Sequence record: MZ560701
Origin: Escherichia phage vB_EcoM_TU01
Strand: one strand, 5' to 3'
DNA length: 64,000 nucleotides
Part shown: positions 1 to 64,000 of the stretch, piece after piece
Position numbering within the stretch: position 1 is the first letter of the stretch
Layout of the letters: each line of letters starts with the position of its first letter
Translations under genes and position numbers: made by a program
The notes under the pieces: generated by a model
Database searches by the model: none
What the model was told of the DNA's origin: nothing
Seen by the model: the letters and a program-made list of their open reading frames with translations, nothing else

Positions 1-432
1 GACACTGAAGGCTTTTGGACGATTGGCATAGGCCATTTAGTAACAAAGAACCCGTCTTTAGCCGTAGCTAAAGCTGAACTTGACAGAATGATCGGACGTA
101 AATGCAACGGTACAATTACCCTTGATGAGGCTGAAAAGCTATTTAATGAAGACGTTGATAAAGCTGTTCGCGGAATCTTGGGTAATGCTAAACTTAAACC
201 GGTATATGATTCTTTAGATGCGGTTCGTCGATGTGCATTGGTCAATATGGTCTTCCAAATGGGTGTAACAGGCGTCGCTGGTTTTACTAATTCTCTTCGT
301 ATGCTTCAACAGAAACGTTGGGATGAAGCGGCAGTAAATCTAGCCCAATCTAAATGGTATCGTCAGACACCTAATCGCGCGAAACGCGTAATCTCAACAT
401 TTAAAACAGGAACTTGGAAAGCGTATATATGA
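1..432 (+). CDS. e: T4-type lysozyme (endolysin), 5'-truncated at window edge
   Basis: Frame 1 from nt 1 gives ...[10 protein letters not shown]...[55 protein letters not shown]..., near-identical to T4 lysozyme as recalled; stop 430-432. Confidence 0.95.
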
Positions 433-710
433 AAACATATAGTGAATTTTTATCAGAATCTATTCTTAACGAAGCTACTGACACATTTGCAACTAAGCTA
501 GGTGCAGCTTTGGTTGAAGCTGAAAGTCTATTAGCACGTATTTCTGAACTTGCTAGTAAGATAGATACTCGCAAATTTGAACGTACCAGTGATATCGTTA
601 AGCTTGAAGCCTTGTTGCGTATGTGCGATAAACCGGAAGAAATCGCTAAGAACGGCTCGCTGATGAAACAACGTCTTGAAAAATATATTTCAGGCGCTTC
701 AGAAAAATAG
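429..710 (+). CDS. internal-protein-like, N-terminal capsid targeting sequence ([10 protein letters not shown])
   Basis: ATG overlaps e stop (ATGA); N-terminus matches T4 internal-protein CTS consensus MKTYQEFIAE. Confidence 0.6.
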
Positions 711-711
711 T

Positions 712-763
712 GTTTACTTCCTCCAAGGACTTTGATACTATACATTCATCAACTACTTGGAGG
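712..763 (+). promoter_or_regulatory. early promoter in stem-loop (PeSL-like): GTTTAC -35, TG-n-TACTAT -10, inverted repeat CCTCCAAG/CTTGGAGG
   Basis: GTTTAC 712-717, TACTAT 736-741 (18-nt spacer); 3' arm carries the denV Shine-Dalgarno. Confidence 0.55.
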
Positions 764-768
764 AAATT

Positions 769-1182
769 ATGACTCGTATCAATTTAACACTTGTTTCTGA
801 ACTGACCGACCAACATCTTATGGCTGAGTATCGTGAATTACCACGCGTATTTGGTGCAGTCCGTAAACATGTTCAAAACGGTAAACGTGTAAAGGATTTT
901 AAAATCTCTCCAACATTTATCTTAGGCACAGGTCACGTAACATTCTTTTACGACAAACTCGAATTTTTACGTTTACGACAAATCGAGCTAATCGCTGAAT
1001 GCTTGAAACGTGGTTTCAAAATCAAGGACACGACTGTCCAGGATATTTCCGACATCCCTGCCGAATTTCGTAATAATTATGTCCCGTCCGAAGCGTCCAT
1101 TGCGATAAGTCAAGCACGCTTAGATGAAAAAATTGCTCAGCGCCCGACTTGGTACAAATACTATGGTAAACCAATTTACTAA
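769..1182 (+). CDS. denV: endonuclease V, pyrimidine-dimer DNA glycosylase
   Basis: [35 protein letters not shown]...[15 protein letters not shown] matches T4 endoV; GGAGG RBS before ATG 769. Confidence 0.95.
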
Positions 1183-1188
1183 GGAAAA

Positions 1189-1305
1189 ATGAAAATGTAT
1201 CAAGAATTTATCACTGAAGCAGATGACAAAGGTCCTAAAGTAGATGTTGACGATATTGGATACGATTTTAACAACTTCGGAATTATTTCTGGCGGTAAAG
1301 CTTAA
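1189..1305 (+). CDS. small internal-protein-like ORF with CTS (MKMYQEFITEA)
   Basis: 38 codons; AAGGA RBS; CTS-like N-terminus; below ORF-track size cutoff. Confidence 0.4.
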   Translation: MKMYQEFITEADDKGPKVDVDDIGYDFNNFGIISGGKA

Positions 1306-1308
1306 ACG

Positions 1309-1338
1309 GTTTACGCTTAAGTGTTAATATGGTATAAT
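1309..1338 (+). promoter_or_regulatory. T4-type early promoter (GTTTAC-18 nt-TATAAT)
   Basis: GTTTAC 1309-1314, TATAAT 1333-1338. Confidence 0.5.
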
Positions 1339-1368
1339 TACTCTATCAAAACAAACAAGGAAACAAAA

Positions 1369-1683
1369 ATGAAAACGTATAAAGAATTTATTGCAGAATC
1401 CGCCAACCAACGCGTTGAAGGTGGTTATATTTGGATTGAACAAGTTGAGCCACCGAGCCGCACTTCTACAGGTAAATGGAAAATTACTGTTGATGGTCCT
1501 GGTGGTAAACGTAGGACTCTTAAAGAAATTAATGGGTACTATGAAGAAGCTCTTTCGGATGCAGGAACTTACATGATGCAAATCATGATTAAAAACCCTG
1601 AAAACCGTTTTGCAGCTAAAGTCTTCCGTCGCATCGGTAATAAACTTTATGACGCATACTCTAAAAACTTCCCTAAAGAATAA
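1369..1683 (+). CDS. internal-protein-like with CTS (MKTYKEFIAE)
   Basis: N-terminal 10 residues match the T4 IP capsid-targeting consensus; own promoter. Confidence 0.6.
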   Translation: MKTYKEFIAESANQRVEGGYIWIEQVEPPSRTSTGKWKITVDGPGGKRRTLKEINGYYEEALSDAGTYMMQIMIKNPENRFAAKVFRRIGNKLYDAYSKNFPKE

Positions 1684-1709
1684 CATAAATTAAAACAATA
1701 GGAACAAAA

Positions 1710-2012
1710 ATGAAAACNTATNAAGAATTTATNACTGAAGCGCGCGTAACTGCGGGTAAATTAGAAGCCGCTATAAATAAAAAGGCTCATTCATTTCATG
1801 ATTTGTCCGATAAAGACCGTAAGAAACTTGTAAGCCTTTATATTGACAAAGAGCGTATTCTCGCTCTTCCTGGCGCTAATGAAGGTAAACAGGCCAAGCC
1901 TTTGAATGCTGTCGAAAAGAAAATTGATAACTTTGCTTCTAAATTCGGTATGTCTATGGACGACCTTCAGCAAGCGGCTATCGAAGCAGCTAAAGTAATT
2001 AAAGGTAAATAA
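1710..2012 (+). CDS. internal-protein-like with CTS (MKxYxEFxTEA; N-containing)
   Basis: CTS-like N-terminus; AGGAAC RBS. Confidence 0.55.
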   Translation: MKXYXEFXTEARVTAGKLEAAINKKAHSFHDLSDKDRKKLVSLYIDKERILALPGANEGKQAKPLNAVEKKIDNFASKFGMSMDDLQQAAIEAAKVIKGK

Positions 2013-2014
2013 CA

Positions 2015-2066
2015 GTTTACTTTCTCCTAAAATTGTGATAGTATATTCATAATTACTTGGAGGGGT
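2015..2066 (+). promoter_or_regulatory. early promoter (GTTTAC / TAGTAT) upstream of denV-fragment
   Basis: GTTTAC 2015-2020, -10 near 2039-2044, GGAGG RBS. Confidence 0.45.
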
Positions 2067-2069
2067 AAA

Positions 2070-2198
2070 ATGACTTATATTAATTTGACTTTAGTATCTG
2101 AACTTGCTGATCAACATTTAATCGCAGAATACCGTGAANTGCCNCGTGTTTTTGGTATAGTTCGTAAACATGTGGCAAAAATATTTACATTCAAATAA
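2070..2198 (+). pseudogene. truncated duplicate of denV 5' end (first ~36 codons, then divergent and stop)
   Basis: [35 protein letters not shown] then AKIFTFK-stop; parallels denV residues 1-36. Confidence 0.6.
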
Positions 2199-2341
2199 CA
2201 TGGGAACAACCTGGACCTCATGATTCTATGAGGGATTCCCGCCAACCTGTAATAAGGTCGAGCCCAAGTGCGGTAATGGGTAAATACAGAAATGGACAAT
2301 TCATGTGCCACGGAATGGCCCCCAACCTTAAGAGAAATAAT

Positions 2342-2881
2342 ATGAGAACATTTTTAACTGGACCTTATCTATCCCTGATGAATGCTTTTACACACCATTC
2401 TGATGCTAGAGTAGAAGAAATTTGTAAGAACGGTTATGTCCCACCATTTGAAGACGTACTCAAGCAGTACTGTACACTTCGTTTAGACGGTGGCAGACAA
2501 TCCGGTAAATCAACTGCAGTAACTAATTTTGCCGCTAATTGGCTGCATGATGGTGGAACAGTTATTGTTCTTTCTAATACTTCAGCTTATTCTAAAATTT
2601 CTGCTGGCAATATTAAAAAAGAATTTTCTCGTTATTCTAGCGATGATATTCGATTCCGTTTATTTACTGATTCTGTCCGTAGTTTTATTGGCAATGAAGG
2701 TTCTAAATTCCGTGGATTAACGCTTTCTCGTATTCTGTATATAATTGACGAGCCTATTAAAGCTCCTGATATGGATAAGATTTACAACATACATATTAAA
2801 ACAGTCCAACACTGTTGCAAAAGCAAATATTGCATCGGCGGTATTGCTCGTCCTCAATTTTTTGTGATTGGAATGCAATGA
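2342..2881 (+). CDS. P-loop NTPase (Walker A GGRQSGKST, Walker B-like ILYIIDE), unknown function
   Basis: Start could be earlier (ORF open from 2228); 2199-2341 compositionally atypical (GC-richer). Confidence 0.5.
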   Translation: MRTFLTGPYLSLMNAFTHHSDARVEEICKNGYVPPFEDVLKQYCTLRLDGGRQSGKSTAVTNFAANWLHDGGTVIVLSNTSAYSKISAGNIKKEFSRYSSDDIRFRLFTDSVRSFIGNEGSKFRGLTLSRILYIIDEPIKAPDMDKIYNIHIKTVQHCCKSKYCIGGIARPQFFVIGMQ

Positions 2882-3186
2882 TGACCACTATTGAAGTTTT
2901 TGAATATTGTTATAATAGCCCAGTATGCAATAAAAGGGCCCTTGTAGAAAATTATGAGATTTACCATTTTAAACCTAAACGATATCGTTTGACTAAAGGT
3001 CCATTCGCAGGTCAGCAGGTTCTTTGTACTGCTCCTAATGCACGGTTGATGACTAGTATTCCGCATTTCAAAATGGAATTTATTGATGGGCCATTTAAGG
3101 GATTAATCACTCAAAGTTTAATGGCGTTTAATTCCGTCCCATTTTTGATTAAAGAAAAAACTTGGATAAATTTATTTTCTAATTGA
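2878..3186 (+). CDS. hypothetical protein
   Basis: ATG overlaps upstream stop (ATGATGA). Confidence 0.4.
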   Translation: MMTTIEVFEYCYNSPVCNKRALVENYEIYHFKPKRYRLTKGPFAGQQVLCTAPNARLMTSIPHFKMEFIDGPFKGLITQSLMAFNSVPFLIKEKTWINLFSN

Positions 3187-3192
3187 GGTTAT

Positions 3193-3555
3193 ATGAAAGC
3201 ATATCAAATTCTTGAAGGTGCACATAAAGGCACTATTTATTTTGAAGACGGTGCTCAAGCCCGGATTATTGTCTCTAAGACTTTTAAAGAAGACGCTATT
3301 GTAGACCCAGAAATTTTCTACGGTTTGAATGCCCGTGAAATTGAAATTGAACATCAACCTAAAGTTAAAATTGAAGGTGGACAACATCTGAACGTTAACG
3401 TTCTGCGTCGTGAAACTCTGGAAGATGCAGTTAAGCATCCGGAAAAATATCCGCAGCTGACCATCCGTGTATCCGGTTATGCAGTTCGCTTTAACTCTCT
3501 GACTCCAGAACAGCAGCGCGACGTTATCGCTCGTACCTTTACTGAGAGTCTATAA
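3193..3555 (+). CDS. autonomous glycyl-radical cofactor (GrcA/YfiD-like)
   Basis: C-terminus [31 protein letters not shown] is the PFL/GrcA glycyl-radical signature (RVSGYAV). Confidence 0.88.
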
Positions 3556-3779
3556 TGGCTAAATTGATTATAGAAGGGTCTGAAGATGTTTTAAAATGTT
3601 TTGCCGCCTGGTTTAGTTGCTCAGGCGAGCAATCATTCATTGAAGCATTTAGAACGGGTGATATTACTGGAAAATATCCGTCAACCGATATCACTGTACG
3701 CGGATATGGTATTAATGAGCCTATCCAATTGGTCGAATACGACCTTGCCACCGATGAGGAAATTCCTTATGTCGATTGA
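3555..3779 (+). CDS. hypothetical protein
   Basis: TAATG overlap with GrcA stop. Confidence 0.45.
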   Translation: MAKLIIEGSEDVLKCFAAWFSCSGEQSFIEAFRTGDITGKYPSTDITVRGYGINEPIQLVEYDLATDEEIPYVD

Positions 3780-4035
3780 AGACATCAAAGGCTACAAGCC
3801 GCATACCGATGATAAAATCGGTAAAGTGAACGCTATTAAAGATGCTGAAGTCCGTCTTGGATTGATGTTTGATGCTCTGATTGAAGAAGCATATATCTTG
3901 AAAGAAAATGAAACAGAGCAACAAACCAAAGAAGATATGGATGCAGTGCAGGCTCTTAAGTATGCTAAGCAACATCTAAAAGAAGCTAGTATGTGGGCGT
4001 GTCGTGCAGTATTTCGACCAGAGGAAAAATACTAA
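3769..4035 (+). CDS. hypothetical protein
   Basis: In-frame ATG overlapping upstream stop; 3601 start of the tracked ORF rejected. Confidence 0.45.
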   Translation: MSIEDIKGYKPHTDDKIGKVNAIKDAEVRLGLMFDALIEEAYILKENETEQQTKEDMDAVQALKYAKQHLKEASMWACRAVFRPEEKY

Positions 4036-4250
4036 TGGCTTCTACTATTACTGGGTTATTGGACTTTCAAGAAAAGGTCAACAAAATTTGTAGTGAATAC
4101 TTAAAGTATCTTGAAGAAGACNTTGAAGATTGTAAGGAAGAAGGCGAAGAAGACTATGCTGACCAGCGTCGTCGCCAAATCGAAGAGATGAGGCATTTCG
4201 CCGATATGGTATCTAAAGAATCTTGGGCTTTAACTCCATTTTATCAATAA
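4035..4250 (+). CDS. hypothetical acidic protein
   Basis: TAATG overlap start. Confidence 0.4.
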   Translation: MASTITGLLDFQEKVNKICSEYLKYLEEDXEDCKEEGEEDYADQRRRQIEEMRHFADMVSKESWALTPFYQ

Positions 4251-4254
4251 AGTA

Positions 4255-4306
4255 GTTTACTTCTCCTCTAGTTGTGTTACTATAGACCTTGTCAACTAGA
4301 GGAGAA
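4255..4306 (+). promoter_or_regulatory. early promoter within stem-loop (PeSL-like) for regB
   Basis: GTTTAC 4255-4260, TACTAT 4278-4283, inverted repeat CCTCTAGTTG (4265-4274) / CAACTAGAGG (4293-4302). Confidence 0.6.
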
Positions 4307-4311
4307 ATCAA

Positions 4312-4770
4312 ATGACTATCAATTCAGACGTTTTTATCCGCCGTAATAAACTCCGTCGAATCTTTGAAACGGAGTTCCGCAAAATAAATGCCGGTATAAA
4401 AGATGCTGCAAAGTCTCTTGGACTACCAGGCTTTCATATCAAGTATTCTCAACATCTCTTAGATCGTGCCATCCAGAGAGAAATAGATGAGAACTACGTT
4501 TTTGAATTATTTCGTAAAGTAAAAAATCATGTTAAAGAAGTTGCAGAATTTTTATCAATGCCGGCACGTCCAGATGTTGATGAAGATTTTGTCGAAGGCG
4601 TCGAATATCGCCCAGGCCGTTTAGAAATAACTGACGGAAATCTTTGGTTAGGACTTACAGTTTGTCGCGAAAATCCAGCATTCAAAATGAAGACTCTTCA
4701 ATGCAGAATGGCTATTATTAACAGTAAACGACTACCAGGAAAAGCTTCTAAAGCAGTGATTAAAATCTAG
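4312..4770 (+). CDS. regB: RegB site-specific endoribonuclease
   Basis: MTINSDVFIRRNKLRR...HIKYSQHLLDRAIQREIDE...RLPGKASKAVIKI closely matches T4 RegB. Confidence 0.93.
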   Translation: MTINSDVFIRRNKLRRIFETEFRKINAGIKDAAKSLGLPGFHIKYSQHLLDRAIQREIDENYVFELFRKVKNHVKEVAEFLSMPARPDVDEDFVEGVEYRPGRLEITDGNLWLGLTVCRENPAFKMKTLQCRMAIINSKRLPGKASKAVIKI

Positions 4771-4778
4771 AGGTAAAC

Positions 4779-5321
4779 ATGAGAAAAGCACTACTCGCTG
4801 GTCTATTTGCTCTTTCGTTATCAGCACATAGCTCCGAGCATACTTTTAGTAATGTCCAACTCGATAACTTGAATTATGCTTATCAGTTTGGGGAACAGTT
4901 TTCTAAGGACGGAAAATTTAAAACGCATGAAAATATGCATAAGAAAGGACTTGGATACATAATGGCCGCAATACTATGGCAGGAATCATCTGCCGGTATT
5001 AATCTTAAAGATAAGAAAGGTCACCATGCGTATGGAATGTTCCAAAATTATCTACCAACAATGAGGGCAAGAATTAACCAGCTTGGTTATAATATGACTG
5101 ATGCCCAAATTAAGAAAATGCTATCTAAGCGGTCTAATTCAGCCAGATGGGCTTATATCGAATTTTCTTATTGGTTAAATATACATAATGGGGATATAAG
5201 AAAAGCTATATCCTCATATAACGCGGGATGGAAGACAAGTGCTGGAAGTAAATATGCTTCTGAAGTCCTAGAAAAGGCCAATTACCTTAAATCAAATAAA
5301 CTACTGGAAATAAAAGAATGA
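4779..5321 (+). CDS. secreted protein, possible lytic transglycosylase-like fold (LWQESSAG...GMFQ)
   Basis: N-terminal signal peptide MRKALLAGLFALSLSAHS; E-S and G-hMFQ motifs resemble SLT domains. Confidence 0.55.
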   Translation: MRKALLAGLFALSLSAHSSEHTFSNVQLDNLNYAYQFGEQFSKDGKFKTHENMHKKGLGYIMAAILWQESSAGINLKDKKGHHAYGMFQNYLPTMRARINQLGYNMTDAQIKKMLSKRSNSARWAYIEFSYWLNIHNGDIRKAISSYNAGWKTSAGSKYASEVLEKANYLKSNKLLEIKE

Positions 5322-5665
5322 CCAAAATGTTGGCTTTAATAGTTGGCTTGGTTTCATTTAACGCTCTTGCTAATACTACATATACTGATATAACGGAGTA
5401 TACAAACAGAACGGCGTCTGATTATTGTGGTCAAAGTCAAGAGTGTAAAGTAGATTTTTCACAAAAATTGTTATATGCGTATAAAGACGGAGAAAAAGAT
5501 GGGGCGTCTAGTAGGTTCAAGGCGTCTACCTTAATTAAAAGATACTATAAAAAATGGCAAATATTAGAATGCTCGGTGGCGGAACCTAAAGATAAGGCAG
5601 CATGCAATTCTATGGTGGACCGTCTAGTTGACTCTTATAATAGAGGACTTGCAGCAAGTGATTAA
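5318..5665 (+). CDS. secreted hypothetical protein (signal peptide, Cys-containing)
   Basis: MTKMLALIVGLVSFNALA leader; ATGA overlap. Confidence 0.5.
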   Translation: MTKMLALIVGLVSFNALANTTYTDITEYTNRTASDYCGQSQECKVDFSQKLLYAYKDGEKDGASSRFKASTLIKRYYKKWQILECSVAEPKDKAACNSMVDRLVDSYNRGLAASD

Positions 5666-6125
5666 AAACTATATCAAGGGCGATATTGTCGCCCTGTTTT
5701 CTAAAGGTAATAATATCGCTCATGGGTGTAATTGTTTTCATACAATGGGCGCCGGTGTGGCAGGACAATTAGCAAAGGCTTATCCAAAAATTCTAGAAGC
5801 TGATAAACTTCAAACCGAATTCGGAGACGAGTCTAAACTCGGGACTTATTCGGTTTATGAAAAATATTTTAAGACCCATAAAGCTTATTGCTTTAATCTT
5901 TATACGCAGTTTGAGCCGGGACCTAATTTTGAGTACTCTGCTTTAATGAATTGTATAATAGAATTAAATGAATTCGGAAAGAATAAGATAACAAAGCCTG
6001 TAATTTATATGCCAAGAATTGGTGCAGGTATTGGTGGTGGAAACTGGGATGTCATCGAAGAGATTTTAGATACGTATTCCACTAAACTAGAAATTGTGAT
6101 TGTTGATTGGGAACCATTATTATGA
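5658..6125 (+). CDS. macro-domain protein (ADP-ribose binding/processing fold), probable GTG start
   Basis: IKNYIKGDIVALFSKGNNIAHGCNCFHTMGAGVAGQL ... IGAGIGGGNW; no in-frame ATG upstream of the domain; GAGGA 10 nt before GTG 5658. Confidence 0.65.
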   Translation: MIKNYIKGDIVALFSKGNNIAHGCNCFHTMGAGVAGQLAKAYPKILEADKLQTEFGDESKLGTYSVYEKYFKTHKAYCFNLYTQFEPGPNFEYSALMNCIIELNEFGKNKITKPVIYMPRIGAGIGGGNWDVIEEILDTYSTKLEIVIVDWEPLL

Positions 6126-6334
6126 ATATACATTATCCACATCCATATGACCCAAAGAATAAGGCAGTAATTATTCGTCAATGGGAACGAATTTGTCGTA
6201 CCAAATGCCCAATTAATAGTCCACATGATGTAGATAAAGACTACATCGGAACATTCGTTGAATATACCTTTATTGATAAGAAAGGCCGTAAACAACATGT
6301 AGAAGAATATTGCTTAAAGGTGACATGGCTATGA
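6122..6334 (+). CDS. hypothetical protein
   Basis: ATGA overlap with macro-domain stop. Confidence 0.4.
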   Translation: MNIHYPHPYDPKNKAVIIRQWERICRTKCPINSPHDVDKDYIGTFVEYTFIDKKGRKQHVEEYCLKVTWL

Positions 6335-6537
6335 GTCAAACAAAAATTCTTACAGGTGCTAAATGCGAAAAATGCGAATGGCCTGTAGTTTTTGCTTTAT
6401 GCAATGACGAAATGGCTTGTGATTTTGATTATTGGTGTTACTGTTCGAACAAAGGTTGTAGCAATCATAAAGGTGAAGGGTTTTACTCAGGATTTTACCC
6501 TTACCCAGATTTCGTTAAAGAAGGTGAACCTAAATGA
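6331..6537 (+). CDS. Cys-rich small protein (possible Zn-binding)
   Basis: CEKCEW...CNDEMACDFDYWCYCSNKGC. Confidence 0.4.
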   Translation: MSQTKILTGAKCEKCEWPVVFALCNDEMACDFDYWCYCSNKGCSNHKGEGFYSGFYPYPDFVKEGEPK

Positions 6538-6716
6538 AATTAACTAAAGAAGAGAAAGCTAAACTGTTTGAACTTATTCATGACCTATTGGATGAGCAAG
6601 CAGCCACCAATGCGTACGATGAATATGCTCCTTTAACAGATGAAGAATATCAAGCATTGATGGAATCATTTGACAGGAAAGAACAAGAACTCATTGACTA
6701 CGTGAATTCACTATAA
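6534..6716 (+). CDS. hypothetical acidic protein
   Basis: ATGA overlap. Confidence 0.4.
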   Translation: MKLTKEEKAKLFELIHDLLDEQAATNAYDEYAPLTDEEYQALMESFDRKEQELIDYVNSL

Positions 6717-6725
6717 GGGACTCTT

Positions 6726-7307
6726 ATGGCTAGTTTAATTTTTACATATGCCGCTATGAACGCTGGTAAGTCTGCTTCATTACTTACTGCCGCACATAAC
6801 TATAAAGAACGTGGCATGGGTGTATTAGTTCTTAAACCGGCTATTGATACTCGCGATTCAAAAGGTGAAATAGTCTCTCGTATTGGTATTCGTCAGGACG
6901 CCAATATAATTACAAAAGACATGGATATCTTTGAATTCTATAAATGGGCTGCAGCACAAAAGGATATTCATTGTGTATTTGTTGACGAAGCTCAGTTCTT
7001 AACTACTGAAAAGGTGTATCAACTTAGTCGTATTGTTGACGTATACAATGTGCCGGTAATGGCATATGGACTACGAACAGATTTTAAAGGTAATCTATTT
7101 GAAGGTTCTCAAGCATTAATGGCTATTGCCGATAAGCTTGTTGAACTTAAAGGTGTCTGTCATTGTGGTAAAAAGGCCACAATGGTAGCTAGAGTCACGG
7201 AAGACGGACTTCCAATTACAGATGGCAGTCAAATTGAAATTGGTGATACCGATAGATATGTGTCATTATGCCGGAAGCATTGGAATGATTTGACAGGGTT
7301 GTTATAA
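6726..7307 (+). CDS. tk: thymidine kinase
   Basis: P-loop AMNAGKSASLL, FVDEAQF, C-terminal CHCGKKATMVARV...LCRKHW zinc ribbon; matches T4 Tk. Confidence 0.93.
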   Translation: MASLIFTYAAMNAGKSASLLTAAHNYKERGMGVLVLKPAIDTRDSKGEIVSRIGIRQDANIITKDMDIFEFYKWAAAQKDIHCVFVDEAQFLTTEKVYQLSRIVDVYNVPVMAYGLRTDFKGNLFEGSQALMAIADKLVELKGVCHCGKKATMVARVTEDGLPITDGSQIEIGDTDRYVSLCRKHWNDLTGLL

Positions 7308-7334
7308 ATACTAATATCTAACCAAGAGGTATAT

Positions 7335-7547
7335 ATGCAGCAATTAAACGAAAGACAACTTCGTAATCTTACTGTAACCCAATTGGATGAAATCCGAAGA
7401 GAATTAGGACATTCTATTTCTCATTTAAACGAGGATATCCGTCAAACTGGTTCTAAAGCTGATTATACACGCAAGCGCAAGCTGGAAAAATACCTCACAG
7501 ATGTTAAGGCCGTCCAAAGGCGAAAAATAAATACTGGCCAAAATTAA
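7335..7547 (+). CDS. hypothetical protein
   Basis: AGAGG RBS; ORF track. Confidence 0.45.
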
Positions 7548-7559
7548 CAGGAGGCCTAT

Positions 7560-7862
7560 ATGGCCTTAAGAGCGATAGCTGTCATGGCGATGCTGGGGTT
7601 TTTTGCAGCAACAACTCCTAACGTTGGTACTGCGTACACCGACCCATATTTTGATAACTTTATGGAATCAGGGATTAAAAACGTATATACTTTGTTTGAA
7701 ATTCAAAATGTCGAGAATTCTGAAAAATTCTATAAGTATATGGCAAAGCATTACAAAAATAGCCCCTGTGACGATGCATTTGAATGTCATGAACAAGGCA
7801 TAAAAACTGCCAGACAATTTGCCGAGTTCATGAAAATAAAATTAGAGCCTACATCTATCTAA
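7560..7862 (+). CDS. hypothetical protein with N-terminal hydrophobic leader
   Basis: MALRAIAVMAMLGFFAATTP; GGAGG RBS. Confidence 0.45.
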   Translation: MALRAIAVMAMLGFFAATTPNVGTAYTDPYFDNFMESGIKNVYTLFEIQNVENSEKFYKYMAKHYKNSPCDDAFECHEQGIKTARQFAEFMKIKLEPTSI

Positions 7863-7868
7863 TTTACT

Positions 7869-7898
7869 AGCCCCTTCCTTACGGTTGGGGCTTTTTTG
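7869..7898 (+). terminator. rho-independent terminator-like hairpin plus T-run
   Basis: AGCCCC...GGGGCT followed by TTTTTT. Confidence 0.5.
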
Positions 7899-7907
7899 CA
7901 TTTAGCA

Positions 7908-7958
7908 GTTTACTTCTCCTCAGGTTGTGTTATAGTAGTCCTTACTTACTAGAGGAGA
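7908..7958 (+). promoter_or_regulatory. early promoter/stem-loop (PeSL-like)
   Basis: GTTTAC 7908-7913; CTCCTCAGG...ACTAGAGGAG inverted repeat around TG-n-TATAGT. Confidence 0.5.
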
Positions 7959-7963
7959 ACGTT

Positions 7964-8143
7964 ATGTCACGTAAAGAAAAAATTTCTAAGTTAATGTTTT
8001 TGATTGAAGAGTACGCTAATGCGGTATCTGATTGGGAAAATGCTCATGGTTGCGAAGATGGAGACATCGACATTAACAGAGCTATGAAAAAGATGGCCGA
8101 TGCCCACACCGAATTGCAAATGTATGTTAACGAGATTATGTGA
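7964..8143 (+). CDS. hypothetical protein
   Basis: GAGGAG RBS. Confidence 0.45.
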   Translation: MSRKEKISKLMFLIEEYANAVSDWENAHGCEDGDIDINRAMKKMADAHTELQMYVNEIM

Positions 8144-8150
8144 GGATATT

Positions 8151-8315
8151 ATGCTTTACGATTATACTGGAAAATCTGAAGACGGTGTACTTGAACTTTT
8201 ACCTGAAAGCGCTGAAGATGATATGGTAGTGATGTTTTGTGTTGGTTGTCAATCAATGCGTGATGAAATTTTTAAACGTGAACCAAGAAACTGTTGGCAC
8301 AGGAGCATGAGATGA
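8151..8315 (+). CDS. hypothetical protein (MLYDYTG... family)
   Basis: Paralogue of 8407-8622 (MLYD...EDGV..LE.LPE). Confidence 0.4.
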   Translation: MLYDYTGKSEDGVLELLPESAEDDMVVMFCVGCQSMRDEIFKREPRNCWHRSMR

Positions 8316-8407
8316 TTTATTATCTTGAACCTTGGGCTTGGTTAACAATGGCTGTAGGACCTGTTTTAATTGGTTTATTCTTTTCATGGTTAGCGAGGAA
8401 ACTGTAA
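8312..8407 (+). CDS. 31-aa hydrophobic micropeptide (candidate)
   Basis: MIYYLEPWAWLTMAVGPVLIGLFFSWLARKL; ATGA and TAATG overlaps with flanking genes. Confidence 0.3.
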   Translation: MIYYLEPWAWLTMAVGPVLIGLFFSWLARKL

Positions 8408-8622
8408 TGTTATATGACCCAAGCGGNNNTTNTGAAGATGGTGTGATTGTTCTGGAGCCTGAGCATCCAGTTGGTGATGTATATCGCNCNGTTGAAGTAT
8501 GCGAATGTAATTTCGTTGAAGGTAATACTGGCGGAATTTCCATTGAGCAAGATGATGATGTTATTTACCTGGATGCAAGCCAAGTAGAAGCTCTTTATAG
8601 CATTTTAAAACACAATCGGTAG
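8407..8622 (+). CDS. hypothetical protein (MLYDPS... family)
   Basis: Paralogue of 8151-8315. Confidence 0.4.
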   Translation: MLYDPSXXXEDGVIVLEPEHPVGDVYRXVEVCECNFVEGNTGGISIEQDDDVIYLDASQVEALYSILKHNR

Positions 8623-8660
8623 TTTACGTCTTGGTAGGACTATGATATAGTAATCCTACC
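8622..8660 (+). promoter_or_regulatory. early promoter/stem-loop (PeSL-like)
   Basis: GTTTAC 8622-8627; stem GGTAGGA/TCCTACC flanking TATGATATAGT. Confidence 0.5.
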
Positions 8661-8679
8661 AAAACAAATGGAGAACAAA

Positions 8680-8790
8680 ATGAAACTTTTGCTTATCGCT
8701 TATGTTGTAGTACAATACAATTATCCGATGTTTACTTATAACATGGTAAACGGCATAGTGAATCTTATTGAAACGAGTATGGTAAAATGA
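8680..8790 (+). CDS. small hypothetical ORF (36 aa)
   Basis: GGAGAA RBS. Confidence 0.3.
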   Translation: MKLLLIAYVVVQYNYPMFTYNMVNGIVNLIETSMVK

Positions 8791-8966
8791 CCCGTGAACA
8801 AGCTAATAAATTGATGGACCTTATCCATGACTTACGTGAAGCCGATTCAGATTTGAATGATGTAGCTTATCATGCGGTAAATGATAACGGAGACTTTTAT
8901 GAAAATCAGGTTGATGCTTGCCAGAATGCTTTGGTGAATTTTGTTGAAACTTTAATTGGTGAATAA
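8787..8966 (+). CDS. small hypothetical acidic protein (59 aa)
   Basis: ATGA overlap. Confidence 0.35.
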   Translation: MTREQANKLMDLIHDLREADSDLNDVAYHAVNDNGDFYENQVDACQNALVNFVETLIGE

Positions 8967-8967
8967 T

Positions 8968-9498
8968 ATGAAAACTGTAATTGAAACAACCGAGTTGTTT
9001 GGTGATTTATGTATCGAAAAACGTGGNNATGTGTATGTTCTGACACAAGAAGATGATGCTGCTACTATTCTTCCTATGGAACTGGACAAGATTTTGAAAC
9101 TCAATCCACCCGGCCATGCATCTGTAATTAACATTAATGAAGACCTTCAAGTTCGTTTTTATCACGGACTTTATAGTGGGGTTAATATCGAAACTGAAGA
9201 CGAATGTTTTTCTATTAATAATTGGAAAACATTCGTCGCTAAAGTGAAAGAATTCATGGAATCTGAAACAGCCAAAAAGGCCAAACTTCAATGGGCTAAA
9301 TGCCGTAATGCTTTTATTACAAATCAGGACCGCCCTGACTATACAACAGTCCTAGGCGTTAATCCTTCGTATGAAGATGGTGATGTCGTAGTTATTCGTC
9401 AAATTGATGACCTTCGTCAACATATCATTACATTAGACAAAGATGAAGCAGTTGCTCTTAAAGCTTATCTTGATTCTATTATCCCGACTTTGAAATAA
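8968..9498 (+). CDS. hypothetical protein
   Basis: ORF track, start refined to ATG 8968. Confidence 0.5.
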   Translation: MKTVIETTELFGDLCIEKRXXVYVLTQEDDAATILPMELDKILKLNPPGHASVININEDLQVRFYHGLYSGVNIETEDECFSINNWKTFVAKVKEFMESETAKKAKLQWAKCRNAFITNQDRPDYTTVLGVNPSYEDGDVVVIRQIDDLRQHIITLDKDEAVALKAYLDSIIPTLK

Positions 9499-9507
9499 GG
9501 AATTATT

Positions 9508-9981
9508 ATGATTATCAATGAAAACTCTTGGCACTTTAAAATTTATGCCGCGTTCAATAGTACATGGAATCGTCCGAAAACGTTGTGTGCTTATTTTTGG
9601 AAAACGTTAATCCCNGTATTGGCTGTTTCAATTATTGGATTTGCGATTTTAGCAGGTGCCGTAATCATTGGCCAGGAAATTTTAACTANATTCTTTGTTT
9701 TTAGCAGTCTATGGACATTAGTTCCGGCCTCAATTGGTGTAGGCATTTTAANNGTAGCAGTCATGGCTCTTATTGCTGTCGGGTTGGTAATTGGCCCGTC
9801 TTGGTTGTTAGACAAATATAACGACAGAAAATATTATAAAGAAATTGAGTTCATTGCACAAAACCAAGAACGAATTAAAAATGGACTTGAGCCTATTGAA
9901 CGTAAGAAATCATTAATAGGTGAATACCTTAAAGCTCGTAAAGAAAAAGTCTGTCCTACTCTTGAATATAAGGCTAAATGA
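9508..9981 (+). CDS. membrane protein (multiple TM segments)
   Basis: hydrophobic stretches LAVSIIGFAILAGAVIIG, VMALIAVGLVIGPSWLL. Confidence 0.5.
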   Translation: MIINENSWHFKIYAAFNSTWNRPKTLCAYFWKTLIXVLAVSIIGFAILAGAVIIGQEILTXFFVFSSLWTLVPASIGVGILXVAVMALIAVGLVIGPSWLLDKYNDRKYYKEIEFIAQNQERIKNGLEPIERKKSLIGEYLKARKEKVCPTLEYKAK

Positions 9982-10967
9982 TGAAAACAATTATGAAGGC
10001 TTACTTTGGTAGTCACCTTTATGGAACGTCTACTCCTGAATCTGACGTCGATTTTAAAGAAATTTATGTCCCTCATGCTCGTGATATTTTGACCGGTAAC
10101 GTTAAAGAACATATGAGCAAGAACACGAATAACACATCTTCTAAGAACACAAAAGACGACGTGGACCATGAGTTGTATAGTCTCAAATATTTCTTTAAAC
10201 TAGCTGCAGATGGTGAAACCGTCGCATTAGATATGCTTCACACTCCACAAAGTCTAGTAGTTAAATCTGATTTGCCTGANGTNTGGAAGTATATTCAAGA
10301 CAACAGGTCTCGTTTCTATACTACTAACATGAAATCTTATTTAGGGTATGTCCGTAAGCAAGCTTCTAAATACGGTGTCAAGGGTTCTCGACTGGCTGTT
10401 CTTCGACAAGCCCTTAAACGTTCTAATGAATGGGGACAATACTTTGATAATGGTGCAGTAATTCGTTTATCACATATGAAGAATGTTCTGCCTGTAGGTG
10501 AATTTGCTTCGTGGGTTGAAACCGAAAACGAGAAAACAGGTAAGCAAACATTCTATAATCTGTTAGACCGTAAATTCCAAGACACATTAACCAATAAAGA
10601 GTTCAATGCCATCCTTGTTAAACTAGAAGAGAACTATGGCGAACGTGCTCGTAAGGCAGAAGCTAACGAAGGTATTGACTGGAAAGCATTGAGTCATGCA
10701 TGTCGTGGTGGACTTCAATTATTGGAAATTTACAAAACAGGCGACCTGGTTTACCCACTTCAGGATGCTCCATTTATTCTCGATGTTAAGCTTGGTAAAC
10801 ATACGTTTAAAACTGTACAAGAATTCCTAGAAGATATCGTTGACCAAGTTGAACATGCGTCAGAACAAGCTGCCAAGAACGGTATGCAACAAAAAGTAGA
10901 TATGAGTTTCTGGGATGACTTCCTTGAACAAGTCTATCTCGAAAATCATAATTCTTACTATAAATAA
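9978..10967 (+). CDS. Pol-beta-superfamily nucleotidyltransferase-fold protein, unknown substrate
   Basis: N-terminal YFGSHLYGTSTPESDVDF fits the GS...D.D nucleotidyltransferase motif. Confidence 0.55.
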   Translation: MMKTIMKAYFGSHLYGTSTPESDVDFKEIYVPHARDILTGNVKEHMSKNTNNTSSKNTKDDVDHELYSLKYFFKLAADGETVALDMLHTPQSLVVKSDLPXXWKYIQDNRSRFYTTNMKSYLGYVRKQASKYGVKGSRLAVLRQALKRSNEWGQYFDNGAVIRLSHMKNVLPVGEFASWVETENEKTGKQTFYNLLDRKFQDTLTNKEFNAILVKLEENYGERARKAEANEGIDWKALSHACRGGLQLLEIYKTGDLVYPLQDAPFILDVKLGKHTFKTVQEFLEDIVDQVEHASEQAAKNGMQQKVDMSFWDDFLEQVYLENHNSYYK

Positions 10968-10998
10968 GTAGATAAATAACCCTTAACTTGAGGTAAAT

Positions 10999-11265
10999 AT
11001 GAAAAAATTAGTAATTGGTTTATTCGCAGTAATGATGGCATTCTCTGTTGGTGCTACCACGGGTGCAGGAGCTGGTGGTAACCAGTCTTCTGGGCCTTCT
11101 AATGGTTCTGTAAATGCATCACATTCTCAGGGTATTGAGAACATTAAATCAAGCTATATTAATAGCACGGCCGGACAAGCAACTGAAGCATGGTCAAAGG
11201 GCCGAGTAGTTACTCGCTCCGTATTCTGTGATATGCCTAATTATGTTGCTAAGTGCGATAAGTAA
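10999..11265 (+). CDS. secreted Gly/Ser-rich small protein
   Basis: Signal peptide MKKLVIGLFAVMMAFSVGA; GGNQSSGPSNGS. Confidence 0.5.
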   Translation: MKKLVIGLFAVMMAFSVGATTGAGAGGNQSSGPSNGSVNASHSQGIENIKSSYINSTAGQATEAWSKGRVVTRSVFCDMPNYVAKCDK

Positions 11266-11270
11266 ATGTG

Positions 11271-11289
11271 GGGACCTTCGGGTCCCTTT
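11271..11289 (+). terminator. terminator-like hairpin GGGACC-TTCG-GGTCCC
   Basis: GC stem with UUCG tetraloop; weak T tract. Confidence 0.45.
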
Positions 11290-11318
11290 AGGGGGTTAAA
11301 ATATTTTTAAAAAAGTAG

Positions 11319-11346
11319 TGTACATGCTTTTAGGATATGTTATTAT
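11319..11346 (+). promoter_or_regulatory. promoter (TGTACA -35-like, TGCTTTTA MotA-box-like, TATTAT -10)
   Basis: shares the ...GTTATTATAGACCTATC... core with other PeSL-like elements. Confidence 0.4.
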
Positions 11347-11384
11347 AGACCTATCGAAACGAAATGAGTAAATTGGAGAATAAA

Positions 11385-12365
11385 ATGTTCAACGTTCAAA
11401 TCAAAAAAGGTATCTATCGTAATAACGAAATCTCTGGTTCTTATGTTGCCACAAAGACCTGGTTCCCGGCAAAGCTTAATCCTGAATGTTCCCACTTAGG
11501 TGATGGTAAAATTTTCGTTATGATTGATGGTTCTGAACGTGGAGTATGGGTCTTCAAATCAGACATCGTAATGGAAGGAGTTGAGACATCTCCAGTTGCA
11601 GTTGTTGAAAGCACTGAAGATATGAAAACTCGTATCAACAAACGCTTTAAAGTAATGAACATGATGACGAATGGCATTATCGATGGCAAAATTCGTTCAC
11701 TCATTATTTCAGGTGCTGCTGGTATTGGTAAGACGTATTCTCTGGATAAAGCACTTAATAATGCTAATGATAACGGTTTCATCAAATACAAAAGCATTAA
11801 TGGTAAAATCTCTGGTATTGGCCTTTACGAACAACTTTGGCTCAACCGTGATGCAGATAGCGTTCTCTTAATCGACGACGTTGACGTATTCTCAGATATG
11901 GACATCTTGAACCTTCTTAAAGCAGCATTAGATACCGGAGATAAACGCAAAGTTTGTTGGAGCACTGCGTCATCTTATCTCGATGATAAGGGTATTGATA
12001 AAGAATTTGAGTTTGAAGGTACTATCGTTTTCATTACAAACGTTGATATCGATAAAGAGTTAGAACGCGGTTCGAAACTTGCTCCACACCTTCAAGCTTT
12101 AGTATCTCGTTCAGTGTATCTCGACCTTGGAGTACACTCTAATGAAGAGATTATGGTTCGAGTTGAAGATGTAATATTATCTACTGACATGATGCAGAAA
12201 CGTGGTCTGACGGATGCAGAAACGTATAAAGCATTGTCCTGGATGAAGGCTAACGTATCTCGTCTTCGCAATGTATCATTACGTACGGCTCTTTATGTAG
12301 CAGATTTTATTTCAACTGATAAAGACGGTTGGGAGGAAATCTCCGAAGTAACTTTACTGAAATAA
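11385..12365 (+). CDS. AAA-type ATPase-like protein (Walker A GAAGIGKT, Walker B LLIDDVD)
   Basis: Start chosen at ATG 11385 (GGAGA RBS); ORF open from 11364. Confidence 0.55.
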   Translation: MFNVQIKKGIYRNNEISGSYVATKTWFPAKLNPECSHLGDGKIFVMIDGSERGVWVFKSDIVMEGVETSPVAVVESTEDMKTRINKRFKVMNMMTNGIIDGKIRSLIISGAAGIGKTYSLDKALNNANDNGFIKYKSINGKISGIGLYEQLWLNRDADSVLLIDDVDVFSDMDILNLLKAALDTGDKRKVCWSTASSYLDDKGIDKEFEFEGTIVFITNVDIDKELERGSKLAPHLQALVSRSVYLDLGVHSNEEIMVRVEDVILSTDMMQKRGLTDAETYKALSWMKANVSRLRNVSLRTALYVADFISTDKDGWEEISEVTLLK

Positions 12366-12503
12366 GCTTATAGGAAGTTCTGAGGTAACAAAAGCCATAA
12401 AGATGAATAATCATATGGCTTACCTCAAAGAAGGACACCAGGAACCTACTGAGGGCATAGAAATATTTAAAAATAATGATGTACAAATCAAAGAGGATAT
12501 GTT

Positions 12504-12791
12504 ATGGATTTTATGCAAAAAATTAAAGCCGCAGTCGAACTGTATGCTCATCGTATGGTTAGTTCTACGATGCAATATAGCGAGGAGGTTCGCCAGGACT
12601 CTTCCTTGAAAGGAAAAACTAAAGCCTTAATTACCTTAGACCGTCTGCAAAAGAATGCCATAGAGTTGTTCCAGTACGACAAGGATGCATATAAGAAAGA
12701 ACAGGAAGAGAAACTTAAATCCGAAAAATTACAGAAAATNCCGAAGTCGGTTTGGTTCAGTGGAAAAAATACCGAAAAAAGTTTCTTTTAG
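12504..12791 (+). CDS. hypothetical protein
   Basis: AAGAGGA RBS 6 nt upstream. Confidence 0.45.
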   Translation: MDFMQKIKAAVELYAHRMVSSTMQYSEEVRQDSSLKGKTKALITLDRLQKNAIELFQYDKDAYKKEQEEKLKSEKLQKXPKSVWFSGKNTEKSFF

Positions 12792-12793
12792 TT

Positions 12794-12845
12794 GTTTACA
12801 AGGTCTATGGTTATGTTATTATAGACCTATCAACTACTGGAGGTA
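12794..12845 (+). promoter_or_regulatory. early promoter/stem-loop (PeSL-like)
   Basis: GTTTAC 12794-12799, TATTAT 12817-12822, stem AGGTCT/AGACCT, core TATAGACCTATCAACTACTGGAGG. Confidence 0.55.
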
Positions 12846-12849
12846 AAAC

Positions 12850-13377
12850 ATGAACGCTAAAGATATTTTCAACCTGGTAAATTATAACGACGGTAAATTT
12901 AAATCTGAAGCACAAAGCAAGTTCTTTAATGACGTTGCTTATGGTAATGAGATTACCGTGGACGGAGGTCAGATTTTCAAATCTCGCTGGAATTGGATTG
13001 CTATCATCGATTCAGTTGGAATTGTAGAAGTCTACAAAAACACTAACAAAAAACGTACATTATTCTGGTCTCGTGAAACTAACGAGCAGTACAAAAAGGA
13101 TAAAGCATCTCGTTTATCCAAAGTAACCCAGGAAGATATCGAGTTTATCAAGAAAGATATCGAGATGTACGAAAATTTAATCGCTGAAGACCAGGCAGTA
13201 CTCGATAAGTTTGATGAAATTAAAGCTTCTCGTGAAATCCCTGACTTCATGAAAGAAACAGTAAACGAACGATACGCTCTCACTTCAGAACGTATTGCAA
13301 ACTATACAAAACAGAAAGCAGAACGTATTAGTACTCTTCGGAAATTTGAAGAACGTTTAAAGACGGTTCACGCATAA
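12850..13377 (+). CDS. hypothetical protein
   Basis: ORF track; own promoter. Confidence 0.5.
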   Translation: MNAKDIFNLVNYNDGKFKSEAQSKFFNDVAYGNEITVDGGQIFKSRWNWIAIIDSVGIVEVYKNTNKKRTLFWSRETNEQYKKDKASRLSKVTQEDIEFIKKDIEMYENLIAEDQAVLDKFDEIKASREIPDFMKETVNERYALTSERIANYTKQKAERISTLRKFEERLKTVHA

Positions 13378-13378
13378 A

Positions 13379-13404
13379 CGCTTTACCCAAGGACGGGTTA
13401 TAAT
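13379..13404 (+). promoter_or_regulatory. middle-promoter-like (MotA-box-like CGCTTTA + TATAAT 13 nt downstream)
   Basis: TATAAT 13399-13404. Confidence 0.4.
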
Positions 13405-13439
13405 GGTTTTGAGTTCCAATTCAATCTGAGGAAATAGTT

Positions 13440-14435
13440 ATGAGCATTACATCTGATGCGGTAAAACATGAAATTAACGGTTTATGTGCTTCACAGATTA
13501 AAGTGTGGTTTAAAGACCATAATGATCGCAGAGCACTTAATTATGAACAAATTGCTATCCAAGTTCATCAATTACTGACTAGTAAATTTGATTTTCATAT
13601 GCCGTCTGAAATCTATACTAATCTGCCGCGAGCGCTTATTAAAGCGTGTAAAGGTTACGGAAAATCAATGGCTGATGGAATCTTCAGCGCGCTGAATAAA
13701 CTTAACGTTCTGTCGATGATTAACTCTAACAACATTCTGCGTAATCTAGGACGTACTGATTTGTTCGGTCGTGAACAGTGTAAAATGCCTTTGAAATGGA
13801 TTGTTGCTCATCTTAACGAGAACCAAACACGTTTTATGGCCGTATCAGCACGCTTACAAATGGGCCTAGATCGTCAGATGAACTTTAAAACTCATCCACG
13901 TTATTCAGGTTCAACAGACTTTTATAAATGTGAGCTTCAAAAGGTTGCAGGTAAAACTGTCTTAGTAGTTCGTGTAACGTTTGAAGGACGACGTCAAGGA
14001 TATTTTGACCTAATCGGCTCTGGTCTTAAACATTGTGGATTTATTGACGAAGTTGATATCAAGCGAGACGGCATTGGATACCGTATTGGATATGTTTGTA
14101 CTCTTAAAGAAGAGATTTCAGGACCAGCACCAGGACTAAAAGACGTTAGATATAAAGACGAGCTCGTTGAAGAAATAAAAGAAGTTGAATATGATATCAA
14201 CCAAGAAGATGCTCTTAAAGACCTTATTGATGAACTAAACCAAGACGTTATTCCGGTTCAGAAATTTGAATCAAAACATGCTGAGCAAATCAAATACTTT
14301 GAAGCTTTGATTAACGAACTTAATGTAACTATTCAACAGACTGACGATGAAATCTCACGATTAGCAGGCTTAAACGGTAAAAATAAAACAGAACGAGCTA
14401 ATCTTATTCAAGTAGTAAAACTTCTTAAGGAATGA
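13440..14435 (+). CDS. hypothetical protein with C-terminal coiled coil
   Basis: C-terminal heptad-rich EQIKYFEALINELNVTIQQTDDEISRLAG. Confidence 0.5.
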   Translation: MSITSDAVKHEINGLCASQIKVWFKDHNDRRALNYEQIAIQVHQLLTSKFDFHMPSEIYTNLPRALIKACKGYGKSMADGIFSALNKLNVLSMINSNNILRNLGRTDLFGREQCKMPLKWIVAHLNENQTRFMAVSARLQMGLDRQMNFKTHPRYSGSTDFYKCELQKVAGKTVLVVRVTFEGRRQGYFDLIGSGLKHCGFIDEVDIKRDGIGYRIGYVCTLKEEISGPAPGLKDVRYKDELVEEIKEVEYDINQEDALKDLIDELNQDVIPVQKFESKHAEQIKYFEALINELNVTIQQTDDEISRLAGLNGKNKTERANLIQVVKLLKE

Positions 14436-14464
14436 TGTACAACCAAGGATGGTTGGAGTATAAT
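14436..14464 (+). promoter_or_regulatory. repeated promoter cassette TGTACAACCAAGGATGGTTGGAGTATAAT (family A)
   Basis: TATAAT 14459-14464; stem CAACCA/TGGTTG; near-identical copies at 15431, 57295, 57854. Confidence 0.55.
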
Positions 14465-14490
14465 AAATTTTTCAACATGAGGAATATAAA

Positions 14491-15426
14491 ATGGCTTCTA
14501 TTACACGTAGAGAACTTATCAAAGAATTTACCTCGAACGCATATACCCCAGGTCCTAATCCTATCCGTATGCCTGTAAAGACTCCTGAAGAGATTGAGGA
14601 AATTTGTTCATATTATGGGATTACTTCTCGTAAGTTTACTCAATTTGAATGCGTTACTAACACACCCGTTAAAGAGTTCATTAAAAATGGTGAGTTCAGC
14701 CGTTTATTGGCCAAACAGAAACTTCGTAATTTTTGTATCGGCGGNNAAGGACAATATTTCGCTAAACAGTTCAGGAATAACCTTAACAATCTGATGGCCA
14801 TTGCTTCTCGTATTCGTCCTCAAGCAATTAACATGAAACATTTGAAATATACTTACGATAAGTTAGAAATCATGGTTATCAGTGAGAACGAGTTCACTCT
14901 TACGTATAAACCTAAGAATGATAACGTTGCTCGTGTATTCCACCAAGCGTTGGAAGTGTTAGGTGATAATATTCACGAGATTAAAGCAATTTATTCTCGT
15001 GAGCTTAATATTATCAACCCTATCAAGAATAAGGGCCATATCGCTATCCAGGCCCGTGTATCTATTGGTAAAAAGGTTCCTGCGCCATGGTGGCACAAAG
15101 ACTCTGAATACTATCAAAATCTTAAAAAGGAAAATGCAACGTTCGAAGCGTCAATTACTGCAACCCCAATTGGCAATGCTGAAGTTCTAGGTGCATATTC
15201 TACTGCTCCATCTATACACACTTCACCGTCGACTAAACTGGAAATCTCTAACGGTCTTCTTCCTGCCGAAGATTACTATTATAATCAAATCAAGGCCACT
15301 ATGGACCAACTGTCTGTTGAACTTGACAAAGCACAAGCTAAGCTTCGTGATGCTCAAAGTGTTGTAACCAAGCTCCAGTTGCAGTACTCTAAACTTTTTA
15401 ATGCAATGAATGCATTAAAATCATAA
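14491..15426 (+). CDS. hypothetical protein with C-terminal coiled coil
   Basis: QLSVELDKAQAKLRDAQSVVTKLQLQYSKLFNAMNALKS. Confidence 0.5.
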   Translation: MASITRRELIKEFTSNAYTPGPNPIRMPVKTPEEIEEICSYYGITSRKFTQFECVTNTPVKEFIKNGEFSRLLAKQKLRNFCIGXXGQYFAKQFRNNLNNLMAIASRIRPQAINMKHLKYTYDKLEIMVISENEFTLTYKPKNDNVARVFHQALEVLGDNIHEIKAIYSRELNIINPIKNKGHIAIQARVSIGKKVPAPWWHKDSEYYQNLKKENATFEASITATPIGNAEVLGAYSTAPSIHTSPSTKLEISNGLLPAEDYYYNQIKATMDQLSVELDKAQAKLRDAQSVVTKLQLQYSKLFNAMNALKS

Positions 15427-15430
15427 AANA

Positions 15431-15460
15431 GTTTACAACCAAGGACGGTTGGAGTATAAT
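15431..15460 (+). promoter_or_regulatory. repeated promoter cassette GTTTACAACCAAGGACGGTTGGAGTATAAT (family A)
   Basis: GTTTAC 15431-15436, TATAAT 15455-15460. Confidence 0.55.
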
Positions 15461-15488
15461 CTTTCTATCTTAACGAGAGGAAAATATT

Positions 15489-16439
15489 ATGACACGTTCA
15501 CATTACATTGATTATTTTGCAGGTCTTATCGCTAACGTTCATGCTCAGCGTGCTTCTGGTTCATTAGGATTTGATGTTCCACACCGAAATGTAGTAAGTG
15601 GTATTCTTCGAGATTTTGGTACATACACAGGTCAAGAAAATCATATCTGTAAAGATACTCAGAATGCGTATTCTCATTCATTAGGGACATTGCTTCAATG
15701 GTTCAAACGTTCTCGTTTATTATCTTCTACTGTGGCTCGTGATAACATTAAAAACTTTATGAAGCCGAGCTTTATTAAATCTGTGACATCTAAAACTGAT
15801 TTGGTTGAATTTACTATTATTAACGATGTTAAAAAGACTCATTTAGCTGATTGGTTATCTACCATTCCTGAAACTAAATTTGCTGATAAATTTGCTTGTG
15901 AATTCAATAACCAAGTGAATATGCTTTTTAAACATTCACGTAAATTATTCACAGGCGGCGATGACCGTACAAATACGGTTCATGTTAAGGATTGGGTTAC
16001 TGCAGTATTCAAACCAACTGGTAATGGTAACGCATCATTGTCAATTGATATCCAGGTTCCGTATTACTACTCACGTAATCTCGGTACAATGAAAGCCGAA
16101 GAAATTAATAAGCGCAACAAAACCGTTCGTTCGCTATCTTATAAACTTCGTATGATGTTACGGACTATGGACGTAGTAGAAATGTTCAGCGAAACCGAAG
16201 ATAACGGTTCAATGTTATTCAGTTCTCGTATTAAAATTAAGCTGAAGAACCCTAATACGTATAAACCTAAGCCTATTAAAGAGCCTAAAGCAGAAAAAGT
16301 TGATAATTTAAGAGAAGAACGTGAATACCTCAAATCTCGTCTGAAAGAAGTCGAAGCCCAGATTGCAGAACAAACTAAATCGTTAAAAGCTCTGAATGCG
16401 AAAGCGGACGGTTTACGAAATGCCATTGAGGTGTTATAA
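15489..16439 (+). CDS. hypothetical protein with C-terminal coiled coil
   Basis: NLREEREYLKSRLKEVEAQIAEQTKSLKALNAKADGLRNAIEVL. Confidence 0.5.
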   Translation: MTRSHYIDYFAGLIANVHAQRASGSLGFDVPHRNVVSGILRDFGTYTGQENHICKDTQNAYSHSLGTLLQWFKRSRLLSSTVARDNIKNFMKPSFIKSVTSKTDLVEFTIINDVKKTHLADWLSTIPETKFADKFACEFNNQVNMLFKHSRKLFTGGDDRTNTVHVKDWVTAVFKPTGNGNASLSIDIQVPYYYSRNLGTMKAEEINKRNKTVRSLSYKLRMMLRTMDVVEMFSETEDNGSMLFSSRIKIKLKNPNTYKPKPIKEPKAEKVDNLREEREYLKSRLKEVEAQIAEQTKSLKALNAKADGLRNAIEVL

Positions 16440-16744
16440 TGAAACTACGTCTTTTAGAGGATATTGATATGAGCACTAATCATGGCTTGGTTAAGTTTAT
16501 TGACGATAGTTCAAAGATTGAATTTGTTCAGCGAGATAAAATCCACGGTGAAGAAGAGTTCGTTCCTCCGGCATGGAACGAAATCATGAAAATGGTTGAA
16601 CGACGTGAAAATGCTGCCAAATCGGCAGCAAAACATCCATGCCCGGAATGTGGAACTATCCAAGTCCAACTGGTTAACTGGACCACTGATAACTTGAAAT
16701 TGAAATGCCGTAAATGCTTCCACAAATTTGAGAGAACATTATAA
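16439..16744 (+). CDS. hypothetical protein with C-terminal zinc-ribbon (CPECG...CRKC)
   Basis: TAATG overlap; paired Cys-x2-Cys motifs. Confidence 0.45.
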   Translation: MKLRLLEDIDMSTNHGLVKFIDDSSKIEFVQRDKIHGEEEFVPPAWNEIMKMVERRENAAKSAAKHPCPECGTIQVQLVNWTTDNLKLKCRKCFHKFERTL

Positions 16745-17157
16745 TGAGATATAGCCTTCGTTGTTTTATTGTAGCTTTAGTTTTTGCCATCATTCCATTC
16801 ATTTGGAACAGCCAGAATACTTACATGGAAACTAAAGTAATTCCTGTGGAGGTAGTGGAATTAATCTCAGGCCAATCTACAGGAAAATATTCTAAATTAG
16901 AATTTATTGCAGTCTATAAAGATGAGCAAGGACGAGTTTTTGACAGGCATGTATCTCCATCATTTTATACGCTTCTGAATAAAGGTGATACGATAGCTAT
17001 AGAAATTCGTGAGATGGATATCAAACAAACTACTAAAGATAACTTGATTTGGTTCTTTGGTACAGTGTTGTTGGTTTCTATCTGTATCACAGGTTTTATT
17101 ACATGTATTGTATTTGGCGTTGCATATTTAATTGATGAAAGGAAAAATAATGTTTAA
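16744..17157 (+). CDS. membrane protein (N- and C-terminal TM helices)
   Basis: FIVALVFAIIPFIW and LIWFFGTVLLVSICITGFITCIVFGVAYL. Confidence 0.5.
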   Translation: MRYSLRCFIVALVFAIIPFIWNSQNTYMETKVIPVEVVELISGQSTGKYSKLEFIAVYKDEQGRVFDRHVSPSFYTLLNKGDTIAIEIREMDIKQTTKDNLIWFFGTVLLVSICITGFITCIVFGVAYLIDERKNNV

Positions 17158-17413
17158 AGTGTATGGGTATGACTCTACTATTCATAAATGCATTTATTGT
17201 GATAATGCGAAACGATTGCTGACTGTTAAGAAACAGCCATTCGAATTCATTAATGTTATGCCAGAAAAAGGTGTGTTCGATGATGAGAAAATTGCTGAGC
17301 TTCTGGTTAAGCTTGGACGTGAATCACAAGTCGGATTGACTATGCCTCAAGTGTTTGCTCCTGATGGAANTTCGATTGGTGGATTTGACCAACTACGAGA
17401 ATATTTTAAATGA
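17150..17413 (+). CDS. nrdC: glutaredoxin-like thioredoxin
   Basis: MFKVYGYDSTIHKCIYCDNAKRLLTVKKQPFEFINVMPEKGVFDDEKIAEL... matches T4 NrdC. Confidence 0.9.
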   Translation: MFKVYGYDSTIHKCIYCDNAKRLLTVKKQPFEFINVMPEKGVFDDEKIAELLVKLGRESQVGLTMPQVFAPDGXSIGGFDQLREYFK

Positions 17414-17766
17414 CATATTCATTAAATCTTAAAGATTTCCAAGATGTATACGAAGTTTGTGCCAATGAACTTGGTCCTGATGCTCCAACTATTATTGAAG
17501 TTTTAAATGTGCTCCCTTCATCATTAGCTTACGAAGCCAAATCATGGGGTTGGAACGACACTGTCGTTCGTGATGACCTTTACGTCCTGATGAACGATAT
17601 GATGGTTAAAAAGGCAGAACCGGTTGCACCAATGGTTACCATTACCGTTGAAGAATATAATCGCCTGCAAGCCATTGAAGAGCTTCTGTGGAACATTGAA
17701 TGTGACCTGCCTTCAGGGCTAGAATCCTGGATTGATTATGAAGAGCTCAATAAACTCCGGGGTTAA
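17410..17766 (+). CDS. hypothetical protein
   Basis: ATGA overlap with nrdC. Confidence 0.5.
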   Translation: MTYSLNLKDFQDVYEVCANELGPDAPTIIEVLNVLPSSLAYEAKSWGWNDTVVRDDLYVLMNDMMVKKAEPVAPMVTITVEEYNRLQAIEELLWNIECDLPSGLESWIDYEELNKLRG

Positions 17767-17894
17767 ACCGTGGTATTCTGCTCGATGGGAGACTGTCGAG
17801 CCAGACGTCGAAACGGTTTACAACGACGAAGAANCATGTTATGATGAACCTTCAATAAATGAATTAATTGATATGGAAATGGGAAGAGATTATT

Positions 17895-18065
17895 ATGCAA
17901 GTTAAATTATTGTACCGTTTATTAAAAAATGGCAAACATGATTGGTATTTGCTTATTAAAACCGATCCGAATTTTTTCTCTGGACAACCATTTACAGTTC
18001 GTCCTACTAAACGTCAGCTTCGCAAAGCTAAACGTTCTCATCGTAACTTTTATAGAGGATATTGA
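17895..18065 (+). CDS. small protein with basic C-terminal RPTKRQLRKAKR tail (family member 1)
   Basis: ...FTVRPTKRQLRKAKRSHRNFYRGY. Confidence 0.4.
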   Translation: MQVKLLYRLLKNGKHDWYLLIKTDPNFFSGQPFTVRPTKRQLRKAKRSHRNFYRGY

Positions 18066-18066
18066 T

Positions 18067-18480
18067 ATGAATATTTCTGAAACTCGCGGTAAATGGTTCA
18101 AGATTGTTAAAGAAGACGAAGAACTACAAGNNAAGTTTCCTGAATTAAAGAAAGNTACAATCGTCAAGGTAATTGGTACTACTACCGAAGATGGTTATGG
18201 CGACCACGGCATTATCGAAGTGATGTTGAACACAGGTGAGAAACTTTGCATCTATGACCGTGATACTTCTCTTTGGTGCTTCTGGGAATCCCATTCAATA
18301 GATGAACTCGAAGAAATTGACCAAGTAGTTTGTGATNGTGGACTTGGCGAATTTGAAGGTGAACGTATTTCTTATGCTTTAGCTAAATTAGCAGCCCAAG
18401 AAAATAATGACGGTTATGAAGGTAATCTGATGCAAGCCGCAGCGGAATACATTGAATATTTAGAAAGACGTTTAAGTTAA
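18067..18480 (+). CDS. hypothetical acidic protein
   Basis: in-frame ATG right after upstream stop. Confidence 0.45.
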   Translation: MNISETRGKWFKIVKEDEELQXKFPELKKXTIVKVIGTTTEDGYGDHGIIEVMLNTGEKLCIYDRDTSLWCFWESHSIDELEEIDQVVCDXGLGEFEGERISYALAKLAAQENNDGYEGNLMQAAAEYIEYLERRLS

Positions 18481-18489
18481 GGGCTTATT

Positions 18490-18669
18490 ATGAAAACTGC
18501 ATTATTTTTTGGCGAAAGAACAAACGGTCAAAAATCTTGGAAATTTGTTATAATTGGTGCTCCAAACAATCCGAACATGAGGACTTCAATCATTTCGGTA
18601 ACACGTCCTACTAAAAGAATGATTCGTCAATATAAACGTTTTCATCGAGACTTTTATAACGTTTACTAA
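18490..18669 (+). CDS. small protein with basic C-terminal RPTKRMIRQYKR tail (family member 2)
   Basis: ...SVTRPTKRMIRQYKRFHRDFYNVY; below track size cutoff. Confidence 0.4.
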   Translation: MKTALFFGERTNGQKSWKFVIIGAPNNPNMRTSIISVTRPTKRMIRQYKRFHRDFYNVY

Positions 18670-18671
18670 AT

Positions 18672-18701
18672 TATAAATACCCTTATCTANTANGGTAAGG
18701 G
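18672..18701 (+). promoter_or_regulatory. late promoter TATAAATA plus RBS-sequestering hairpin upstream of gene 49
   Basis: TATAAATA 18672-18679; stem CCCTTA (18680-18685) / TAAGGG (18696-18701) includes the SD. Confidence 0.6.
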
Positions 18702-18707
18702 TTTATC

Positions 18708-19181
18708 ATGTTATTATCAGGCAAATTATANAAAGAAGAAAAACAAAAATTTTATGATGCACAGAACGGTAAGTGTCCTATTTGCCACCGTGAATTAGAC
18801 CCTGATGTTCAAGGTAACCATCTTGACCACGACCACGAATTAAACGGGCCAAAAGCAGGTAGAGTTCGTGGGTTACTCTGTAATCTGTGCAACGCAGCAG
18901 AAGGTCAAATGAAGCATAAGTTCAACCGTTCCGGTCTTAAAGGACGTGATGTCGACTACCTCGAATGGCTTGAAGCTCTTCTTGCTTATTTGAAACAAGA
19001 TTATTCTGATAATAATATCCATCCTAATTTTGTTCCAGACAAAACTAAAGAGTTCTCAAGACTAGGTAAAGAGGAAATGATGGCTGAGATGCTTCAAAGA
19101 GGATTTGAATATAATGAATCTGATACCAAAACACAATTAATAGCTTCATTCAAAAAGCAGCTTAGAAAGAGTTTAAAATGA
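18708..19181 (+). CDS. 49: endonuclease VII (Holliday-junction resolvase)
   Basis: MLLSGKLxKEEKQKFYDAQNGKCPICHREL...HLDHDHELNGPKAGRVRGLLCNLCNAAEG... matches T4 gp49. Confidence 0.93.
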   Translation: MLLSGKLXKEEKQKFYDAQNGKCPICHRELDPDVQGNHLDHDHELNGPKAGRVRGLLCNLCNAAEGQMKHKFNRSGLKGRDVDYLEWLEALLAYLKQDYSDNNIHPNFVPDKTKEFSRLGKEEMMAEMLQRGFEYNESDTKTQLIASFKKQLRKSLK

Positions 19182-20995
19182 AAATTGAAAAAGAAATTGA
19201 AGGATTAATTCATAAAACTAATAAAGATCTTTTGAACGAGAATGCTAATAAAGATTCTCGTGTTTTTCCAACTCAACGGGACCTTATGGCTGGTATTGTG
19301 TCTAAGCACATTGCCAAAAATATGGTCCCGTCTTTTATTATGAAAGCGCATGAAAGCGGAATTATCCATTTCCATGATATTGATTATTCCCCTGCTCTTC
19401 CGTTTACTAATTGCTGTTTAGTCGATTTAAAAGGNATGCTTGAGAACGGATTTAANNTAGGCAATGCTCAAATTGAAACGCCTAAATCGATTGGTGTTGC
19501 TACTGCAATTATGGCACAAATTACCGCACAGGTTGCTTCACATCAGTACGGCGGAACGACTTTTGCTAATGTAGATAAAGTACTTTCTCCTTATGTTAAA
19601 CGCACCTATGCAAAACATATTGAGGATGCAGAAAAATGGCAAATCGCTGATGCGTTGAATTATGCCCAATCTAAAACAGAAAAAGATGTATACGATGCAT
19701 TCCAAGCTTATGAATATGAAGTAAATACTCTCTTTAGTTCAAACGGACAAACGCCTTTTGTAACAATTACATTTGGTACTGGAACTGACTGGACTGAACG
19801 AATGATTCAGAAAGCAATTCTGAAAAATCGTATTAAAGGTCTTGGTCGTGATGGGATAACTCCTATTTTCCCTAAACTTGTTATGTTCGTTGAAGAAGGT
19901 GTCAATCTTTATAAAGACGACCCGAACTACGATATTAAGCAGCTTGCTCTAGAGTGTGCAAGCAAAAGAATGTATCCTGATATTATTTCAGTTAAGAACA
20001 ATAAAGCTATCACGGGTTCATCTATTCCTGTTTCTCCAATGGGTTGCCGTAGTTTCTTAAGTGTATGGAAAGATTCGACTGGTAATGAAATTCTTGATGG
20101 ACGTAATAATCTTGGTGTTGTAACACTGAATCTTCCTCGTATTGCATTAGATTCTTATATTGGAACACAGTTCAATGAACAGAAATTTNTCGANNTNTTN
20201 AATGAACGAATGGATCTGTGTTTTGAAGCTTTGATGTGTAGAATTAGTTCTTTAAAGGGAGTTAAAGCAACTGTTGCTCCTATTCTTTACCAAGAAGGTG
20301 CATTCGGGGTTCGTCTTAAACCTGATGACGACATAATTGAGTTATTTAAAAACGGTAGAAGTTCAGTGTCTTTAGGATACATTGGTATTCACGAATTGAA
20401 TATTCTTGTCGGACGTGATATTGGACAGGAAATTTTAACTAAAATGAATGCTCGTCTTAAGCAGTGGACTGAAAGAACTGGTTTTGCTTTTAGCTTGTAT
20501 TCTACACCTGCTGAAAACCTNTGNTATCGCTTCTGTAAACTTGATACTGAGAAATATGGAAGTGTAAANGATGTTACTGATAAAGGCTGGTACACTAACA
20601 GTTTCCACGTTTCAGTAGAAGAAAATATCACTCCGTTTGAAAAGATTTCTCGCGAAGCCCCATATCATTTCATTGCGACAGGCGGNCACATTTCTTATGT
20701 TGAACTTCCTGATATGAAAAATAACCTAAAAGGTCTTGAGGCTGTCTGGGATTATGCTGCGCAACATTTAGATTATTTTGGTGTTAATATGCCAGTAGAT
20801 AAATGTTTTACGTGTGGAAGTACCCATGAAATGACTCCTACTGAAAACGGATTTGTTTGTTCTATTTGTGGAGAAACTGATCCTAAAAAGATGAACACAA
20901 TAAGAAGAACTTGTGGTTATNTTGGAAATCCGAACGAACGCGGATTTAATCTCGGCAAAAATAAAGAAATCATGCATAGGGTTAAACACCAATGA
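19178..20995 (+). CDS. nrdD: anaerobic ribonucleoside-triphosphate reductase (class III), uninterrupted
   Basis: 605-aa ORF; C-terminal Cys cluster and glycyl-radical motif RRTCGYxG; no intron. Confidence 0.95.
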   Translation: MKIEKEIEGLIHKTNKDLLNENANKDSRVFPTQRDLMAGIVSKHIAKNMVPSFIMKAHESGIIHFHDIDYSPALPFTNCCLVDLKXMLENGFXXGNAQIETPKSIGVATAIMAQITAQVASHQYGGTTFANVDKVLSPYVKRTYAKHIEDAEKWQIADALNYAQSKTEKDVYDAFQAYEYEVNTLFSSNGQTPFVTITFGTGTDWTERMIQKAILKNRIKGLGRDGITPIFPKLVMFVEEGVNLYKDDPNYDIKQLALECASKRMYPDIISVKNNKAITGSSIPVSPMGCRSFLSVWKDSTGNEILDGRNNLGVVTLNLPRIALDSYIGTQFNEQKFXXXXNERMDLCFEALMCRISSLKGVKATVAPILYQEGAFGVRLKPDDDIIELFKNGRSSVSLGYIGIHELNILVGRDIGQEILTKMNARLKQWTERTGFAFSLYSTPAENXXYRFCKLDTEKYGSVXDVTDKGWYTNSFHVSVEENITPFEKISREAPYHFIATGXHISYVELPDMKNNLKGLEAVWDYAAQHLDYFGVNMPVDKCFTCGSTHEMTPTENGFVCSICGETDPKKMNTIRRTCGYXGNPNERGFNLGKNKEIMHRVKHQ

Positions 20996-21462
20996 ATTAT
21001 GATAGATTTTATCCTTGTGATTTTGTGAATGGCCCTGGATGCAGGGTCGTTCTTTTCGTTACAGGTTGTTTGCATAAATGCGAAGGGTGTTATAATAAAT
21101 CAACATGGAACGCTAGAAATGGTATTCCATTCACTGGTGAAACACTAGAGCAATTAATTGAATGTTTGAATAATGATTATATAGAAGGATTAACTATAAC
21201 TGGAGGAGACCCTCTCTATCCTGATAACCGAGATGTTGTTCATTGCATTGCTCAAACAGTAAAAAATCTTTATCCNAATAAAAGCATTTGGTTGTGGACA
21301 GGATATAAGTTTGAAGATATTAAACAACTAGAAATGCTTAAATATGTTGATGTTATTATTGATGGGAAGTATGAGAAAAATCTTCCGACCAAAAAGCTGT
21401 GGCGAGGATCAGATAATCAGCGACTTTGGTCAAATACCGATGGGGTGTGGAAACATGATTAA
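20992..21462 (+). CDS. nrdG: anaerobic RNR activating enzyme (radical SAM)
   Basis: CDFVNGPGCRVVLFVTGCLHKCEGCYN cysteine motif. Confidence 0.92.
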   Translation: MNYDRFYPCDFVNGPGCRVVLFVTGCLHKCEGCYNKSTWNARNGIPFTGETLEQLIECLNNDYIEGLTITGGDPLYPDNRDVVHCIAQTVKNLYXNKSIWLWTGYKFEDIKQLEMLKYVDVIIDGKYEKNLPTKKLWRGSDNQRLWSNTDGVWKHD

Positions 21463-21580
21463 ATTGAATTATATTATGGATACTATAAATGATATGATTT
21501 TTCATTTTGGTCCAGAGTTTTATTCGCAATATAGTTTAGTGTTTATCAATGCTTGGTTAATTAAGGGTAAATATGTGTAA
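21455..21580 (+). CDS. small hypothetical ORF (41 aa)
   Basis: ATG overlaps nrdG stop; weak support. Confidence 0.25.
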   Translation: MIKLNYIMDTINDMIFHFGPEFYSQYSLVFINAWLIKGKYV

Positions 21581-21788
21581 ATTTCGTAAAGGTTTAGCTG
21601 ATTTTCTTACAACTGTAACGTTCTTTTTGTTTATGGCAGTTGGAGCTATTTTTCTTATTCCTTTTACTGTTGTATTTTTCGTGATTAGTTTAATTTCTCC
21701 TGAAAAGGGTTTATCCTCCAGCGAATTCAATGAACGTTTGGACAAAATTACTAATAAACTGAATTCTGTTCTTGATAAAAAGGNTTAA
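21573..21788 (+). CDS. small membrane protein
   Basis: LTTVTFFLFMAVGAIFLIPFTVVFFVISLI. Confidence 0.4.
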   Translation: MCKFRKGLADFLTTVTFFLFMAVGAIFLIPFTVVFFVISLISPEKGLSSSEFNERLDKITNKLNSVLDKKX

Positions 21789-21790
21789 TT

Positions 21791-22108
21791 ATGATTAGTT
21801 TTGANCGNTATGTGGTAGAGAGTTGGAATGGTTTTGATATGTTCGGTAATGACTATTATTTCTATGAATGTAGTCTAAATCCTAGTTTTTGGGCNGGACG
21901 TGAACGNGAACTCGAAGAAATTAATAATCGTGCTGAATTGTTAGGTGAATTACCTACGGTTTATTTTACCTTTGATGCATCTGGATTTGTTATCCAGGTT
22001 TATTTTCCTGAAGAAAATTCTGGNGATGATTCTGTTAANCCGCCATATTGGGCTTATCAAGGAATTATTTCTCGTGGAACAAAACTCGAACTTAAAGAAC
22101 AAGATTGA
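21791..22108 (+). CDS. hypothetical protein (N-containing)
   Basis: ORF track. Confidence 0.4.
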   Translation: MISFXXYVVESWNGFDMFGNDYYFYECSLNPSFWXGREXELEEINNRAELLGELPTVYFTFDASGFVIQVYFPEENSXDDSVXPPYWAYQGIISRGTKLELKEQD

Positions 22109-22397
22109 AATTTATGGCATCCCTGAAGAAGTAGGACGTTGTCCAGGATGTTATACTGTTACAAAACTTTTAAAGGAGCTCAATGCTCCTTATACATTTT
22201 ATAAAGTCCTCACTAATAATGGTAAGATTGAATATGACCGTCCTTTAATCGTATCTCTTGCTAAACGTGCAGGATTCACTTCACTTAATATTCGTTATCC
22301 TGTCATATTTTTAAATGATAAGAAACAAAAGAATATTGCAGAGTTTAAAAAGTCCTTGATTTCATTAGGATATGACTCTGATATCATAGAAGATTGA
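22104..22397 (+). CDS. nrdH: glutaredoxin-like protein (CPGC active site); start codon unresolved
   Basis: KIEIYGIPEEVGRCPGCYTVTKLLKEL; no in-frame ATG/GTG/TTG adjacent, reading frame begins at ATT 22104 overlapping upstream stop. Confidence 0.5.
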   Translation: MEIYGIPEEVGRCPGCYTVTKLLKELNAPYTFYKVLTNNGKIEYDRPLIVSLAKRAGFTSLNIRYPVIFLNDKKQKNIAEFKKSLISLGYDSDIIED

Positions 22398-22422
22398 CCA
22401 GGTGCCGCCTGGTCTTCTTTAT
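22396..22422 (+). terminator. terminator-like hairpin GACCAGG-TGCCG-CCTGGTC then T-rich
   Basis: 7-bp GC-rich stem directly after nrdH stop. Confidence 0.5.
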
Positions 22423-22562
22423 CTCATTTCTAATATAATCCATTGGAATCTTCACTTCACTATCTCCTTGTGCCCCTCTCAAATCGAAAATATTTTCATA
22501 AAACAGTTTACATCCTCAATAGATGTGTTAAGATTAAACCATCTACTATAGAGGAAAATAAA

Positions 22563-22745
22563 ATGACAATTGAAGATAAAGAAATTAAGGTCGACCAGTA
22601 CTATTCTGTCAACGGTAATGCAGTACAGATAACCAGAGTTTCAAGCCTGGATGTTTGGTACCGTTCAATCAAATATCCAGAAATTGGTGAAATGCTTTGT
22701 GACCGTGGTATCTTCTGTTCAATTGCGAAGGAAATTAAGCCATGA
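22563..22745 (+). CDS. small hypothetical protein
   Basis: GAGGAAA RBS. Confidence 0.35.
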   Translation: MTIEDKEIKVDQYYSVNGNAVQITRVSSLDVWYRSIKYPEIGEMLCDRGIFCSIAKEIKP

Positions 22746-22990
22746 TTAGTTTAGATTCAAAGAAAGTTGTTCTAACCCTTAAAGTTGATGACGAGCGTCT
22801 AGTATTCGTTACCATTTCCGATTTGCATGTTGAAATTGCTAATGGCGTCCGTACTTATCAAACGTCTAAAACACAATGGGACTATATCCCAATGTTGACG
22901 CTTACTCAGCGTTTAGAATCAATCGGTCTTAAAGACCTTTCAGTAAGTGAAGTGAATTTTATCAAACGCATTGTATCAATCAACCTCTGA
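22742..22990 (+). CDS. hypothetical protein
   Basis: ATGA overlap. Confidence 0.4.
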   Translation: MISLDSKKVVLTLKVDDERLVFVTISDLHVEIANGVRTYQTSKTQWDYIPMLTLTQRLESIGLKDLSVSEVNFIKRIVSINL

Positions 22991-22997
22991 GGTACTT

Positions 22998-23291
22998 ATG
23001 GGTAAAACGTATCGTCGTAAAGATTTGAAAGTTCGTGATTACGACTATTTTGGTAAACGTAAAGCTCCTGACGGTGTTAGCCACAAAGACATGGTTGAAA
23101 ACATATTCCGCTCAGATAAATGGAAACGTATGAAAGGCGTTGATTCCGAAGTCAAGAACGAAATGAATCGACAACTCCGCAAAGAAGTTCGTAAGTTGAA
23201 AAAAGATGTTTACAGTAAAGAAGATTATGATTATAATACTTCTCATACTGAAGCCAAACGTAAAGCCAACGAATGTTATCGTTACAGTTGA
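22998..23291 (+). CDS. small basic protein (Lys/Arg-rich)
   Basis: GAGGT RBS. Confidence 0.4.
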   Translation: MGKTYRRKDLKVRDYDYFGKRKAPDGVSHKDMVENIFRSDKWKRMKGVDSEVKNEMNRQLRKEVRKLKKDVYSKEDYDYNTSHTEAKRKANECYRYS

Positions 23292-23298
23292 GGAAATT

Positions 23299-23433
23299 AT
23301 GAATATCAAACGAATGCTTTTTAAGCAGGGATTATATACTTTAAATGTTAATCCAAAGGGTGATACAACTAAATGGTCTGTAAATGACTGGATTAAGTTC
23401 ATCGACGAAAATGGGGCGTGGAACACAAAATGA
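23299..23433 (+). CDS. small hypothetical ORF (44 aa)
   Basis: GAGGAAA RBS. Confidence 0.3.
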   Translation: MNIKRMLFKQGLYTLNVNPKGDTTKWSVNDWIKFIDENGAWNTK

Positions 23434-23630
23434 ATCCTGAAAATATTGTGTCATGGCAACTTCGTGAAGAACGTGCCAAATTCTTTGCCAACATGAAACT
23501 CAACGGTGTTGAGGATGAAGACTTTTTACGTTGGTTCTGGATTTACAAATACAAAGAATGCCAACATGCTGTGCTATTGACTTGCGCAGCTATGTACGAA
23601 GGCTGGAAAGGCGCTAAAAAGTTCGGTTAA
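23430..23630 (+). CDS. hypothetical protein
   Basis: ATGA overlap. Confidence 0.4.
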   Translation: MNPENIVSWQLREERAKFFANMKLNGVEDEDFLRWFWIYKYKECQHAVLLTCAAMYEGWKGAKKFG

Positions 23631-23633
23631 TAA

Positions 23634-23672
23634 TGTACAACGATAGGAAGACATGTTATTATCTTCCTATCG
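23634..23672 (+). promoter_or_regulatory. early promoter in perfect 11-bp hairpin (PeSL-like)
   Basis: TGTACA 23634-23639; stem CGATAGGAAGA/TCTTCCTATCG enclosing TGTTATTAT. Confidence 0.55.
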
Positions 23673-23693
23673 TCTTAAAATGAGGAAAATATC

Positions 23694-23933
23694 ATGGCCC
23701 AAGAATTAGANNNNNNNNNNNNNNNNNNNNNNNNNNNNNNNNNNNNNNNNNNNNNNNNNNNNNNNNNNNNNTATGACATTTTAACAGATGCTATTACTGT
23801 TAGTTGTGGTGGAAANNNNNNNNNNNNNNNNNNNACTGAAAACAAATACCCAATCTATAAAGGCATCTTTGATATGGGTGTTGATATTAGNNNNNNNNNN
23901 NNNNNNNNNNNNNNNNNNNNNNNNNNNAAATAA
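23694..23933 (+). CDS. hypothetical protein, mostly N-masked
   Basis: ORF spans three N runs; only fragments readable. Confidence 0.25.
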   Translation: MAQELXXXXXXXXXXXXXXXXXXXXXYDILTDAITVSCGGXXXXXXXTENKYPIYKGIFDMGVDIXXXXXXXXXXXXXK

Positions 23934-23999
23934 TGCACAAACTCTTGAGAGCAGAGTATAATGCTCTCATTGGATAATAAAATAACCGAGGAAAATAAT

Positions 24000-24332
24000 A
24001 TGTCTACTAAAATCAAAAACGTAGTTAATTCTTTCGCTTTCGATAAAGTTGTTGCTCTTCTGGAATCCGGCAATATTGTTACTCCTCAAGTTCTTGACGC
24101 GTGGGAATTCCGTCTTTATGAAATCATGCAAAAACACGACCAGAAAATTGGACGTAATTCTATTCGTGAAATTCTAGTACAATATATTCTTTCTGAATTT
24201 GACGTTGCTGCATTTGGTGTTGAATCTAAAGCTTATCAGAAACATGAAATCTCTGAAAAGACTATCCGTCGTATGAAAAATCAACGTAAGAAAAAATTCG
24301 TTGACCTGAAAATTGTTAAGGCGGTAAAATGA
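24000..24332 (+). CDS. hypothetical protein
   Basis: GAGGAAAA RBS. Confidence 0.45.
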   Translation: MSTKIKNVVNSFAFDKVVALLESGNIVTPQVLDAWEFRLYEIMQKHDQKIGRNSIREILVQYILSEFDVAAFGVESKAYQKHEISEKTIRRMKNQRKKKFVDLKIVKAVK

Positions 24333-24556
24333 GCGTATTAACAGAAACTTTGATTAATGACCTGCGTCTAGCTGGTTACGAAGTTGGTACAAATAGTCTA
24401 GGTCTTTCTCAGATTGAAGGGCTTGGATTTATCCTAGAATATGAATTCAAACAATGGTGGCTATATGCTACGGCTGACGATGCGTTGAATATTGATTTCG
24501 TTGACCAATTTGATTCGTTGGATGCTGCTCTTGAAGCAGCAAAGGAACTAGAATGA
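24329..24556 (+). CDS. hypothetical acidic protein
   Basis: ATGA overlap. Confidence 0.45.
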   Translation: MSVLTETLINDLRLAGYEVGTNSLGLSQIEGLGFILEYEFKQWWLYATADDALNIDFVDQFDSLDAALEAAKELE

Positions 24557-24822
24557 AATTAACTCGAATCAGTATAACTGAAGAAAAGCTGGGCGAATTT
24601 TATGTTGACGAATACATGAAAGTCACGTATTTTCCATTCGTTAAAGGTGTTGGTTTTTGGGAAACTCATGTATCTCAATTAAACGAAGGCGACTATAACG
24701 AAACACATGAGAACTTTTTAGATTTTCTTTATAATGCCGGTCTTACTGAGCTTTATATCGATATCCATGAGTTCAAACGTTTAATGGAAAAAGTGTTTCA
24801 GGCTTATTGTTTGCTCCGATAG
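24553..24822 (+). CDS. hypothetical protein
   Basis: ATGA overlap. Confidence 0.45.
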   Translation: MKLTRISITEEKLGEFYVDEYMKVTYFPFVKGVGFWETHVSQLNEGDYNETHENFLDFLYNAGLTELYIDIHEFKRLMEKVFQAYCLLR

Positions 24823-24829
24823 TATCTCG

Positions 24830-24871
24830 TGCTTTAAGATAGGTCTCTAAATATTATGATATAATAGACCT
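24830..24871 (+). promoter_or_regulatory. MotA-box (TGCTTTA) middle-promoter-like element plus hairpin AGGTCT/AGACCT upstream of gene 55
   Basis: exact TGCTTTA at 24830-24836; TATAAT-like 24860-24865 in hairpin loop. Confidence 0.45.
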
Positions 24872-24894
24872 ATGAATTGAGCCAAGAGGTACTT

Positions 24895-25452
24895 ATGACT
24901 GAACAAAAACCTAAAAATAACTATGTGAATAATAAAGAGCTTCTCGCCGCTATAATCGAGTGGAAAAAGGAGCTCTTAAATAATAAAGACCCAAACAAAA
25001 TTATTCGTCAGAATGATACCATCGGTTTAGCAATTATGCTTATCGCCGAAGGCCTGTCCAAACGTTTCAACTTTTCAGGATATACCCAGTCTTGGAAGCA
25101 GGAGATGATTGCAGATGGGATTGAAGCCTCTATTAAGGGACTTCATAATTTCGACGAAACTAAGTACAATAACCCACATGCATACATAACTCGAGCTTGT
25201 TTTAATGCTTTTGTCCAACGTATCAAAAAAGAACGTAAGGAAGTTGCAAAGAAATATAGTTACTTCGTTCATAATGTCTACGACAGTCATGACGATGATA
25301 TGGTAGCGTTGGTAGATGAAACGTTTATTCAAGACATCTACGATAAAATGACGCATTATGAAGAATCCGCTTATAAAGCTCCTGGGGCTGAAAAGAAGGA
25401 AGTTGTTAGCGATTCGCCTAGTTTGGATTTTTTATATGAGGATGACAATTGA
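24895..25452 (+). CDS. 55: late-transcription sigma factor gp55
   Basis: [88 protein letters not shown]... matches T4 gp55. Confidence 0.93.
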
Positions 25453-25651
25453 CATCTCTAACTACTTAGAAGAACCTTTTGACGAAGCAATCCCTTATTT
25501 GGTAAAACTGTTGGGTCGTGAATTTAAAATTAATTTTGACATCGACCCTTTGAACCCACATGACGTGTCATTTTCGATAAATGGGACTCCGGTTGAGTAT
25601 GAGTTCTGTATTGAAGAGGACGGACGTTTTTATTTTAATTTAATGAGATAA
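25436..25651 (+). CDS. hypothetical protein
   Basis: overlaps 3' end of gene 55 in another frame; start ambiguous (25436 or 25442). Confidence 0.35.
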
Positions 25652-25652
25652 T

Positions 25653-25976
25653 ATGACTACCGAGATTATTGAAAATAAAGAAGCAGAAGATGCAGTAGCT
25701 AAAATGCTACAAGAAATCCAAANGAAAAATGAAGCTGAAGCACGTAAAAAATCCGAAAAGATTCTTAAAAAGAATCGTTTTGAACTAAACCGTCTTTATG
25801 CTCATGCTCAAGAAGCAGCAATTCAAAACAACTTCGAAGCTTACGAATATGCTATTAAGAAATCTCGGGATATTCTACGACAACCATATAATGACAAGTT
25901 AATTAAAATCCAGTGGATTACTACTCGTCAGGCTATTGAGGACATCATTAATGGCGCTAGTTCAAACAAAGTTTAA
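25653..25976 (+). CDS. hypothetical protein
   Basis: ORF track. Confidence 0.45.
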   Translation: MTTEIIENKEAEDAVAKMLQEIQXKNEAEARKKSEKILKKNRFELNRLYAHAQEAAIQNNFEAYEYAIKKSRDILRQPYNDKLIKIQWITTRQAIEDIINGASSNKV

Positions 25977-26157
25977 ACGTCTGAAGCTGAACGCAGGGTT
26001 CACCCTTAAATTGGGAGGTCCTCTTTGTGTTAAAATTTCTGAAAAGGAATATCACGACGGTTCTATTACAGAAATTTGTCCGCCTATTGTAAAGGCAGAC
26101 CCAAAACAACTCGTGTGGGTTGATTCATTTCAAGTTAAGAAATGGTGGAAACGATGA
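25951..26157 (+). CDS. hypothetical protein
   Basis: ORF track, start refined. Confidence 0.35.
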   Translation: MALVQTKFKRLKLNAGFTLKLGGPLCVKISEKEYHDGSITEICPPIVKADPKQLVWVDSFQVKKWWKR

Positions 26158-26196
26158 GAGAAATCGATTTAGGNNTTTTCTGAGAGGTGCTTATGC

Positions 26197-26370
26197 ATGA
26201 CGAACGACCCGACCTCTGAAAATTTCGATAAAATCCGTAAAGGCAAAGCAGAAAGAATGAGACGTTTTAAAGAGTCTTATGATAAAGCTAAAGCCGAAGG
26301 AACTATTACATACAAGCCCATTCGATTTAAAAGTTCAAATGAGCCTCTGTACGGTGTACTATGTGGATAG
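26197..26370 (+). CDS. small hypothetical basic protein (57 aa)
   Basis: GAGAGGTG RBS; followed by strong terminator. Confidence 0.3.
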   Translation: MTNDPTSENFDKIRKGKAERMRRFKESYDKAKAEGTITYKPIRFKSSNEPLYGVLCG

Positions 26371-26395
26371 GAACTCTTCGGAGTTCCTTTTTTGC
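26369..26395 (+). terminator. rho-independent terminator AGGAACTC-TTCG-GAGTTCCT + TTTTTT
   Basis: 8-bp stem, UUCG loop, T-run. Confidence 0.75.
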
Positions 26396-26439
26396 TTTAT
26401 AAACGGATGATAGAATGAATTAACTAATGAGGAAATAAT

Positions 26440-27459
26440 ATGAAAATTTTAAATTTAGGTGATTGGCATTTAGGTGTTAAAGCCGATGATGAGTGGGTTC
26501 AATCCATTCAGTTGGATGGAATTAAACAAGCAATAGAATATTCTAAGAAAAANGGAATTACTACATGGATTCAATACGGCGATATTTTTGATGTGCGAAA
26601 AGCAATCACNCATAAAACTATGGANTTCGCNCGTGAAATAGTTCAAATGCTTGATGATGCTGGTATTACCCTACATACTGTNGTAGGAAACCATGATATG
26701 CACTTTAAAAATACTTTAACTCCAAATGCTTCTACTGAGCTTTTGGCTAAATATCCTAATGTTAAAGTATATGATAAGCCNACTACNGTAGATTTTGATG
26801 GATGTTTGATTGATTTAATTCCATGGATGTGTGAAGAAAATACAGGTGAAATCTTAGAGCACATCAAGACTTCTTCAGCAGCGTATTGTGTTGGGCACTG
26901 GGAACTGAATGGCTTTTATTTCTATAAAGGAATGAAGTCTCATGGGCTTGAACCTGATTTCTTAAAGACCTATAAACAAGTCTGGTCTGGCCACTTCCAC
27001 ACAATCTCTGAAGCTGCTAACGTCAAATATATTGGGACACCATGGACCCTTACTGCAGGCGATGAGAACGACCCTCGAGGATTCTGGGTATTTGACACTG
27101 ATGTTGAACGTATGGAATTTATTCCTAATGAAACAACATGGCATCGACGAATCACTTATCCGTTTAAAGGCAAAATCAATTATTCTGATTATACTAATCT
27201 AGCCGTACGTGTTATAGTATCAGAAATTGATTCAGAGTTGACTAAGTTTGAATCTGAACTTGAAAAAGTAGTTCACTCTCTTCGTATGGTTTCTAAAGTT
27301 GATAACAGTGTTGAATCTGATGATGACCAGGAAATCGAGATTAAATCACTTCAAGATATCATTAAAGAATATATTGACGCGATTCCAGATATCTCAGACG
27401 AAGACAGAGAAGCGCTGGTCAAATATTCCAACGAACTTTATATTGAGGCAACACAATGA
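26440..27459 (+). CDS. 47: recombination nuclease subunit gp47 (Mre11-like)
   Basis: MKILNLGDWHLGVKADDEW...GNHDMHFKN...GHWELNG...GHFH matches T4 gp47 phosphoesterase motifs. Confidence 0.95.
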   Translation: MKILNLGDWHLGVKADDEWVQSIQLDGIKQAIEYSKKXGITTWIQYGDIFDVRKAIXHKTMXFXREIVQMLDDAGITLHTXVGNHDMHFKNTLTPNASTELLAKYPNVKVYDKXTXVDFDGCLIDLIPWMCEENTGEILEHIKTSSAAYCVGHWELNGFYFYKGMKSHGLEPDFLKTYKQVWSGHFHTISEAANVKYIGTPWTLTAGDENDPRGFWVFDTDVERMEFIPNETTWHRRITYPFKGKINYSDYTNLAVRVIVSEIDSELTKFESELEKVVHSLRMVSKVDNSVESDDDQEIEIKSLQDIIKEYIDAIPDISDEDREALVKYSNELYIEATQ

Positions 27460-27713
27460 CTTTAGATGAATTTAACAATGCTGGACTCAGGCTTGAAGTT
27501 GAAATGGACGTTAAAGATGATGATGGATTCGAGAACACTATCAAGTATTGGATTGAGCCATTACGCGTTGAAGGCAATGAAGTTAAAGCAGTTCATGTCT
27601 GCACCGACTGGGCTATTGAATTTAGCTTTAATATAATGGACAACGATACTCCTGGCTCTATTCTTAAAATGGCTGAAGCGTGTATTGAGGATGCGTATAA
27701 TGACGAAGACTGA
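27456..27713 (+). CDS. hypothetical acidic protein
   Basis: ATGA overlap with gene 47. Confidence 0.5.
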   Translation: MTLDEFNNAGLRLEVEMDVKDDDGFENTIKYWIEPLRVEGNEVKAVHVCTDWAIEFSFNIMDNDTPGSILKMAEACIEDAYNDED

Positions 27714-27939
27714 TTATGAAATCCATCGTCATGAATTTAGTATTGGTGACGGTTATATTGGTATCGTTGAATGGACTGAGAATTACGAGGAATCAACTCC
27801 TCGTTTCTTTGGAACAATGTATGTTACCTGTGAGTACGCACCAGGTGTTGTTATGTATGCAGAACTAGATGAATATTTTGCTGATAGAGATGACATGTTA
27901 AAATATGTAGAGGACTTCATTCGAAGAGAATACATATGA
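27700..27939 (+). CDS. hypothetical protein
   Basis: overlapping start; GAGGA RBS. Confidence 0.45.
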   Translation: MTKTDYEIHRHEFSIGDGYIGIVEWTENYEESTPRFFGTMYVTCEYAPGVVMYAELDEYFADRDDMLKYVEDFIRREYI

Positions 27940-29624
27940 AATCATTTAAATTAAATCGTGTTCGTTATCAAAATATCATGTCGGTAGGCGGGAATCCTAT
28001 TGATATCCAATTAGATAAAGTCCAAAAGACATTAATCACTGGTAAAAATGGCGGTGGTAAATCTACGATGTTAGAAGCCATTACTTTCGGACTTTTCGGT
28101 AAACCATTTCGTGATGTTAAGAAAGGGCAAATCATTAATAGCACGAACAAGAAAGAGCTCTTAGTTGAGCTTTGGATGGAATTCGATGGTAAAAAATACT
28201 TCATTAAACGTGGCCAAAAGCCCAATATTTTCGAAATCTCCGTTGACGGTGTTCGTCTTGATGAATCTGCCAGCAGTCGTGACTTCCAAGAAGAATTTGA
28301 ACGTAGCATCGGAATGTCATACGCGTCTTTTAAACAAATCGTTGTGCTTGGGACGGCAGGGTATACCCCTTTCATGGCTCTTAGCACCCCTGCTCGTAGA
28401 AAACTTGTCGAAGACCTTTTAGAAGTCGGCACACTCGCTGAAATGGATAAAATCAATAAGTCTCAAGTTCGAGAACTTAATTCCCAGGGACAAGTTCTCG
28501 ATGCCAAGAAAGATGGTGTTATCCAACAAATTAAGATTTATAACGAGAATATCGAACGTCAAAAGAAATTATCTGGTGATAATGTAGCGCGTCTACAGAA
28601 TATGTATGACGACCTAGCCAAAGAAGCTCGTTCATTAAAAGCAGAAATTGAAGAAGCTAACGAGCGTCTACTTAATATCGTTCTTGACGAAGACCCTACT
28701 GAGGCATTCAACAAGATCGGACAAGAAGCACTCTTGATTAAATCTAAAATTGACTCATATAACAAAGTTATTAAGATGTATCATGATGGTGGTACATGTC
28801 CTACTTGTGCATCACAGTTGCACCAGGGTGATCCTATTGTCTCTAAGATTACCAATAAGCTTCACGAATGTAATCACTCATTCGAGCAACTTACATGTCA
28901 CAGAGATAATCTGAGTGTCCTAGTGGACGAATATAGAGCTAATGTTAAGACTAAACAGGACCTTGCATCTGATATTCGTACCAAGAAACAAGCAATGATT
29001 GCCACTATTGATAAAGCTAAGAAAGTTAAAGCTGCAATAGAACAAGCCTCGGCGGAATTTATCGACCATGCCGATGAGATAGCTTTGCTTCAAAAAGAAC
29101 TTGATAAAATCATTAAAACAAAATCAGATATCGTTCTTGAAAAATACCATCGTGGTATTATCACAGATATGTTAAAAGATTCTGGTATTAAAGGTGCTAT
29201 CATTAAAAAATATGTGCCTCTGTTCAACAAGCAGATTAACCATTATCTTAAAATCATGGAAGCTGATTACGTGTTTTCTATTGACGAAGAATTCAATGAA
29301 TCTATAAAATCACGTGGTCGTGAAGATTTTAGTTATGCTTCATTTAGTCAAGGTGAAAAAGCACGTATCGATATCGCATTGTTGTTTACATGGCGAGATA
29401 TTGCTGAAAAGGTCTCTGGCGTTAAAATCAACACTCTGATTCTTGATGAGGTTTTTGACGGCGCTGTTGATTCTGAGGCTGTTAAGGCTATAGATACCAT
29501 TCTTGGAAGTTTACAAAACACTAATGTGTTCATTATCTCTCATCGAGACCATGACCCTCAACGGTATGGACAGCATCTTCAGATGAGCAAAGTTGGACGA
29601 TTTACGGTAATGACTGTTTCATAA
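27936..29624 (+). CDS. 46: recombination ATPase gp46 (Rad50/SbcC-like)
   Basis: Walker A GKNGGGKSTMLEAITFGLFG, central coiled coil with CPTC zinc hook, C-terminal LILDEVFDG. Confidence 0.95.
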   Translation: MKSFKLNRVRYQNIMSVGGNPIDIQLDKVQKTLITGKNGGGKSTMLEAITFGLFGKPFRDVKKGQIINSTNKKELLVELWMEFDGKKYFIKRGQKPNIFEISVDGVRLDESASSRDFQEEFERSIGMSYASFKQIVVLGTAGYTPFMALSTPARRKLVEDLLEVGTLAEMDKINKSQVRELNSQGQVLDAKKDGVIQQIKIYNENIERQKKLSGDNVARLQNMYDDLAKEARSLKAEIEEANERLLNIVLDEDPTEAFNKIGQEALLIKSKIDSYNKVIKMYHDGGTCPTCASQLHQGDPIVSKITNKLHECNHSFEQLTCHRDNLSVLVDEYRANVKTKQDLASDIRTKKQAMIATIDKAKKVKAAIEQASAEFIDHADEIALLQKELDKIIKTKSDIVLEKYHRGIITDMLKDSGIKGAIIKKYVPLFNKQINHYLKIMEADYVFSIDEEFNESIKSRGREDFSYASFSQGEKARIDIALLFTWRDIAEKVSGVKINTLILDEVFDGAVDSEAVKAIDTILGSLQNTNVFIISHRDHDPQRYGQHLQMSKVGRFTVMTVS

Positions 29625-29666
29625 ACGCTTTAACACGATGTGGTTATAATGACCACATCAAATTAA

Positions 29667-29867
29667 ATGGAGAACAACATGGAGTATTCAACCGGACAAC
29701 ATCTTCTCGTTGTCCCTGAAATTAAAAAATATGTTTTGACCAACACGTTTTCAGGTGAAGAACATATTGTTACTGAACAAATGCTCAAATCTGCTTTTAA
29801 AGATGAGTATAATAAAATAATGTCTAATCGCAATTCCGCATGGACAGTTACCGACTTCTACGAATAA
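29667..29867 (+). CDS. hypothetical protein
   Basis: GGAGAA RBS. Confidence 0.45.
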   Translation: MENNMEYSTGQHLLVVPEIKKYVLTNTFSGEEHIVTEQMLKSAFKDEYNKIMSNRNSAWTVTDFYE

Positions 29868-29879
29868 GAGAGAAATAAT

Positions 29880-30296
29880 ATGTTTACTACTGCTAAAGGT
29901 TTCACTGCTGCTGATCTGAAAGTTACTTCTATCCGTACTGACGCTAACCCACATAACCATAATCGTGTTCGTAAAGCATGGGTCCTGCATTGTGATGACG
30001 CAAGTGCTAAAAAACTCCAATCTTTGCCACAAGAAACTCGTTTTATGATTTATGGTTTTATTGATAACGATGTATCTGATATGTGGATTCATCTGATGCG
30101 TAAGCACTATAAAGATTCTATTGAAGCCGGCGGAAAAATCGTTCTTGATAAAGATGGTTCTGAGCGTCTGGAAGATCTCTACTGTGTTGATGCCGACGAA
30201 CAACTAATTGCAGCTGGCGAAATTGTTGCTTCTAAAATTCCAGAATATATTGAATCACTGCCTGAAGCTATTAAAAAGCAGATGGTTGCTGCATAA
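29880..30296 (+). CDS. rpbA: RNA-polymerase-binding protein A (by position and size)
   Basis: 138-aa ORF immediately upstream of gene 45 as in T4; assignment by synteny. Confidence 0.6.
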   Translation: MFTTAKGFTAADLKVTSIRTDANPHNHNRVRKAWVLHCDDASAKKLQSLPQETRFMIYGFIDNDVSDMWIHLMRKHYKDSIEAGGKIVLDKDGSERLEDLYCVDADEQLIAAGEIVASKIPEYIESLPEAIKKQMVAA

Positions 30297-30338
30297 TAAA
30301 TTTGTTATAAACTTTGAATTGTCTTGAAAGGAAATAAA

Positions 30339-31025
30339 ATGAAACTGTCTAAAGATACTATCGCTATTCTGAAAAACTTTGCCTCTATTAACTCCGGCAT
30401 TCTGCTGAGTCAAGGTAAATTTATTATGACTCGTGCAGTTAATGGCACCACTTATGCGGAAGCAAATATCTCTGATGAAATTGATTTTGACGTAGCACTT
30501 TATGATTTGAATAGCTTCTTAAGCATTTTGAGTTTAGTGTCTGATGATGCTGAAATTTCAATGCACACCGATGGCAATATTAAAATTGCAGATACACGTT
30601 CCACAGTTTATTGGCCTGCCGCTGACAAGAGCACCATTGTTTTTCCTAATAAGCCAATTCAATTCCCAGTGGCTTCTGTGATTACTGAAATTAAAGCCGA
30701 AGACCTTCAACAATTGCTTCGAGTTTCACGCGGTCTTCAGATTGATACAATTGCTATTACAAATAAAGATGGTAAAATTGTTATCAATGGCTATAATAAA
30801 GTTGAAGATTCTGGACTAACTCGTCCTAAGTATTCTTTGACTCTTACCGATTATGATGGTTCTAACAATTTTAACTTCGTAATCAATATGGCTAATATGA
30901 AAATCCAGCCAGGTAACTATAAAGTAATGTTGTGGGGAGCTGGTGATAAAGTTGCAGCCAAGTTTGAAAGCTCTCAAGTAAGTTATGTTATTGCGATGGA
31001 AGCCGATTCTACTCACGACTTCTAA
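30339..31025 (+). CDS. 45: sliding clamp gp45
   Basis: MKLSKDTIAILKNFASINSGILLSQGKFIMTRAVNGTTYAEANISDEIDFDVA... matches T4 gp45. Confidence 0.95.
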   Translation: MKLSKDTIAILKNFASINSGILLSQGKFIMTRAVNGTTYAEANISDEIDFDVALYDLNSFLSILSLVSDDAEISMHTDGNIKIADTRSTVYWPAADKSTIVFPNKPIQFPVASVITEIKAEDLQQLLRVSRGLQIDTIAITNKDGKIVINGYNKVEDSGLTRPKYSLTLTDYDGSNNFNFVINMANMKIQPGNYKVMLWGAGDKVAAKFESSQVSYVIAMEADSTHDF

Positions 31026-31100
31026 GTCAAAGCTTTACGTTTAATGTGATACTATTATGGAGGAGAAATCCTCCAGTTTAATGATAATGAGGAAAATTAC

Positions 31101-32063
31101 ATGATTACTATCAATTCCAAAGAACACATTCTAGAACAGAAATATCGTCCTTCTTCCATTGACGAATGTATTCTGCCTGCGTATGACCATGAAACATTCA
31201 AGTCTTTAGTATCTAAAGGAAAACTTCCTCATATTATTTTGCACTCTCCTTCTCCTGGCACAGGTAAAACAACCGTAGCAAAAGCATTATGTAATGATAT
31301 CAATGCCGAAATGATGTTCGTCAATGGTTCTGATTGTAAGATTGATTTTGTGCGGGGTCCGTTAACCGCATTCGCTCGTTCAGTCTCAATGGAAGGCAAG
31401 CCTAAAGTTATTGTTATTGATGAATTTGACCGTAGTGGCCTCGCCGAATCACAACGTCACCTTCGTACGTTTATGGAAGAATTCTCTAGTAACTGCTCTA
31501 TTGTTATTACGGCTAACAACATCGATGGAATTATTGAACCATTACGTAGTCGTTGTCGAGTTATCGAATTCGGACGTCCAACCGAAGAAGATAAAATCTC
31601 GATGATGAAGAAAATGATTCATCGTATGGTTGAAATCTGTAAGAACGAAAATATCGAAATCGCTGATATGAAAGTTGTTGCAGCTCTGGTTAAAAAGAAC
31701 TTCCCAGACTTTCGTCGTACAATTGGTCAATTAGACCAGTACTCGTCTAAAGGTGTTCTTGATGCGGGTATTTTGTCTATCGTAACTAATGACCGTGGCA
31801 CAGTCTCTGATGTTATCGAAGCAATGAAGAACAAAGATATCAAACAGCTTCGTGCATTAGCTCCAAAATATGCCGCAGATTATTCATGGTTCATCGATAA
31901 ATTAGTTTCAGAATGTTATGACCAAGTTGCACCTGGTAAAAGTATTATTTCGCTTTATGAAATTGCAGGCGAAAACAATAAGTTTCATGGATTAGCAAGT
32001 AATATTGAATTACATGTTATGTATATGCTTCTTCAACTGACCTGCGAACTGACTTGGAAATAA
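31101..32063 (+). CDS. 44: clamp-loader large subunit gp44 (AAA+)
   Basis: [26 protein letters not shown]...[16 protein letters not shown]...VIVIDEFDR matches T4 gp44. Confidence 0.95.
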
Positions 32064-32064
32064 T

Positions 32065-32628
32065 ATGAACTTATTCGATGATGACGTCCGGCTTAACGAG
32101 CACCAAATTGCATGGAAGTCTAATGACGCTGATGCGATTCAAAAATGTGCTGATATGTTTAAAGAAAAACCTGAGAATGAATTCTTTAAAATCATTAATG
32201 CTATTAATGAAAAGAAATCTATGTCAATTGCTCAGGTCGACTACTCAAAATTTATGGTTGAGAACTCATTATCCCAGTTCCCAGAATGTATGCCAGCTGT
32301 TTACATGATGAACTTAGTCGGTTCTGAATTAAGTGATGAAGCGCACTTCAACTATATGATGGCGGCAATTCCGCGTGGTCGTCGATTCTCTAAATGGGCT
32401 AAACTAGTCGAAGACACTTCAGAGTTACTAGTTATCAAACTGTTGATGAAACGTTACACAATCAACATGAATGATGCTACCGAGTATAAGCGGCTCCTTG
32501 AAAAAAATAACAAGTTGCCAATAGTCCTTAAAGAACTGAAGGCCATGGTCACTGATGAGTTTCTCAAAGAAGTTACAAAAAATGTGAAAGAACAAAAACA
32601 ATTTAAAAAATTAGCATTGGAATGGTAA
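32065..32628 (+). CDS. 62: clamp-loader small subunit gp62
   Basis: matches T4 gp62 (…[30 protein letters not shown]…LKKLALEW). Confidence 0.9.
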
Positions 32629-32630
32629 AA

Positions 32631-32999
32631 ATGATTGAAATTAAATTGAAGAACCCTGAAGATTTTCTGAAAGTCAAAGAGACTTTGACCCGTATGGGCA
32701 TCGCTAATAACAAGGATAAAGTCCTTTACCAGTCTTGTCATATCCTCCAAAAGCAAGGTAAATATTACATCGTCCACTTTAAAGAAATGCTGCGTATGGA
32801 CGGACGACAGGTTGATATTGATGGTGAAGACTATCAGCGACGTGATTCGATTGCTCAGTTGCTTGAAGACTGGGGATTGATTGTTATTGAAGACTCTGCT
32901 CGTGAAGATCTGTTTGGCCTGACTAATAACTTCCGTGTTATCTCTTTTAAACAGAAAGATGACTGGACTTTGAAAGCAAAATATACAATTGGTAATTAA
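32631..32999 (+). CDS. regA: translational repressor RegA
   Basis: MIEIKLKNPEDFLKVKETLTRMGIANNKDKVLYQSCHILQKQGKYYIVHFKEMLRMDGRQV... matches T4 RegA. Confidence 0.92.
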   Translation: MIEIKLKNPEDFLKVKETLTRMGIANNKDKVLYQSCHILQKQGKYYIVHFKEMLRMDGRQVDIDGEDYQRRDSIAQLLEDWGLIVIEDSAREDLFGLTNNFRVISFKQKDDWTLKAKYTIGN

Positions 33000-33002
33000 A
33001 GC

Positions 33003-33033
33003 AATGGGACTTCGGTCCCATTTGGAGTATAAT
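33003..33033 (+). promoter_or_regulatory. 8-bp hairpin with UUCG loop followed by TATAAT, between regA and gene 43
   Basis: AATGGGAC-TTCG-GTCCCATT (33003-33022), TATAAT 33028-33033; could be terminator/processing site or gene-43 control element. Confidence 0.45.
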
Positions 33034-33080
33034 AAGTTCATCAACAAACAAAAGACAATAACTCGTCTAAAGGAAATTAA

Positions 33081-35792
33081 ATGAAAGAATTTTACTTAAC
33101 GGTTGAACAGATTGGTGATTCAATTTTTGAACGTTACATCGATTCTAATGGCCGTGAACGTACTCGTGAAGTAGAATATAAACCATCACTGTTTGCTCAT
33201 TGTCCAGAAAGTCAGGCTACGAAATATTTCGATATCTACGGTAAGCCGTGTACTCGTAAGTTGTTCGCTAATATGCGTGATGCCTCCCAATGGATTAAAC
33301 GCATGGAAGATATCGGACTTGAAGCACTTGGCATGGACGATTTCAAATTGGCGTATTTGTCTGACACTTATAACTATGAAATCAAATACGACCATACAAA
33401 AATTCGTGTGGCTAACTTCGACATCGAAGTAACATCTCCGGACGGGTTCCCTGAGCCGTCACAAGCAAAACATCCGATTGATGCTATCACCCATTATGAC
33501 TCAATTGACGACAGGTTCTACGTATTTGATCTATTGAATTCTCCATATGGTAATGTAGAAGAATGGTCTATCGAAATCGCTGCTAAGCTTCAAGAACAAG
33601 GCGGTGATGAAGTTCCATCCGAAATTATCGATAAAATCATTTATATGCCGTTCGATAACGAAAAAGAATTGTTGATGGAATATCTCAACTTCTGGCAACA
33701 GAAAACTCCTGTCATTTTGACTGGATGGAACGTTGAGTCATTTGATATTCCATATGTGTATAACCGAATCAAGAATATTTTTGGCGAATCTACTGCGAAA
33801 CGTTTATCACCACATCGTAAAACTCGTGTTAAAGTTATCGAAAACATGTATGGTTCTCGTGAAATCATTACATTGTTCGGTATCTCTGTTCTTGATTACA
33901 TTGACCTTTACAAAAAATTCTCTTTTACCAATCAACCGTCGTATTCTCTGGATTACATTTCAGAATTTGAATTGAACGTTGGTAAACTGAAATATGACGG
34001 CCCTATTTCTAAGCTTCGTGAAAGCAATCACCAACGATACATTTCTTATAACATTATCGACGTGTATCGTGTATTGCAAATTGATGGTAAACGTCAGTTC
34101 ATTAACTTGAGCTTGGACATGGGTTATTATGCTAAGATACAGATTCAATCTGTGTTTAGCCCAATTAAAACATGGGATGCTATTATTTTTAATAGCCTTA
34201 AAGAGCAGAACAAGGTGATTCCACAAGGTCGTTCTCACCCGGTTCAACCTTATCCTGGCGCTTTTGTTAAGGAACCTATTCCAAATCGATACAAATATGT
34301 GATGAGCTTCGACCTCACATCTCTGTATCCAAGTATTATTCGCCAAGTGAATATTAGCCCAGAAACAATAGCAGGAACGTTTAAAGTAGCTCCATTGCAT
34401 GATTATATTAACGCTGTTGCTGAACGTCCTTCTGATGTGTACAGTTGTTCTCCTAACGGCATGATGTATTATAAAGACCGTGACGGTGTTGTTCCAACTG
34501 AAATCACTAAGGTCTTTAATCAACGTAAAGAACATAAAGGTTANATGCTTGCAGCTCAACGTAATGGTGAAATAATTAAAGAGGCATTGCATAATCCTAA
34601 TCTTTCTGTTGACGAACCATTAGATGTTGATTATCGTTTCGACTTCAGTGATGAGATTAAAGAAAAGATTAAAAAGTTGTCTGCTAAATCTCTTAATGAA
34701 ATGTTGTTTAGAGCTCAACGTACTGAAGTTGCAGGTATGACTGCACAGATTAACCGTAAATTGCTTATCAACTCNCTTTATGGTGCACTTGGAAACGTNT
34801 GGTTCCGTTATTANGATTTGCGTAATGCTACTGCAATCACAACATTCGGGCAAATGGCTTTACAGTGGATTGAACGTAAAGTTAATGAATATCTGAATGA
34901 AGTTTGTGGCACAGAAGGTGAAGCTTTCGTTCTTTATGGTGATACAGACTCTATTTACGTATCTGCNGATAAAATTATCGATAAGGTTGGTGAATCTAAA
35001 TTCCGTGATACCAACCATTGGGTAGACTTCTTAGATAAGTTTGCACGTGAACGTATGGAACCAGCTATTGATAGAGGTTTCCGTGAAATGTGTGAATATA
35101 TGAACAATAAACAACACTTAATGTTCATGGACCGAGAAGCTATCGCTGGTCCTCCGCTCGGTTCTAAAGGTATTGGTGGATTCTGGACTGGTAAGAAACG
35201 TTATGCATTAAACGTGTGGGATATGGAAGGTACTCGTTACGCTGAACCTAAGCTTAAAATCATGGGTCTCGAGACGCAGAAATCTTCGACTCCTAAAGCA
35301 GTACAGAAAGCTCTTAAAGAATGTATTCGTCGTATGCTTCAAGAAGGTGAAGAATCATTACAAGAATATTTTAAAGAGTTTGAAAAAGAATTCCGTCAAT
35401 TGAATTATATTAGCATCGCGTCGGTATCTTCTGCGAATAACATTGCTAAATATGATGTAGGTGGATTCCCTGGTCCCAAATGTCCGTTCCATATTCGTGG
35501 AATTCTGACGTATAACCGGGCTATCAAAGGTAATATCGATGCACCGCAAGTTGTAGAAGGTGAAAAAGTATATGTTCTGCCTTTACGTGAAGGAAACCCA
35601 TTCGGTGATAAATGTATCGCATGGCCTTCTGGTACTGAAATCACAGATTTAATTAAAGACGACGTACTTCATTGGATGGACTACACTGTTCTCCTTGAGA
35701 AGACATTTATTAAACCACTTGAAGGATTCACATCAGCAGCGAAACTCGATTACGAGAAGAAAGCATCTCTGTTCGATATGTTCGATTTTTGA
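33081..35792 (+). CDS. 43: DNA polymerase gp43 (family B), RB69-type
   Basis: 903-aa ORF; exo motifs FDIEV, YNIIDV; pol motifs DLTSLYPSI, KLLINSLYGALGN, YGDTDS; N-terminus MKEFYLTVEQIGDSIFERYID matches RB69 gp43 as recalled. Confidence 0.98.
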   Translation: MKEFYLTVEQIGDSIFERYIDSNGRERTREVEYKPSLFAHCPESQATKYFDIYGKPCTRKLFANMRDASQWIKRMEDIGLEALGMDDFKLAYLSDTYNYEIKYDHTKIRVANFDIEVTSPDGFPEPSQAKHPIDAITHYDSIDDRFYVFDLLNSPYGNVEEWSIEIAAKLQEQGGDEVPSEIIDKIIYMPFDNEKELLMEYLNFWQQKTPVILTGWNVESFDIPYVYNRIKNIFGESTAKRLSPHRKTRVKVIENMYGSREIITLFGISVLDYIDLYKKFSFTNQPSYSLDYISEFELNVGKLKYDGPISKLRESNHQRYISYNIIDVYRVLQIDGKRQFINLSLDMGYYAKIQIQSVFSPIKTWDAIIFNSLKEQNKVIPQGRSHPVQPYPGAFVKEPIPNRYKYVMSFDLTSLYPSIIRQVNISPETIAGTFKVAPLHDYINAVAERPSDVYSCSPNGMMYYKDRDGVVPTEITKVFNQRKEHKGXMLAAQRNGEIIKEALHNPNLSVDEPLDVDYRFDFSDEIKEKIKKLSAKSLNEMLFRAQRTEVAGMTAQINRKLLINXLYGALGNXWFRYXDLRNATAITTFGQMALQWIERKVNEYLNEVCGTEGEAFVLYGDTDSIYVSXDKIIDKVGESKFRDTNHWVDFLDKFARERMEPAIDRGFREMCEYMNNKQHLMFMDREAIAGPPLGSKGIGGFWTGKKRYALNVWDMEGTRYAEPKLKIMGLETQKSSTPKAVQKALKECIRRMLQEGEESLQEYFKEFEKEFRQLNYISIASVSSANNIAKYDVGGFPGPKCPFHIRGILTYNRAIKGNIDAPQVVEGEKVYVLPLREGNPFGDKCIAWPSGTEITDLIKDDVLHWMDYTVLLEKTFIKPLEGFTSAAKLDYEKKASLFDMFDF

Positions 35793-35832
35793 TATAATGA
35801 CATGGACGGTAAACTAATTAAATGAGAGAAAT

Positions 35833-36468
35833 ATGAAAACTACTCCTATTACTATCGCTATTGACGCAATCATAAAACAAGCTTCTTCTTTGGCCGCTAT
35901 GGCCAAAGTAATTAGTCAAAACCCTGCTCGTTATAATGCTATTCTAGAAACTCTTCGACGCCCAGGACTTAGNAATTANGAAAGCCGAGTAATTATTACA
36001 GGTGTTGGTAAGAATGCTAATATTGCAACTAAAGCTTCTGAGACATTTGCTTCACTCGGTATCCCGAGTATGTACTTGAACACCGGGCATTATTCTCACG
36101 GTGATGCAGGATTCATTGCGCCTAATGATGTGTTGATTCATATTAGTCGTTCTGGTAAAACTGAAGAAATGATAGGCGTTGCTAAGCATCTTAAAATGAT
36201 TCGTCCGAACGTCAAACAGATTCTGTTGCATTGTAACCCAGACATTCCACAAGAAAATGAAGCCCTTTTTGATTACTCTTTCTGTACAGGCATCGCAGTA
36301 GAGGTTGATGAGAATTCTCTGGCTCCGACTATGTCCACTACATTGTTGTTAGCGCTTATCGATACTTTTGCTATCAACCTTTCGTCTGAGCGTGGATTTA
36401 CCTCTAATGACTTCCTTAAGTTCCACCCTGGTGGTGCACTAGGTGCCATGTTACGAGGCGAACAATGA
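35833..36468 (+). CDS. SIS-domain sugar-phosphate isomerase (KpsF/GutQ/KdsD-like, no CBS domains)
   Basis: VIITGVGKNANIATKASETFASLGIPSMYLNTGHYSHGDAGFIAPNDVLIHISRSGKTEEM is a canonical SIS domain. Confidence 0.8.
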   Translation: MKTTPITIAIDAIIKQASSLAAMAKVISQNPARYNAILETLRRPGLXNXESRVIITGVGKNANIATKASETFASLGIPSMYLNTGHYSHGDAGFIAPNDVLIHISRSGKTEEMIGVAKHLKMIRPNVKQILLHCNPDIPQENEALFDYSFCTGIAVEVDENSLAPTMSTTLLLALIDTFAINLSSERGFTSNDFLKFHPGGALGAMLRGEQ

Positions 36469-36608
36469 AAGCAATAACAATAGGACTTTTACTATTGATG
36501 CTTGTCATGACTATCTACTGGAGCTTAACGGCTCCAGTAATGATTCCAACACTTGTAATTGGATGGATTATGATTGGACTACAAGCAAAGTATGAATGCT
36601 TTAACTAG
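36465..36608 (+). CDS. 47-aa hydrophobic micropeptide (candidate)
   Basis: MKAITIGLLLLMLVMTIYWSLTAPVMIPTLVIGWIMIGLQ; ATGA overlap with SIS gene. Confidence 0.3.
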   Translation: MKAITIGLLLLMLVMTIYWSLTAPVMIPTLVIGWIMIGLQAKYECFN

Positions 36609-36649
36609 AATAGTGTACAATACTCCTACTTACCAATGAGGACNNCAAC

Positions 36650-38335
36650 ATGAAAAAAGCTGTTATTCTTGGTGCTGGACTGGCAACTCGTTTGTATCCA
36701 ATAACGCATCATATTCCTAAGGTGCTTGTTAACTATAAACAAGACACTATTCTGAGCAATTTGTATACAATTTATTCTGACCTTGGCGCAGATGAAATTA
36801 TTGTAGTAGTTCATTCAAAATTTGCTGAAACTGTTCGAGCTTATTGTGAGCAAGAAGGGTTCAATGTGACTATTCGTACAGTTGATGAAGCGTATGGTTC
36901 TGCTTATGCTCTTGCTAAATTACACAAAGATTTAGACGGCCATAATGTAATTGTTAACTGGTGTGATATTATTCCTGATTTTGGTTCATGGTCTTGGAAT
37001 GTTAACGCAATCTATGTTAAGGGTGATGAATGTCGATATAATTTCGACGGTGAAAATATCACTAACGTAGGTTCAACAGGTGGTAATGTTGTAGGAATTT
37101 ATCAGTTCAAAGACTGGGAATTCTATATGGGTTCTACTGATGAGGAAATTCATGAATACTGCAAAGGACGTGATTTCGTAGAATTCCTTTACGGCAGCGC
37201 ATTCAATAAATCAGAGCTTATGAATCTAATTGATTTAGGTGATATGCCTAAACTTGAAAAAGCTCATGAAGTTCGTGAACTTAATCGTAGTTTTAATGCA
37301 GTTGAAATTGGTGAAGAAACTGTAACTAAATTCGCATTAACCGAACAGGGTCGAGCTCTTCAGAAAGATGAGATTTCATGGTATCTTAAAGTGAAATCAG
37401 ATTCAGTTCCTCAGTTAGTTTCTGTTAATGAAAATAACTTTGAAATGGAACGCATTAAAGGTAAGCCGGCATTTGAATATATTAAATCCAAATCGAGTCT
37501 TGCTCGTCCACAAATTGTTGATGCAATTTTAGATGCACTGAAATTCAGCACAGACACTTATTTTGTAAGTCCTGAAACTGTTCGTCGTGATTTCACTAAA
37601 GAATTCTATACGAAAGTTATTGATCGTTGTGAAAGTATTCAACCATTGATTGATTCATTTGGTAAAATCACACATGTGAACTACACTAAGATTGGACGTC
37701 TGAAGCCAATGCTGAAACAAGCTTTAGAACACCTTATTCGTTATCATAACCGTTCTCAGGGACAGTACTCTGTTATTCATGGCGACCCGAACTTCAGTAA
37801 TACTATGATTACTGATAACGGCGAAGTCAAGTTTATCGACCCTCGTGGATATTTTGGTGAAACCAAGATTTACGGGCCAAAATTGTACGATGAAGCTAAA
37901 GTGCTTTATGCTGTTTCAGGTTATGATGAATTCAACGCTAATCCGACCTGGGGACAGTTTACTATTGACGAAACAACTTGTAATGTGACTATTAACATCA
38001 ATCCATTAATTTACAAATATGGAAAGCTGAGTTCGTTTAACGAGTATCATCATTTGGCCGTAGCAATTATCTGGATTGCATTAGGTGGTTATTTCAAGAA
38101 TAATCCACTTAAAGCGGTAGCCGCATATTATAAAGGTATGGAACTTCTGACTAAGCAATTACGTAACATGGGCCGTGTACTTCAAGACGGCTCTATTAGT
38201 TATGACGTAGCAGAACCTGTAACGGCTACTCTGATTACAAAAAATCCTGGTAAATGGGTACTAACTGATAAAGAAACTGGTGTTTCCTATCGTCCAATCG
38301 GTGGCGATATCACTCATCAATGGGAACGAATCTAA
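36650..38335 (+). CDS. bifunctional sugar-1-phosphate nucleotidyltransferase (N-term, LicC/RmlA-like) + APH/choline-kinase-fold kinase (C-term)
   Basis: N-term MKKAVILGAGLATRLYPIT...KVLV (G-x-G-T-R-L-x-P); C-term SVIHGDPNFSNTMITDNGEVKFIDPRGYFG (H-G-D-x4-N and I-D-x-R). Confidence 0.8.
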   Translation: MKKAVILGAGLATRLYPITHHIPKVLVNYKQDTILSNLYTIYSDLGADEIIVVVHSKFAETVRAYCEQEGFNVTIRTVDEAYGSAYALAKLHKDLDGHNVIVNWCDIIPDFGSWSWNVNAIYVKGDECRYNFDGENITNVGSTGGNVVGIYQFKDWEFYMGSTDEEIHEYCKGRDFVEFLYGSAFNKSELMNLIDLGDMPKLEKAHEVRELNRSFNAVEIGEETVTKFALTEQGRALQKDEISWYLKVKSDSVPQLVSVNENNFEMERIKGKPAFEYIKSKSSLARPQIVDAILDALKFSTDTYFVSPETVRRDFTKEFYTKVIDRCESIQPLIDSFGKITHVNYTKIGRLKPMLKQALEHLIRYHNRSQGQYSVIHGDPNFSNTMITDNGEVKFIDPRGYFGETKIYGPKLYDEAKVLYAVSGYDEFNANPTWGQFTIDETTCNVTININPLIYKYGKLSSFNEYHHLAVAIIWIALGGYFKNNPLKAVAAYYKGMELLTKQLRNMGRVLQDGSISYDVAEPVTATLITKNPGKWVLTDKETGVSYRPIGGDITHQWERI

Positions 38336-38721
38336 TGCACCGTGTAGAAAACATGCTTAATCTTTGTTTTGATGTCGATGATTGTATAACAGAGTGGAAT
38401 AACAATCGTGATTACGTGAACTTCAAGCCGGACGTCGAAATGGTGAATGCCATTAATGCCCTGTATGATGCAGGGCACACAATAACGCTTTACACTGCTC
38501 GCGGTATGAAGTCAGTAGGTCCTGGTCGTATAGCAATTGACATTCTCCCAAGTCTTATTCAGAACTTGGCAAACATTGGCTTGAAGTACCATAATTTGCT
38601 AACACATAAACCAGTATATGATTGGATTATCGACGACAAAGCTATGCGTCCTGACGAATTCAAAGCTCTTATGAATAAAGGCGAATTCGAAACATTTAAA
38701 TCATATAAACCGAATCTATAA
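38335..38721 (+). CDS. small HAD-superfamily phosphatase (KdsC-like size)
   Basis: LCFDVDDCIT (motif I DxDx[TV]), ITLYTARG (motif II), YDWIIDDK (motif IV); start 38335 or 38353. Confidence 0.7.
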   Translation: MHRVENMLNLCFDVDDCITEWNNNRDYVNFKPDVEMVNAINALYDAGHTITLYTARGMKSVGPGRIAIDILPSLIQNLANIGLKYHNLLTHKPVYDWIIDDKAMRPDEFKALMNKGEFETFKSYKPNL

Positions 38722-38775
38722 TAATTTAAGTAAGACCTGCAAAAACCATCGCATCAATTAACGCGAGATGCAAAA

Positions 38776-39936
38776 ATGAATACTTTTAAAATCGGAACGA
38801 ATTTTGATTTAGCTCTTCTTGATAAAATCGTAGAGCTCAATAAAACTTATCCTAATAGCTTGATAAACGAAGTATATGGCTCTACAAGAGAAATGGCTTT
38901 TGTAGCAGCCAGACCTGATTTTAGGCTTCCTGACGTTGACAAAAAGATGTTAGAAGATTACGTTAAACGTTGTAACGAATTAGGTATTTGCTTTAACTAT
39001 ACACTCAACACGATAAATCCTGGTTCAAAAAGAGAACTAGTTGAGTGGAAGAAGAAAGCTATTCAGGACTATGTTCAGTATCTTTGGTCAATAGGCGTAT
39101 GGCGTATTACTATCGCTAACCCTGTTGTTATGGAAATTGTTCGTGAAGTCAATAAAGACATTGAGATTGAAGTTTCAACAATTTTACATGTCGATGCTGT
39201 AACTCAAATCAAATACTTACATGACCAGTATAATATCAAAAAGGTCTGCTGTGGAATTCATAAGAACCGTTCAGTTTCTTTCCTGAAGCGTGCAGCAGAG
39301 TTTTGCAATAAGAACAATATAATATTTGAAGTTCTTGTAAATGAGTTCTGTTCTAATGCTGGTAAAGGGTATACAACACATTGTAGCTATCGTGACTCTT
39401 GCTATATTTTCCATAGTACTGATGTTACAGCTGATGATGCTAAATCCTTAAATGGATATCCTATGCAGCACTGTATTAAAGCTCGTGATACAGACCCATT
39501 TAACTGGTTGAGAACTCGTTTTGTTCGTCCACAAGATTTGAAACTTTATAATGATATTGGTATCACTCAATTTAAAGTTTCGGGACGTACAGGTAGCACC
39601 GACTACATTTTGAAAGTTCTTGAAGCTTATGCTTCTGAAAAGTTTGAAGGTAATTTGTTGGAATTGTGGAAGCCTTTAGAGACCATTTTCACTCTTGAAA
39701 ATGAGACCGAGTTTTCACATACGGTAAATATTGAAACCTCTTTGTTAGACGGCTTTTTAGAAAAAAGGTGGTTCAGACATCCGGATTTCGATTGTGCTAA
39801 TGAAATCTGCGGGACGACGTGTACATATTGTGAAAGATATTATAAACGTCAGTTATCTAAAAATGGGTTATCAGAAAATTCTATATCTATTATTGATATA
39901 ACTAACTCTGACGACGCTTTGAGGTACCCAGAATGA
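38776..39936 (+). CDS. Cys-rich enzyme of unknown function (possible U32-like TIM barrel; C-terminal CGTTCTYC Cx3Cx2C cluster)
   Basis: 386 aa; FEVLVNEFCSNAGKGYTTHCSYRDSC and CANEICGTTCTYC; family assignment tentative. Confidence 0.5.
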   Translation: MNTFKIGTNFDLALLDKIVELNKTYPNSLINEVYGSTREMAFVAARPDFRLPDVDKKMLEDYVKRCNELGICFNYTLNTINPGSKRELVEWKKKAIQDYVQYLWSIGVWRITIANPVVMEIVREVNKDIEIEVSTILHVDAVTQIKYLHDQYNIKKVCCGIHKNRSVSFLKRAAEFCNKNNIIFEVLVNEFCSNAGKGYTTHCSYRDSCYIFHSTDVTADDAKSLNGYPMQHCIKARDTDPFNWLRTRFVRPQDLKLYNDIGITQFKVSGRTGSTDYILKVLEAYASEKFEGNLLELWKPLETIFTLENETEFSHTVNIETSLLDGFLEKRWFRHPDFDCANEICGTTCTYCERYYKRQLSKNGLSENSISIIDITNSDDALRYPE

Positions 39937-40109
39937 TTTCTAGAAAAACTTTTAACCACCAACTTAATGAAGAGATTTTGACTATAAAAATTAACAGCAA
40001 CGAACAAATTCTTAAAAAGGCCCTTATGGGCCTGTTTGAAACTAAAGCGGCTAAAGCGATTAAAGAAACCTGTTCAACTAGAATACTATGCCGACGCATT
40101 CCTTCATAG
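39933..40109 (+). CDS. small hypothetical protein (58 aa)
   Basis: ATGA overlap. Confidence 0.3.
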   Translation: MISRKTFNHQLNEEILTIKINSNEQILKKALMGLFETKAAKAIKETCSTRILCRRIPS

Positions 40110-40172
40110 TGTCCTTGGAAGTATTGATGCCGAAGCTCTACGTTATATCAACATCGCTAAGAAATTCAAATA

Positions 40173-40196
40173 AGCTTTATGAATTGAGTATATAAT
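40173..40196 (+). promoter_or_regulatory. middle-promoter-like element (MotA-box-like AGCTTTA, TATAAT 11 nt downstream) for gene 42
   Basis: AGCTTTA 40173-40179, TATAAT 40191-40196. Confidence 0.45.
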
Positions 40197-40215
40197 AAAC
40201 TGTATTGAGGTAAAC

Positions 40216-40932
40216 ATGGGAAAACATAACACAATGAAATATATTAAAGCCGCAGATTTTCAATCCGCATTTAAAGCTGTCAATCGTGAAATTTTAGAAA
40301 ACCCAGAATTCGTAACTGATTCTCGTATTGGACGTTGTAATGAAATTGGGTCTATGACAGTAGTTGTTGACACTCCATCATCATTCAAAATGACCGACCC
40401 ACGTATTAACCGCATCTCTTATGAATATGCCGAAGATTTCTGGAAATTTATGATTTCTGGCGGNACTGANGCAGAAGAAGCATTTAAGGCATATCCTAAT
40501 GTCGCTAAATTTATTTCTAAACCAAAATCAGACGCTTTGCCTGCGAACTTCAACACTTTCTATGGTCCTCGCATTGCGGCCCAATTACCAGCTCTTCTAA
40601 AAGAACTTAAAGAGAAGCCTAACTCTCGAAGAGTTGTGTTCCAAATTCTTGAAAGTTCTGATCAGGCTTTGCTTGATTCGGACGAAACGCTTGAATATCC
40701 ATGTACTGACTCAGTGACTTATTATATTCGTGATGGTAAGCTTTATACCCACTGTCATATGCGTTCCCAGAACTGTGCTGTTGTTATGCAGTTGGATTTT
40801 TATCTCCAAGGAAAATTACTTCATTATATCGCTAAAGAATGCGGTGTAGAAGTTGGTGATTATACTCATACCATGGTAAGTGCCCATGTGTTTGAACGTG
40901 ATTTTGATTATGTTAAAGGATTCCTTGACTAA
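40216..40932 (+). CDS. 42: dCMP hydroxymethylase (thymidylate-synthase fold)
   Basis: 238 aa; CTDSVTYYIRDGKLYTHCHMRSQNCAVVMQLDF parallels T4 gp42 catalytic-Cys region; between 43 and uvsX. Confidence 0.85.
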   Translation: MGKHNTMKYIKAADFQSAFKAVNREILENPEFVTDSRIGRCNEIGSMTVVVDTPSSFKMTDPRINRISYEYAEDFWKFMISGXTXAEEAFKAYPNVAKFISKPKSDALPANFNTFYGPRIAAQLPALLKELKEKPNSRRVVFQILESSDQALLDSDETLEYPCTDSVTYYIRDGKLYTHCHMRSQNCAVVMQLDFYLQGKLLHYIAKECGVEVGDYTHTMVSAHVFERDFDYVKGFLD

Positions 40933-41831
40933 TGGCTATTTTCCGCGTACCTATCTTGAGTATGCGGTCTTATGAAACCGGACAGTATGCTATCCTTAAG
41001 GATGGCAACTTCCAACTTCATTTGCACCGTGCTAATCCGGGTGATGTGATTACATATCCACGTAATGCATCTGATATTAAAGAATGTGAACGTCTTTTCC
41101 CAGAATTTAAGTTTGTTCCATTATGGTATAAAGATAACGCGTATAACACTCGTAAATATTTCTGGTCTGAAAATGAATTTGTGGTTGATTCATTAATTGC
41201 TTATTATGATTGTGATTTTCTAATCACAGATATCACTGGATATGACGGAGCTTTTGATGTAGAATTCAATTTCAATATCACTGCAGACCCTAATAAACCA
41301 CGTTTTTATATTGACGAATTCTTAAAAACCGACATGTTGTCGGTTAATCGTTCACTTCAAACTACTGTGTTGAATGAACGTCAAAAAGAAGTGCTGGTTA
41401 ACGCTGGTGCAGATGGTAATAAGATTATCGTAACCCAGAAAGTTATACGTCCTTCCATCATGCAGCGTCTTGTAGGTGATTTGGCTCCTATTCATCTAGA
41501 TGGTATTTTTCATCCATTTCGAATTAGTGACCCGTGCTATCGTTTTGAACAAGTGGTTGAATGTGCAATTCAATTAGGTCAACCGCTTTATGTAACCGAT
41601 CCAAATAATAGTTTCGATAGAAATAAGTATCCTGAAGAAGCGCTGATTCGAATTTTTAAACCAACTAAAACTGAGTACTATCAAATTCTTAAAGGACGGC
41701 CGAAGATTCAATATTTCGAAAATCCTGAAGAAGTATTCCATCCAGGTCTTGGCGAGTTCATCTACTTTAATGCTTTAATTTCTTCACCGTATAATATACC
41801 TAAATACGAAGATGTCGTAATCGAGGAATAA
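40932..41831 (+). CDS. hypothetical protein at the T4 beta-glucosyltransferase locus (no resemblance to T4 beta-gt)
   Basis: 299 aa; TAATG overlap with gene 42; no motif I could assign. Confidence 0.5.
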   Translation: MAIFRVPILSMRSYETGQYAILKDGNFQLHLHRANPGDVITYPRNASDIKECERLFPEFKFVPLWYKDNAYNTRKYFWSENEFVVDSLIAYYDCDFLITDITGYDGAFDVEFNFNITADPNKPRFYIDEFLKTDMLSVNRSLQTTVLNERQKEVLVNAGADGNKIIVTQKVIRPSIMQRLVGDLAPIHLDGIFHPFRISDPCYRFEQVVECAIQLGQPLYVTDPNNSFDRNKYPEEALIRIFKPTKTEYYQILKGRPKIQYFENPEEVFHPGLGEFIYFNALISSPYNIPKYEDVVIEE

Positions 41832-41832
41832 A

Positions 41833-42381
41833 ATGGCTAAAATTATTTTAGTAGATGGCCCGGATAATGCTGGTAAAACAACTTTCATTAATGATATAAT
41901 GGAAATTAGTGAAAGATATGTAAAGATTGATTTCCCTAAACGAACAGTTGATGGACGTTTCGATGTTAAGTCTCGAAATGAAGTTGGCTGTTTCGAAACG
42001 ATGTTGAATTATTTAGACCCTACTAAGATTTATCTGTTAGACCGTGGATATATTAGTAACTGGGTTTATGGACGTATTCGACAAGATGCGGACTCGGTTC
42101 TTGACGTTTATGAACAGGATTATGTTCGTCTTTGCCAAAACCATGATGTGTTCACAATTATTTTAACACGTAACGAAATGACTGAAAGTTTTGAAGACGA
42201 CCTTATTACTTTGTCTTCATTCGGTTTTAATACAGTCATTTCACATTTTGAAGAGTTTGCAATTCATAACAAAATCCAAACGTATCAATTACTTAATCAT
42301 GATGGTGCTAACAAAGTTATAGGATTTAATGCAAGCGAACGTAATTATTTGATTACAGAAATTATCAAATGGGCTCGTTAA
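41833..42381 (+). CDS. P-loop nucleoside/nucleotide-kinase-like protein
   Basis: MAKIILVDGPDNAGKTTFI (Walker A), LLDRGYISNWVYG (DR motif typical of dNK/dNMP kinases). Confidence 0.55.
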   Translation: MAKIILVDGPDNAGKTTFINDIMEISERYVKIDFPKRTVDGRFDVKSRNEVGCFETMLNYLDPTKIYLLDRGYISNWVYGRIRQDADSVLDVYEQDYVRLCQNHDVFTIILTRNEMTESFEDDLITLSSFGFNTVISHFEEFAIHNKIQTYQLLNHDGANKVIGFNASERNYLITEIIKWAR

Positions 42382-42402
42382 GAGCCTGTTTAAAGTTTTT
42401 AA

Positions 42403-42428
42403 ATGCTGTATAACCCTTAGTATATAAT
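42403..42428 (+). promoter_or_regulatory. middle-promoter-like element (MotA-box-like ATGCTGTA, TATAAT) for uvsX
   Basis: TATAAT 42423-42428, 12 nt after box. Confidence 0.45.
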
Positions 42429-42481
42429 CGTCTTATCTTTTAAACATGAGTAAAATATAATGATGCCTATGGAAAAATACA

Positions 42482-43654
42482 ATGTCTGATTTAAAATCTC
42501 GTCTGATTAAAGCTTCTACTTCTAAAATGACTGCAGACTTGACTAAGTCTAAGCTGTTTAATAATCGTGATGAAGTCCCTACTCGTATTCCGATGTTGAA
42601 TATTGCATTAGGTGGTGCACTGAATGCCGGGTTGCAATCAGGCTTAACTATTTTTGCTGCTCCTTCTAAACACTTTAAAACGTTGTTTGGACTGACCATG
42701 GTTGCAGCATATATGAAGAAATATAAAGATGCAATTTGTTTGTTCTATGATTCAGAATTTGGTGCTTCAGAATCTTATTTTCGTTCAATGGGTGTTGATT
42801 TAGACCGTGTAGTTCATACTCCGATTCAATCTGTCGAACAACTTAAAGTTGATATGACTAATCAGCTTGACGCGATTGAACGTGGTGATAAAGTTATTAT
42901 CTTTATCGATTCAATCGGTAATACTGCATCTAAGAAAGAAACTGAAGATGCGTTGAACGAGAAAGTTGTAGGTGATATGTCTCGTGCTAAGGCACTTAAA
43001 TCTCTGTTCCGCATTGTGACTCCTTATCTGACTATTAAAGATATTCCATGTGTTGCAATCAACCATACAGCAATGGAAATCGGCGGACTATATCCTAAAG
43101 AGATTATGGGCGGTGGTACAGGTATTCTTTACTCTGCTAACACTGTATTCTTTATCTCTAAACGTCAGGTTAAAGAAGGTACAGAATTGACCGGNTANGA
43201 NTTCACGTTGAAAGCAGAAAAATCTCGTACAGTTAAAGAGAAATCTACTTTCCCGATCACGGTTAATTTTGATGGCGGTATTGACCCATTCAGTGGCTTG
43301 TTAGAAATGGCAACTGAAATTGGTTTTGTAGTTAAGCCTAAAGCCGGTTGGTACGCTCGCGAATTCCTTGACGAAGAAACAGGCGAAATGATTCGTGAAG
43401 AAAAATCATGGCGTGCTAAAGCTACTGATTGTGTAGAATTCTGGGGACCATTGTTTAAACACAAACCTTTCCGAGATGCAATTGAAACTAAATATAAACT
43501 AGGTGCTATCTCTTCTATTAAAGAAGTTGATGACGCTGTTAATGACCTTATTAATTGCAAAGCAACAACTAAAGTTCCGGTTAAAACTTCTGATGCTCCG
43601 TCTGCAGCAGATATAGAAAACGACCTTGACGAAATGGAAGATTTCGATGAATAA
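42482..43654 (+). CDS. uvsX: RecA-like recombinase UvsX
   Basis: MSDLKSRLIKASTSKMTADLTKSKLFNNRDEVPTRIPMLNIALGGALNAGLQSGLTIFAAPSKHFKT matches T4 UvsX. Confidence 0.95.
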   Translation: MSDLKSRLIKASTSKMTADLTKSKLFNNRDEVPTRIPMLNIALGGALNAGLQSGLTIFAAPSKHFKTLFGLTMVAAYMKKYKDAICLFYDSEFGASESYFRSMGVDLDRVVHTPIQSVEQLKVDMTNQLDAIERGDKVIIFIDSIGNTASKKETEDALNEKVVGDMSRAKALKSLFRIVTPYLTIKDIPCVAINHTAMEIGGLYPKEIMGGGTGILYSANTVFFISKRQVKEGTELTXXXFTLKAEKSRTVKEKSTFPITVNFDGGIDPFSGLLEMATEIGFVVKPKAGWYAREFLDEETGEMIREEKSWRAKATDCVEFWGPLFKHKPFRDAIETKYKLGAISSIKEVDDAVNDLINCKATTKVPVKTSDAPSAADIENDLDEMEDFDE

Positions 43655-43988
43655 TCTCGATGATTTAAATCTAGAAATCGTTGATGAATCCCCTTCTTCG
43701 GAAGGGGAAGACATTCGCAAAGAACGAGTGTTTAATGAATCTCTTAAAATTGTCCGTTCAGCAATGGAAAATGTCATTCAAGAGATTCTGATTACGCTTG
43801 AAGATGGTTCTCATCATATAGTCTATATTACAAAACTAGACTGGGTTGATGGTAAAATCGTAATGGACTTTGCAGTTCTTGACCAGGACAGAAAAGCAGA
43901 ACTTGCACCACATGTTGAAAAATGTGTTACAATGCAAGTACAACAAGCTTTTAATGAACGGACCAAGAAAAAATTTAAATTCTTTTAA
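43647..43988 (+). CDS. 40: gp40-like protein (by position between uvsX and 41)
   Basis: 113 aa; synteny with T4 gene 40. Confidence 0.55.
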   Translation: MNNLDDLNLEIVDESPSSEGEDIRKERVFNESLKIVRSAMENVIQEILITLEDGSHHIVYITKLDWVDGKIVMDFAVLDQDRKAELAPHVEKCVTMQVQQAFNERTKKKFKFF

Positions 43989-43997
43989 GGAGTTATC

Positions 43998-45440
43998 GTG
44001 GTAGAAATTATTTTGTCTCATCTAGTATATGACCAGGCTTATTTTTCTAAGGTCTGGCCTTATATGGATTCTGAGTATTTTGAGCGTGGACCGGCAAAAA
44101 ACGTCTTTAAAATTATAAAGAGCCACGTTAACGAATATAATGCAATGCCATCTATCAACGCGTTAAAGGTGGCTTTAGATAACAGTTCTTTAACTGAAGC
44201 CGAATATAAAGGAACTTCAGACCTAATTGAAAAATTGGCTGATACTCCTGAAGACCACGAATGGTTGGTTAAAGAAACTGAGAAATATGTCCAGCAAAAA
44301 GCGATGTATAATGCTACATCCAAAATCATTGAGATTCAGTCTAATGCTGAACTACCTCCAGAACAACGTAACAAGAAAATGCCTGACGTAGGAGCTATTC
44401 CTGATATTATGCGTCAAGCACTTTCAATTTCGTTTGATAGTTATGTTGGACATGACTGGATGGAAGACTACGAAGCACGCTGGCTTTCTTATCTGAACAA
44501 AGCACGTAAGGTCCCGTTCAAATTAAACATTCTGAATAAAATCACTAAAGGCGGTGCAGAAACAGGTACACTGAACGTTTTAATGGCCGGTGTTAACGTC
44601 GGTAAATCTTTAGGCCTTTGTTCACTTGCTGCAGATTATCTTCAAACAGGTCATAATGTTCTTTATATTTCCATGGAAATGGCCGAAGAAGTTTGCGCTA
44701 AGCGTATAGATGCAAACATGCTTGACGTATCACTTGACGATATTGATGATGGTAACGTATCTTATGCTGAATATAAAGCCAAGATGGAAAAATGGCGTTC
44801 AAAAACAACATTAGGACGTTTAGTAGTTAAACAGTATCCTACTGGTGGAGCTAATGCTAATACATTCCGTGCATTGCTTAATGAATTGAAACTCAAGAAG
44901 AACTTTGTGCCATCTGTAATCATGGTTGATTACTTAGGTATTTGTGGGTCTTGTCGTATCAGAGTTTACACTGAAAATAGTTACACATTAGTTAAAGCTA
45001 TCGCAGAAGAACTTCGTGCATTAGCAGTAGAATCTGAAACAGTTCTATGGACTGCAGCTCAAGTAGGACGTGCAGCATGGGATGCTTCGGATATGAACAT
45101 GAGCGATATTGCAGAATCAGCAGGTTTACCAGCAACGGCGGATTTCATGTTGGCCGTAATTGAAACAGAAGAACTTGCACAAGCTGAACAACAACTTATC
45201 AAACAAATCAAATCACGATACGGTGATAAGAATAAGTGGAATAAATTCCTGATGGGTGTACGTAAAGGCAACCAGAAATGGATTGAGATTGAGCAAGAAG
45301 GCATGAACACACCTAACACAGTAAATGAAAACGCAGGTGCTCAGATGCGTCAGGCAGAGGTGAATCGTACGGAACGCGTAGGTAAAGCCAAAACAACACG
45401 TGCTGACCTAGATAGCTTAGCCAATGAGTTAAAATTTTAA
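43998..45440 (+). CDS. 41: replicative DNA helicase gp41 (DnaB-like), GTG start
   Basis: MVEIILSHLVYDQAYFSKVWPYMDSEYFE...GVNVGKSLGLCSLAADY matches T4 gp41; AAGGAG RBS before GTG. Confidence 0.95.
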   Translation: MVEIILSHLVYDQAYFSKVWPYMDSEYFERGPAKNVFKIIKSHVNEYNAMPSINALKVALDNSSLTEAEYKGTSDLIEKLADTPEDHEWLVKETEKYVQQKAMYNATSKIIEIQSNAELPPEQRNKKMPDVGAIPDIMRQALSISFDSYVGHDWMEDYEARWLSYLNKARKVPFKLNILNKITKGGAETGTLNVLMAGVNVGKSLGLCSLAADYLQTGHNVLYISMEMAEEVCAKRIDANMLDVSLDDIDDGNVSYAEYKAKMEKWRSKTTLGRLVVKQYPTGGANANTFRALLNELKLKKNFVPSVIMVDYLGICGSCRIRVYTENSYTLVKAIAEELRALAVESETVLWTAAQVGRAAWDASDMNMSDIAESAGLPATADFMLAVIETEELAQAEQQLIKQIKSRYGDKNKWNKFLMGVRKGNQKWIEIEQEGMNTPNTVNENAGAQMRQAEVNRTERVGKAKTTRADLDSLANELKF

Positions 45441-45445
45441 TAAAA

Positions 45446-45499
45446 AGGAGACTTCGGTCTCCTTTCGGGGTTTACATCTTCCTCTAGGCATGATATGAT
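45446..45499 (+). promoter_or_regulatory. terminator-like hairpin (AGGAGAC-TTCG-GTCTCCT) followed by early promoter (GTTTAC 45470-45475, TATGAT -10)
   Basis: hairpin 45446-45463 directly after gene 41 stop. Confidence 0.5.
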
Positions 45500-45528
45500 G
45501 TACTTACACCAACCAAGAGGAAAACATT

Positions 45529-45903
45529 ATGAATATGTCTCAAGCAATTTTTACTGCAATCACCGAAAACACAACTGTTGAAGTAGTTTCTCCGCTGGCA
45601 ACCTACGTTATTCTTGCTCCTAAAACTATTGTATCTCGTATGGAAAACATGGGCAAACGTATCGTACAAATTGTTGGAGCCGGAAATCAAAAACTTGATT
45701 ATCTGCGAACCATCAAAGCTTATGAACATTTCCAACTCGAAAAAGGTTCTCCTATCCAGGTAGAACTCGTAAATGGTGATATCGTTCGAGCAATGTTCCA
45801 TCATTTCTATGCATTGAATGACCCATCTAAAGCGGTTCGTTTAATTGCATATGACGCAAACCAAAACGAAATCAACGCAGATATATCTAAATTACGTTTT
45901 TAA
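45529..45903 (+). CDS. hypothetical protein
   Basis: AGAGGAAAA RBS. Confidence 0.5.
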   Translation: MNMSQAIFTAITENTTVEVVSPLATYVILAPKTIVSRMENMGKRIVQIVGAGNQKLDYLRTIKAYEHFQLEKGSPIQVELVNGDIVRAMFHHFYALNDPSKAVRLIAYDANQNEINADISKLRF

Positions 45904-45950
45904 GTTTACTTCTCCAGTAGTTGTGTTATTATAGACCTATCAACTACTGG
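45904..45950 (+). promoter_or_regulatory. early promoter/stem-loop (PeSL-like)
   Basis: GTTTAC 45904-45909, TATTAT 45927-45932, CCAGTAGTTG/CAACTACTGG inverted repeat. Confidence 0.55.
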
Positions 45951-45958
45951 AGAACAAA

Positions 45959-46276
45959 ATGAAAACCATCGATTGTAAAGCAGAATTTAAGATTTTTTAT
46001 CACGGTTCAAGTAGTTCAGCTAACATCGAAAACATGCTTTGTCCTCCTGAAGAAACAGGAGTTCTGTCTGAAACTGGACGTAAGAAAAACTTGGATCGTG
46101 TGTTCTTTACTGAAGATATCGGTTTAGCAAAGATTTATGCAGGACGAGCAGCACGCTCTTATGGAGGTGAACCACGACTCTATCGAGTAATTTCTCCGGT
46201 AGACGTAGTTCAAATGAATAATACTAAAGGTGCTACAGTTTATCACGCTGAATGGGCATTTTGCGAGGAAATATGA
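45959..46276 (+). CDS. hypothetical protein (contains YHGSSS motif)
   Basis: 105 aa; directly precedes dmd. Confidence 0.45.
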   Translation: MKTIDCKAEFKIFYHGSSSSANIENMLCPPEETGVLSETGRKKNLDRVFFTEDIGLAKIYAGRAARSYGGEPRLYRVISPVDVVQMNNTKGATVYHAEWAFCEEI

Positions 46277-46464
46277 GCAAATTAACTAAAGTTACTTTTA
46301 TCGGTTGGTTTAAAAGCGGTGAGATGTTCACTAAAGATATCATGTTATCAGGTGATCGCGAAGAAATCGAGTGGGTTACGGTACAACTTGCTGAAGTGAA
46401 CAAAGCATTAGTTAAAGCATTTGTTAATGACGAGAAAGTTTTTGAAGCTGATTTCAGAGGATAA
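46273..46464 (+). CDS. dmd: Dmd antitoxin (discriminator of mRNA degradation)
   Basis: MSKLTKVTFIGWFKSGEMFTKDIMLSGD...QLAEVNKALVKAFVNDEKVFEADFRG resembles T4 Dmd as recalled. Confidence 0.75.
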   Translation: MSKLTKVTFIGWFKSGEMFTKDIMLSGDREEIEWVTVQLAEVNKALVKAFVNDEKVFEADFRG

Positions 46465-46465
46465 T

Positions 46466-46678
46466 ATGTATTCAACTGTGTTTAAACCATCAACATACGA
46501 ATTTGCATCAACTACACAATGGAAAGCTCTTATTCTGGAAGGATGGGAACTAATGATGGATTGTGAAGCATCTGAAAAGTTTCCACACGGCAAAGTGGAC
46601 TTCGTTAAATTTGCTGTACGTCCGACTAAACGACAGATTCGTCAAGAAAAACGCAAATTTCGCAAAAGTTTAAAATAA
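46466..46678 (+). CDS. small protein with basic C-terminal RPTKRQIRQEKRKFR tail (family member 3)
   Basis: ...FAVRPTKRQIRQEKRKFRKSLK. Confidence 0.45.
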   Translation: MYSTVFKPSTYEFASTTQWKALILEGWELMMDCEASEKFPHGKVDFVKFAVRPTKRQIRQEKRKFRKSLK

Positions 46679-46680
46679 CT

Positions 46681-46709
46681 GTTTACAAGCACCACATACT
46701 GTGTTACTA
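46681..46709 (+). promoter_or_regulatory. T4-type early promoter (GTTTAC-17 nt-TACTAT)
   Basis: GTTTAC 46681-46686, TACTAT 46704-46709. Confidence 0.5.
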
Positions 46710-46738
46710 TCTTTCTATCAACTACAGAGGAAATTGAA

Positions 46739-47107
46739 ATGAAAAAATTAATCGCTTTAGCAATGGTATTTGGATTAACCGGATGTGGTGCCCATGGCTT
46801 TATCCCTAATAACGTTGGCCAACTGATTTACAATCCGAATGTTAAACAGTATGACCAACCTAAAGTTGAAGTGGAAGACCCGGTTACTGTAGGTAATCGA
46901 ATGATTCAAGCTGATGCACATGCTCAACGTTATCGTGATTCTGATACTGTAGCATTGTCAAAAGAACAACGCGTTAAAGAACATTGTCTACAGGCTACTG
47001 AAATCGCATTCATTCGCTATGTTGAAACAACTGGTAAAGAGCCTACCCAGAAACAAATCGCGAATAACTACGTCCAGTGTATTGAACGTTTAAACAAATT
47101 TAATTAA
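46739..47107 (+). CDS. putative lipoprotein (lipobox LTGC)
   Basis: MKKLIALAMVFGLTGCGAHGF. Confidence 0.55.
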   Translation: MKKLIALAMVFGLTGCGAHGFIPNNVGQLIYNPNVKQYDQPKVEVEDPVTVGNRMIQADAHAQRYRDSDTVALSKEQRVKEHCLQATEIAFIRYVETTGKEPTQKQIANNYVQCIERLNKFN

Positions 47108-47110
47108 TTG

Positions 47111-47140
47111 GTTTACGCCAAAGTTAAAACAAGATATTAT
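47111..47140 (+). promoter_or_regulatory. T4-type early promoter (GTTTAC-18 nt-TATTAT)
   Basis: GTTTAC 47111-47116, TATTAT 47135-47140. Confidence 0.5.
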
Positions 47141-47168
47141 AAACATAACAAATCAAGAGGAAATTAAC

Positions 47169-47417
47169 ATGGAATTATTCGTAGCTAGTTCAGTAGCGGT
47201 TTTAATTGCAGGTATTGGTTCAATCATCATTTACATGTTGCCTTGGGTAATCGCACTTATTCGTGGCACAAAAAGCACAACAGCAATCTTCTTTGTATCT
47301 TTACTCTTTAACTGGACGATGGTTGGTTGGATTGGAACTTTAATTTGGTCTATCGTTGCCGAAAAGAAATCTGCTCAGCAGCCTCAACAAGTAATTATTA
47401 TTCGCGAAAAAGAATAA
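47169..47417 (+). CDS. small two-TM membrane protein (superinfection-immunity-like candidate)
   Basis: VAVLIAGIGSIIIYMLPWVIALI and AIFFVSLLFNWTMVGWIGTLIWSIV. Confidence 0.45.
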   Translation: MELFVASSVAVLIAGIGSIIIYMLPWVIALIRGTKSTTAIFFVSLLFNWTMVGWIGTLIWSIVAEKKSAQQPQQVIIIREKE

Positions 47418-47421
47418 ACTT

Positions 47422-47456
47422 GTTTACATTATAGATGGACTATAGTATAGTAGTCC
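47422..47456 (+). promoter_or_regulatory. early promoter/stem-loop (PeSL-like)
   Basis: GTTTAC 47422-47427; stem GGACTA/TAGTCC around TATAGT. Confidence 0.5.
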
Positions 47457-47480
47457 TATCAAATCAACTAAGGAGTTAAA

Positions 47481-47774
47481 ATGAAAAAGTTATCATTGGC
47501 AGCAATCTTACTTGCAGTATCATGTGCACCAGCTCCAGTTACGGCAGGTTATGATAAAGACCTCTGTGAGTGGTCAATGACTGCAAATCAAGAAGATGTT
47601 GAACAACAAATCTTCTCTGATATCATGAACATCACTAAACGAGACCGTCCTAATATGGTTAATAAAGTTGTTGAACAACTTAAGTCTGGCGGTATCATGC
47701 AGTACAATTATGTTTTGTATTGTGACCCTAATTTCGATAACAAAGATATCGTAACCGAAATCACAGGTGAATAA
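47481..47774 (+). CDS. sp: periplasmic protein, spackle-like by position and size (97 aa with signal peptide)
   Basis: MKKLSLAAILLAVSCAPAPVTA leader; located in the 41-61 interval like T4 sp; weak assignment. Confidence 0.45.
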   Translation: MKKLSLAAILLAVSCAPAPVTAGYDKDLCEWSMTANQEDVEQQIFSDIMNITKRDRPNMVNKVVEQLKSGGIMQYNYVLYCDPNFDNKDIVTEITGE

Positions 47775-47775
47775 T

Positions 47776-48426
47776 ATGATTTATTATATGCACAAAAATG
47801 CGCCATTTAAATATGGTAAATTTCCTAATGCACAATGTTATAATATAACGCCGAATGAAAATAATAACGGATACCATATTGGTGTAATTTTTGTAATTGT
47901 TAAAGATAACGAAATCGTTGCCTGGGCAGATTTTAAAGGTACAACATATGATGTTAATCCAGTGCCTTTCACATATTACAACATAATGGATTTGGCATAT
48001 GATTATAACTGGTTTAATCATGACGCGTTGGCTCATATTGAAGGTGTAGGATTTGACATCTCTTATTCTAGCTATTCATTATGTCCTATGAGCCGAGCTC
48101 ACGGTAAAGATGCATCATATCTTTCAATTCGGAAACGTGTAAACTTCAAACGTAGCACAGAGTATGTTGGTGGACTCTTTGTTAAAGATAATAAAATAAC
48201 CCGTATTAGTTATCCTTTAAGTGTAGGTCAAAAAGATGTTGATGTTGATTTAGACTTAACCGAAAATAACATTAATCATATTGCTTCTGTATATTTTGAT
48301 ATCGATGAAAAAATTGTAGTGTGTGGATACGAATTACCACCTGAAGAAAAGGCTGAAGCAATTGAAGTCGAATTAGAAATTTCTGTTGATGACCAAATAT
48401 TTAATGCATTTATGAATCGAGGTTAA
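47776..48426 (+). CDS. hypothetical protein
   Basis: start refined to ATG 47776. Confidence 0.5.
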   Translation: MIYYMHKNAPFKYGKFPNAQCYNITPNENNNGYHIGVIFVIVKDNEIVAWADFKGTTYDVNPVPFTYYNIMDLAYDYNWFNHDALAHIEGVGFDISYSSYSLCPMSRAHGKDASYLSIRKRVNFKRSTEYVGGLFVKDNKITRISYPLSVGQKDVDVDLDLTENNINHIASVYFDIDEKIVVCGYELPPEEKAEAIEVELEISVDDQIFNAFMNRG

Positions 48427-48427
48427 A

Positions 48428-48625
48428 ATGACTACTGCAATTTGCACTGGTTCTAAAATTAGTGTTTTTACAAGTTTTGAAGATTATGAAGTTGTTTCAA
48501 AACACCAATACCATATTAGCGTAAAAGCTAATGACGGTGTAATTTGGAATATTCCGCAGTATGAAGGCACTACATATGAAGTCACAGATATAAATGGTGA
48601 CAAAGCAATCTTTGTAATTGATTAA
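48428..48625 (+). CDS. hypothetical protein
   Basis: ORF track. Confidence 0.4.
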   Translation: MTTAICTGSKISVFTSFEDYEVVSKHQYHISVKANDGVIWNIPQYEGTTYEVTDINGDKAIFVID

Positions 48626-48644
48626 ATATACTCAGGAGGTACCT

Positions 48645-49112
48645 ATGGGTATTATTAACACTGCAATAGATTCTGTTTATGCATATAAGTTTATTAGACT
48701 AATGCAAAAACCTTTTACCGAATGGAAAGCGTACGAAGCCAAAATCATAGATGAACGTGGAAGTGTTCTTAAACGTCCTTCTACTCCCGAAGAGAAAGCG
48801 GCGTATACACCTTTTCATGCTTCAGTTCGTTCAATGAAGCGAATGATGAGCACTGTTCCAGGTCTTAATGGAATGGCCTCAATGATGTCTGCCTGGAGTG
48901 CTGTAGCTTCACGCTATAACATTACGGAAGAACAACAGAAAGAAATATTTAAAGAACTCCCTTTATTTGAGGATATGGTTGCTGGTGATTCAGGCGGTAN
49001 TCCTCAAGCTATTGCATCAGGAACAACTACAGGTGCAGTCGTAAATAAAGGTCCAGAACAAATTCCTTCCAAGAAAAGAAAGCGAATTAAAGTAAATATT
49101 AATAAGTTGTGA
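48645..49112 (+). CDS. hypothetical protein with basic C-terminus
   Basis: GGAGG RBS; KKRKRIKVNINKL tail. Confidence 0.5.
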   Translation: MGIINTAIDSVYAYKFIRLMQKPFTEWKAYEAKIIDERGSVLKRPSTPEEKAAYTPFHASVRSMKRMMSTVPGLNGMASMMSAWSAVASRYNITEEQQKEIFKELPLFEDMVAGDSGGXPQAIASGTTTGAVVNKGPEQIPSKKRKRIKVNINKL

Positions 49113-49151
49113 TATGATGGCCTTATTAATTTAAGGCCTCTGGAGAATACT

Positions 49152-50174
49152 ATGGCTGAATGGATAGATAATGAATTTGCTTATCGTGCGTTTTCTCACC
49201 TACCTCGTTTTAGACAAATCAATAATTCAAGCACATTTAAATTAACATTTCGATGTCCAGTTTGTGGCGACTCCCAGACAGATGCAATGAAAGCTCGCGG
49301 ATGGTATTATGGCGGTACTCCTGGTAATGTACATTGCTATAATTGCCAATACCACAATACAATTTCCGGATACTTAAAAGAGTATGATGAAGAGCTTTAT
49401 CGCGAATATCTAATGGAAGTTCGTAAAGAAAAAGCTAGAATGGAACCAAAGATTGAAAAGGTTCCTGAACATAAACCAGAACCGGAGAAAAAGACTATAA
49501 ATTCTTTGCCGTCTTGTTCTCGTCTGGACAAGCTGCCTGAAGAGCATCCTATTGTGAAATATGTTAAGACTCGATGCATTCCTAAAGAATCATGGAACAG
49601 ATTATGGTTCACATTAGAATGGCCCAAATTGGTCAACAAGATTCAACCTGGTACGTATAAGAAAGAGATTCCCGAACCACGTTTAGTGATTCCTATTTTT
49701 AATAAAGATGGGAAGGCTGAGTCATTCCAAGGACGTGCACTTCGTAAAGATGCTCCTCAGAAATATATCACTATTAAAGCGTTTGAGTCTGCAACAAAAA
49801 TTTATGGTGTTGAACGTGTTAAGGAAGGAGACGTCTGGGTAATGGAAGGCCCTATTGATAGTTTATTCATACCCAATGCAATCGCTATTACAGGCGGCTC
49901 AATAGATTTAGATGTGGTACCATTTAAAGAACGTCGTGTATGGGTAATGGATAATGAACCTAGGCATCCGGATACTATAGCTCGCATGAAGCGATTAGTT
50001 GATGCAGGCGAACGTGTCATGTTCTGGGACCGAGCTCCATGGAGATCAAAGGATGTGAATGATATGGTAATGAAAGAAAATGCAACACCACAAGAAATTT
50101 TAGAATATATGAAACAGAATATTTCAAGTGGGTTGCATGCTAAAATGAGATTATCTCGTTATTCGAAGATTTAA
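49152..50174 (+). CDS. 61: DNA primase gp61
   Basis: zinc ribbon CPVCGDSQTD...HCYNC, Toprim-like core; matches T4 gp61. Confidence 0.93.
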   Translation: MAEWIDNEFAYRAFSHLPRFRQINNSSTFKLTFRCPVCGDSQTDAMKARGWYYGGTPGNVHCYNCQYHNTISGYLKEYDEELYREYLMEVRKEKARMEPKIEKVPEHKPEPEKKTINSLPSCSRLDKLPEEHPIVKYVKTRCIPKESWNRLWFTLEWPKLVNKIQPGTYKKEIPEPRLVIPIFNKDGKAESFQGRALRKDAPQKYITIKAFESATKIYGVERVKEGDVWVMEGPIDSLFIPNAIAITGGSIDLDVVPFKERRVWVMDNEPRHPDTIARMKRLVDAGERVMFWDRAPWRSKDVNDMVMKENATPQEILEYMKQNISSGLHAKMRLSRYSKI

Positions 50175-50368
50175 ACAAGCCCTATAATAGCAAAGGCCAA
50201 ATCAACTACAGTATCCAATGGAACAGAAGGAACCATAACACCATTAGCAACTAACAATGGTGCAATCCCGAAGTTCCATGAAATAATGCCACCTACAACT
50301 ATTGCAGCGATAGCAGTTTTCTTTTTATTGCCTTTAATAGCGTTGATTAACGATGGAAGTTTAAACAT
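50171..50368 (-). CDS. reverse-strand small membrane protein (65 aa), candidate
   Basis: Only ORF in the 61-56 gap; AAGGAG 5 nt upstream of ATG on minus strand; MFKLPSLINAIKGNKKKTAIAAIVVGGIISWNFGIAPLLVANGVMVPSVPLDTVVDLAFAIIGLV. Confidence 0.45.
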   Translation of the reverse strand: MFKLPSLINAIKGNKKKTAIAAIVVGGIISWNFGIAPLLVANGVMVPSVPLDTVVDLAFAIIGLV

Positions 50369-50456
50369 AATATCTCCTTAGTTACCTATTATTTATTACG
50401 CTTTATAAAATTAATGTTAGAATTAACTCTCTTATACTGAATTGAAAGGAAAAATA

Positions 50457-50978
50457 ATGGCACACTTTAACGAATGTTCACAACTTATTTCTGGTGTTGA
50501 TAAAGCAGAAGAAGCTTATTTTAATGCTCTGATTCACGAAGATAAAGACCCACTGCAGGTAATGCTTGATATGCAGAAATCTTTACAGGTTCGTCTGGCA
50601 AATGACAAGCCTGAACATAACAAACATCCTGATGAATTGGCCACTGCTGGTGATGTTGTTGATTGGCTGCGTAATCAGAAAGATTATATTGATGATGAAT
50701 TCCGTGAACTGCTGACTTCACTTGGTGGTATGAGCAATGGCGAAAAAGCCGCTAGCTCTGTATGGAAGCCGTGGAAAGCACAACATGCTGAATATCGAAA
50801 TCGTCGTATCGATGAACTGTCTCCTGAAGACCAGCTTGAAATTAAATTCGAGATGATTGATATNCTGCACTTTGTTCTGAATATGTTCCAAGGTCTGGGT
50901 CTTTCGGCTGAAGAAATCTTTAAACTTTACTACTTGAAAAACCAACACAACTTTGAACGCCAGGATAATGGTTACTGA
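50457..50978 (+). CDS. 56: dCTPase/dUTPase gp56
   Basis: MAHFNECSQLISGVDKAEEAYFNALIHEDKDPLQVMLDMQKSLQVRLAN... matches T4 gp56. Confidence 0.93.
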   Translation: MAHFNECSQLISGVDKAEEAYFNALIHEDKDPLQVMLDMQKSLQVRLANDKPEHNKHPDELATAGDVVDWLRNQKDYIDDEFRELLTSLGGMSNGEKAASSVWKPWKAQHAEYRNRRIDELSPEDQLEIKFEMIDXLHFVLNMFQGLGLSAEEIFKLYYLKNQHNFERQDNGY

Positions 50979-50984
50979 TTAAGT

Positions 50985-50992
50985 TATAAATA
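50985..50992 (+). promoter_or_regulatory. late promoter TATAAATA for soc
   Basis: exact TATAAATA upstream of AAGGAG RBS. Confidence 0.6.
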
Positions 50993-51023
50993 CACCTGTA
51001 ATTAAACAACAAAGGAGTTAATT

Positions 51024-51260
51024 ATGGGTGGTTATGTTAACATCAAAACCTTTACGCATCCTGCTGGTGAAGGCAAAGAAGTTAAAGGTATGGAAGTTTC
51101 TGTACCGTTTGAGATTTATTCAAACGAACATCGGATTGCAGATTCTCATTACCAAATCTTTCCGTCAGAAAANGCAGCTTATTCTNNTGTAGTTTCTGAT
51201 GCAGCNACTTGGAAAACTAAGAACGCTGCAATGTTTACGCCTACANNANTAGGTGGTTAA
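51024..51260 (+). CDS. soc: small outer capsid protein Soc
   Basis: GYVNIKTF...SVPFEIYS...HYQIFPSExAAYS resembles T4 Soc. Confidence 0.85.
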   Translation: MGGYVNIKTFTHPAGEGKEVKGMEVSVPFEIYSNEHRIADSHYQIFPSEXAAYSXVVSDAXTWKTKNAAMFTPTXXGG

Positions 51261-51267
51261 ATAATTC

Positions 51268-51298
51268 AAGGAATCCTTCGGGATTCCTTTTTTTTTTG
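51268..51298 (+). terminator. rho-independent terminator AAGGAATCC-TTCG-GGATTCCTT + T10
   Basis: 9-bp stem, UUCG loop, 10-nt T-run. Confidence 0.85.
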
Positions 51299-51306
51299 TT
51301 TCTACA

Positions 51307-51336
51307 GTTTACAACCACTAAAAACTGTGTTAAGAT
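51307..51336 (+). promoter_or_regulatory. T4-type early promoter (GTTTAC-18 nt-TAAGAT)
   Basis: GTTTAC 51307-51312. Confidence 0.45.
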
Positions 51337-51364
51337 ATTCTTACTTACTCAAGAGGAGAACAAT

Positions 51365-51592
51365 ATGTTAAATCGTTGGATTAAACCTAATAACACATTA
51401 GGTGCTTTGATTGCTCAAGAAGTTTCGTTGAAATACGGTCTTGGATATTACGATGATGTAGTCGTACACTCATTCATGATGGATGGTGAAGACGTCAAAT
51501 TTAATGCCGAAATCCGTTGGGATGACGGTGGTGTTCGTTTTGTTCGAGGAACAATTAATGCTTACGATGCTGAAGAAGTTGTTTGCTGTTAA
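51365..51592 (+). CDS. hypothetical protein
   Basis: GAGGAG RBS. Confidence 0.45.
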   Translation: MLNRWIKPNNTLGALIAQEVSLKYGLGYYDDVVVHSFMMDGEDVKFNAEIRWDDGGVRFVRGTINAYDAEEVVCC

Positions 51593-51790
51593 ACCAGGCG
51601 AAGGTATGATGCCTATTCCTGATACACNCGAAAAGNCTTGGGAATATATCGGCGACGGAATGATGGAAGAAGTTGTTCGTCCAAAGTCTGCTTCAAGCTC
51701 TTCAAGTTATAATCATTCATACGTATCGTCTTGGCCTGGTGATTCTGGGTCAAGTTATTCTGATTGTGGTTCAAGCTCAGGGAGCTGCGA

Positions 51791-51970
51791 ATGAACANGA
51801 TAGTAAAATGGTTTAAAAGCTGGGACGATGGTGTCGGTCCGGAAGATTGGCTGGATGTTCTTGAAGAGAATATGGCTAAAGAATTCCAGAAACACGAAGA
51901 GAAGCTCGTCGAAGATGAAGGCGAACGTATTGTAAAACTTTATATGGGTGAACCATCGAGGAAATTATAA
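51791..51970 (+). CDS. small hypothetical acidic protein
   Basis: ATGA overlap. Confidence 0.35.
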   Translation: MNXIVKWFKSWDDGVGPEDWLDVLEENMAKEFQKHEEKLVEDEGERIVKLYMGEPSRKL

Positions 51971-52434
51971 TGGATGCTATGTTATTTAAAATGTATTTGC
52001 TTGAAGCCAAGTCGTTTAAACATATACCAGTAGAAGATAAGACTCCACTAGAAATAGCTATTCTCATTAACAAAAGTCTAAATAATCCGCAATATATCGT
52101 AGAAGAATTCTGCAAATTGCAGATTCCTAAAGGTTATAAAATTCGTGTAGAGCGAGTTGGAGCTATTACTCATTCTAAAAATTCTCCGTTTAGTCTTGAA
52201 GAAGGCATAAAGGACTTAGGTTATGAATCTACGGAAAATGCAGTTTATGTGAATCCAGAAAAGCGTTTAGACCTGTTTGAAAAGCGAGACCATAAGTATT
52301 TTGCCAAAAAATACTTTATTACATCATTAGCAGATTTAANCCATTTGCAACGAGCTATTTGGAAATTTTTTAAGACAAAAGGTGTAGCACTAGAAACATT
52401 CTCTGAACCTGCTAGTTTTTATCTTGGTGAATAA
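51970..52434 (+). CDS. hypothetical protein
   Basis: ORF track. Confidence 0.5.
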   Translation: MDAMLFKMYLLEAKSFKHIPVEDKTPLEIAILINKSLNNPQYIVEEFCKLQIPKGYKIRVERVGAITHSKNSPFSLEEGIKDLGYESTENAVYVNPEKRLDLFEKRDHKYFAKKYFITSLADLXHLQRAIWKFFKTKGVALETFSEPASFYLGE

Positions 52435-52435
52435 T

Positions 52436-52615
52436 ATGGACNTNATGAGTATGTTTGATGAGCCTGAAGTTGAGGCTCCTAAAGTGCATCGTAGTGAACT
52501 TGTTGATGAACTAGATAGTATTATACAACGTCACGGCTTTAGTTTACCTGTTGAAGCCCTGAAAGACCTTGCCTCTTATTATGACGACCCTCCACCATGG
52601 AGTCCTTGGAAATGA
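52436..52615 (+). CDS. small hypothetical acidic protein
   Basis: ORF track, start refined. Confidence 0.4.
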   Translation: MDXMSMFDEPEVEAPKVHRSELVDELDSIIQRHGFSLPVEALKDLASYYDDPPPWSPWK

Positions 52616-52776
52616 AAGAGAAATTTAAAGAGAAATTCTTACTAGAAATCAAGGAAAAAGACTTTGAGACATGGTATCGAATGGTGAAAGGGTTGACATT
52701 GCTTTTTAAAGCATCCTTATTCATGTTAGAACAACCTGGACCTGATGGACCTTTAGTAGGAAAGCTTAAAAAGTAG
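52612..52776 (+). CDS. small hypothetical protein (54 aa)
   Basis: ATGA overlap; below track cutoff. Confidence 0.3.
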   Translation: MKEKFKEKFLLEIKEKDFETWYRMVKGLTLLFKASLFMLEQPGPDGPLVGKLKK

Positions 52777-52804
52777 TTTACATTCCCTCCTCTCGTGTTA
52801 TGAT
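52776..52804 (+). promoter_or_regulatory. T4-type early promoter (GTTTAC-17 nt-TATGAT)
   Basis: GTTTAC 52776-52781. Confidence 0.45.
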
Positions 52805-52831
52805 AGGCTTATCTTTAAATGGAGGTCTATC

Positions 52832-53413
52832 ATGACATGTCAATCTGAACTTCAAGAACGTGAATACCTAACAAATCTGATTGATAGCAAATTCACCCGC
52901 CAAGAACAAAACATTCTCTGGGCTTGCACCGATTCTAAGGAAGACCCGGATTTCCACTATGAATTAGACCATCTTGTTCGTAAGCATATGACTTCTACAG
53001 TACCAGTAGAACTCTACCGTGGTGTAACTCCAGAAGAAGTAGAACGTCTTTCACTTCTTTCTGTTGGATGCCATTGGTCTCCTGGACGAGTAACATCGTT
53101 CACAACTGATTTCAGTACAGCTCGTCAATTCTCCGGGAGATGGGAATATCAGACGTACACTATTCTTAGTCTCAGGAATGCTCCATTCATTTTTGATTAC
53201 TACCAAAACATGGTTAACATTGTACTTGCCGGAAAGAACCCTAAGCATGTTATGGAAGAAACTCGTNTNGATGTCCTAGATATGATTGAATCTGAACAAG
53301 AGTACATGGTCTCAGGTATCTCTAGATTTGAGATTGTGGAAATTGAAGACTTAGAATATGACCCTTTATCTCGATTATACAAAATCATTCATTTAAAAAT
53401 GTTGAATTTTTAG
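52832..53413 (+). CDS. modB: ADP-ribosyltransferase, ModB-like by position
   Basis: R-S-E class motifs: ELYRG, SFTTDFSTAR, EQEYMV; paralogue of next gene. Confidence 0.7.
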   Translation: MTCQSELQEREYLTNLIDSKFTRQEQNILWACTDSKEDPDFHYELDHLVRKHMTSTVPVELYRGVTPEEVERLSLLSVGCHWSPGRVTSFTTDFSTARQFSGRWEYQTYTILSLRNAPFIFDYYQNMVNIVLAGKNPKHVMEETRXDVLDMIESEQEYMVSGISRFEIVEIEDLEYDPLSRLYKIIHLKMLNF

Positions 53414-53442
53414 TGTACAAACTCTACNGACGATGATACTAT
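53414..53442 (+). promoter_or_regulatory. early promoter (TGTACA-17 nt-TACTAT)
   Basis: TGTACA 53414-53419. Confidence 0.4.
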
Positions 53443-53470
53443 ACTTTTATCAACCACAGGAGAAACCTAA

Positions 53471-54079
53471 ATGTTTATGCCGTATAATGAATGTGAAATT
53501 GAGGAAATGGTTCGACGTGCNCAAAACCCCGAATATCAAGATGTATTGCAGTACGAAATNGATAGTCAATTCAGCGACATTGAACAAAGTGTACTGTGGC
53601 AATGTATGGAAAACAAGCCAGACAGCATCCAACAAGATTTAAGTGCAATTGTTCGTAGAAATTGGTCNTCTTCNGTTCCTGAGACAATGTATCGTGGAAT
53701 CTCTAAGAAAACTATGGCCACACTCGACGATAAAGGCNTTGGTAGTATTATTAAATTTGACAGAGTAATGAGCTTTAGTCCGGTGTTCGGTGTAGCACGT
53801 AACTTCGCTTCATATAATTTTTATGGAACATTTAATATGTTCTGCATCAAAGATGCACCATTTGCTTTCAACTTCCGTGAACATATGCTTAATATGATTC
53901 TGGCTGCACCATCTTGTGAGTTCAATGGAGCTTTCCCTGAAGCGACAAGACGGTCTAATGCTAGACTTATATCTGACGAATGTGAATTTATGCTCCCTAT
54001 AGGGACTACACTGCGTGTAGATTCTATTATTCAAGATGGACGTTATACAATCTGGAATCTGTCTATTGTCAGTTACTGA
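53471..54079 (+). CDS. modA: ADP-ribosyltransferase, ModA-like by position
   Basis: TMYRG, SFSPVFGVAR, ECEFML motifs; paralogue of modB-like. Confidence 0.7.
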   Translation: MFMPYNECEIEEMVRRXQNPEYQDVLQYEXDSQFSDIEQSVLWQCMENKPDSIQQDLSAIVRRNWXSXVPETMYRGISKKTMATLDDKGXGSIIKFDRVMSFSPVFGVARNFASYNFYGTFNMFCIKDAPFAFNFREHMLNMILAAPSCEFNGAFPEATRRSNARLISDECEFMLPIGTTLRVDSIIQDGRYTIWNLSIVSY

Positions 54080-54231
54080 CTGGATTGGAATAACCGGATG
54101 GAACTCAGAACCATTATAACACATAAAAAATTAAAGCATTTTACGAAAAAAGAGTGTACACTACCTGAGGGCATGATATTATANACCNATCAGCTAAATG
54201 ACCTAACGTCCGTAAGACAGAGGAAAATATT

Positions 54232-54978
54232 ATGTTATCAAATAATAAAATTAACAAAATCAATCGTCGTCTTGACCACACCAGAGCTTCTGCGAAGAGA
54301 CGCTCTAAGGATTTTAACTTAGACTTTAATTACCTTAAAAACATTCTTGATCAAAAGGTCTGCGCTTACTCAGGTGAATCTTTCAATAACTCTGTTGAAG
54401 GTGAGAAATTATCCTTAGAACGTTTTAATAATGATATAGGCTACATTAAAGGTAATGTCATCCCAGTTAAGAAAAAATATAACACGGCTCGTTCTGATTT
54501 AACATTAGAAGAACTTATTGAGAAACGTGACGCNATTGCAAGACGTATCGCTAATCCTTCTGCCCGTAAAGTAGAGAAACTTAATCTCGACGAGAAGAAA
54601 TGGGCCCAAATTAAAAAGGTTTATGGTACTATTTTAAAAATCCGAGCAAAACGTGAAAATCGTGTTAAGCATATGGCGAACATGATGAAAAATCAACCTT
54701 TATCTAACGAATCTAAACTTAGAATTGTTGCTTTGAAAGCACGCATTAATGGATCACATCAAGCAGAAGGCCATGAACTTACTAAACTCAANGTTCTTCT
54801 TAAAGGCTCTGACTGGAAAACTAAAACTAAATTAACTGACGCTGAATCGCTTTTCGATACATATGATAAAGTTATCCAAGGTCTGCAACGTTTTGAAAAG
54901 ATCGGTTTCATNGGTAAATTAAAATTGAAACGTGGCTTACCACTTAGCGCATCNTTATTCCAACTGATTAAAGGTTAA
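54232..54978 (+). CDS. srd: Srd-like protein (similarity to T4 Srd by size and synteny)
   Basis: 248 aa between modA-like and dda; basic N-terminus. Confidence 0.65.
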   Translation: MLSNNKINKINRRLDHTRASAKRRSKDFNLDFNYLKNILDQKVCAYSGESFNNSVEGEKLSLERFNNDIGYIKGNVIPVKKKYNTARSDLTLEELIEKRDXIARRIANPSARKVEKLNLDEKKWAQIKKVYGTILKIRAKRENRVKHMANMMKNQPLSNESKLRIVALKARINGSHQAEGHELTKLXVLLKGSDWKTKTKLTDAESLFDTYDKVIQGLQRFEKIGFXGKLKLKRGLPLSAXLFQLIKG

Positions 54979-54980
54979 TT

Positions 54981-55292
54981 ATGGTTTATGTATATGCAAT
55001 AGTTTATCGAGATATGGAAGGATTTACTGTCCCGGTTCCACTTGATGAGCATCGTCCTGCAGTATTTTTTAGAAAGGATATTGCAGATAAAGTTTTCGAT
55101 ACTTTGAAAACACAGTATAAAACAGATTTAAAAATGGGAGTTCTAAGAATGGTCGAAACTCCGCGTAAGTTCTGGTTTAATAAGCTTGAAATGAAACACA
55201 TTAAACTAGATGCGGAGACGCAAAAATTNTATCAACGAATCCTGGACACAGGCCGTATTGTTAGTATTCCAATTGCAGGGACTTTACGATGA
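54981..55292 (+). CDS. hypothetical protein (dda.1 position)
   Basis: ATGA overlap with dda. Confidence 0.5.
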   Translation: MVYVYAIVYRDMEGFTVPVPLDEHRPAVFFRKDIADKVFDTLKTQYKTDLKMGVLRMVETPRKFWFNKLEMKHIKLDAETQKXYQRILDTGRIVSIPIAGTLR

Positions 55293-56602
55293 CATTTGAT
55301 GATTTGACTGAAGGCCAGAAAAACGCCTTCAACGTTGTTATGNANGCTATTAAAGAAAAGAAACATCACGTAACTATTAATGGGCCTGCTGGTACAGGTA
55401 AAACAACCCTTACTAGATTCATCGTTGAAGCCCTTATTTCTTCTGGAGAATCAGGTATTATTTTAGCAGCCCCTACACATGCCGCTAAAAAGGTTCTAAG
55501 CAAACTTGCGGGTCAAGAAGCATCGACTATTCATAGCATTCTTAAAATCAACCCAACTACATACGAAGAAAACGTATTGTTTGAACAGAAAAAGGTTCCC
55601 GACTTAGCCTTGTGCCGTGTACTGTTATTTGATGAAGCGTCAATGTGCGACCGTTCTCTGTTTAAAATAATGTTAGCTAGTATCCCTAAATGGTGTACAG
55701 TAATTGGAATCGGCGACCGATGTCAGATTCGTCCGGTAGACCCAGGCGAATCAACTGCGTATCTAAGTCCTTTCTTCACACACAAAGACTTCGTGCAATG
55801 CAACCTTACAGAAGTTAAACGTAGCAATGCACCAATTATTGATGTTGCGACTGATATTCGTAACGGCAAATGGATTTACGATAAAGTAGTTGATGGGCAC
55901 GGTGTTCATGGATATACAGACCTTAAATCGTATATGATGAACTATTTTAACGTCGTTAAAACTCCTGAAGACCTTTTCGAAAATCGAATGATGGCATTCA
56001 CAAATAAGTCGGTGGACAAGTTAAATTCAATTATTCGCCGAAAACTTCTTGAAACAGAAAAACCATTTATTAAAGACGAAGTCATTGTTCTACAAGAGCC
56101 ATTTACTAAGACATATAAGCTAGATGGTAAAAATATGACCGAAATGCTTTTCAATAACGGTCAATTCGTTCGTATTCGAGATGCTGTAGAAACGTCTACA
56201 TTCGTTAAAGCACGNGGTGTTTCAGGCGAATATATGATACGATACTGGAATCTTACAGTAGAAACATACGGGGATGATGAAGAATACATCCGCGAAGATA
56301 TAAAGGTTATTTCTTCTGAAGAAGAGCTTTATAAATTCAATTTGTTTTTGGCTAAGACCGCAGAAACATACAAATTTTGGAATAAAGGTGGTAAAGCTCC
56401 ATGGAGCGAATTCTGGGATGCTAAACGTATGTTCACTAAGGTGAAGGCNCTACCAGTATCAACCTTCCATAAGGCCCAGGGTATGTCTGTTGACACGGCC
56501 TTTGTTTATACACCGTGTATCCATTANGCCGATTCAGAATTAGCTAAACAGTTATTGTATGTTGGCACAACTCGTGGTCGGTTTGACGTCCATTTTATTT
56601 GA
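55289..56602 (+). CDS. dda: Dda DNA helicase (SF1B)
   Basis: MTFDDLTEGQKNAFNVVM...NGPAGTGKTTL...LLFDEASM matches T4 Dda. Confidence 0.95.
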   Translation: MTFDDLTEGQKNAFNVVMXAIKEKKHHVTINGPAGTGKTTLTRFIVEALISSGESGIILAAPTHAAKKVLSKLAGQEASTIHSILKINPTTYEENVLFEQKKVPDLALCRVLLFDEASMCDRSLFKIMLASIPKWCTVIGIGDRCQIRPVDPGESTAYLSPFFTHKDFVQCNLTEVKRSNAPIIDVATDIRNGKWIYDKVVDGHGVHGYTDLKSYMMNYFNVVKTPEDLFENRMMAFTNKSVDKLNSIIRRKLLETEKPFIKDEVIVLQEPFTKTYKLDGKNMTEMLFNNGQFVRIRDAVETSTFVKAXGVSGEYMIRYWNLTVETYGDDEEYIREDIKVISSEEELYKFNLFLAKTAETYKFWNKGGKAPWSEFWDAKRMFTKVKXLPVSTFHKAQGMSVDTAFVYTPCIHXADSELAKQLLYVGTTRGRFDVHFI

Positions 56603-56611
56603 GAGAAAATT

Positions 56612-57289
56612 ATGAGCACTGATGTTATTATAGATTTTGAAACATTCGGCAATACATCAAAAGCGGCTGTTATTGACCTTGCGGTTATTGCATATAATTC
56701 CGACCCTGAAGTTGTTGAATCATTTGAAGAACTTGTNCAACGAGGTAAGCGAATTAAATTTAATTTAGCTTCTCAGAAAGGGAAGCGAGTTTTCGCTAAA
56801 TCCACTATGAAATGGTGGAAAGAACAATCNGCTGAAGCNCGTAAAAACTTGGCTCCGTCTGAAGACGATGTCACTACGCTTGAAGGCATTAAAATCTTTT
56901 TAGATTATTGCCGAGCTAATAAAGTTGACCAATGGAAATCACAGATGTGGTGNCGTGGTATGAGCTTTGACTTCCCGATATTGGTCGATTTGATTCGTGA
57001 CCTCTATCGTGATGAAGGTGTTCTTGAACCAGAGATTGATACTGATAAATTAGAACCGGTTAAATTCTGGGCTCAACGCGATATTCGTACGGCAATCGAA
57101 GCTTACTCGTTGACACGAGGATTAAGTATGTGTCCATTACCGATGGGTACGCTAAAAGGATTCGTTGCCCATGATAGTATTCATGATTGTGCTAAAGATA
57201 TTTTGATGTTAAAATATGCTCAGCGTTATGCGCTTGGCCTTGAAGATGTCCCTGAGAATCCTGACCCGTTAAGTGTAAAACAGCGATAA
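56612..57289 (+). CDS. dexA: exonuclease A (DEDD 3'-5' exonuclease)
   Basis: VIIDFETFGNTSKAAVIDLAVIAY...HDSIHDCAKD matches T4 DexA. Confidence 0.88.
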   Translation: MSTDVIIDFETFGNTSKAAVIDLAVIAYNSDPEVVESFEELXQRGKRIKFNLASQKGKRVFAKSTMKWWKEQXAEXRKNLAPSEDDVTTLEGIKIFLDYCRANKVDQWKSQMWXRGMSFDFPILVDLIRDLYRDEGVLEPEIDTDKLEPVKFWAQRDIRTAIEAYSLTRGLSMCPLPMGTLKGFVAHDSIHDCAKDILMLKYAQRYALGLEDVPENPDPLSVKQR

Positions 57290-57294
57290 AACCA

Positions 57295-57324
57295 GTTTAC
57301 AACCAAGGATGGTTGGAGTATAAT
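57295..57324 (+). promoter_or_regulatory. repeated promoter cassette GTTTACAACCAAGGATGGTTGGAGTATAAT (family A)
   Basis: GTTTAC 57295-57300, TATAAT 57319-57324. Confidence 0.55.
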
Positions 57325-57355
57325 CTTTCTATCTTAACNAAACNGGAAAAACATT

Positions 57356-57850
57356 ATGAATATCAATACTACGGCTACTTACATCCTGAAAGACGAAAAA
57401 CAAATCAACTGGTACGGTGCTTCAGTGCGAGCTTATGAAAAGTTTTGTGAAATTTTAGGTGCCACTCAAGGTAATAGTTTCACTATTGTTAACTTCATTA
57501 AACAAGCTGAAGGCCCTTGGTTATTCTTAGAAATTAAAAATTCATACGGTACAATTTCTACTACCGCCATTCCAAGCACCGACTTTGAACTGTTGATTGA
57601 AGAAGCACCTGTTAAAGATGGTCTCCACTTTGATATGGATATCGCTTGTATGTACGGTACTCTGATTAAGCCTATTGAGCCTACTGATTTATTGTGTAAA
57701 TATGTTTCAATTCGNCGCCCATTCGCTGGNCCNGTAAATGGNTGGGTAACTGACCAGTGGATTGAAGATGGGGTTGAACTTCTGAACGTTGTTCATGCCG
57801 GTGATTTTAGTGTTGTTCCACGTAGTGCAGTAGTTAATATTCTAAATTAA
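57356..57850 (+). CDS. hypothetical protein, paralogue family WVxDxWxEDG (member 1)
   Basis: C-terminal WVTDQWIEDGVELLNVVHAGDFSVVP. Confidence 0.5.
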   Translation: MNINTTATYILKDEKQINWYGASVRAYEKFCEILGATQGNSFTIVNFIKQAEGPWLFLEIKNSYGTISTTAIPSTDFELLIEEAPVKDGLHFDMDIACMYGTLIKPIEPTDLLCKYVSIXRPFAXXVNXWVTDQWIEDGVELLNVVHAGDFSVVPRSAVVNILN

Positions 57851-57853
57851 TGT

Positions 57854-57882
57854 TGTACATCCAAGGATGGATGGAGTATAAT
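57854..57882 (+). promoter_or_regulatory. repeated promoter cassette TGTACATCCAAGGATGGATGGAGTATAAT (family A)
   Basis: TATAAT 57877-57882. Confidence 0.55.
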
Positions 57883-57912
57883 GAATTCAACTTAAACAAA
57901 GAGAGAAAAATT

Positions 57913-58368
57913 ATGATTACTATTGGTGAAATTAAGCGTGTATCAACTGCNTCNCGNTCTAAAGCNGCAGGTCGTCTGGTTGAAGTTGTCGGACTTCGNA
58001 CNAANGGCATGGGACGTNTTAAAGAAGTTAAAGTTCGAATCATTCCTAGTTTTGGACGTCAGGATNCTCAGTANGCTTACGTAAGTCCTAAATTCCTGGA
58101 AACTCCTGTGAGNGCTCCATTTGNTTCTACTGAACCTAATGCACAGTTNAAATGGGCCCTNTGCAAAGGCGTTGAATTCCAGACCGATAAAGAATTTGAT
58201 TACATCGACGAATACGGNTATCCAAGCAAAACTGATATTATGTGTGGCTTCATTAGTGACCAATGGGTTGAAGATGGTGAAAAGTTATACAATATCGTAT
58301 TCTTAGGTGACTTCCGAGTTGTTAAAGAATCTGAAATCACTCGCTATGTGTCTCCTCGTAAAGCTTAA
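57913..58368 (+). CDS. hypothetical protein, paralogue family (member 2; N-rich)
   Basis: C-terminal GFISDQWVEDGEKLYNIVFLGDFRVV. Confidence 0.5.
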   Translation: MITIGEIKRVSTXXXSKXAGRLVEVVGLXXXGMGRXKEVKVRIIPSFGRQDXQXAYVSPKFLETPVXAPFXSTEPNAQXKWAXCKGVEFQTDKEFDYIDEYXYPSKTDIMCGFISDQWVEDGEKLYNIVFLGDFRVVKESEITRYVSPRKA

Positions 58369-58377
58369 GGAATTATT

Positions 58378-58797
58378 ATGAATATTGTAAATCTCTCTAC
58401 AGGTGATTACGTATATGTATCTGTTGCTTCTCGCTCTAAAGTTGCCGGGAAGTTGGTTGAAGTTCTTTCTGTGAGTGATCCGGTTTTTGGTCGTAACCAA
58501 GTTAAAGTTCGTGACGCCGATGGTAACATTGGTTANGTCNCAAGCCAATTCATTGAACCNGAAGAACATGCGTTCAAATGGGGACTATGCAGATCAGTTT
58601 CAGTTGAAAAAGACCATGAATTCACTATTGCTGCGGCAACTGATGGGTCTCCATGGACAACTAAGCAAGTTGCCGGTTTTATTTCGGACCGTTGGGTAGA
58701 AGATGGTGTTAAGCTTTATAACATCGTTTTCGCTGGACAGTTCATGGTAGTTCCTGAATTCCAAATTAAAAAATATAGCCCAGCGGCTTTTGCATAA
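58378..58797 (+). CDS. hypothetical protein, paralogue family (member 3)
   Basis: C-terminal GFISDRWVEDGVKLYNIVFAGQFMVV. Confidence 0.5.
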   Translation: MNIVNLSTGDYVYVSVASRSKVAGKLVEVLSVSDPVFGRNQVKVRDADGNIGXVXSQFIEXEEHAFKWGLCRSVSVEKDHEFTIAAATDGSPWTTKQVAGFISDRWVEDGVKLYNIVFAGQFMVVPEFQIKKYSPAAFA

Positions 58798-58801
58798 AGT
58801 T

Positions 58802-58848
58802 GTTTACTTCTCCTCTGGTTTTGATATTATAACCATATCAACCAGAGG
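58802..58848 (+). promoter_or_regulatory. early promoter/stem-loop (PeSL-like)
   Basis: GTTTAC 58802-58807, TATTAT 58826-58831, CCTCTGGTT/AACCAGAGG inverted repeat. Confidence 0.55.
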
Positions 58849-58856
58849 AGAATAAT

Positions 58857-59381
58857 ATGTTAGTTTACCGCGTAGAACGTAGTTTTTGTACTCAACGTGA
58901 ATCATTACCTGGAATTGCTATCGAAGACGGTAAAGCCGTCAGAATTTGGGAAACCTCTTGGAATAAAGAACCTCGTTCGCCATACGGTTGGTCGGGCACC
59001 GACAACTCTGAAGAAACATGGGAGTTCCTTGATAAGCATGGAATACTCTCAGGTAACTTCTACCATCACGGCGACAACTATAANGTCCCTAATCGTCCTA
59101 CAGTAAATGAAGACAAACTCCTTGAACAAAATATCTTAAGATACTATAGAATTGAGCACACATTTGAATTGAGTGAAGATTGGGCTCAAGGGTTCTATTT
59201 TGGATTTGAAAGTGTTGACGCGGTTTATGCATGGTTTGATGACCAGGTGGATGTTGAACTCTTGAAAGCTAAAGGATACTACATCGCGGTCTATGAAGCA
59301 CCTGATTTCATCCTCGGAAGTTGTCAATTAATGTTCAGACGTTCATTGGCAGAACAAGTTGATTTTATTTTGCTAAAATGA
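58857..59381 (+). CDS. hypothetical protein
   Basis: GAGGAG RBS. Confidence 0.5.
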   Translation: MLVYRVERSFCTQRESLPGIAIEDGKAVRIWETSWNKEPRSPYGWSGTDNSEETWEFLDKHGILSGNFYHHGDNYXVPNRPTVNEDKLLEQNILRYYRIEHTFELSEDWAQGFYFGFESVDAVYAWFDDQVDVELLKAKGYYIAVYEAPDFILGSCQLMFRRSLAEQVDFILLK

Positions 59382-59416
59382 TGTACAACAACTATGGTCT
59401 ATGATACTATAGACCT
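59382..59416 (+). promoter_or_regulatory. early promoter/stem-loop (PeSL-like)
   Basis: TGTACA 59382-59387, TACTAT 59406-59411, GGTCTA/TAGACC stem. Confidence 0.5.
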
Positions 59417-59438
59417 ATCAAAACAAGAGGAGAATATT

Positions 59439-59666
59439 ATGAAACGTCAAATCATTAAAAACGTAACTACTGATTCAAACATCGATGAGTTTGAAGATGT
59501 TCTGTTTAATCCTGATTTAGTTGTTGTACAGAAAAACTGGACTGAATTTTTATGCTACACTGAAGTGGTTTACGTTTACGAAAAACTCGGTGACGAAATG
59601 CCTATCTATGGCATCTTCCGTGAAATCACTGAAAATGGTACAACTTATTGGAAGGAAACTTACTAA
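59439..59666 (+). CDS. hypothetical protein
   Basis: GAGGAG RBS; ORF open from 59394 but that start lies inside the promoter hairpin. Confidence 0.4.
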
Positions 59667-60076
59667 TGGCTAATAAATTCCGCGTTAACTCATGGTACCA
59701 ATTTATAGATAAACGTGCCCAAGAAGAGTTTATTAAAGACCACACTGATAANGGGATTTATGCACGACGTCTTGGCATGGAACCTTTTAAAATTTTAGAT
59801 GTTGACCATCTTNGNCGTCCTACTAAAATTTTAACATCTACTGGCACGGTTGGATACGCAACAGGTGGTGATATCCTTGATGAAAACTTTATCTGGCTCT
59901 CCACGAATGAAGCAGAGTTTTTTGATGAAGTTGAAAATCCATATCAAGCGTCCGAAGAGCAAGATTCTGATGAACTTGACGAATTGTCTGAATTTCCGGT
60001 GATGACGATTACTATCGAAAATAACGACCAGGCATGGTCTTTGTATCAAATGTTGAAAGCACATTTTAAGGAATAA
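59666..60076 (+). CDS. hypothetical acidic protein
   Basis: TAATG overlap. Confidence 0.45.
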
Positions 60077-60078
60077 TA

Positions 60079-60258
60079 ATGCCGTTATACGACTATAAAT
60101 GTCAATCTGAAGATTGTGGTCATGAATATGAAAAAATTAAAAGGATTTCTGAACGAGAAAACGATGTTTGCCCTGAATGTCATCGTCTGTCTACTCGTCG
60201 GGTTTCTGCTCCTAAACATGTGAATGGTGGTTTTTACGACTTACTTAAGAAGGGTTAA
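60079..60258 (+). CDS. small zinc-ribbon protein (FmdB-like MPLYDYKC...CPEC)
   Basis: MPLYDYKCQSEDCGHEYEKIKRISERENDVCPECH. Confidence 0.5.
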   Translation: MPLYDYKCQSEDCGHEYEKIKRISERENDVCPECHRLSTRRVSAPKHVNGGFYDLLKKG

Positions 60259-60260
60259 TT

Positions 60261-60683
60261 ATGGCTTTTAAAGGTTTTGAAGTTGGTAAGAAATATCGTA
60301 TTATCAAAGGACAGGAAGATAATTTCTTGAGACTTCTTAATACGACTGGTAAACGTCTTAATACTAATCTGCATACTNCTTTATTGTCNAAAGATTTTAT
60401 TGTAGAAGAGATGATTGGTTACGGCGTTTCGATTATTGCCGNNNNNNNNNNNNNNNNNNNNNNNNNNNTCATTAGTATGCAAGGTGATATTCTGCTTTAT
60501 GGTGCAGAATTTAAATTCTTTGAAGAAGTTCCGGAACCAGATACAGCTGTCGATTTCAAAAAAGGCTCTGTAGAATTTGTTGATGGTTCGGTGATCGTAT
60601 CAGGCGATGTGGTCATTACAGTTAAAAGTGAACAAGGGCGTTTGGCTGCAATTGATGCACTTCAGAAAATTAAATTTAAATAA
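60261..60683 (+). CDS. hypothetical protein (contains N-masked block)
   Basis: ORF track. Confidence 0.45.
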   Translation: MAFKGFEVGKKYRIIKGQEDNFLRLLNTTGKRLNTNLHTXLLXKDFIVEEMIGYGVSIIAXXXXXXXXXXISMQGDILLYGAEFKFFEEVPEPDTAVDFKKGSVEFVDGSVIVSGDVVITVKSEQGRLAAIDALQKIKFK

Positions 60684-60702
60684 GGGCTTCGGCCCTTTTT
60701 GC
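60684..60702 (+). terminator. rho-independent terminator GGGC-TTCG-GCCC + TTTTT
   Basis: GC stem, UUCG loop, T-run after stop. Confidence 0.65.
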
Positions 60703-60746
60703 TTTAGATTTCGGATGATAGAATACCTTCATAACGAGGAGACAAC

Positions 60747-62564
60747 ATGATTAAAAATGAAATTAAGGTATTGTCAGATGTAGAACATATTAAGAAACGT
60801 AGTGGTATGTATATTGGTTCTTCGGCTAAAGAAGCNCANGAGCGTTTTTTGTTTGGTAAATATCAACAAGTTGAATATGTTCCTGGTCTGGTTAAATTAA
60901 TCGATGAGATTATTGACAACTCGGTTGATGAAGCTATTCGTACATCATTTAAGTTTGCAAATAAAATTGATGTGCAAATTAAAAATAATCAAGTTTCGGT
61001 GGAAGATAACGGACGTGGTATTCCTCAAGGTTTAGTTACCGACCAAACAGGTGAACAAATTCCTGGTCCTGTAGCAGCCTGGACTATTCCAAAGGCTGGT
61101 GGTAACTTTGGTGATGACTCTGAACGCAAGACTGGTGGTATGAANGGCGTCGGGAGTAGTTTAACTAATATCTTCTCTACGTTGTTTACAGGCATCACGT
61201 CNGATGGCGAAAATGAAATCACTGTTAACTGTTCAAACGGAATGGAAAACAAATCNTGGTCTTCTAAGAAATCTAAAGGTAAAGGCACTAAAGTAATCTT
61301 CACTCCTGATTTCTCTTCNTTTGAAGAGCATAATTTATCTCAAATTTATTTAGATATTACTTTAGACCGACTTCAAACATTGGCAGTCGTTTATCCTGAT
61401 ATCAAGTTCACATTTAATGGTAAAAAGGTTGATGGTAATTTTAAACGATTTGCTAAACAATTTGGTGAAGATAACATCATTCAAGAAAATGATAAAGTCT
61501 CTATAGCNTTCACAACATCACCAGANGGCTTCCGTCATTTAACTTATGTGAATAACATCCATACTAAAAATGGNGGTCATCATGTTGAATGTGTAATGGA
61601 TGATATCTGCGAACATCTTTTGCCTGGNATTAAAAAGAAATATAAGGGTATTGAAGTCACTAAAGCTCGTGTTAAAGAATGTCTCACAATGTTGATGTTT
61701 ATTAGAGACATGAGCAACATGCGTTTTGATTCTCAGACTAAAGAACGTTTAACGTCAACGTATGGTGATATTCGTAATCATATCCAATTAGATGCTAAGA
61801 AAATTGCTCAGGCACTTCTTAAAAANGAAGCCTTGATTATGCCTATTGTTGAAGCAGCATTAGCTCGTAAATTGGCNGCAGAAAAGGCTGCAGAAACTAA
61901 AGCAGCTAAAAAGGCAACTAAAGCTAAGGTTCATAAGCATATTAAAGCTAACCAATGNGGTAAAGANGCAGATACGACATTGTTCTTAACAGAAGGTGAT
62001 TCGGCAATTGGTTATCTCATTGATGTTCGTGACCGTGAACTACACGGTGGATTCCCANTACGTGGTAAGGTAATGAATAGCTGGGGTATGTCATATGCTG
62101 ATATGATGAAGAACAAAGAGCTCTTTGATATCTGTGCTATCACAGGTCTTATTCTTGGTGAAAAGGCAGAGAATACGAACTATCGTAATATTGCAATTAT
62201 GACCGATGCCGATCATGACGGTCTTGGAAGTATTTATCCGGCTTTGCTTGCTTTCTTTAGTAATTGGCCTGAATTGTTTGAACAAGGACGTATTCGCTTT
62301 GTTAAAACGCCTGTAATTATTGCACAAATTGGCAAAACTCAAAAATGGTTTTATACTGTAGCTGAGTATGAAGAAGCTAAAGATACACTGCCTAAGCATA
62401 GTATTCGATACATCAAGGGATTGGGCTCCCTTGAAAAGTCAGAATATCGTGAAATGATTCAGAACCCTGTGTACGACGTAGTTAAACTTCCTGAAAATTG
62501 GAAAGAACTCTTTGAAATGTTGTTGGGTGANGATTCAGAACTTCGTAAAGAATGGATGTCCTAA
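60747..62564 (+). CDS. 39: DNA topoisomerase II large subunit, single uninterrupted 39+60 ORF
   Basis: 605 aa; GHKL ATPase N-terminus plus C-terminal region that T4 encodes separately as gene 60. Confidence 0.92.
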   Translation: MIKNEIKVLSDVEHIKKRSGMYIGSSAKEXXERFLFGKYQQVEYVPGLVKLIDEIIDNSVDEAIRTSFKFANKIDVQIKNNQVSVEDNGRGIPQGLVTDQTGEQIPGPVAAWTIPKAGGNFGDDSERKTGGMXGVGSSLTNIFSTLFTGITXDGENEITVNCSNGMENKXWSSKKSKGKGTKVIFTPDFSXFEEHNLSQIYLDITLDRLQTLAVVYPDIKFTFNGKKVDGNFKRFAKQFGEDNIIQENDKVSIXFTTSPXGFRHLTYVNNIHTKNXGHHVECVMDDICEHLLPXIKKKYKGIEVTKARVKECLTMLMFIRDMSNMRFDSQTKERLTSTYGDIRNHIQLDAKKIAQALLKXEALIMPIVEAALARKLXAEKAAETKAAKKATKAKVHKHIKANQXGKXADTTLFLTEGDSAIGYLIDVRDRELHGGFPXRGKVMNSWGMSYADMMKNKELFDICAITGLILGEKAENTNYRNIAIMTDADHDGLGSIYPALLAFFSNWPELFEQGRIRFVKTPVIIAQIGKTQKWFYTVAEYEEAKDTLPKHSIRYIKGLGSLEKSEYREMIQNPVYDVVKLPENWKELFEMLLGXDSELRKEWMS

Positions 62565-62606
62565 GCTCCTTCGGGAGCTTCATTTTAATTTTAATAAGGC
62601 TTAATT

Positions 62607-63707
62607 ATGAAAGTTATGTTTATCCCATCTCGNGCAGTCCCATTTAATCCTGACCGTGTACAAGGTGGNCTTGAAGCAGTACATTTAAATGTGTTGAAAT
62701 ATCTTGTGTCCATCGGTGCTGATATTGATTATATCGGCTTTGATAATGACACGTTTGGTGACTGGAAAGTTAAACACCATCCTGTTGGTCATCTGACTAA
62801 ATTCAGTCTAGGTATGAGTTATACTATGGCTCGTAAGATTGTTGAACTAGCNGGCATCCATGAATACGATTTTGTTGTTACTATGGAACCGACTAAACTA
62901 ACCGTTCAGGCAATTAAAGACGCAGGTCTCTCTAAAGTTCATAAGAATTTTATGGCAACACCATTTGAACCGGTATCTCGTGGCATTGTTCAAATTTGGG
63001 ACCANACTATTCAAATTCATAAGAATGGTGGTAAGAGTTATGCTCCTACTAAAGCCTTCCGTGAATTTGAACGCAAATATTGTTATATGACTTCAGGTCT
63101 GACTGACAAAATTGATTATGATTATTGGCGAGCAAATCCGTTGTTTGAAGCCGAAGATTATCCGGTTATTTGTTTGANTGAGAAACCNGAAGTTCTTCCG
63201 GCNACTGATNTGATTATTAGTGCACAACGTTATGACACTAAAATGCGTCGTACTGATGTTGCTCTTGAAGCGATTAAAGCACTAGGCGAAAATGGTGTAG
63301 GATACTGTCCTAGTAAATGGGCACCACCAGCTAAATATCCTGTTATTATTGATGCTCCACACAGTGAAATCATGGAACGTCTTAAAACAGCTAAAGCACT
63401 TATTAATACGTGTCCTGACACAGGTACNGTAGAGAATAGTTCTATTGAAGCCATCTCTAAAGGTGTCCCTGTAATCCAGTTAGTTTTTAAGGATTATCCT
63501 CATGCGACATTCGAATACGACCCAGATACTGTGCGTGTAGAAATTGATTCCTCTACTCCTAAGAAAGAAGTAGTTGCGCTTTACACAAAAGCTGTATTAG
63601 AATTCACTGACACATACGAAGCTCGAGTTAAACGNGCTGAAGCAGTATGGAAGAAGTATAATCGAGATGCAGTTGTTGCGATGTGGGATAAAATCTTCAC
63701 AGCGTAA
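62607..63707 (+). CDS. GT-B-fold glycosyltransferase (GT4-like), candidate DNA sugar transferase
   Basis: N-terminal MKVMFIPS..PFNPDRVQGGLEAVHLNVLKYL and C-terminal ENSSIEAISKGVPVI resemble GT4 motifs; N-containing. Confidence 0.6.
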   Translation: MKVMFIPSXAVPFNPDRVQGXLEAVHLNVLKYLVSIGADIDYIGFDNDTFGDWKVKHHPVGHLTKFSLGMSYTMARKIVELXGIHEYDFVVTMEPTKLTVQAIKDAGLSKVHKNFMATPFEPVSRGIVQIWDXTIQIHKNGGKSYAPTKAFREFERKYCYMTSGLTDKIDYDYWRANPLFEAEDYPVICLXEKXEVLPXTDXIISAQRYDTKMRRTDVALEAIKALGENGVGYCPSKWAPPAKYPVIIDAPHSEIMERLKTAKALINTCPDTGXVENSSIEAISKGVPVIQLVFKDYPHATFEYDPDTVRVEIDSSTPKKEVVALYTKAVLEFTDTYEARVKXAEAVWKKYNRDAVVAMWDKIFTA

Positions 63708-63799
63708 ATCCTGAATNGCCTGAGGCACTATTACACANAAGATGATAGATTATATGGTCTTTANTAATAGTGCCCTAGGAATCTACTGAAGAGAATATT

Positions 63800-64000
63800 A
63801 TGAGAACATATAACGTGGACTTGGANCTTTTTGATAAAGCGGTGCTCCGGGAATTCCGGCTTATCCAAAGATTTTTTGANATCGAGTCAGCAGAGTCCTT
63901 TAAAGAACGCTTTAAAGAAATTCGATATAAAATACAAACCGATACAGCTACTAAAGAAGAACTTCTTGAAGTAGCAGAAATTTTTAAACGTAACTTGTGA
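63800..64000 (+). CDS. small hypothetical protein; stop coincides with window end
   Basis: ORF track; AGAGAATATT upstream. Confidence 0.4.
   Translation: MRTYNVDLXLFDKAVLREFRLIQRFFXIESAESFKERFKEIRYKIQTDTATKEELLEVAEIFKRNL

Follow-up and report, generated by a model that had tools for sequence, protein, structure and literature searches.

Which enzyme places sugar on the DNA of Escherichia phage vB_EcoM_TU01, and what part is played by the 366-aa protein encoded just after its topoisomerase gene? For the 64,000-nucleotide stretch of this genome analysed here (MZ560701; hereafter the window), an initial annotation had taken this protein as the best candidate for the transfer of a module's sugar onto hmC-DNA. 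Our analysis suggests that the gene helps to set the sugar coat on phage cytosines, at one arabinose or two. The thickness of this coat affects attack by restriction enzymes, CRISPR systems and modification-dependent nucleases, and phages of Mosigvirus are often considered for phage therapy. The gene is already known: it was picked out in 2018, crystals of a near-identical protein existed by 2025, and a function as the second arabinosyltransferase was put forward in 2025-2026. What results here is a revised picture of the window, with two glycosyltransferases, 5-hydroxycytosine as the acceptor base, and the enzyme of the module in a slot occupied by a glucosyltransferase in T4.

The 366-aa gene in an RB69-type left arm

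The gene and its immediate surroundings comprise the following features.

60747..62564, + strand: fused gene 39+60, topoisomerase II large subunit, 605 aa (Pfam HATPase_c, DNA_gyraseB and TOPRIM_C; annotation of related phages)
62563..62580, + strand: UUCG-tetraloop hairpin, located between the stop of gene 39 and the start of the glycosyltransferase (terminator-like scan, sequence)
62607..63707, + strand: 366-aa GT-B glycosyltransferase ORF, ATG start and TAA stop, orthologue of RB69 ORF003c/gp3
63800..64000, + strand: rIIA.1 homologue, 66 aa, downstream neighbor (Pfam T4_RIIA1, E=3e-28; RB69 annotation); its stop codon is the last position of the window

The 366-aa ORF is confirmed as a real gene. 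An AAGG Shine-Dalgarno sequence lies 8-11 nt 5' of its ATG, a run of 366 open codons would be expected by chance with a probability of about 1e-12 (estimated from base composition), and the protein is 93-97% identical across approximately 155 Mosigvirus records when masked residues are scored as mismatches; 322 bases are masked in the window, 10 of them inside this ORF. The position originally given to the gene, directly after the topoisomerase gene, holds, as its start lies 42 nt past the stop of the fused gene 39+60. No promoter-like site was found after the hairpin at 62563-62580, in a scan that returned site numbers no higher than those of shuffled sequence, and the gene is therefore probably co-transcribed with gene 39. 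Its expression probably falls before or during replication, within the gene 39 transcript.

The region 60700-64000 shares about 98% nucleotide identity, with masked bases counted as mismatches, with approximately 150 complete genomes of Mosigvirus, the RB69-like T-even phages. In the region of the 366-aa gene, window and RB69 coordinates add up to 66227, so that the window corresponds, as its reverse complement, to the left arm of an RB69-type genome. This answers the proposed check of whether the region equals the start of the RB69 genome. The phage is not RB69 itself: RB69 is absent from the 25 best nucleotide matches to 60700-64000, and the window protein differs from RB69 ORF003c/gp3 (NP_861693) by three substitutions, K56N, V230A and T327I. 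Both proteins are 366 aa long, with 353 of 356 unmasked residues identical (353/366 overall), and ORF003c is flanked in the same way, by 39+60 upstream and rIIA.1 downstream. The 366-aa protein and RB69 ORF003c/gp3 are thus orthologues. The RB69 protein was identified by HHpred as the likely RB69 arabinosyltransferase (Thomas et al. 2018) and has since been entered as "beta-arabinosyltransferase 2", with a proposed chain-extending role (Lee et al. 2026, NAR); the Durham-collection paper likewise proposes that the second arabinose is added by the product of the gene flanked by rIIA and the topoisomerase gene.

The sugar module, its acceptor base and the T4 glucosyltransferase slots

The sugar module is encoded well upstream of the 366-aa gene and includes a glycosyltransferase of its own.

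35833..36468, + strand: SIS-domain arabinose-5-phosphate isomerase homologue (RB69 gp55), first step of donor synthesis (Pfam SIS; Lee et al.)
36650..38335, + strand: bifunctional sugar kinase/UDP-sugar pyrophosphorylase (RB69 gp52:53, HY126 AfhE), assigned to making UDP-arabinofuranose (Pfam NTP_transferase, kinase-like and NCBIfam matches; literature)
38320..38721, + strand: HAD-like sugar phosphatase (RB69 gp51, HY126 AfhF) (NCBIfam capsule biosynthesis phosphatase, E=3e-13; literature)
38776..39936: U32-family protein, module member
40216..40932, + strand: thymidylate-synthase homologue, signature RSQN as in 5-hydroxy-dCMP synthases, assigned to making the acceptor base (Pfam Thymidylat_synt; alignment)
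40932..41831, + strand: 299-aa GT-B glycosyltransferase (RB69 gp46:47 orthologue), proposed first, base-proximal arabinosyltransferase
41833..42381, + strand: nucleotide-kinase-like protein, 182 aa (RB69 gp45 orthologue) (ORF; weak dTMP-kinase match; Lee et al. Table 1)

The window therefore contains two glycosyltransferases, not one. The 299-aa enzyme occupies the position of T4 beta-gt, so that it is the module enzyme and not the 366-aa protein that fills a T4 glucosyltransferase slot. The two genes lie approximately 21 kb apart in Mosigvirus, in separate transcription units, and profile-profile comparison of the two families returned a probability of 0.5%, with no detectable paralogy. A homologue of the 299-aa protein from phage Thanatos has been reported to yield UDP-xylose in vitro.

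The acceptor base of the original proposal has to be replaced. In RB69-type DNA, arabinose is ether-linked to 5-hydroxycytosine, and the product described from RB69 DNA is beta-D-Araf-(1->3)-alpha-D-Araf-O5-dC. In an alignment with E. coli ThyA, T4 gp42, RB69 gp48 and DLP3 gp80, the motif of the window's thymidylate-synthase homologue is RSQN, against RSCD169 in E. coli ThyA and RSND in T4 gp42. Asn at the position of ThyA D169 is the signature of 5-hydroxy-dCMP synthases according to Lee et al., and RB69 gp48, a demonstrated 5-hydroxy-dCMP synthase, carries the same Asn, so that hmC is not expected in the DNA of this phage. The window homologue is also nearly identical to the crystallised HY126 enzyme (PDB 9iqc/9ir2/9iqu, E=5e-160). 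Taken together, the chemistry of RB69-type DNA and the Asn signature identify 5-hydroxycytosine, and not hmC, as the base.

The other T4 slot, that of alpha-gt between genes 55 and 47, is vacant, as the initial annotation had noted.

25453..26439, + strand: 55-47 interval, 987 nt, with four small ORFs, homologues of a-gt.5, a-gt.4, a-gt.3 and a-gt.2 only

The interval is bounded by gene 55 (24895-25452; 91% identity with T4 gp55) and by the start of gene 47 at 26440. Two of its ORFs were compared with their T4 counterparts (58% identity for a-gt.4, 76% for a-gt.2), and the set of four agrees with a-gt.5 through a-gt.2 of RB69 in length and order. The gap from a-gt.2 to gene 47 measures only 69 nt and contains a hairpin and the MotA-box-like TTTGCTTTA; on the T4 map the same gap accommodates mobB, a-gt and 47.1, all three of which are absent from the interval. 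Searches of the whole window by tblastn with T4 a-gt and b-gt gave a best E of 1.7 (best for a-gt, E=3). A degraded a-gt remnant between 55 and 47 was considered and rejected, given the 69 nt left over and the empty tblastn result.

Fold and relatives of the 366-aa protein

The 366-aa protein is a GT-B glycosyltransferase, as first proposed. Its predicted structure has the GT-B fold, with two Rossmann-like domains (pLDDT 91), and a protein 97-98% identical to it, the glycosyltransferase of phage HY126, has been crystallised in the apo form (PDB 9IQZ) and with UDP (9IR0), both released on 2025-07-16. The sequence matches 9iqz at E=1e-248 by phmmer, and Foldseek with the predicted model finds 9ir0, titled "HY126 glycosyltransferase with UDP". 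These structures presumably come from the work of He et al. 2026 (Nat Chem Biol). Nothing of substance distinguishes the HY126 enzyme from that of the window, and by this analogy the 366-aa enzyme is inferred to bind a UDP-sugar, probably UDP-D-arabinofuranose.

The further description of the protein as GT4-like is borne out by fold but not by sequence profile. The nearest structural neighbors of the model are GT4 enzymes, namely the CAZy GT4 members sucrose-phosphate synthase (6KIH), BshA, PimA, WaaG and MshA, at 10-15% identity. Classification by family HMM, which had been suggested as a check, gave no assignment: Pfam contains no family matching the window protein even at E<=10, and NCBIfam is equally silent. 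The GT4 profile Glycos_transf_1 (PF00534) matches none of the 11 members of the 366-aa family examined, and a single family member has a weak match to PF20706, "GT4-conflict" (E=0.0028). A profile search of the PDB recovered 9iqz alone, and in PHROGs the protein falls into family 8302, of "unknown function" (E=2e-214 over residues 1-366). The conserved segment TGTVE276NSSIE281AISKGVPV contains two Glu residues with a spacing of 4, as opposed to 7 in the E-x7-E motif of GT4. The GT4 neighbors are retaining enzymes, whereas the proposed product of the 366-aa enzyme is beta-linked. A beta linkage formed from a UDP-alpha-D-Araf donor would require inversion, and the anomeric form of the donor thus matters.

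Several of these structural neighbors (PimA, WaaG and BshA) act on acceptors other than DNA, and in one alternative the 366-aa enzyme would likewise glycosylate a non-DNA target, such as a protein or a glycolipid of the host envelope. The acidity of the protein does not help here, since T4 a-gt (pI 6.1) is as acidic and the property is uninformative. Against such a target, the family is confined to T4-like phages, and every group that has it also possesses the 5-hydroxycytosine arabinosylation module; Acinetobacter phages embed the family inside that module, and the homologues in the Acinetobacter phage DLP3 work on DNA. We consider a non-DNA acceptor highly improbable.

Two glycosyltransferases and the length of the sugar chain

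The two enzymes differ markedly in their distribution. The 299-aa enzyme was found in 348 phage records from many genera and in 110 clusters of the protein database, with hosts including Escherichia, Shigella, Acinetobacter, Klebsiella, Serratia, Enterobacter and Proteus, as well as Yersinia, Edwardsiella, Pectobacterium, Erwinia, Providencia and Shewanella (phage Thanatos included), and no arabinosylating phage lineage lacks it. The 366-aa family, in contrast, comprises 211 records restricted to Mosigvirus, T4-like phages of Acinetobacter (with two copies apiece) and a single record under the name Tegunavirus, and all phage groups that have it possess the 299-aa enzyme too. A search seeded with a distant member of the family did not pick out the Tegunavirus record. 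No 366-aa homologue was detected at E<=1e-3 in Thanatos or in the Serratia, Klebsiella, Yersinia and Proteus phages, all of which have the 299-aa protein. Wider searches were similarly sparse: the family forms 4 clusters, or 10 on further search, among 5.8 billion proteins, has 11 matches in an exhaustive HMMER search of 1.84 billion representatives, and is present at 7 loci in IMG/VR. These searches returned no bacterial relatives that could inform its specificity. One metagenomic homologue follows dsbA and a DNA ligase gene on a T4-like contig, and another lies on a short contig. The restricted spread of the 366-aa family relative to the 299-aa enzyme fits an accessory, chain-extending role, and the number of glycosyltransferases per phage matches the reported length of the sugar chain.

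Thanatos: one glycosyltransferase (described as a single ara-GT); one arabinose unit reported
RB69, NP and Bas46/47: two glycosyltransferases; mono- plus di-arabinose reported
DLP3: three glycosyltransferases; tri-arabinose reported

The DLP3 enzymes provide the biochemical counterpart to this pattern. DLP3 gp76 and gp77, both members of the 366-aa family, match the window protein over its full length at 41% and 44% identity, share its conserved motifs, and are encoded directly next to the module kinase, the first glycosyltransferase and the 5-hydroxy-dCMP synthase. With UDP-Araf, gp76 and gp77 have been reported to add a third, beta-(1->5)-linked arabinose to RB69 DNA. Individual glycosyltransferases were inactive on bare 5-hydroxycytosine DNA, and gp76 and gp77 required each other for activity, even with di-arabinosylated DNA as the substrate. 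Given this pairwise requirement, a model of one enzyme per linkage may be incomplete.

We therefore favor, as the likely reading, that the 366-aa enzyme is a secondary Mosigvirus DNA arabinosyltransferase, which adds a second arabinose from UDP-Araf onto DNA that is already arabinosylated. In the proposed pathway, the module at 35833-38721 would make UDP-D-arabinofuranose from ribulose-5-phosphate and the thymidylate-synthase homologue would yield 5-hydroxy-dCMP. The 299-aa glycosyltransferase would place the first, alpha-linked arabinose at O5 of cytosine, and the 366-aa enzyme, using UDP-Araf, would attach a second arabinofuranose to this sugar in phage DNA through a beta-(1->3) linkage. The expected product would be beta-D-Araf-(1->3)-alpha-D-Araf-O5-dC, as in RB69 DNA, and the thicker sugar coat would broaden protection against host nucleases and other defenses. 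We infer both transfer steps from synteny, from the phyletic pattern and from the assay of the DLP3 enzymes, and the proposed order of the two enzymes from distribution and synteny. The original assignment of the 366-aa protein as the enzyme that transfers the sugar of the module onto DNA is thereby modified: the protein is retained within the phage DNA-sugar pathway, but the module has a glycosyltransferase of its own.

A reversed arrangement, in which the 366-aa enzyme is the primary, base-proximal transferase and the 299-aa protein acts elsewhere, for example in sugar-nucleotide chemistry, was also the 2018 proposal for RB69 ORF003c. As first stated for this window it fails on the base, which is not hmC. 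The arrangement is also difficult to reconcile with the lineages that have the rest of the pathway and the 299-aa protein without a 366-aa homologue, or with the DLP3 relatives, which were inactive on 5-hydroxycytosine DNA but active on arabinosylated DNA. The protein "Aat" of Mahler et al. 2025 (Cell Host Microbe) is, we believe, the product of the 366-aa gene. A Bas46 deletion of "Aat" is reported to be viable, yet sensitised to a defense system; viability is as expected for a non-essential extension step and speaks against a primary transferase. On balance, we regard a primary role for the 366-aa enzyme as quite unlikely.

The DLP3 results could also be read to mean that the 366-aa enzyme is an obligate partner of the 299-aa enzyme, the pair together making both mono- and di-arabinosyl products, since DLP3 tri-arabinosylation required gp76 and gp77 together, with single glycosyltransferases inactive, and since RB69-type DNA always carries mono- and di-arabinosyl cytosine together. 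This seems rather improbable for Mosigvirus, where the two genes are widely separated in different transcription units; many lineages have the 299-aa enzyme alone, and the HY126 protein has PDB entries of its own, free and with UDP.

A different division of labor between the same two enzymes is suggested by the fact that no glycosyltransferase has been observed to act on bare 5-hydroxycytosine DNA, so that the first step might occur on the nucleotide. The 299-aa enzyme would then arabinosylate 5-hydroxy-dCMP, the kinase at 41833-42381 would phosphorylate the sugar-bearing nucleotide, and the 366-aa enzyme would be the sole transferase on polymerised DNA. Glycosylation at the level of DNA would in this case start with the second sugar. 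We hold this arrangement to be unlikely, and retain sequential transfer by the 299-aa and 366-aa enzymes, with the latter adding the second arabinose, as the preferred reading.

T4 alpha-gt (PDB 1Y6F) resembles the 366-aa enzyme in fold but has no sequence similarity to it (BLASTP best E=7); its gene lies between 55 and 47, whereas the 366-aa gene lies between 39 and rIIA.1, and it acts on the hydroxymethyl group of hmC, whereas the proposed acceptor of the 366-aa enzyme is a sugar on 5-hydroxycytosine. T4 b-gt has neither sequence similarity (BLASTP) nor close fold similarity to the 366-aa protein. Compared with DLP3, which carries two paralogues inside the module, Mosigvirus has one copy at a distance of 21 kb from it and adds two sugars at most. 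A functional parallel is the beta-alpha-glucosyltransferase of T2 and T6, which extends alpha-glucosyl-hmC to gentiobiosyl-hmC. Like the role proposed for the 366-aa enzyme, this is a second phage transferase extending a sugar already present on a modified cytosine in DNA; it differs in using UDP-glucose as the donor and hmC as the base, and in forming a beta-1,6 linkage.

Distribution and gene context of the 366-aa glycosyltransferase family

The family of the 366-aa GT-B glycosyltransferase, the proposed second DNA arabinosyltransferase, occupies three different sites across T4-like genomes, and its gene behaves as a movable accessory gene.

Sites of the 366-aa family
Mosigvirus: between gene 39 and rIIA.1
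Acinetobacter phages (in DLP3, 2143-4438 of the sequence): inside the arabinosylation module
Metagenomic JGI contig, 3040-4224: following a dsbA-like gene, with a DNA ligase gene upstream

Within the phage collection, a single record, its organism name starting with "Tegunavirus", has a homologue at less than 60% identity, and none was found in the six Yersinia phage records that bear the 299-aa glycosyltransferase of the module. In the window, the following elements lie near the gene or at other genes.

62563-62580, + strand: UUCG-tetraloop hairpin directly after a stop codon, before the 366-aa glycosyltransferase gene
60682-60697, + strand: UUCG-tetraloop hairpin directly after a stop codon, before gene 39
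26372-26389, + strand: UUCG-tetraloop hairpin directly after a stop codon, before gene 47
63723-63778, + strand: inverted repeat whose arms (aggcactatta ... taatagtgcc) flank a loop of about 34 nt

Downstream of two of the three hairpins, those before genes 39 and 47, come TTTGCTTTA, similar to a T4 MotA box, and a -10-like element; unlike these, the hairpin before the 366-aa glycosyltransferase gene is followed by neither a MotA-box-like sequence nor a -10-like element. The inverted repeat falls within the 92-nt spacer between the stop codon of this gene and rIIA.1.

The 299-aa glycosyltransferase and the module kinase

40932-41831, + strand: second GT-B glycosyltransferase, 299 aa
41833-42381, + strand: the module's own dNMP-kinase-like gene, directly 3' of the former

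The 299-aa enzyme, proposed as the first arabinosyltransferase, is encoded directly after the thymidylate-synthase homologue, in the slot corresponding to the T4 beta-gt position. It matched no Pfam or NCBIfam family and no relative with a solved structure, and its spread, with 348 phage records and 110 protein clusters, is much wider than that of the 366-aa enzyme. A homologue with 47% identity is TH1_063 of the mono-arabinosylated Shewanella phage Thanatos (MT457552.1, 55465-56355), for which in vitro synthesis of UDP-xylose, with xylose-1-phosphate and UTP as substrates, has been reported (PMC12838424). This activity is surprising for a GT-B fold and conflicts with assignment as the first arabinosyltransferase.

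In the RB69 record (AY303349, 24597-25497 and 28094-29780), two genes are broken up as ORF046c/047c and ORF052c/053c, splits regarded in the literature as sequencing errors. Their window counterparts are single intact ORFs of 299 aa (40932-41831) and 561 aa (36650-38335), consistent with that view. RB69-type phages also possess a general dNMP kinase (RB69 gp159; Lee et al., Table 1). The module kinase-like protein may act on 5-hydroxy-dCMP or on a nucleotide already arabinosylated.

Possible routes to 5-hydroxycytosine

40216-40932, + strand: gene 42 counterpart (thymidylate-synthase homologue)
38776-39936, + strand: Peptidase_U32-family protein, 386 aa, within the arabinosylation module (Pfam E=7e-11)

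Where E. coli ThyA has Asp169 and T4 gp42 likewise has Asp, the gene 42 counterpart carries Asn, within the motif RSQN; Asn at this site has been published as a signature of flavin-dependent 5-hydroxy-dCMP synthases. The signature predicts 5-hydroxycytosine derivatives, not hmC, in the DNA of this phage. The U32-family protein, which shows a weak UbiU-like match, might offer another way of making 5-hydroxy-C, one that does not depend on oxygen; the U32 members RlhA and TrhP are required for 5-hydroxycytidine in 23S rRNA and 5-hydroxyuridine in tRNA, respectively (PMC5727448, PMC6599085). No U32-family gene is present in the module of DLP3.
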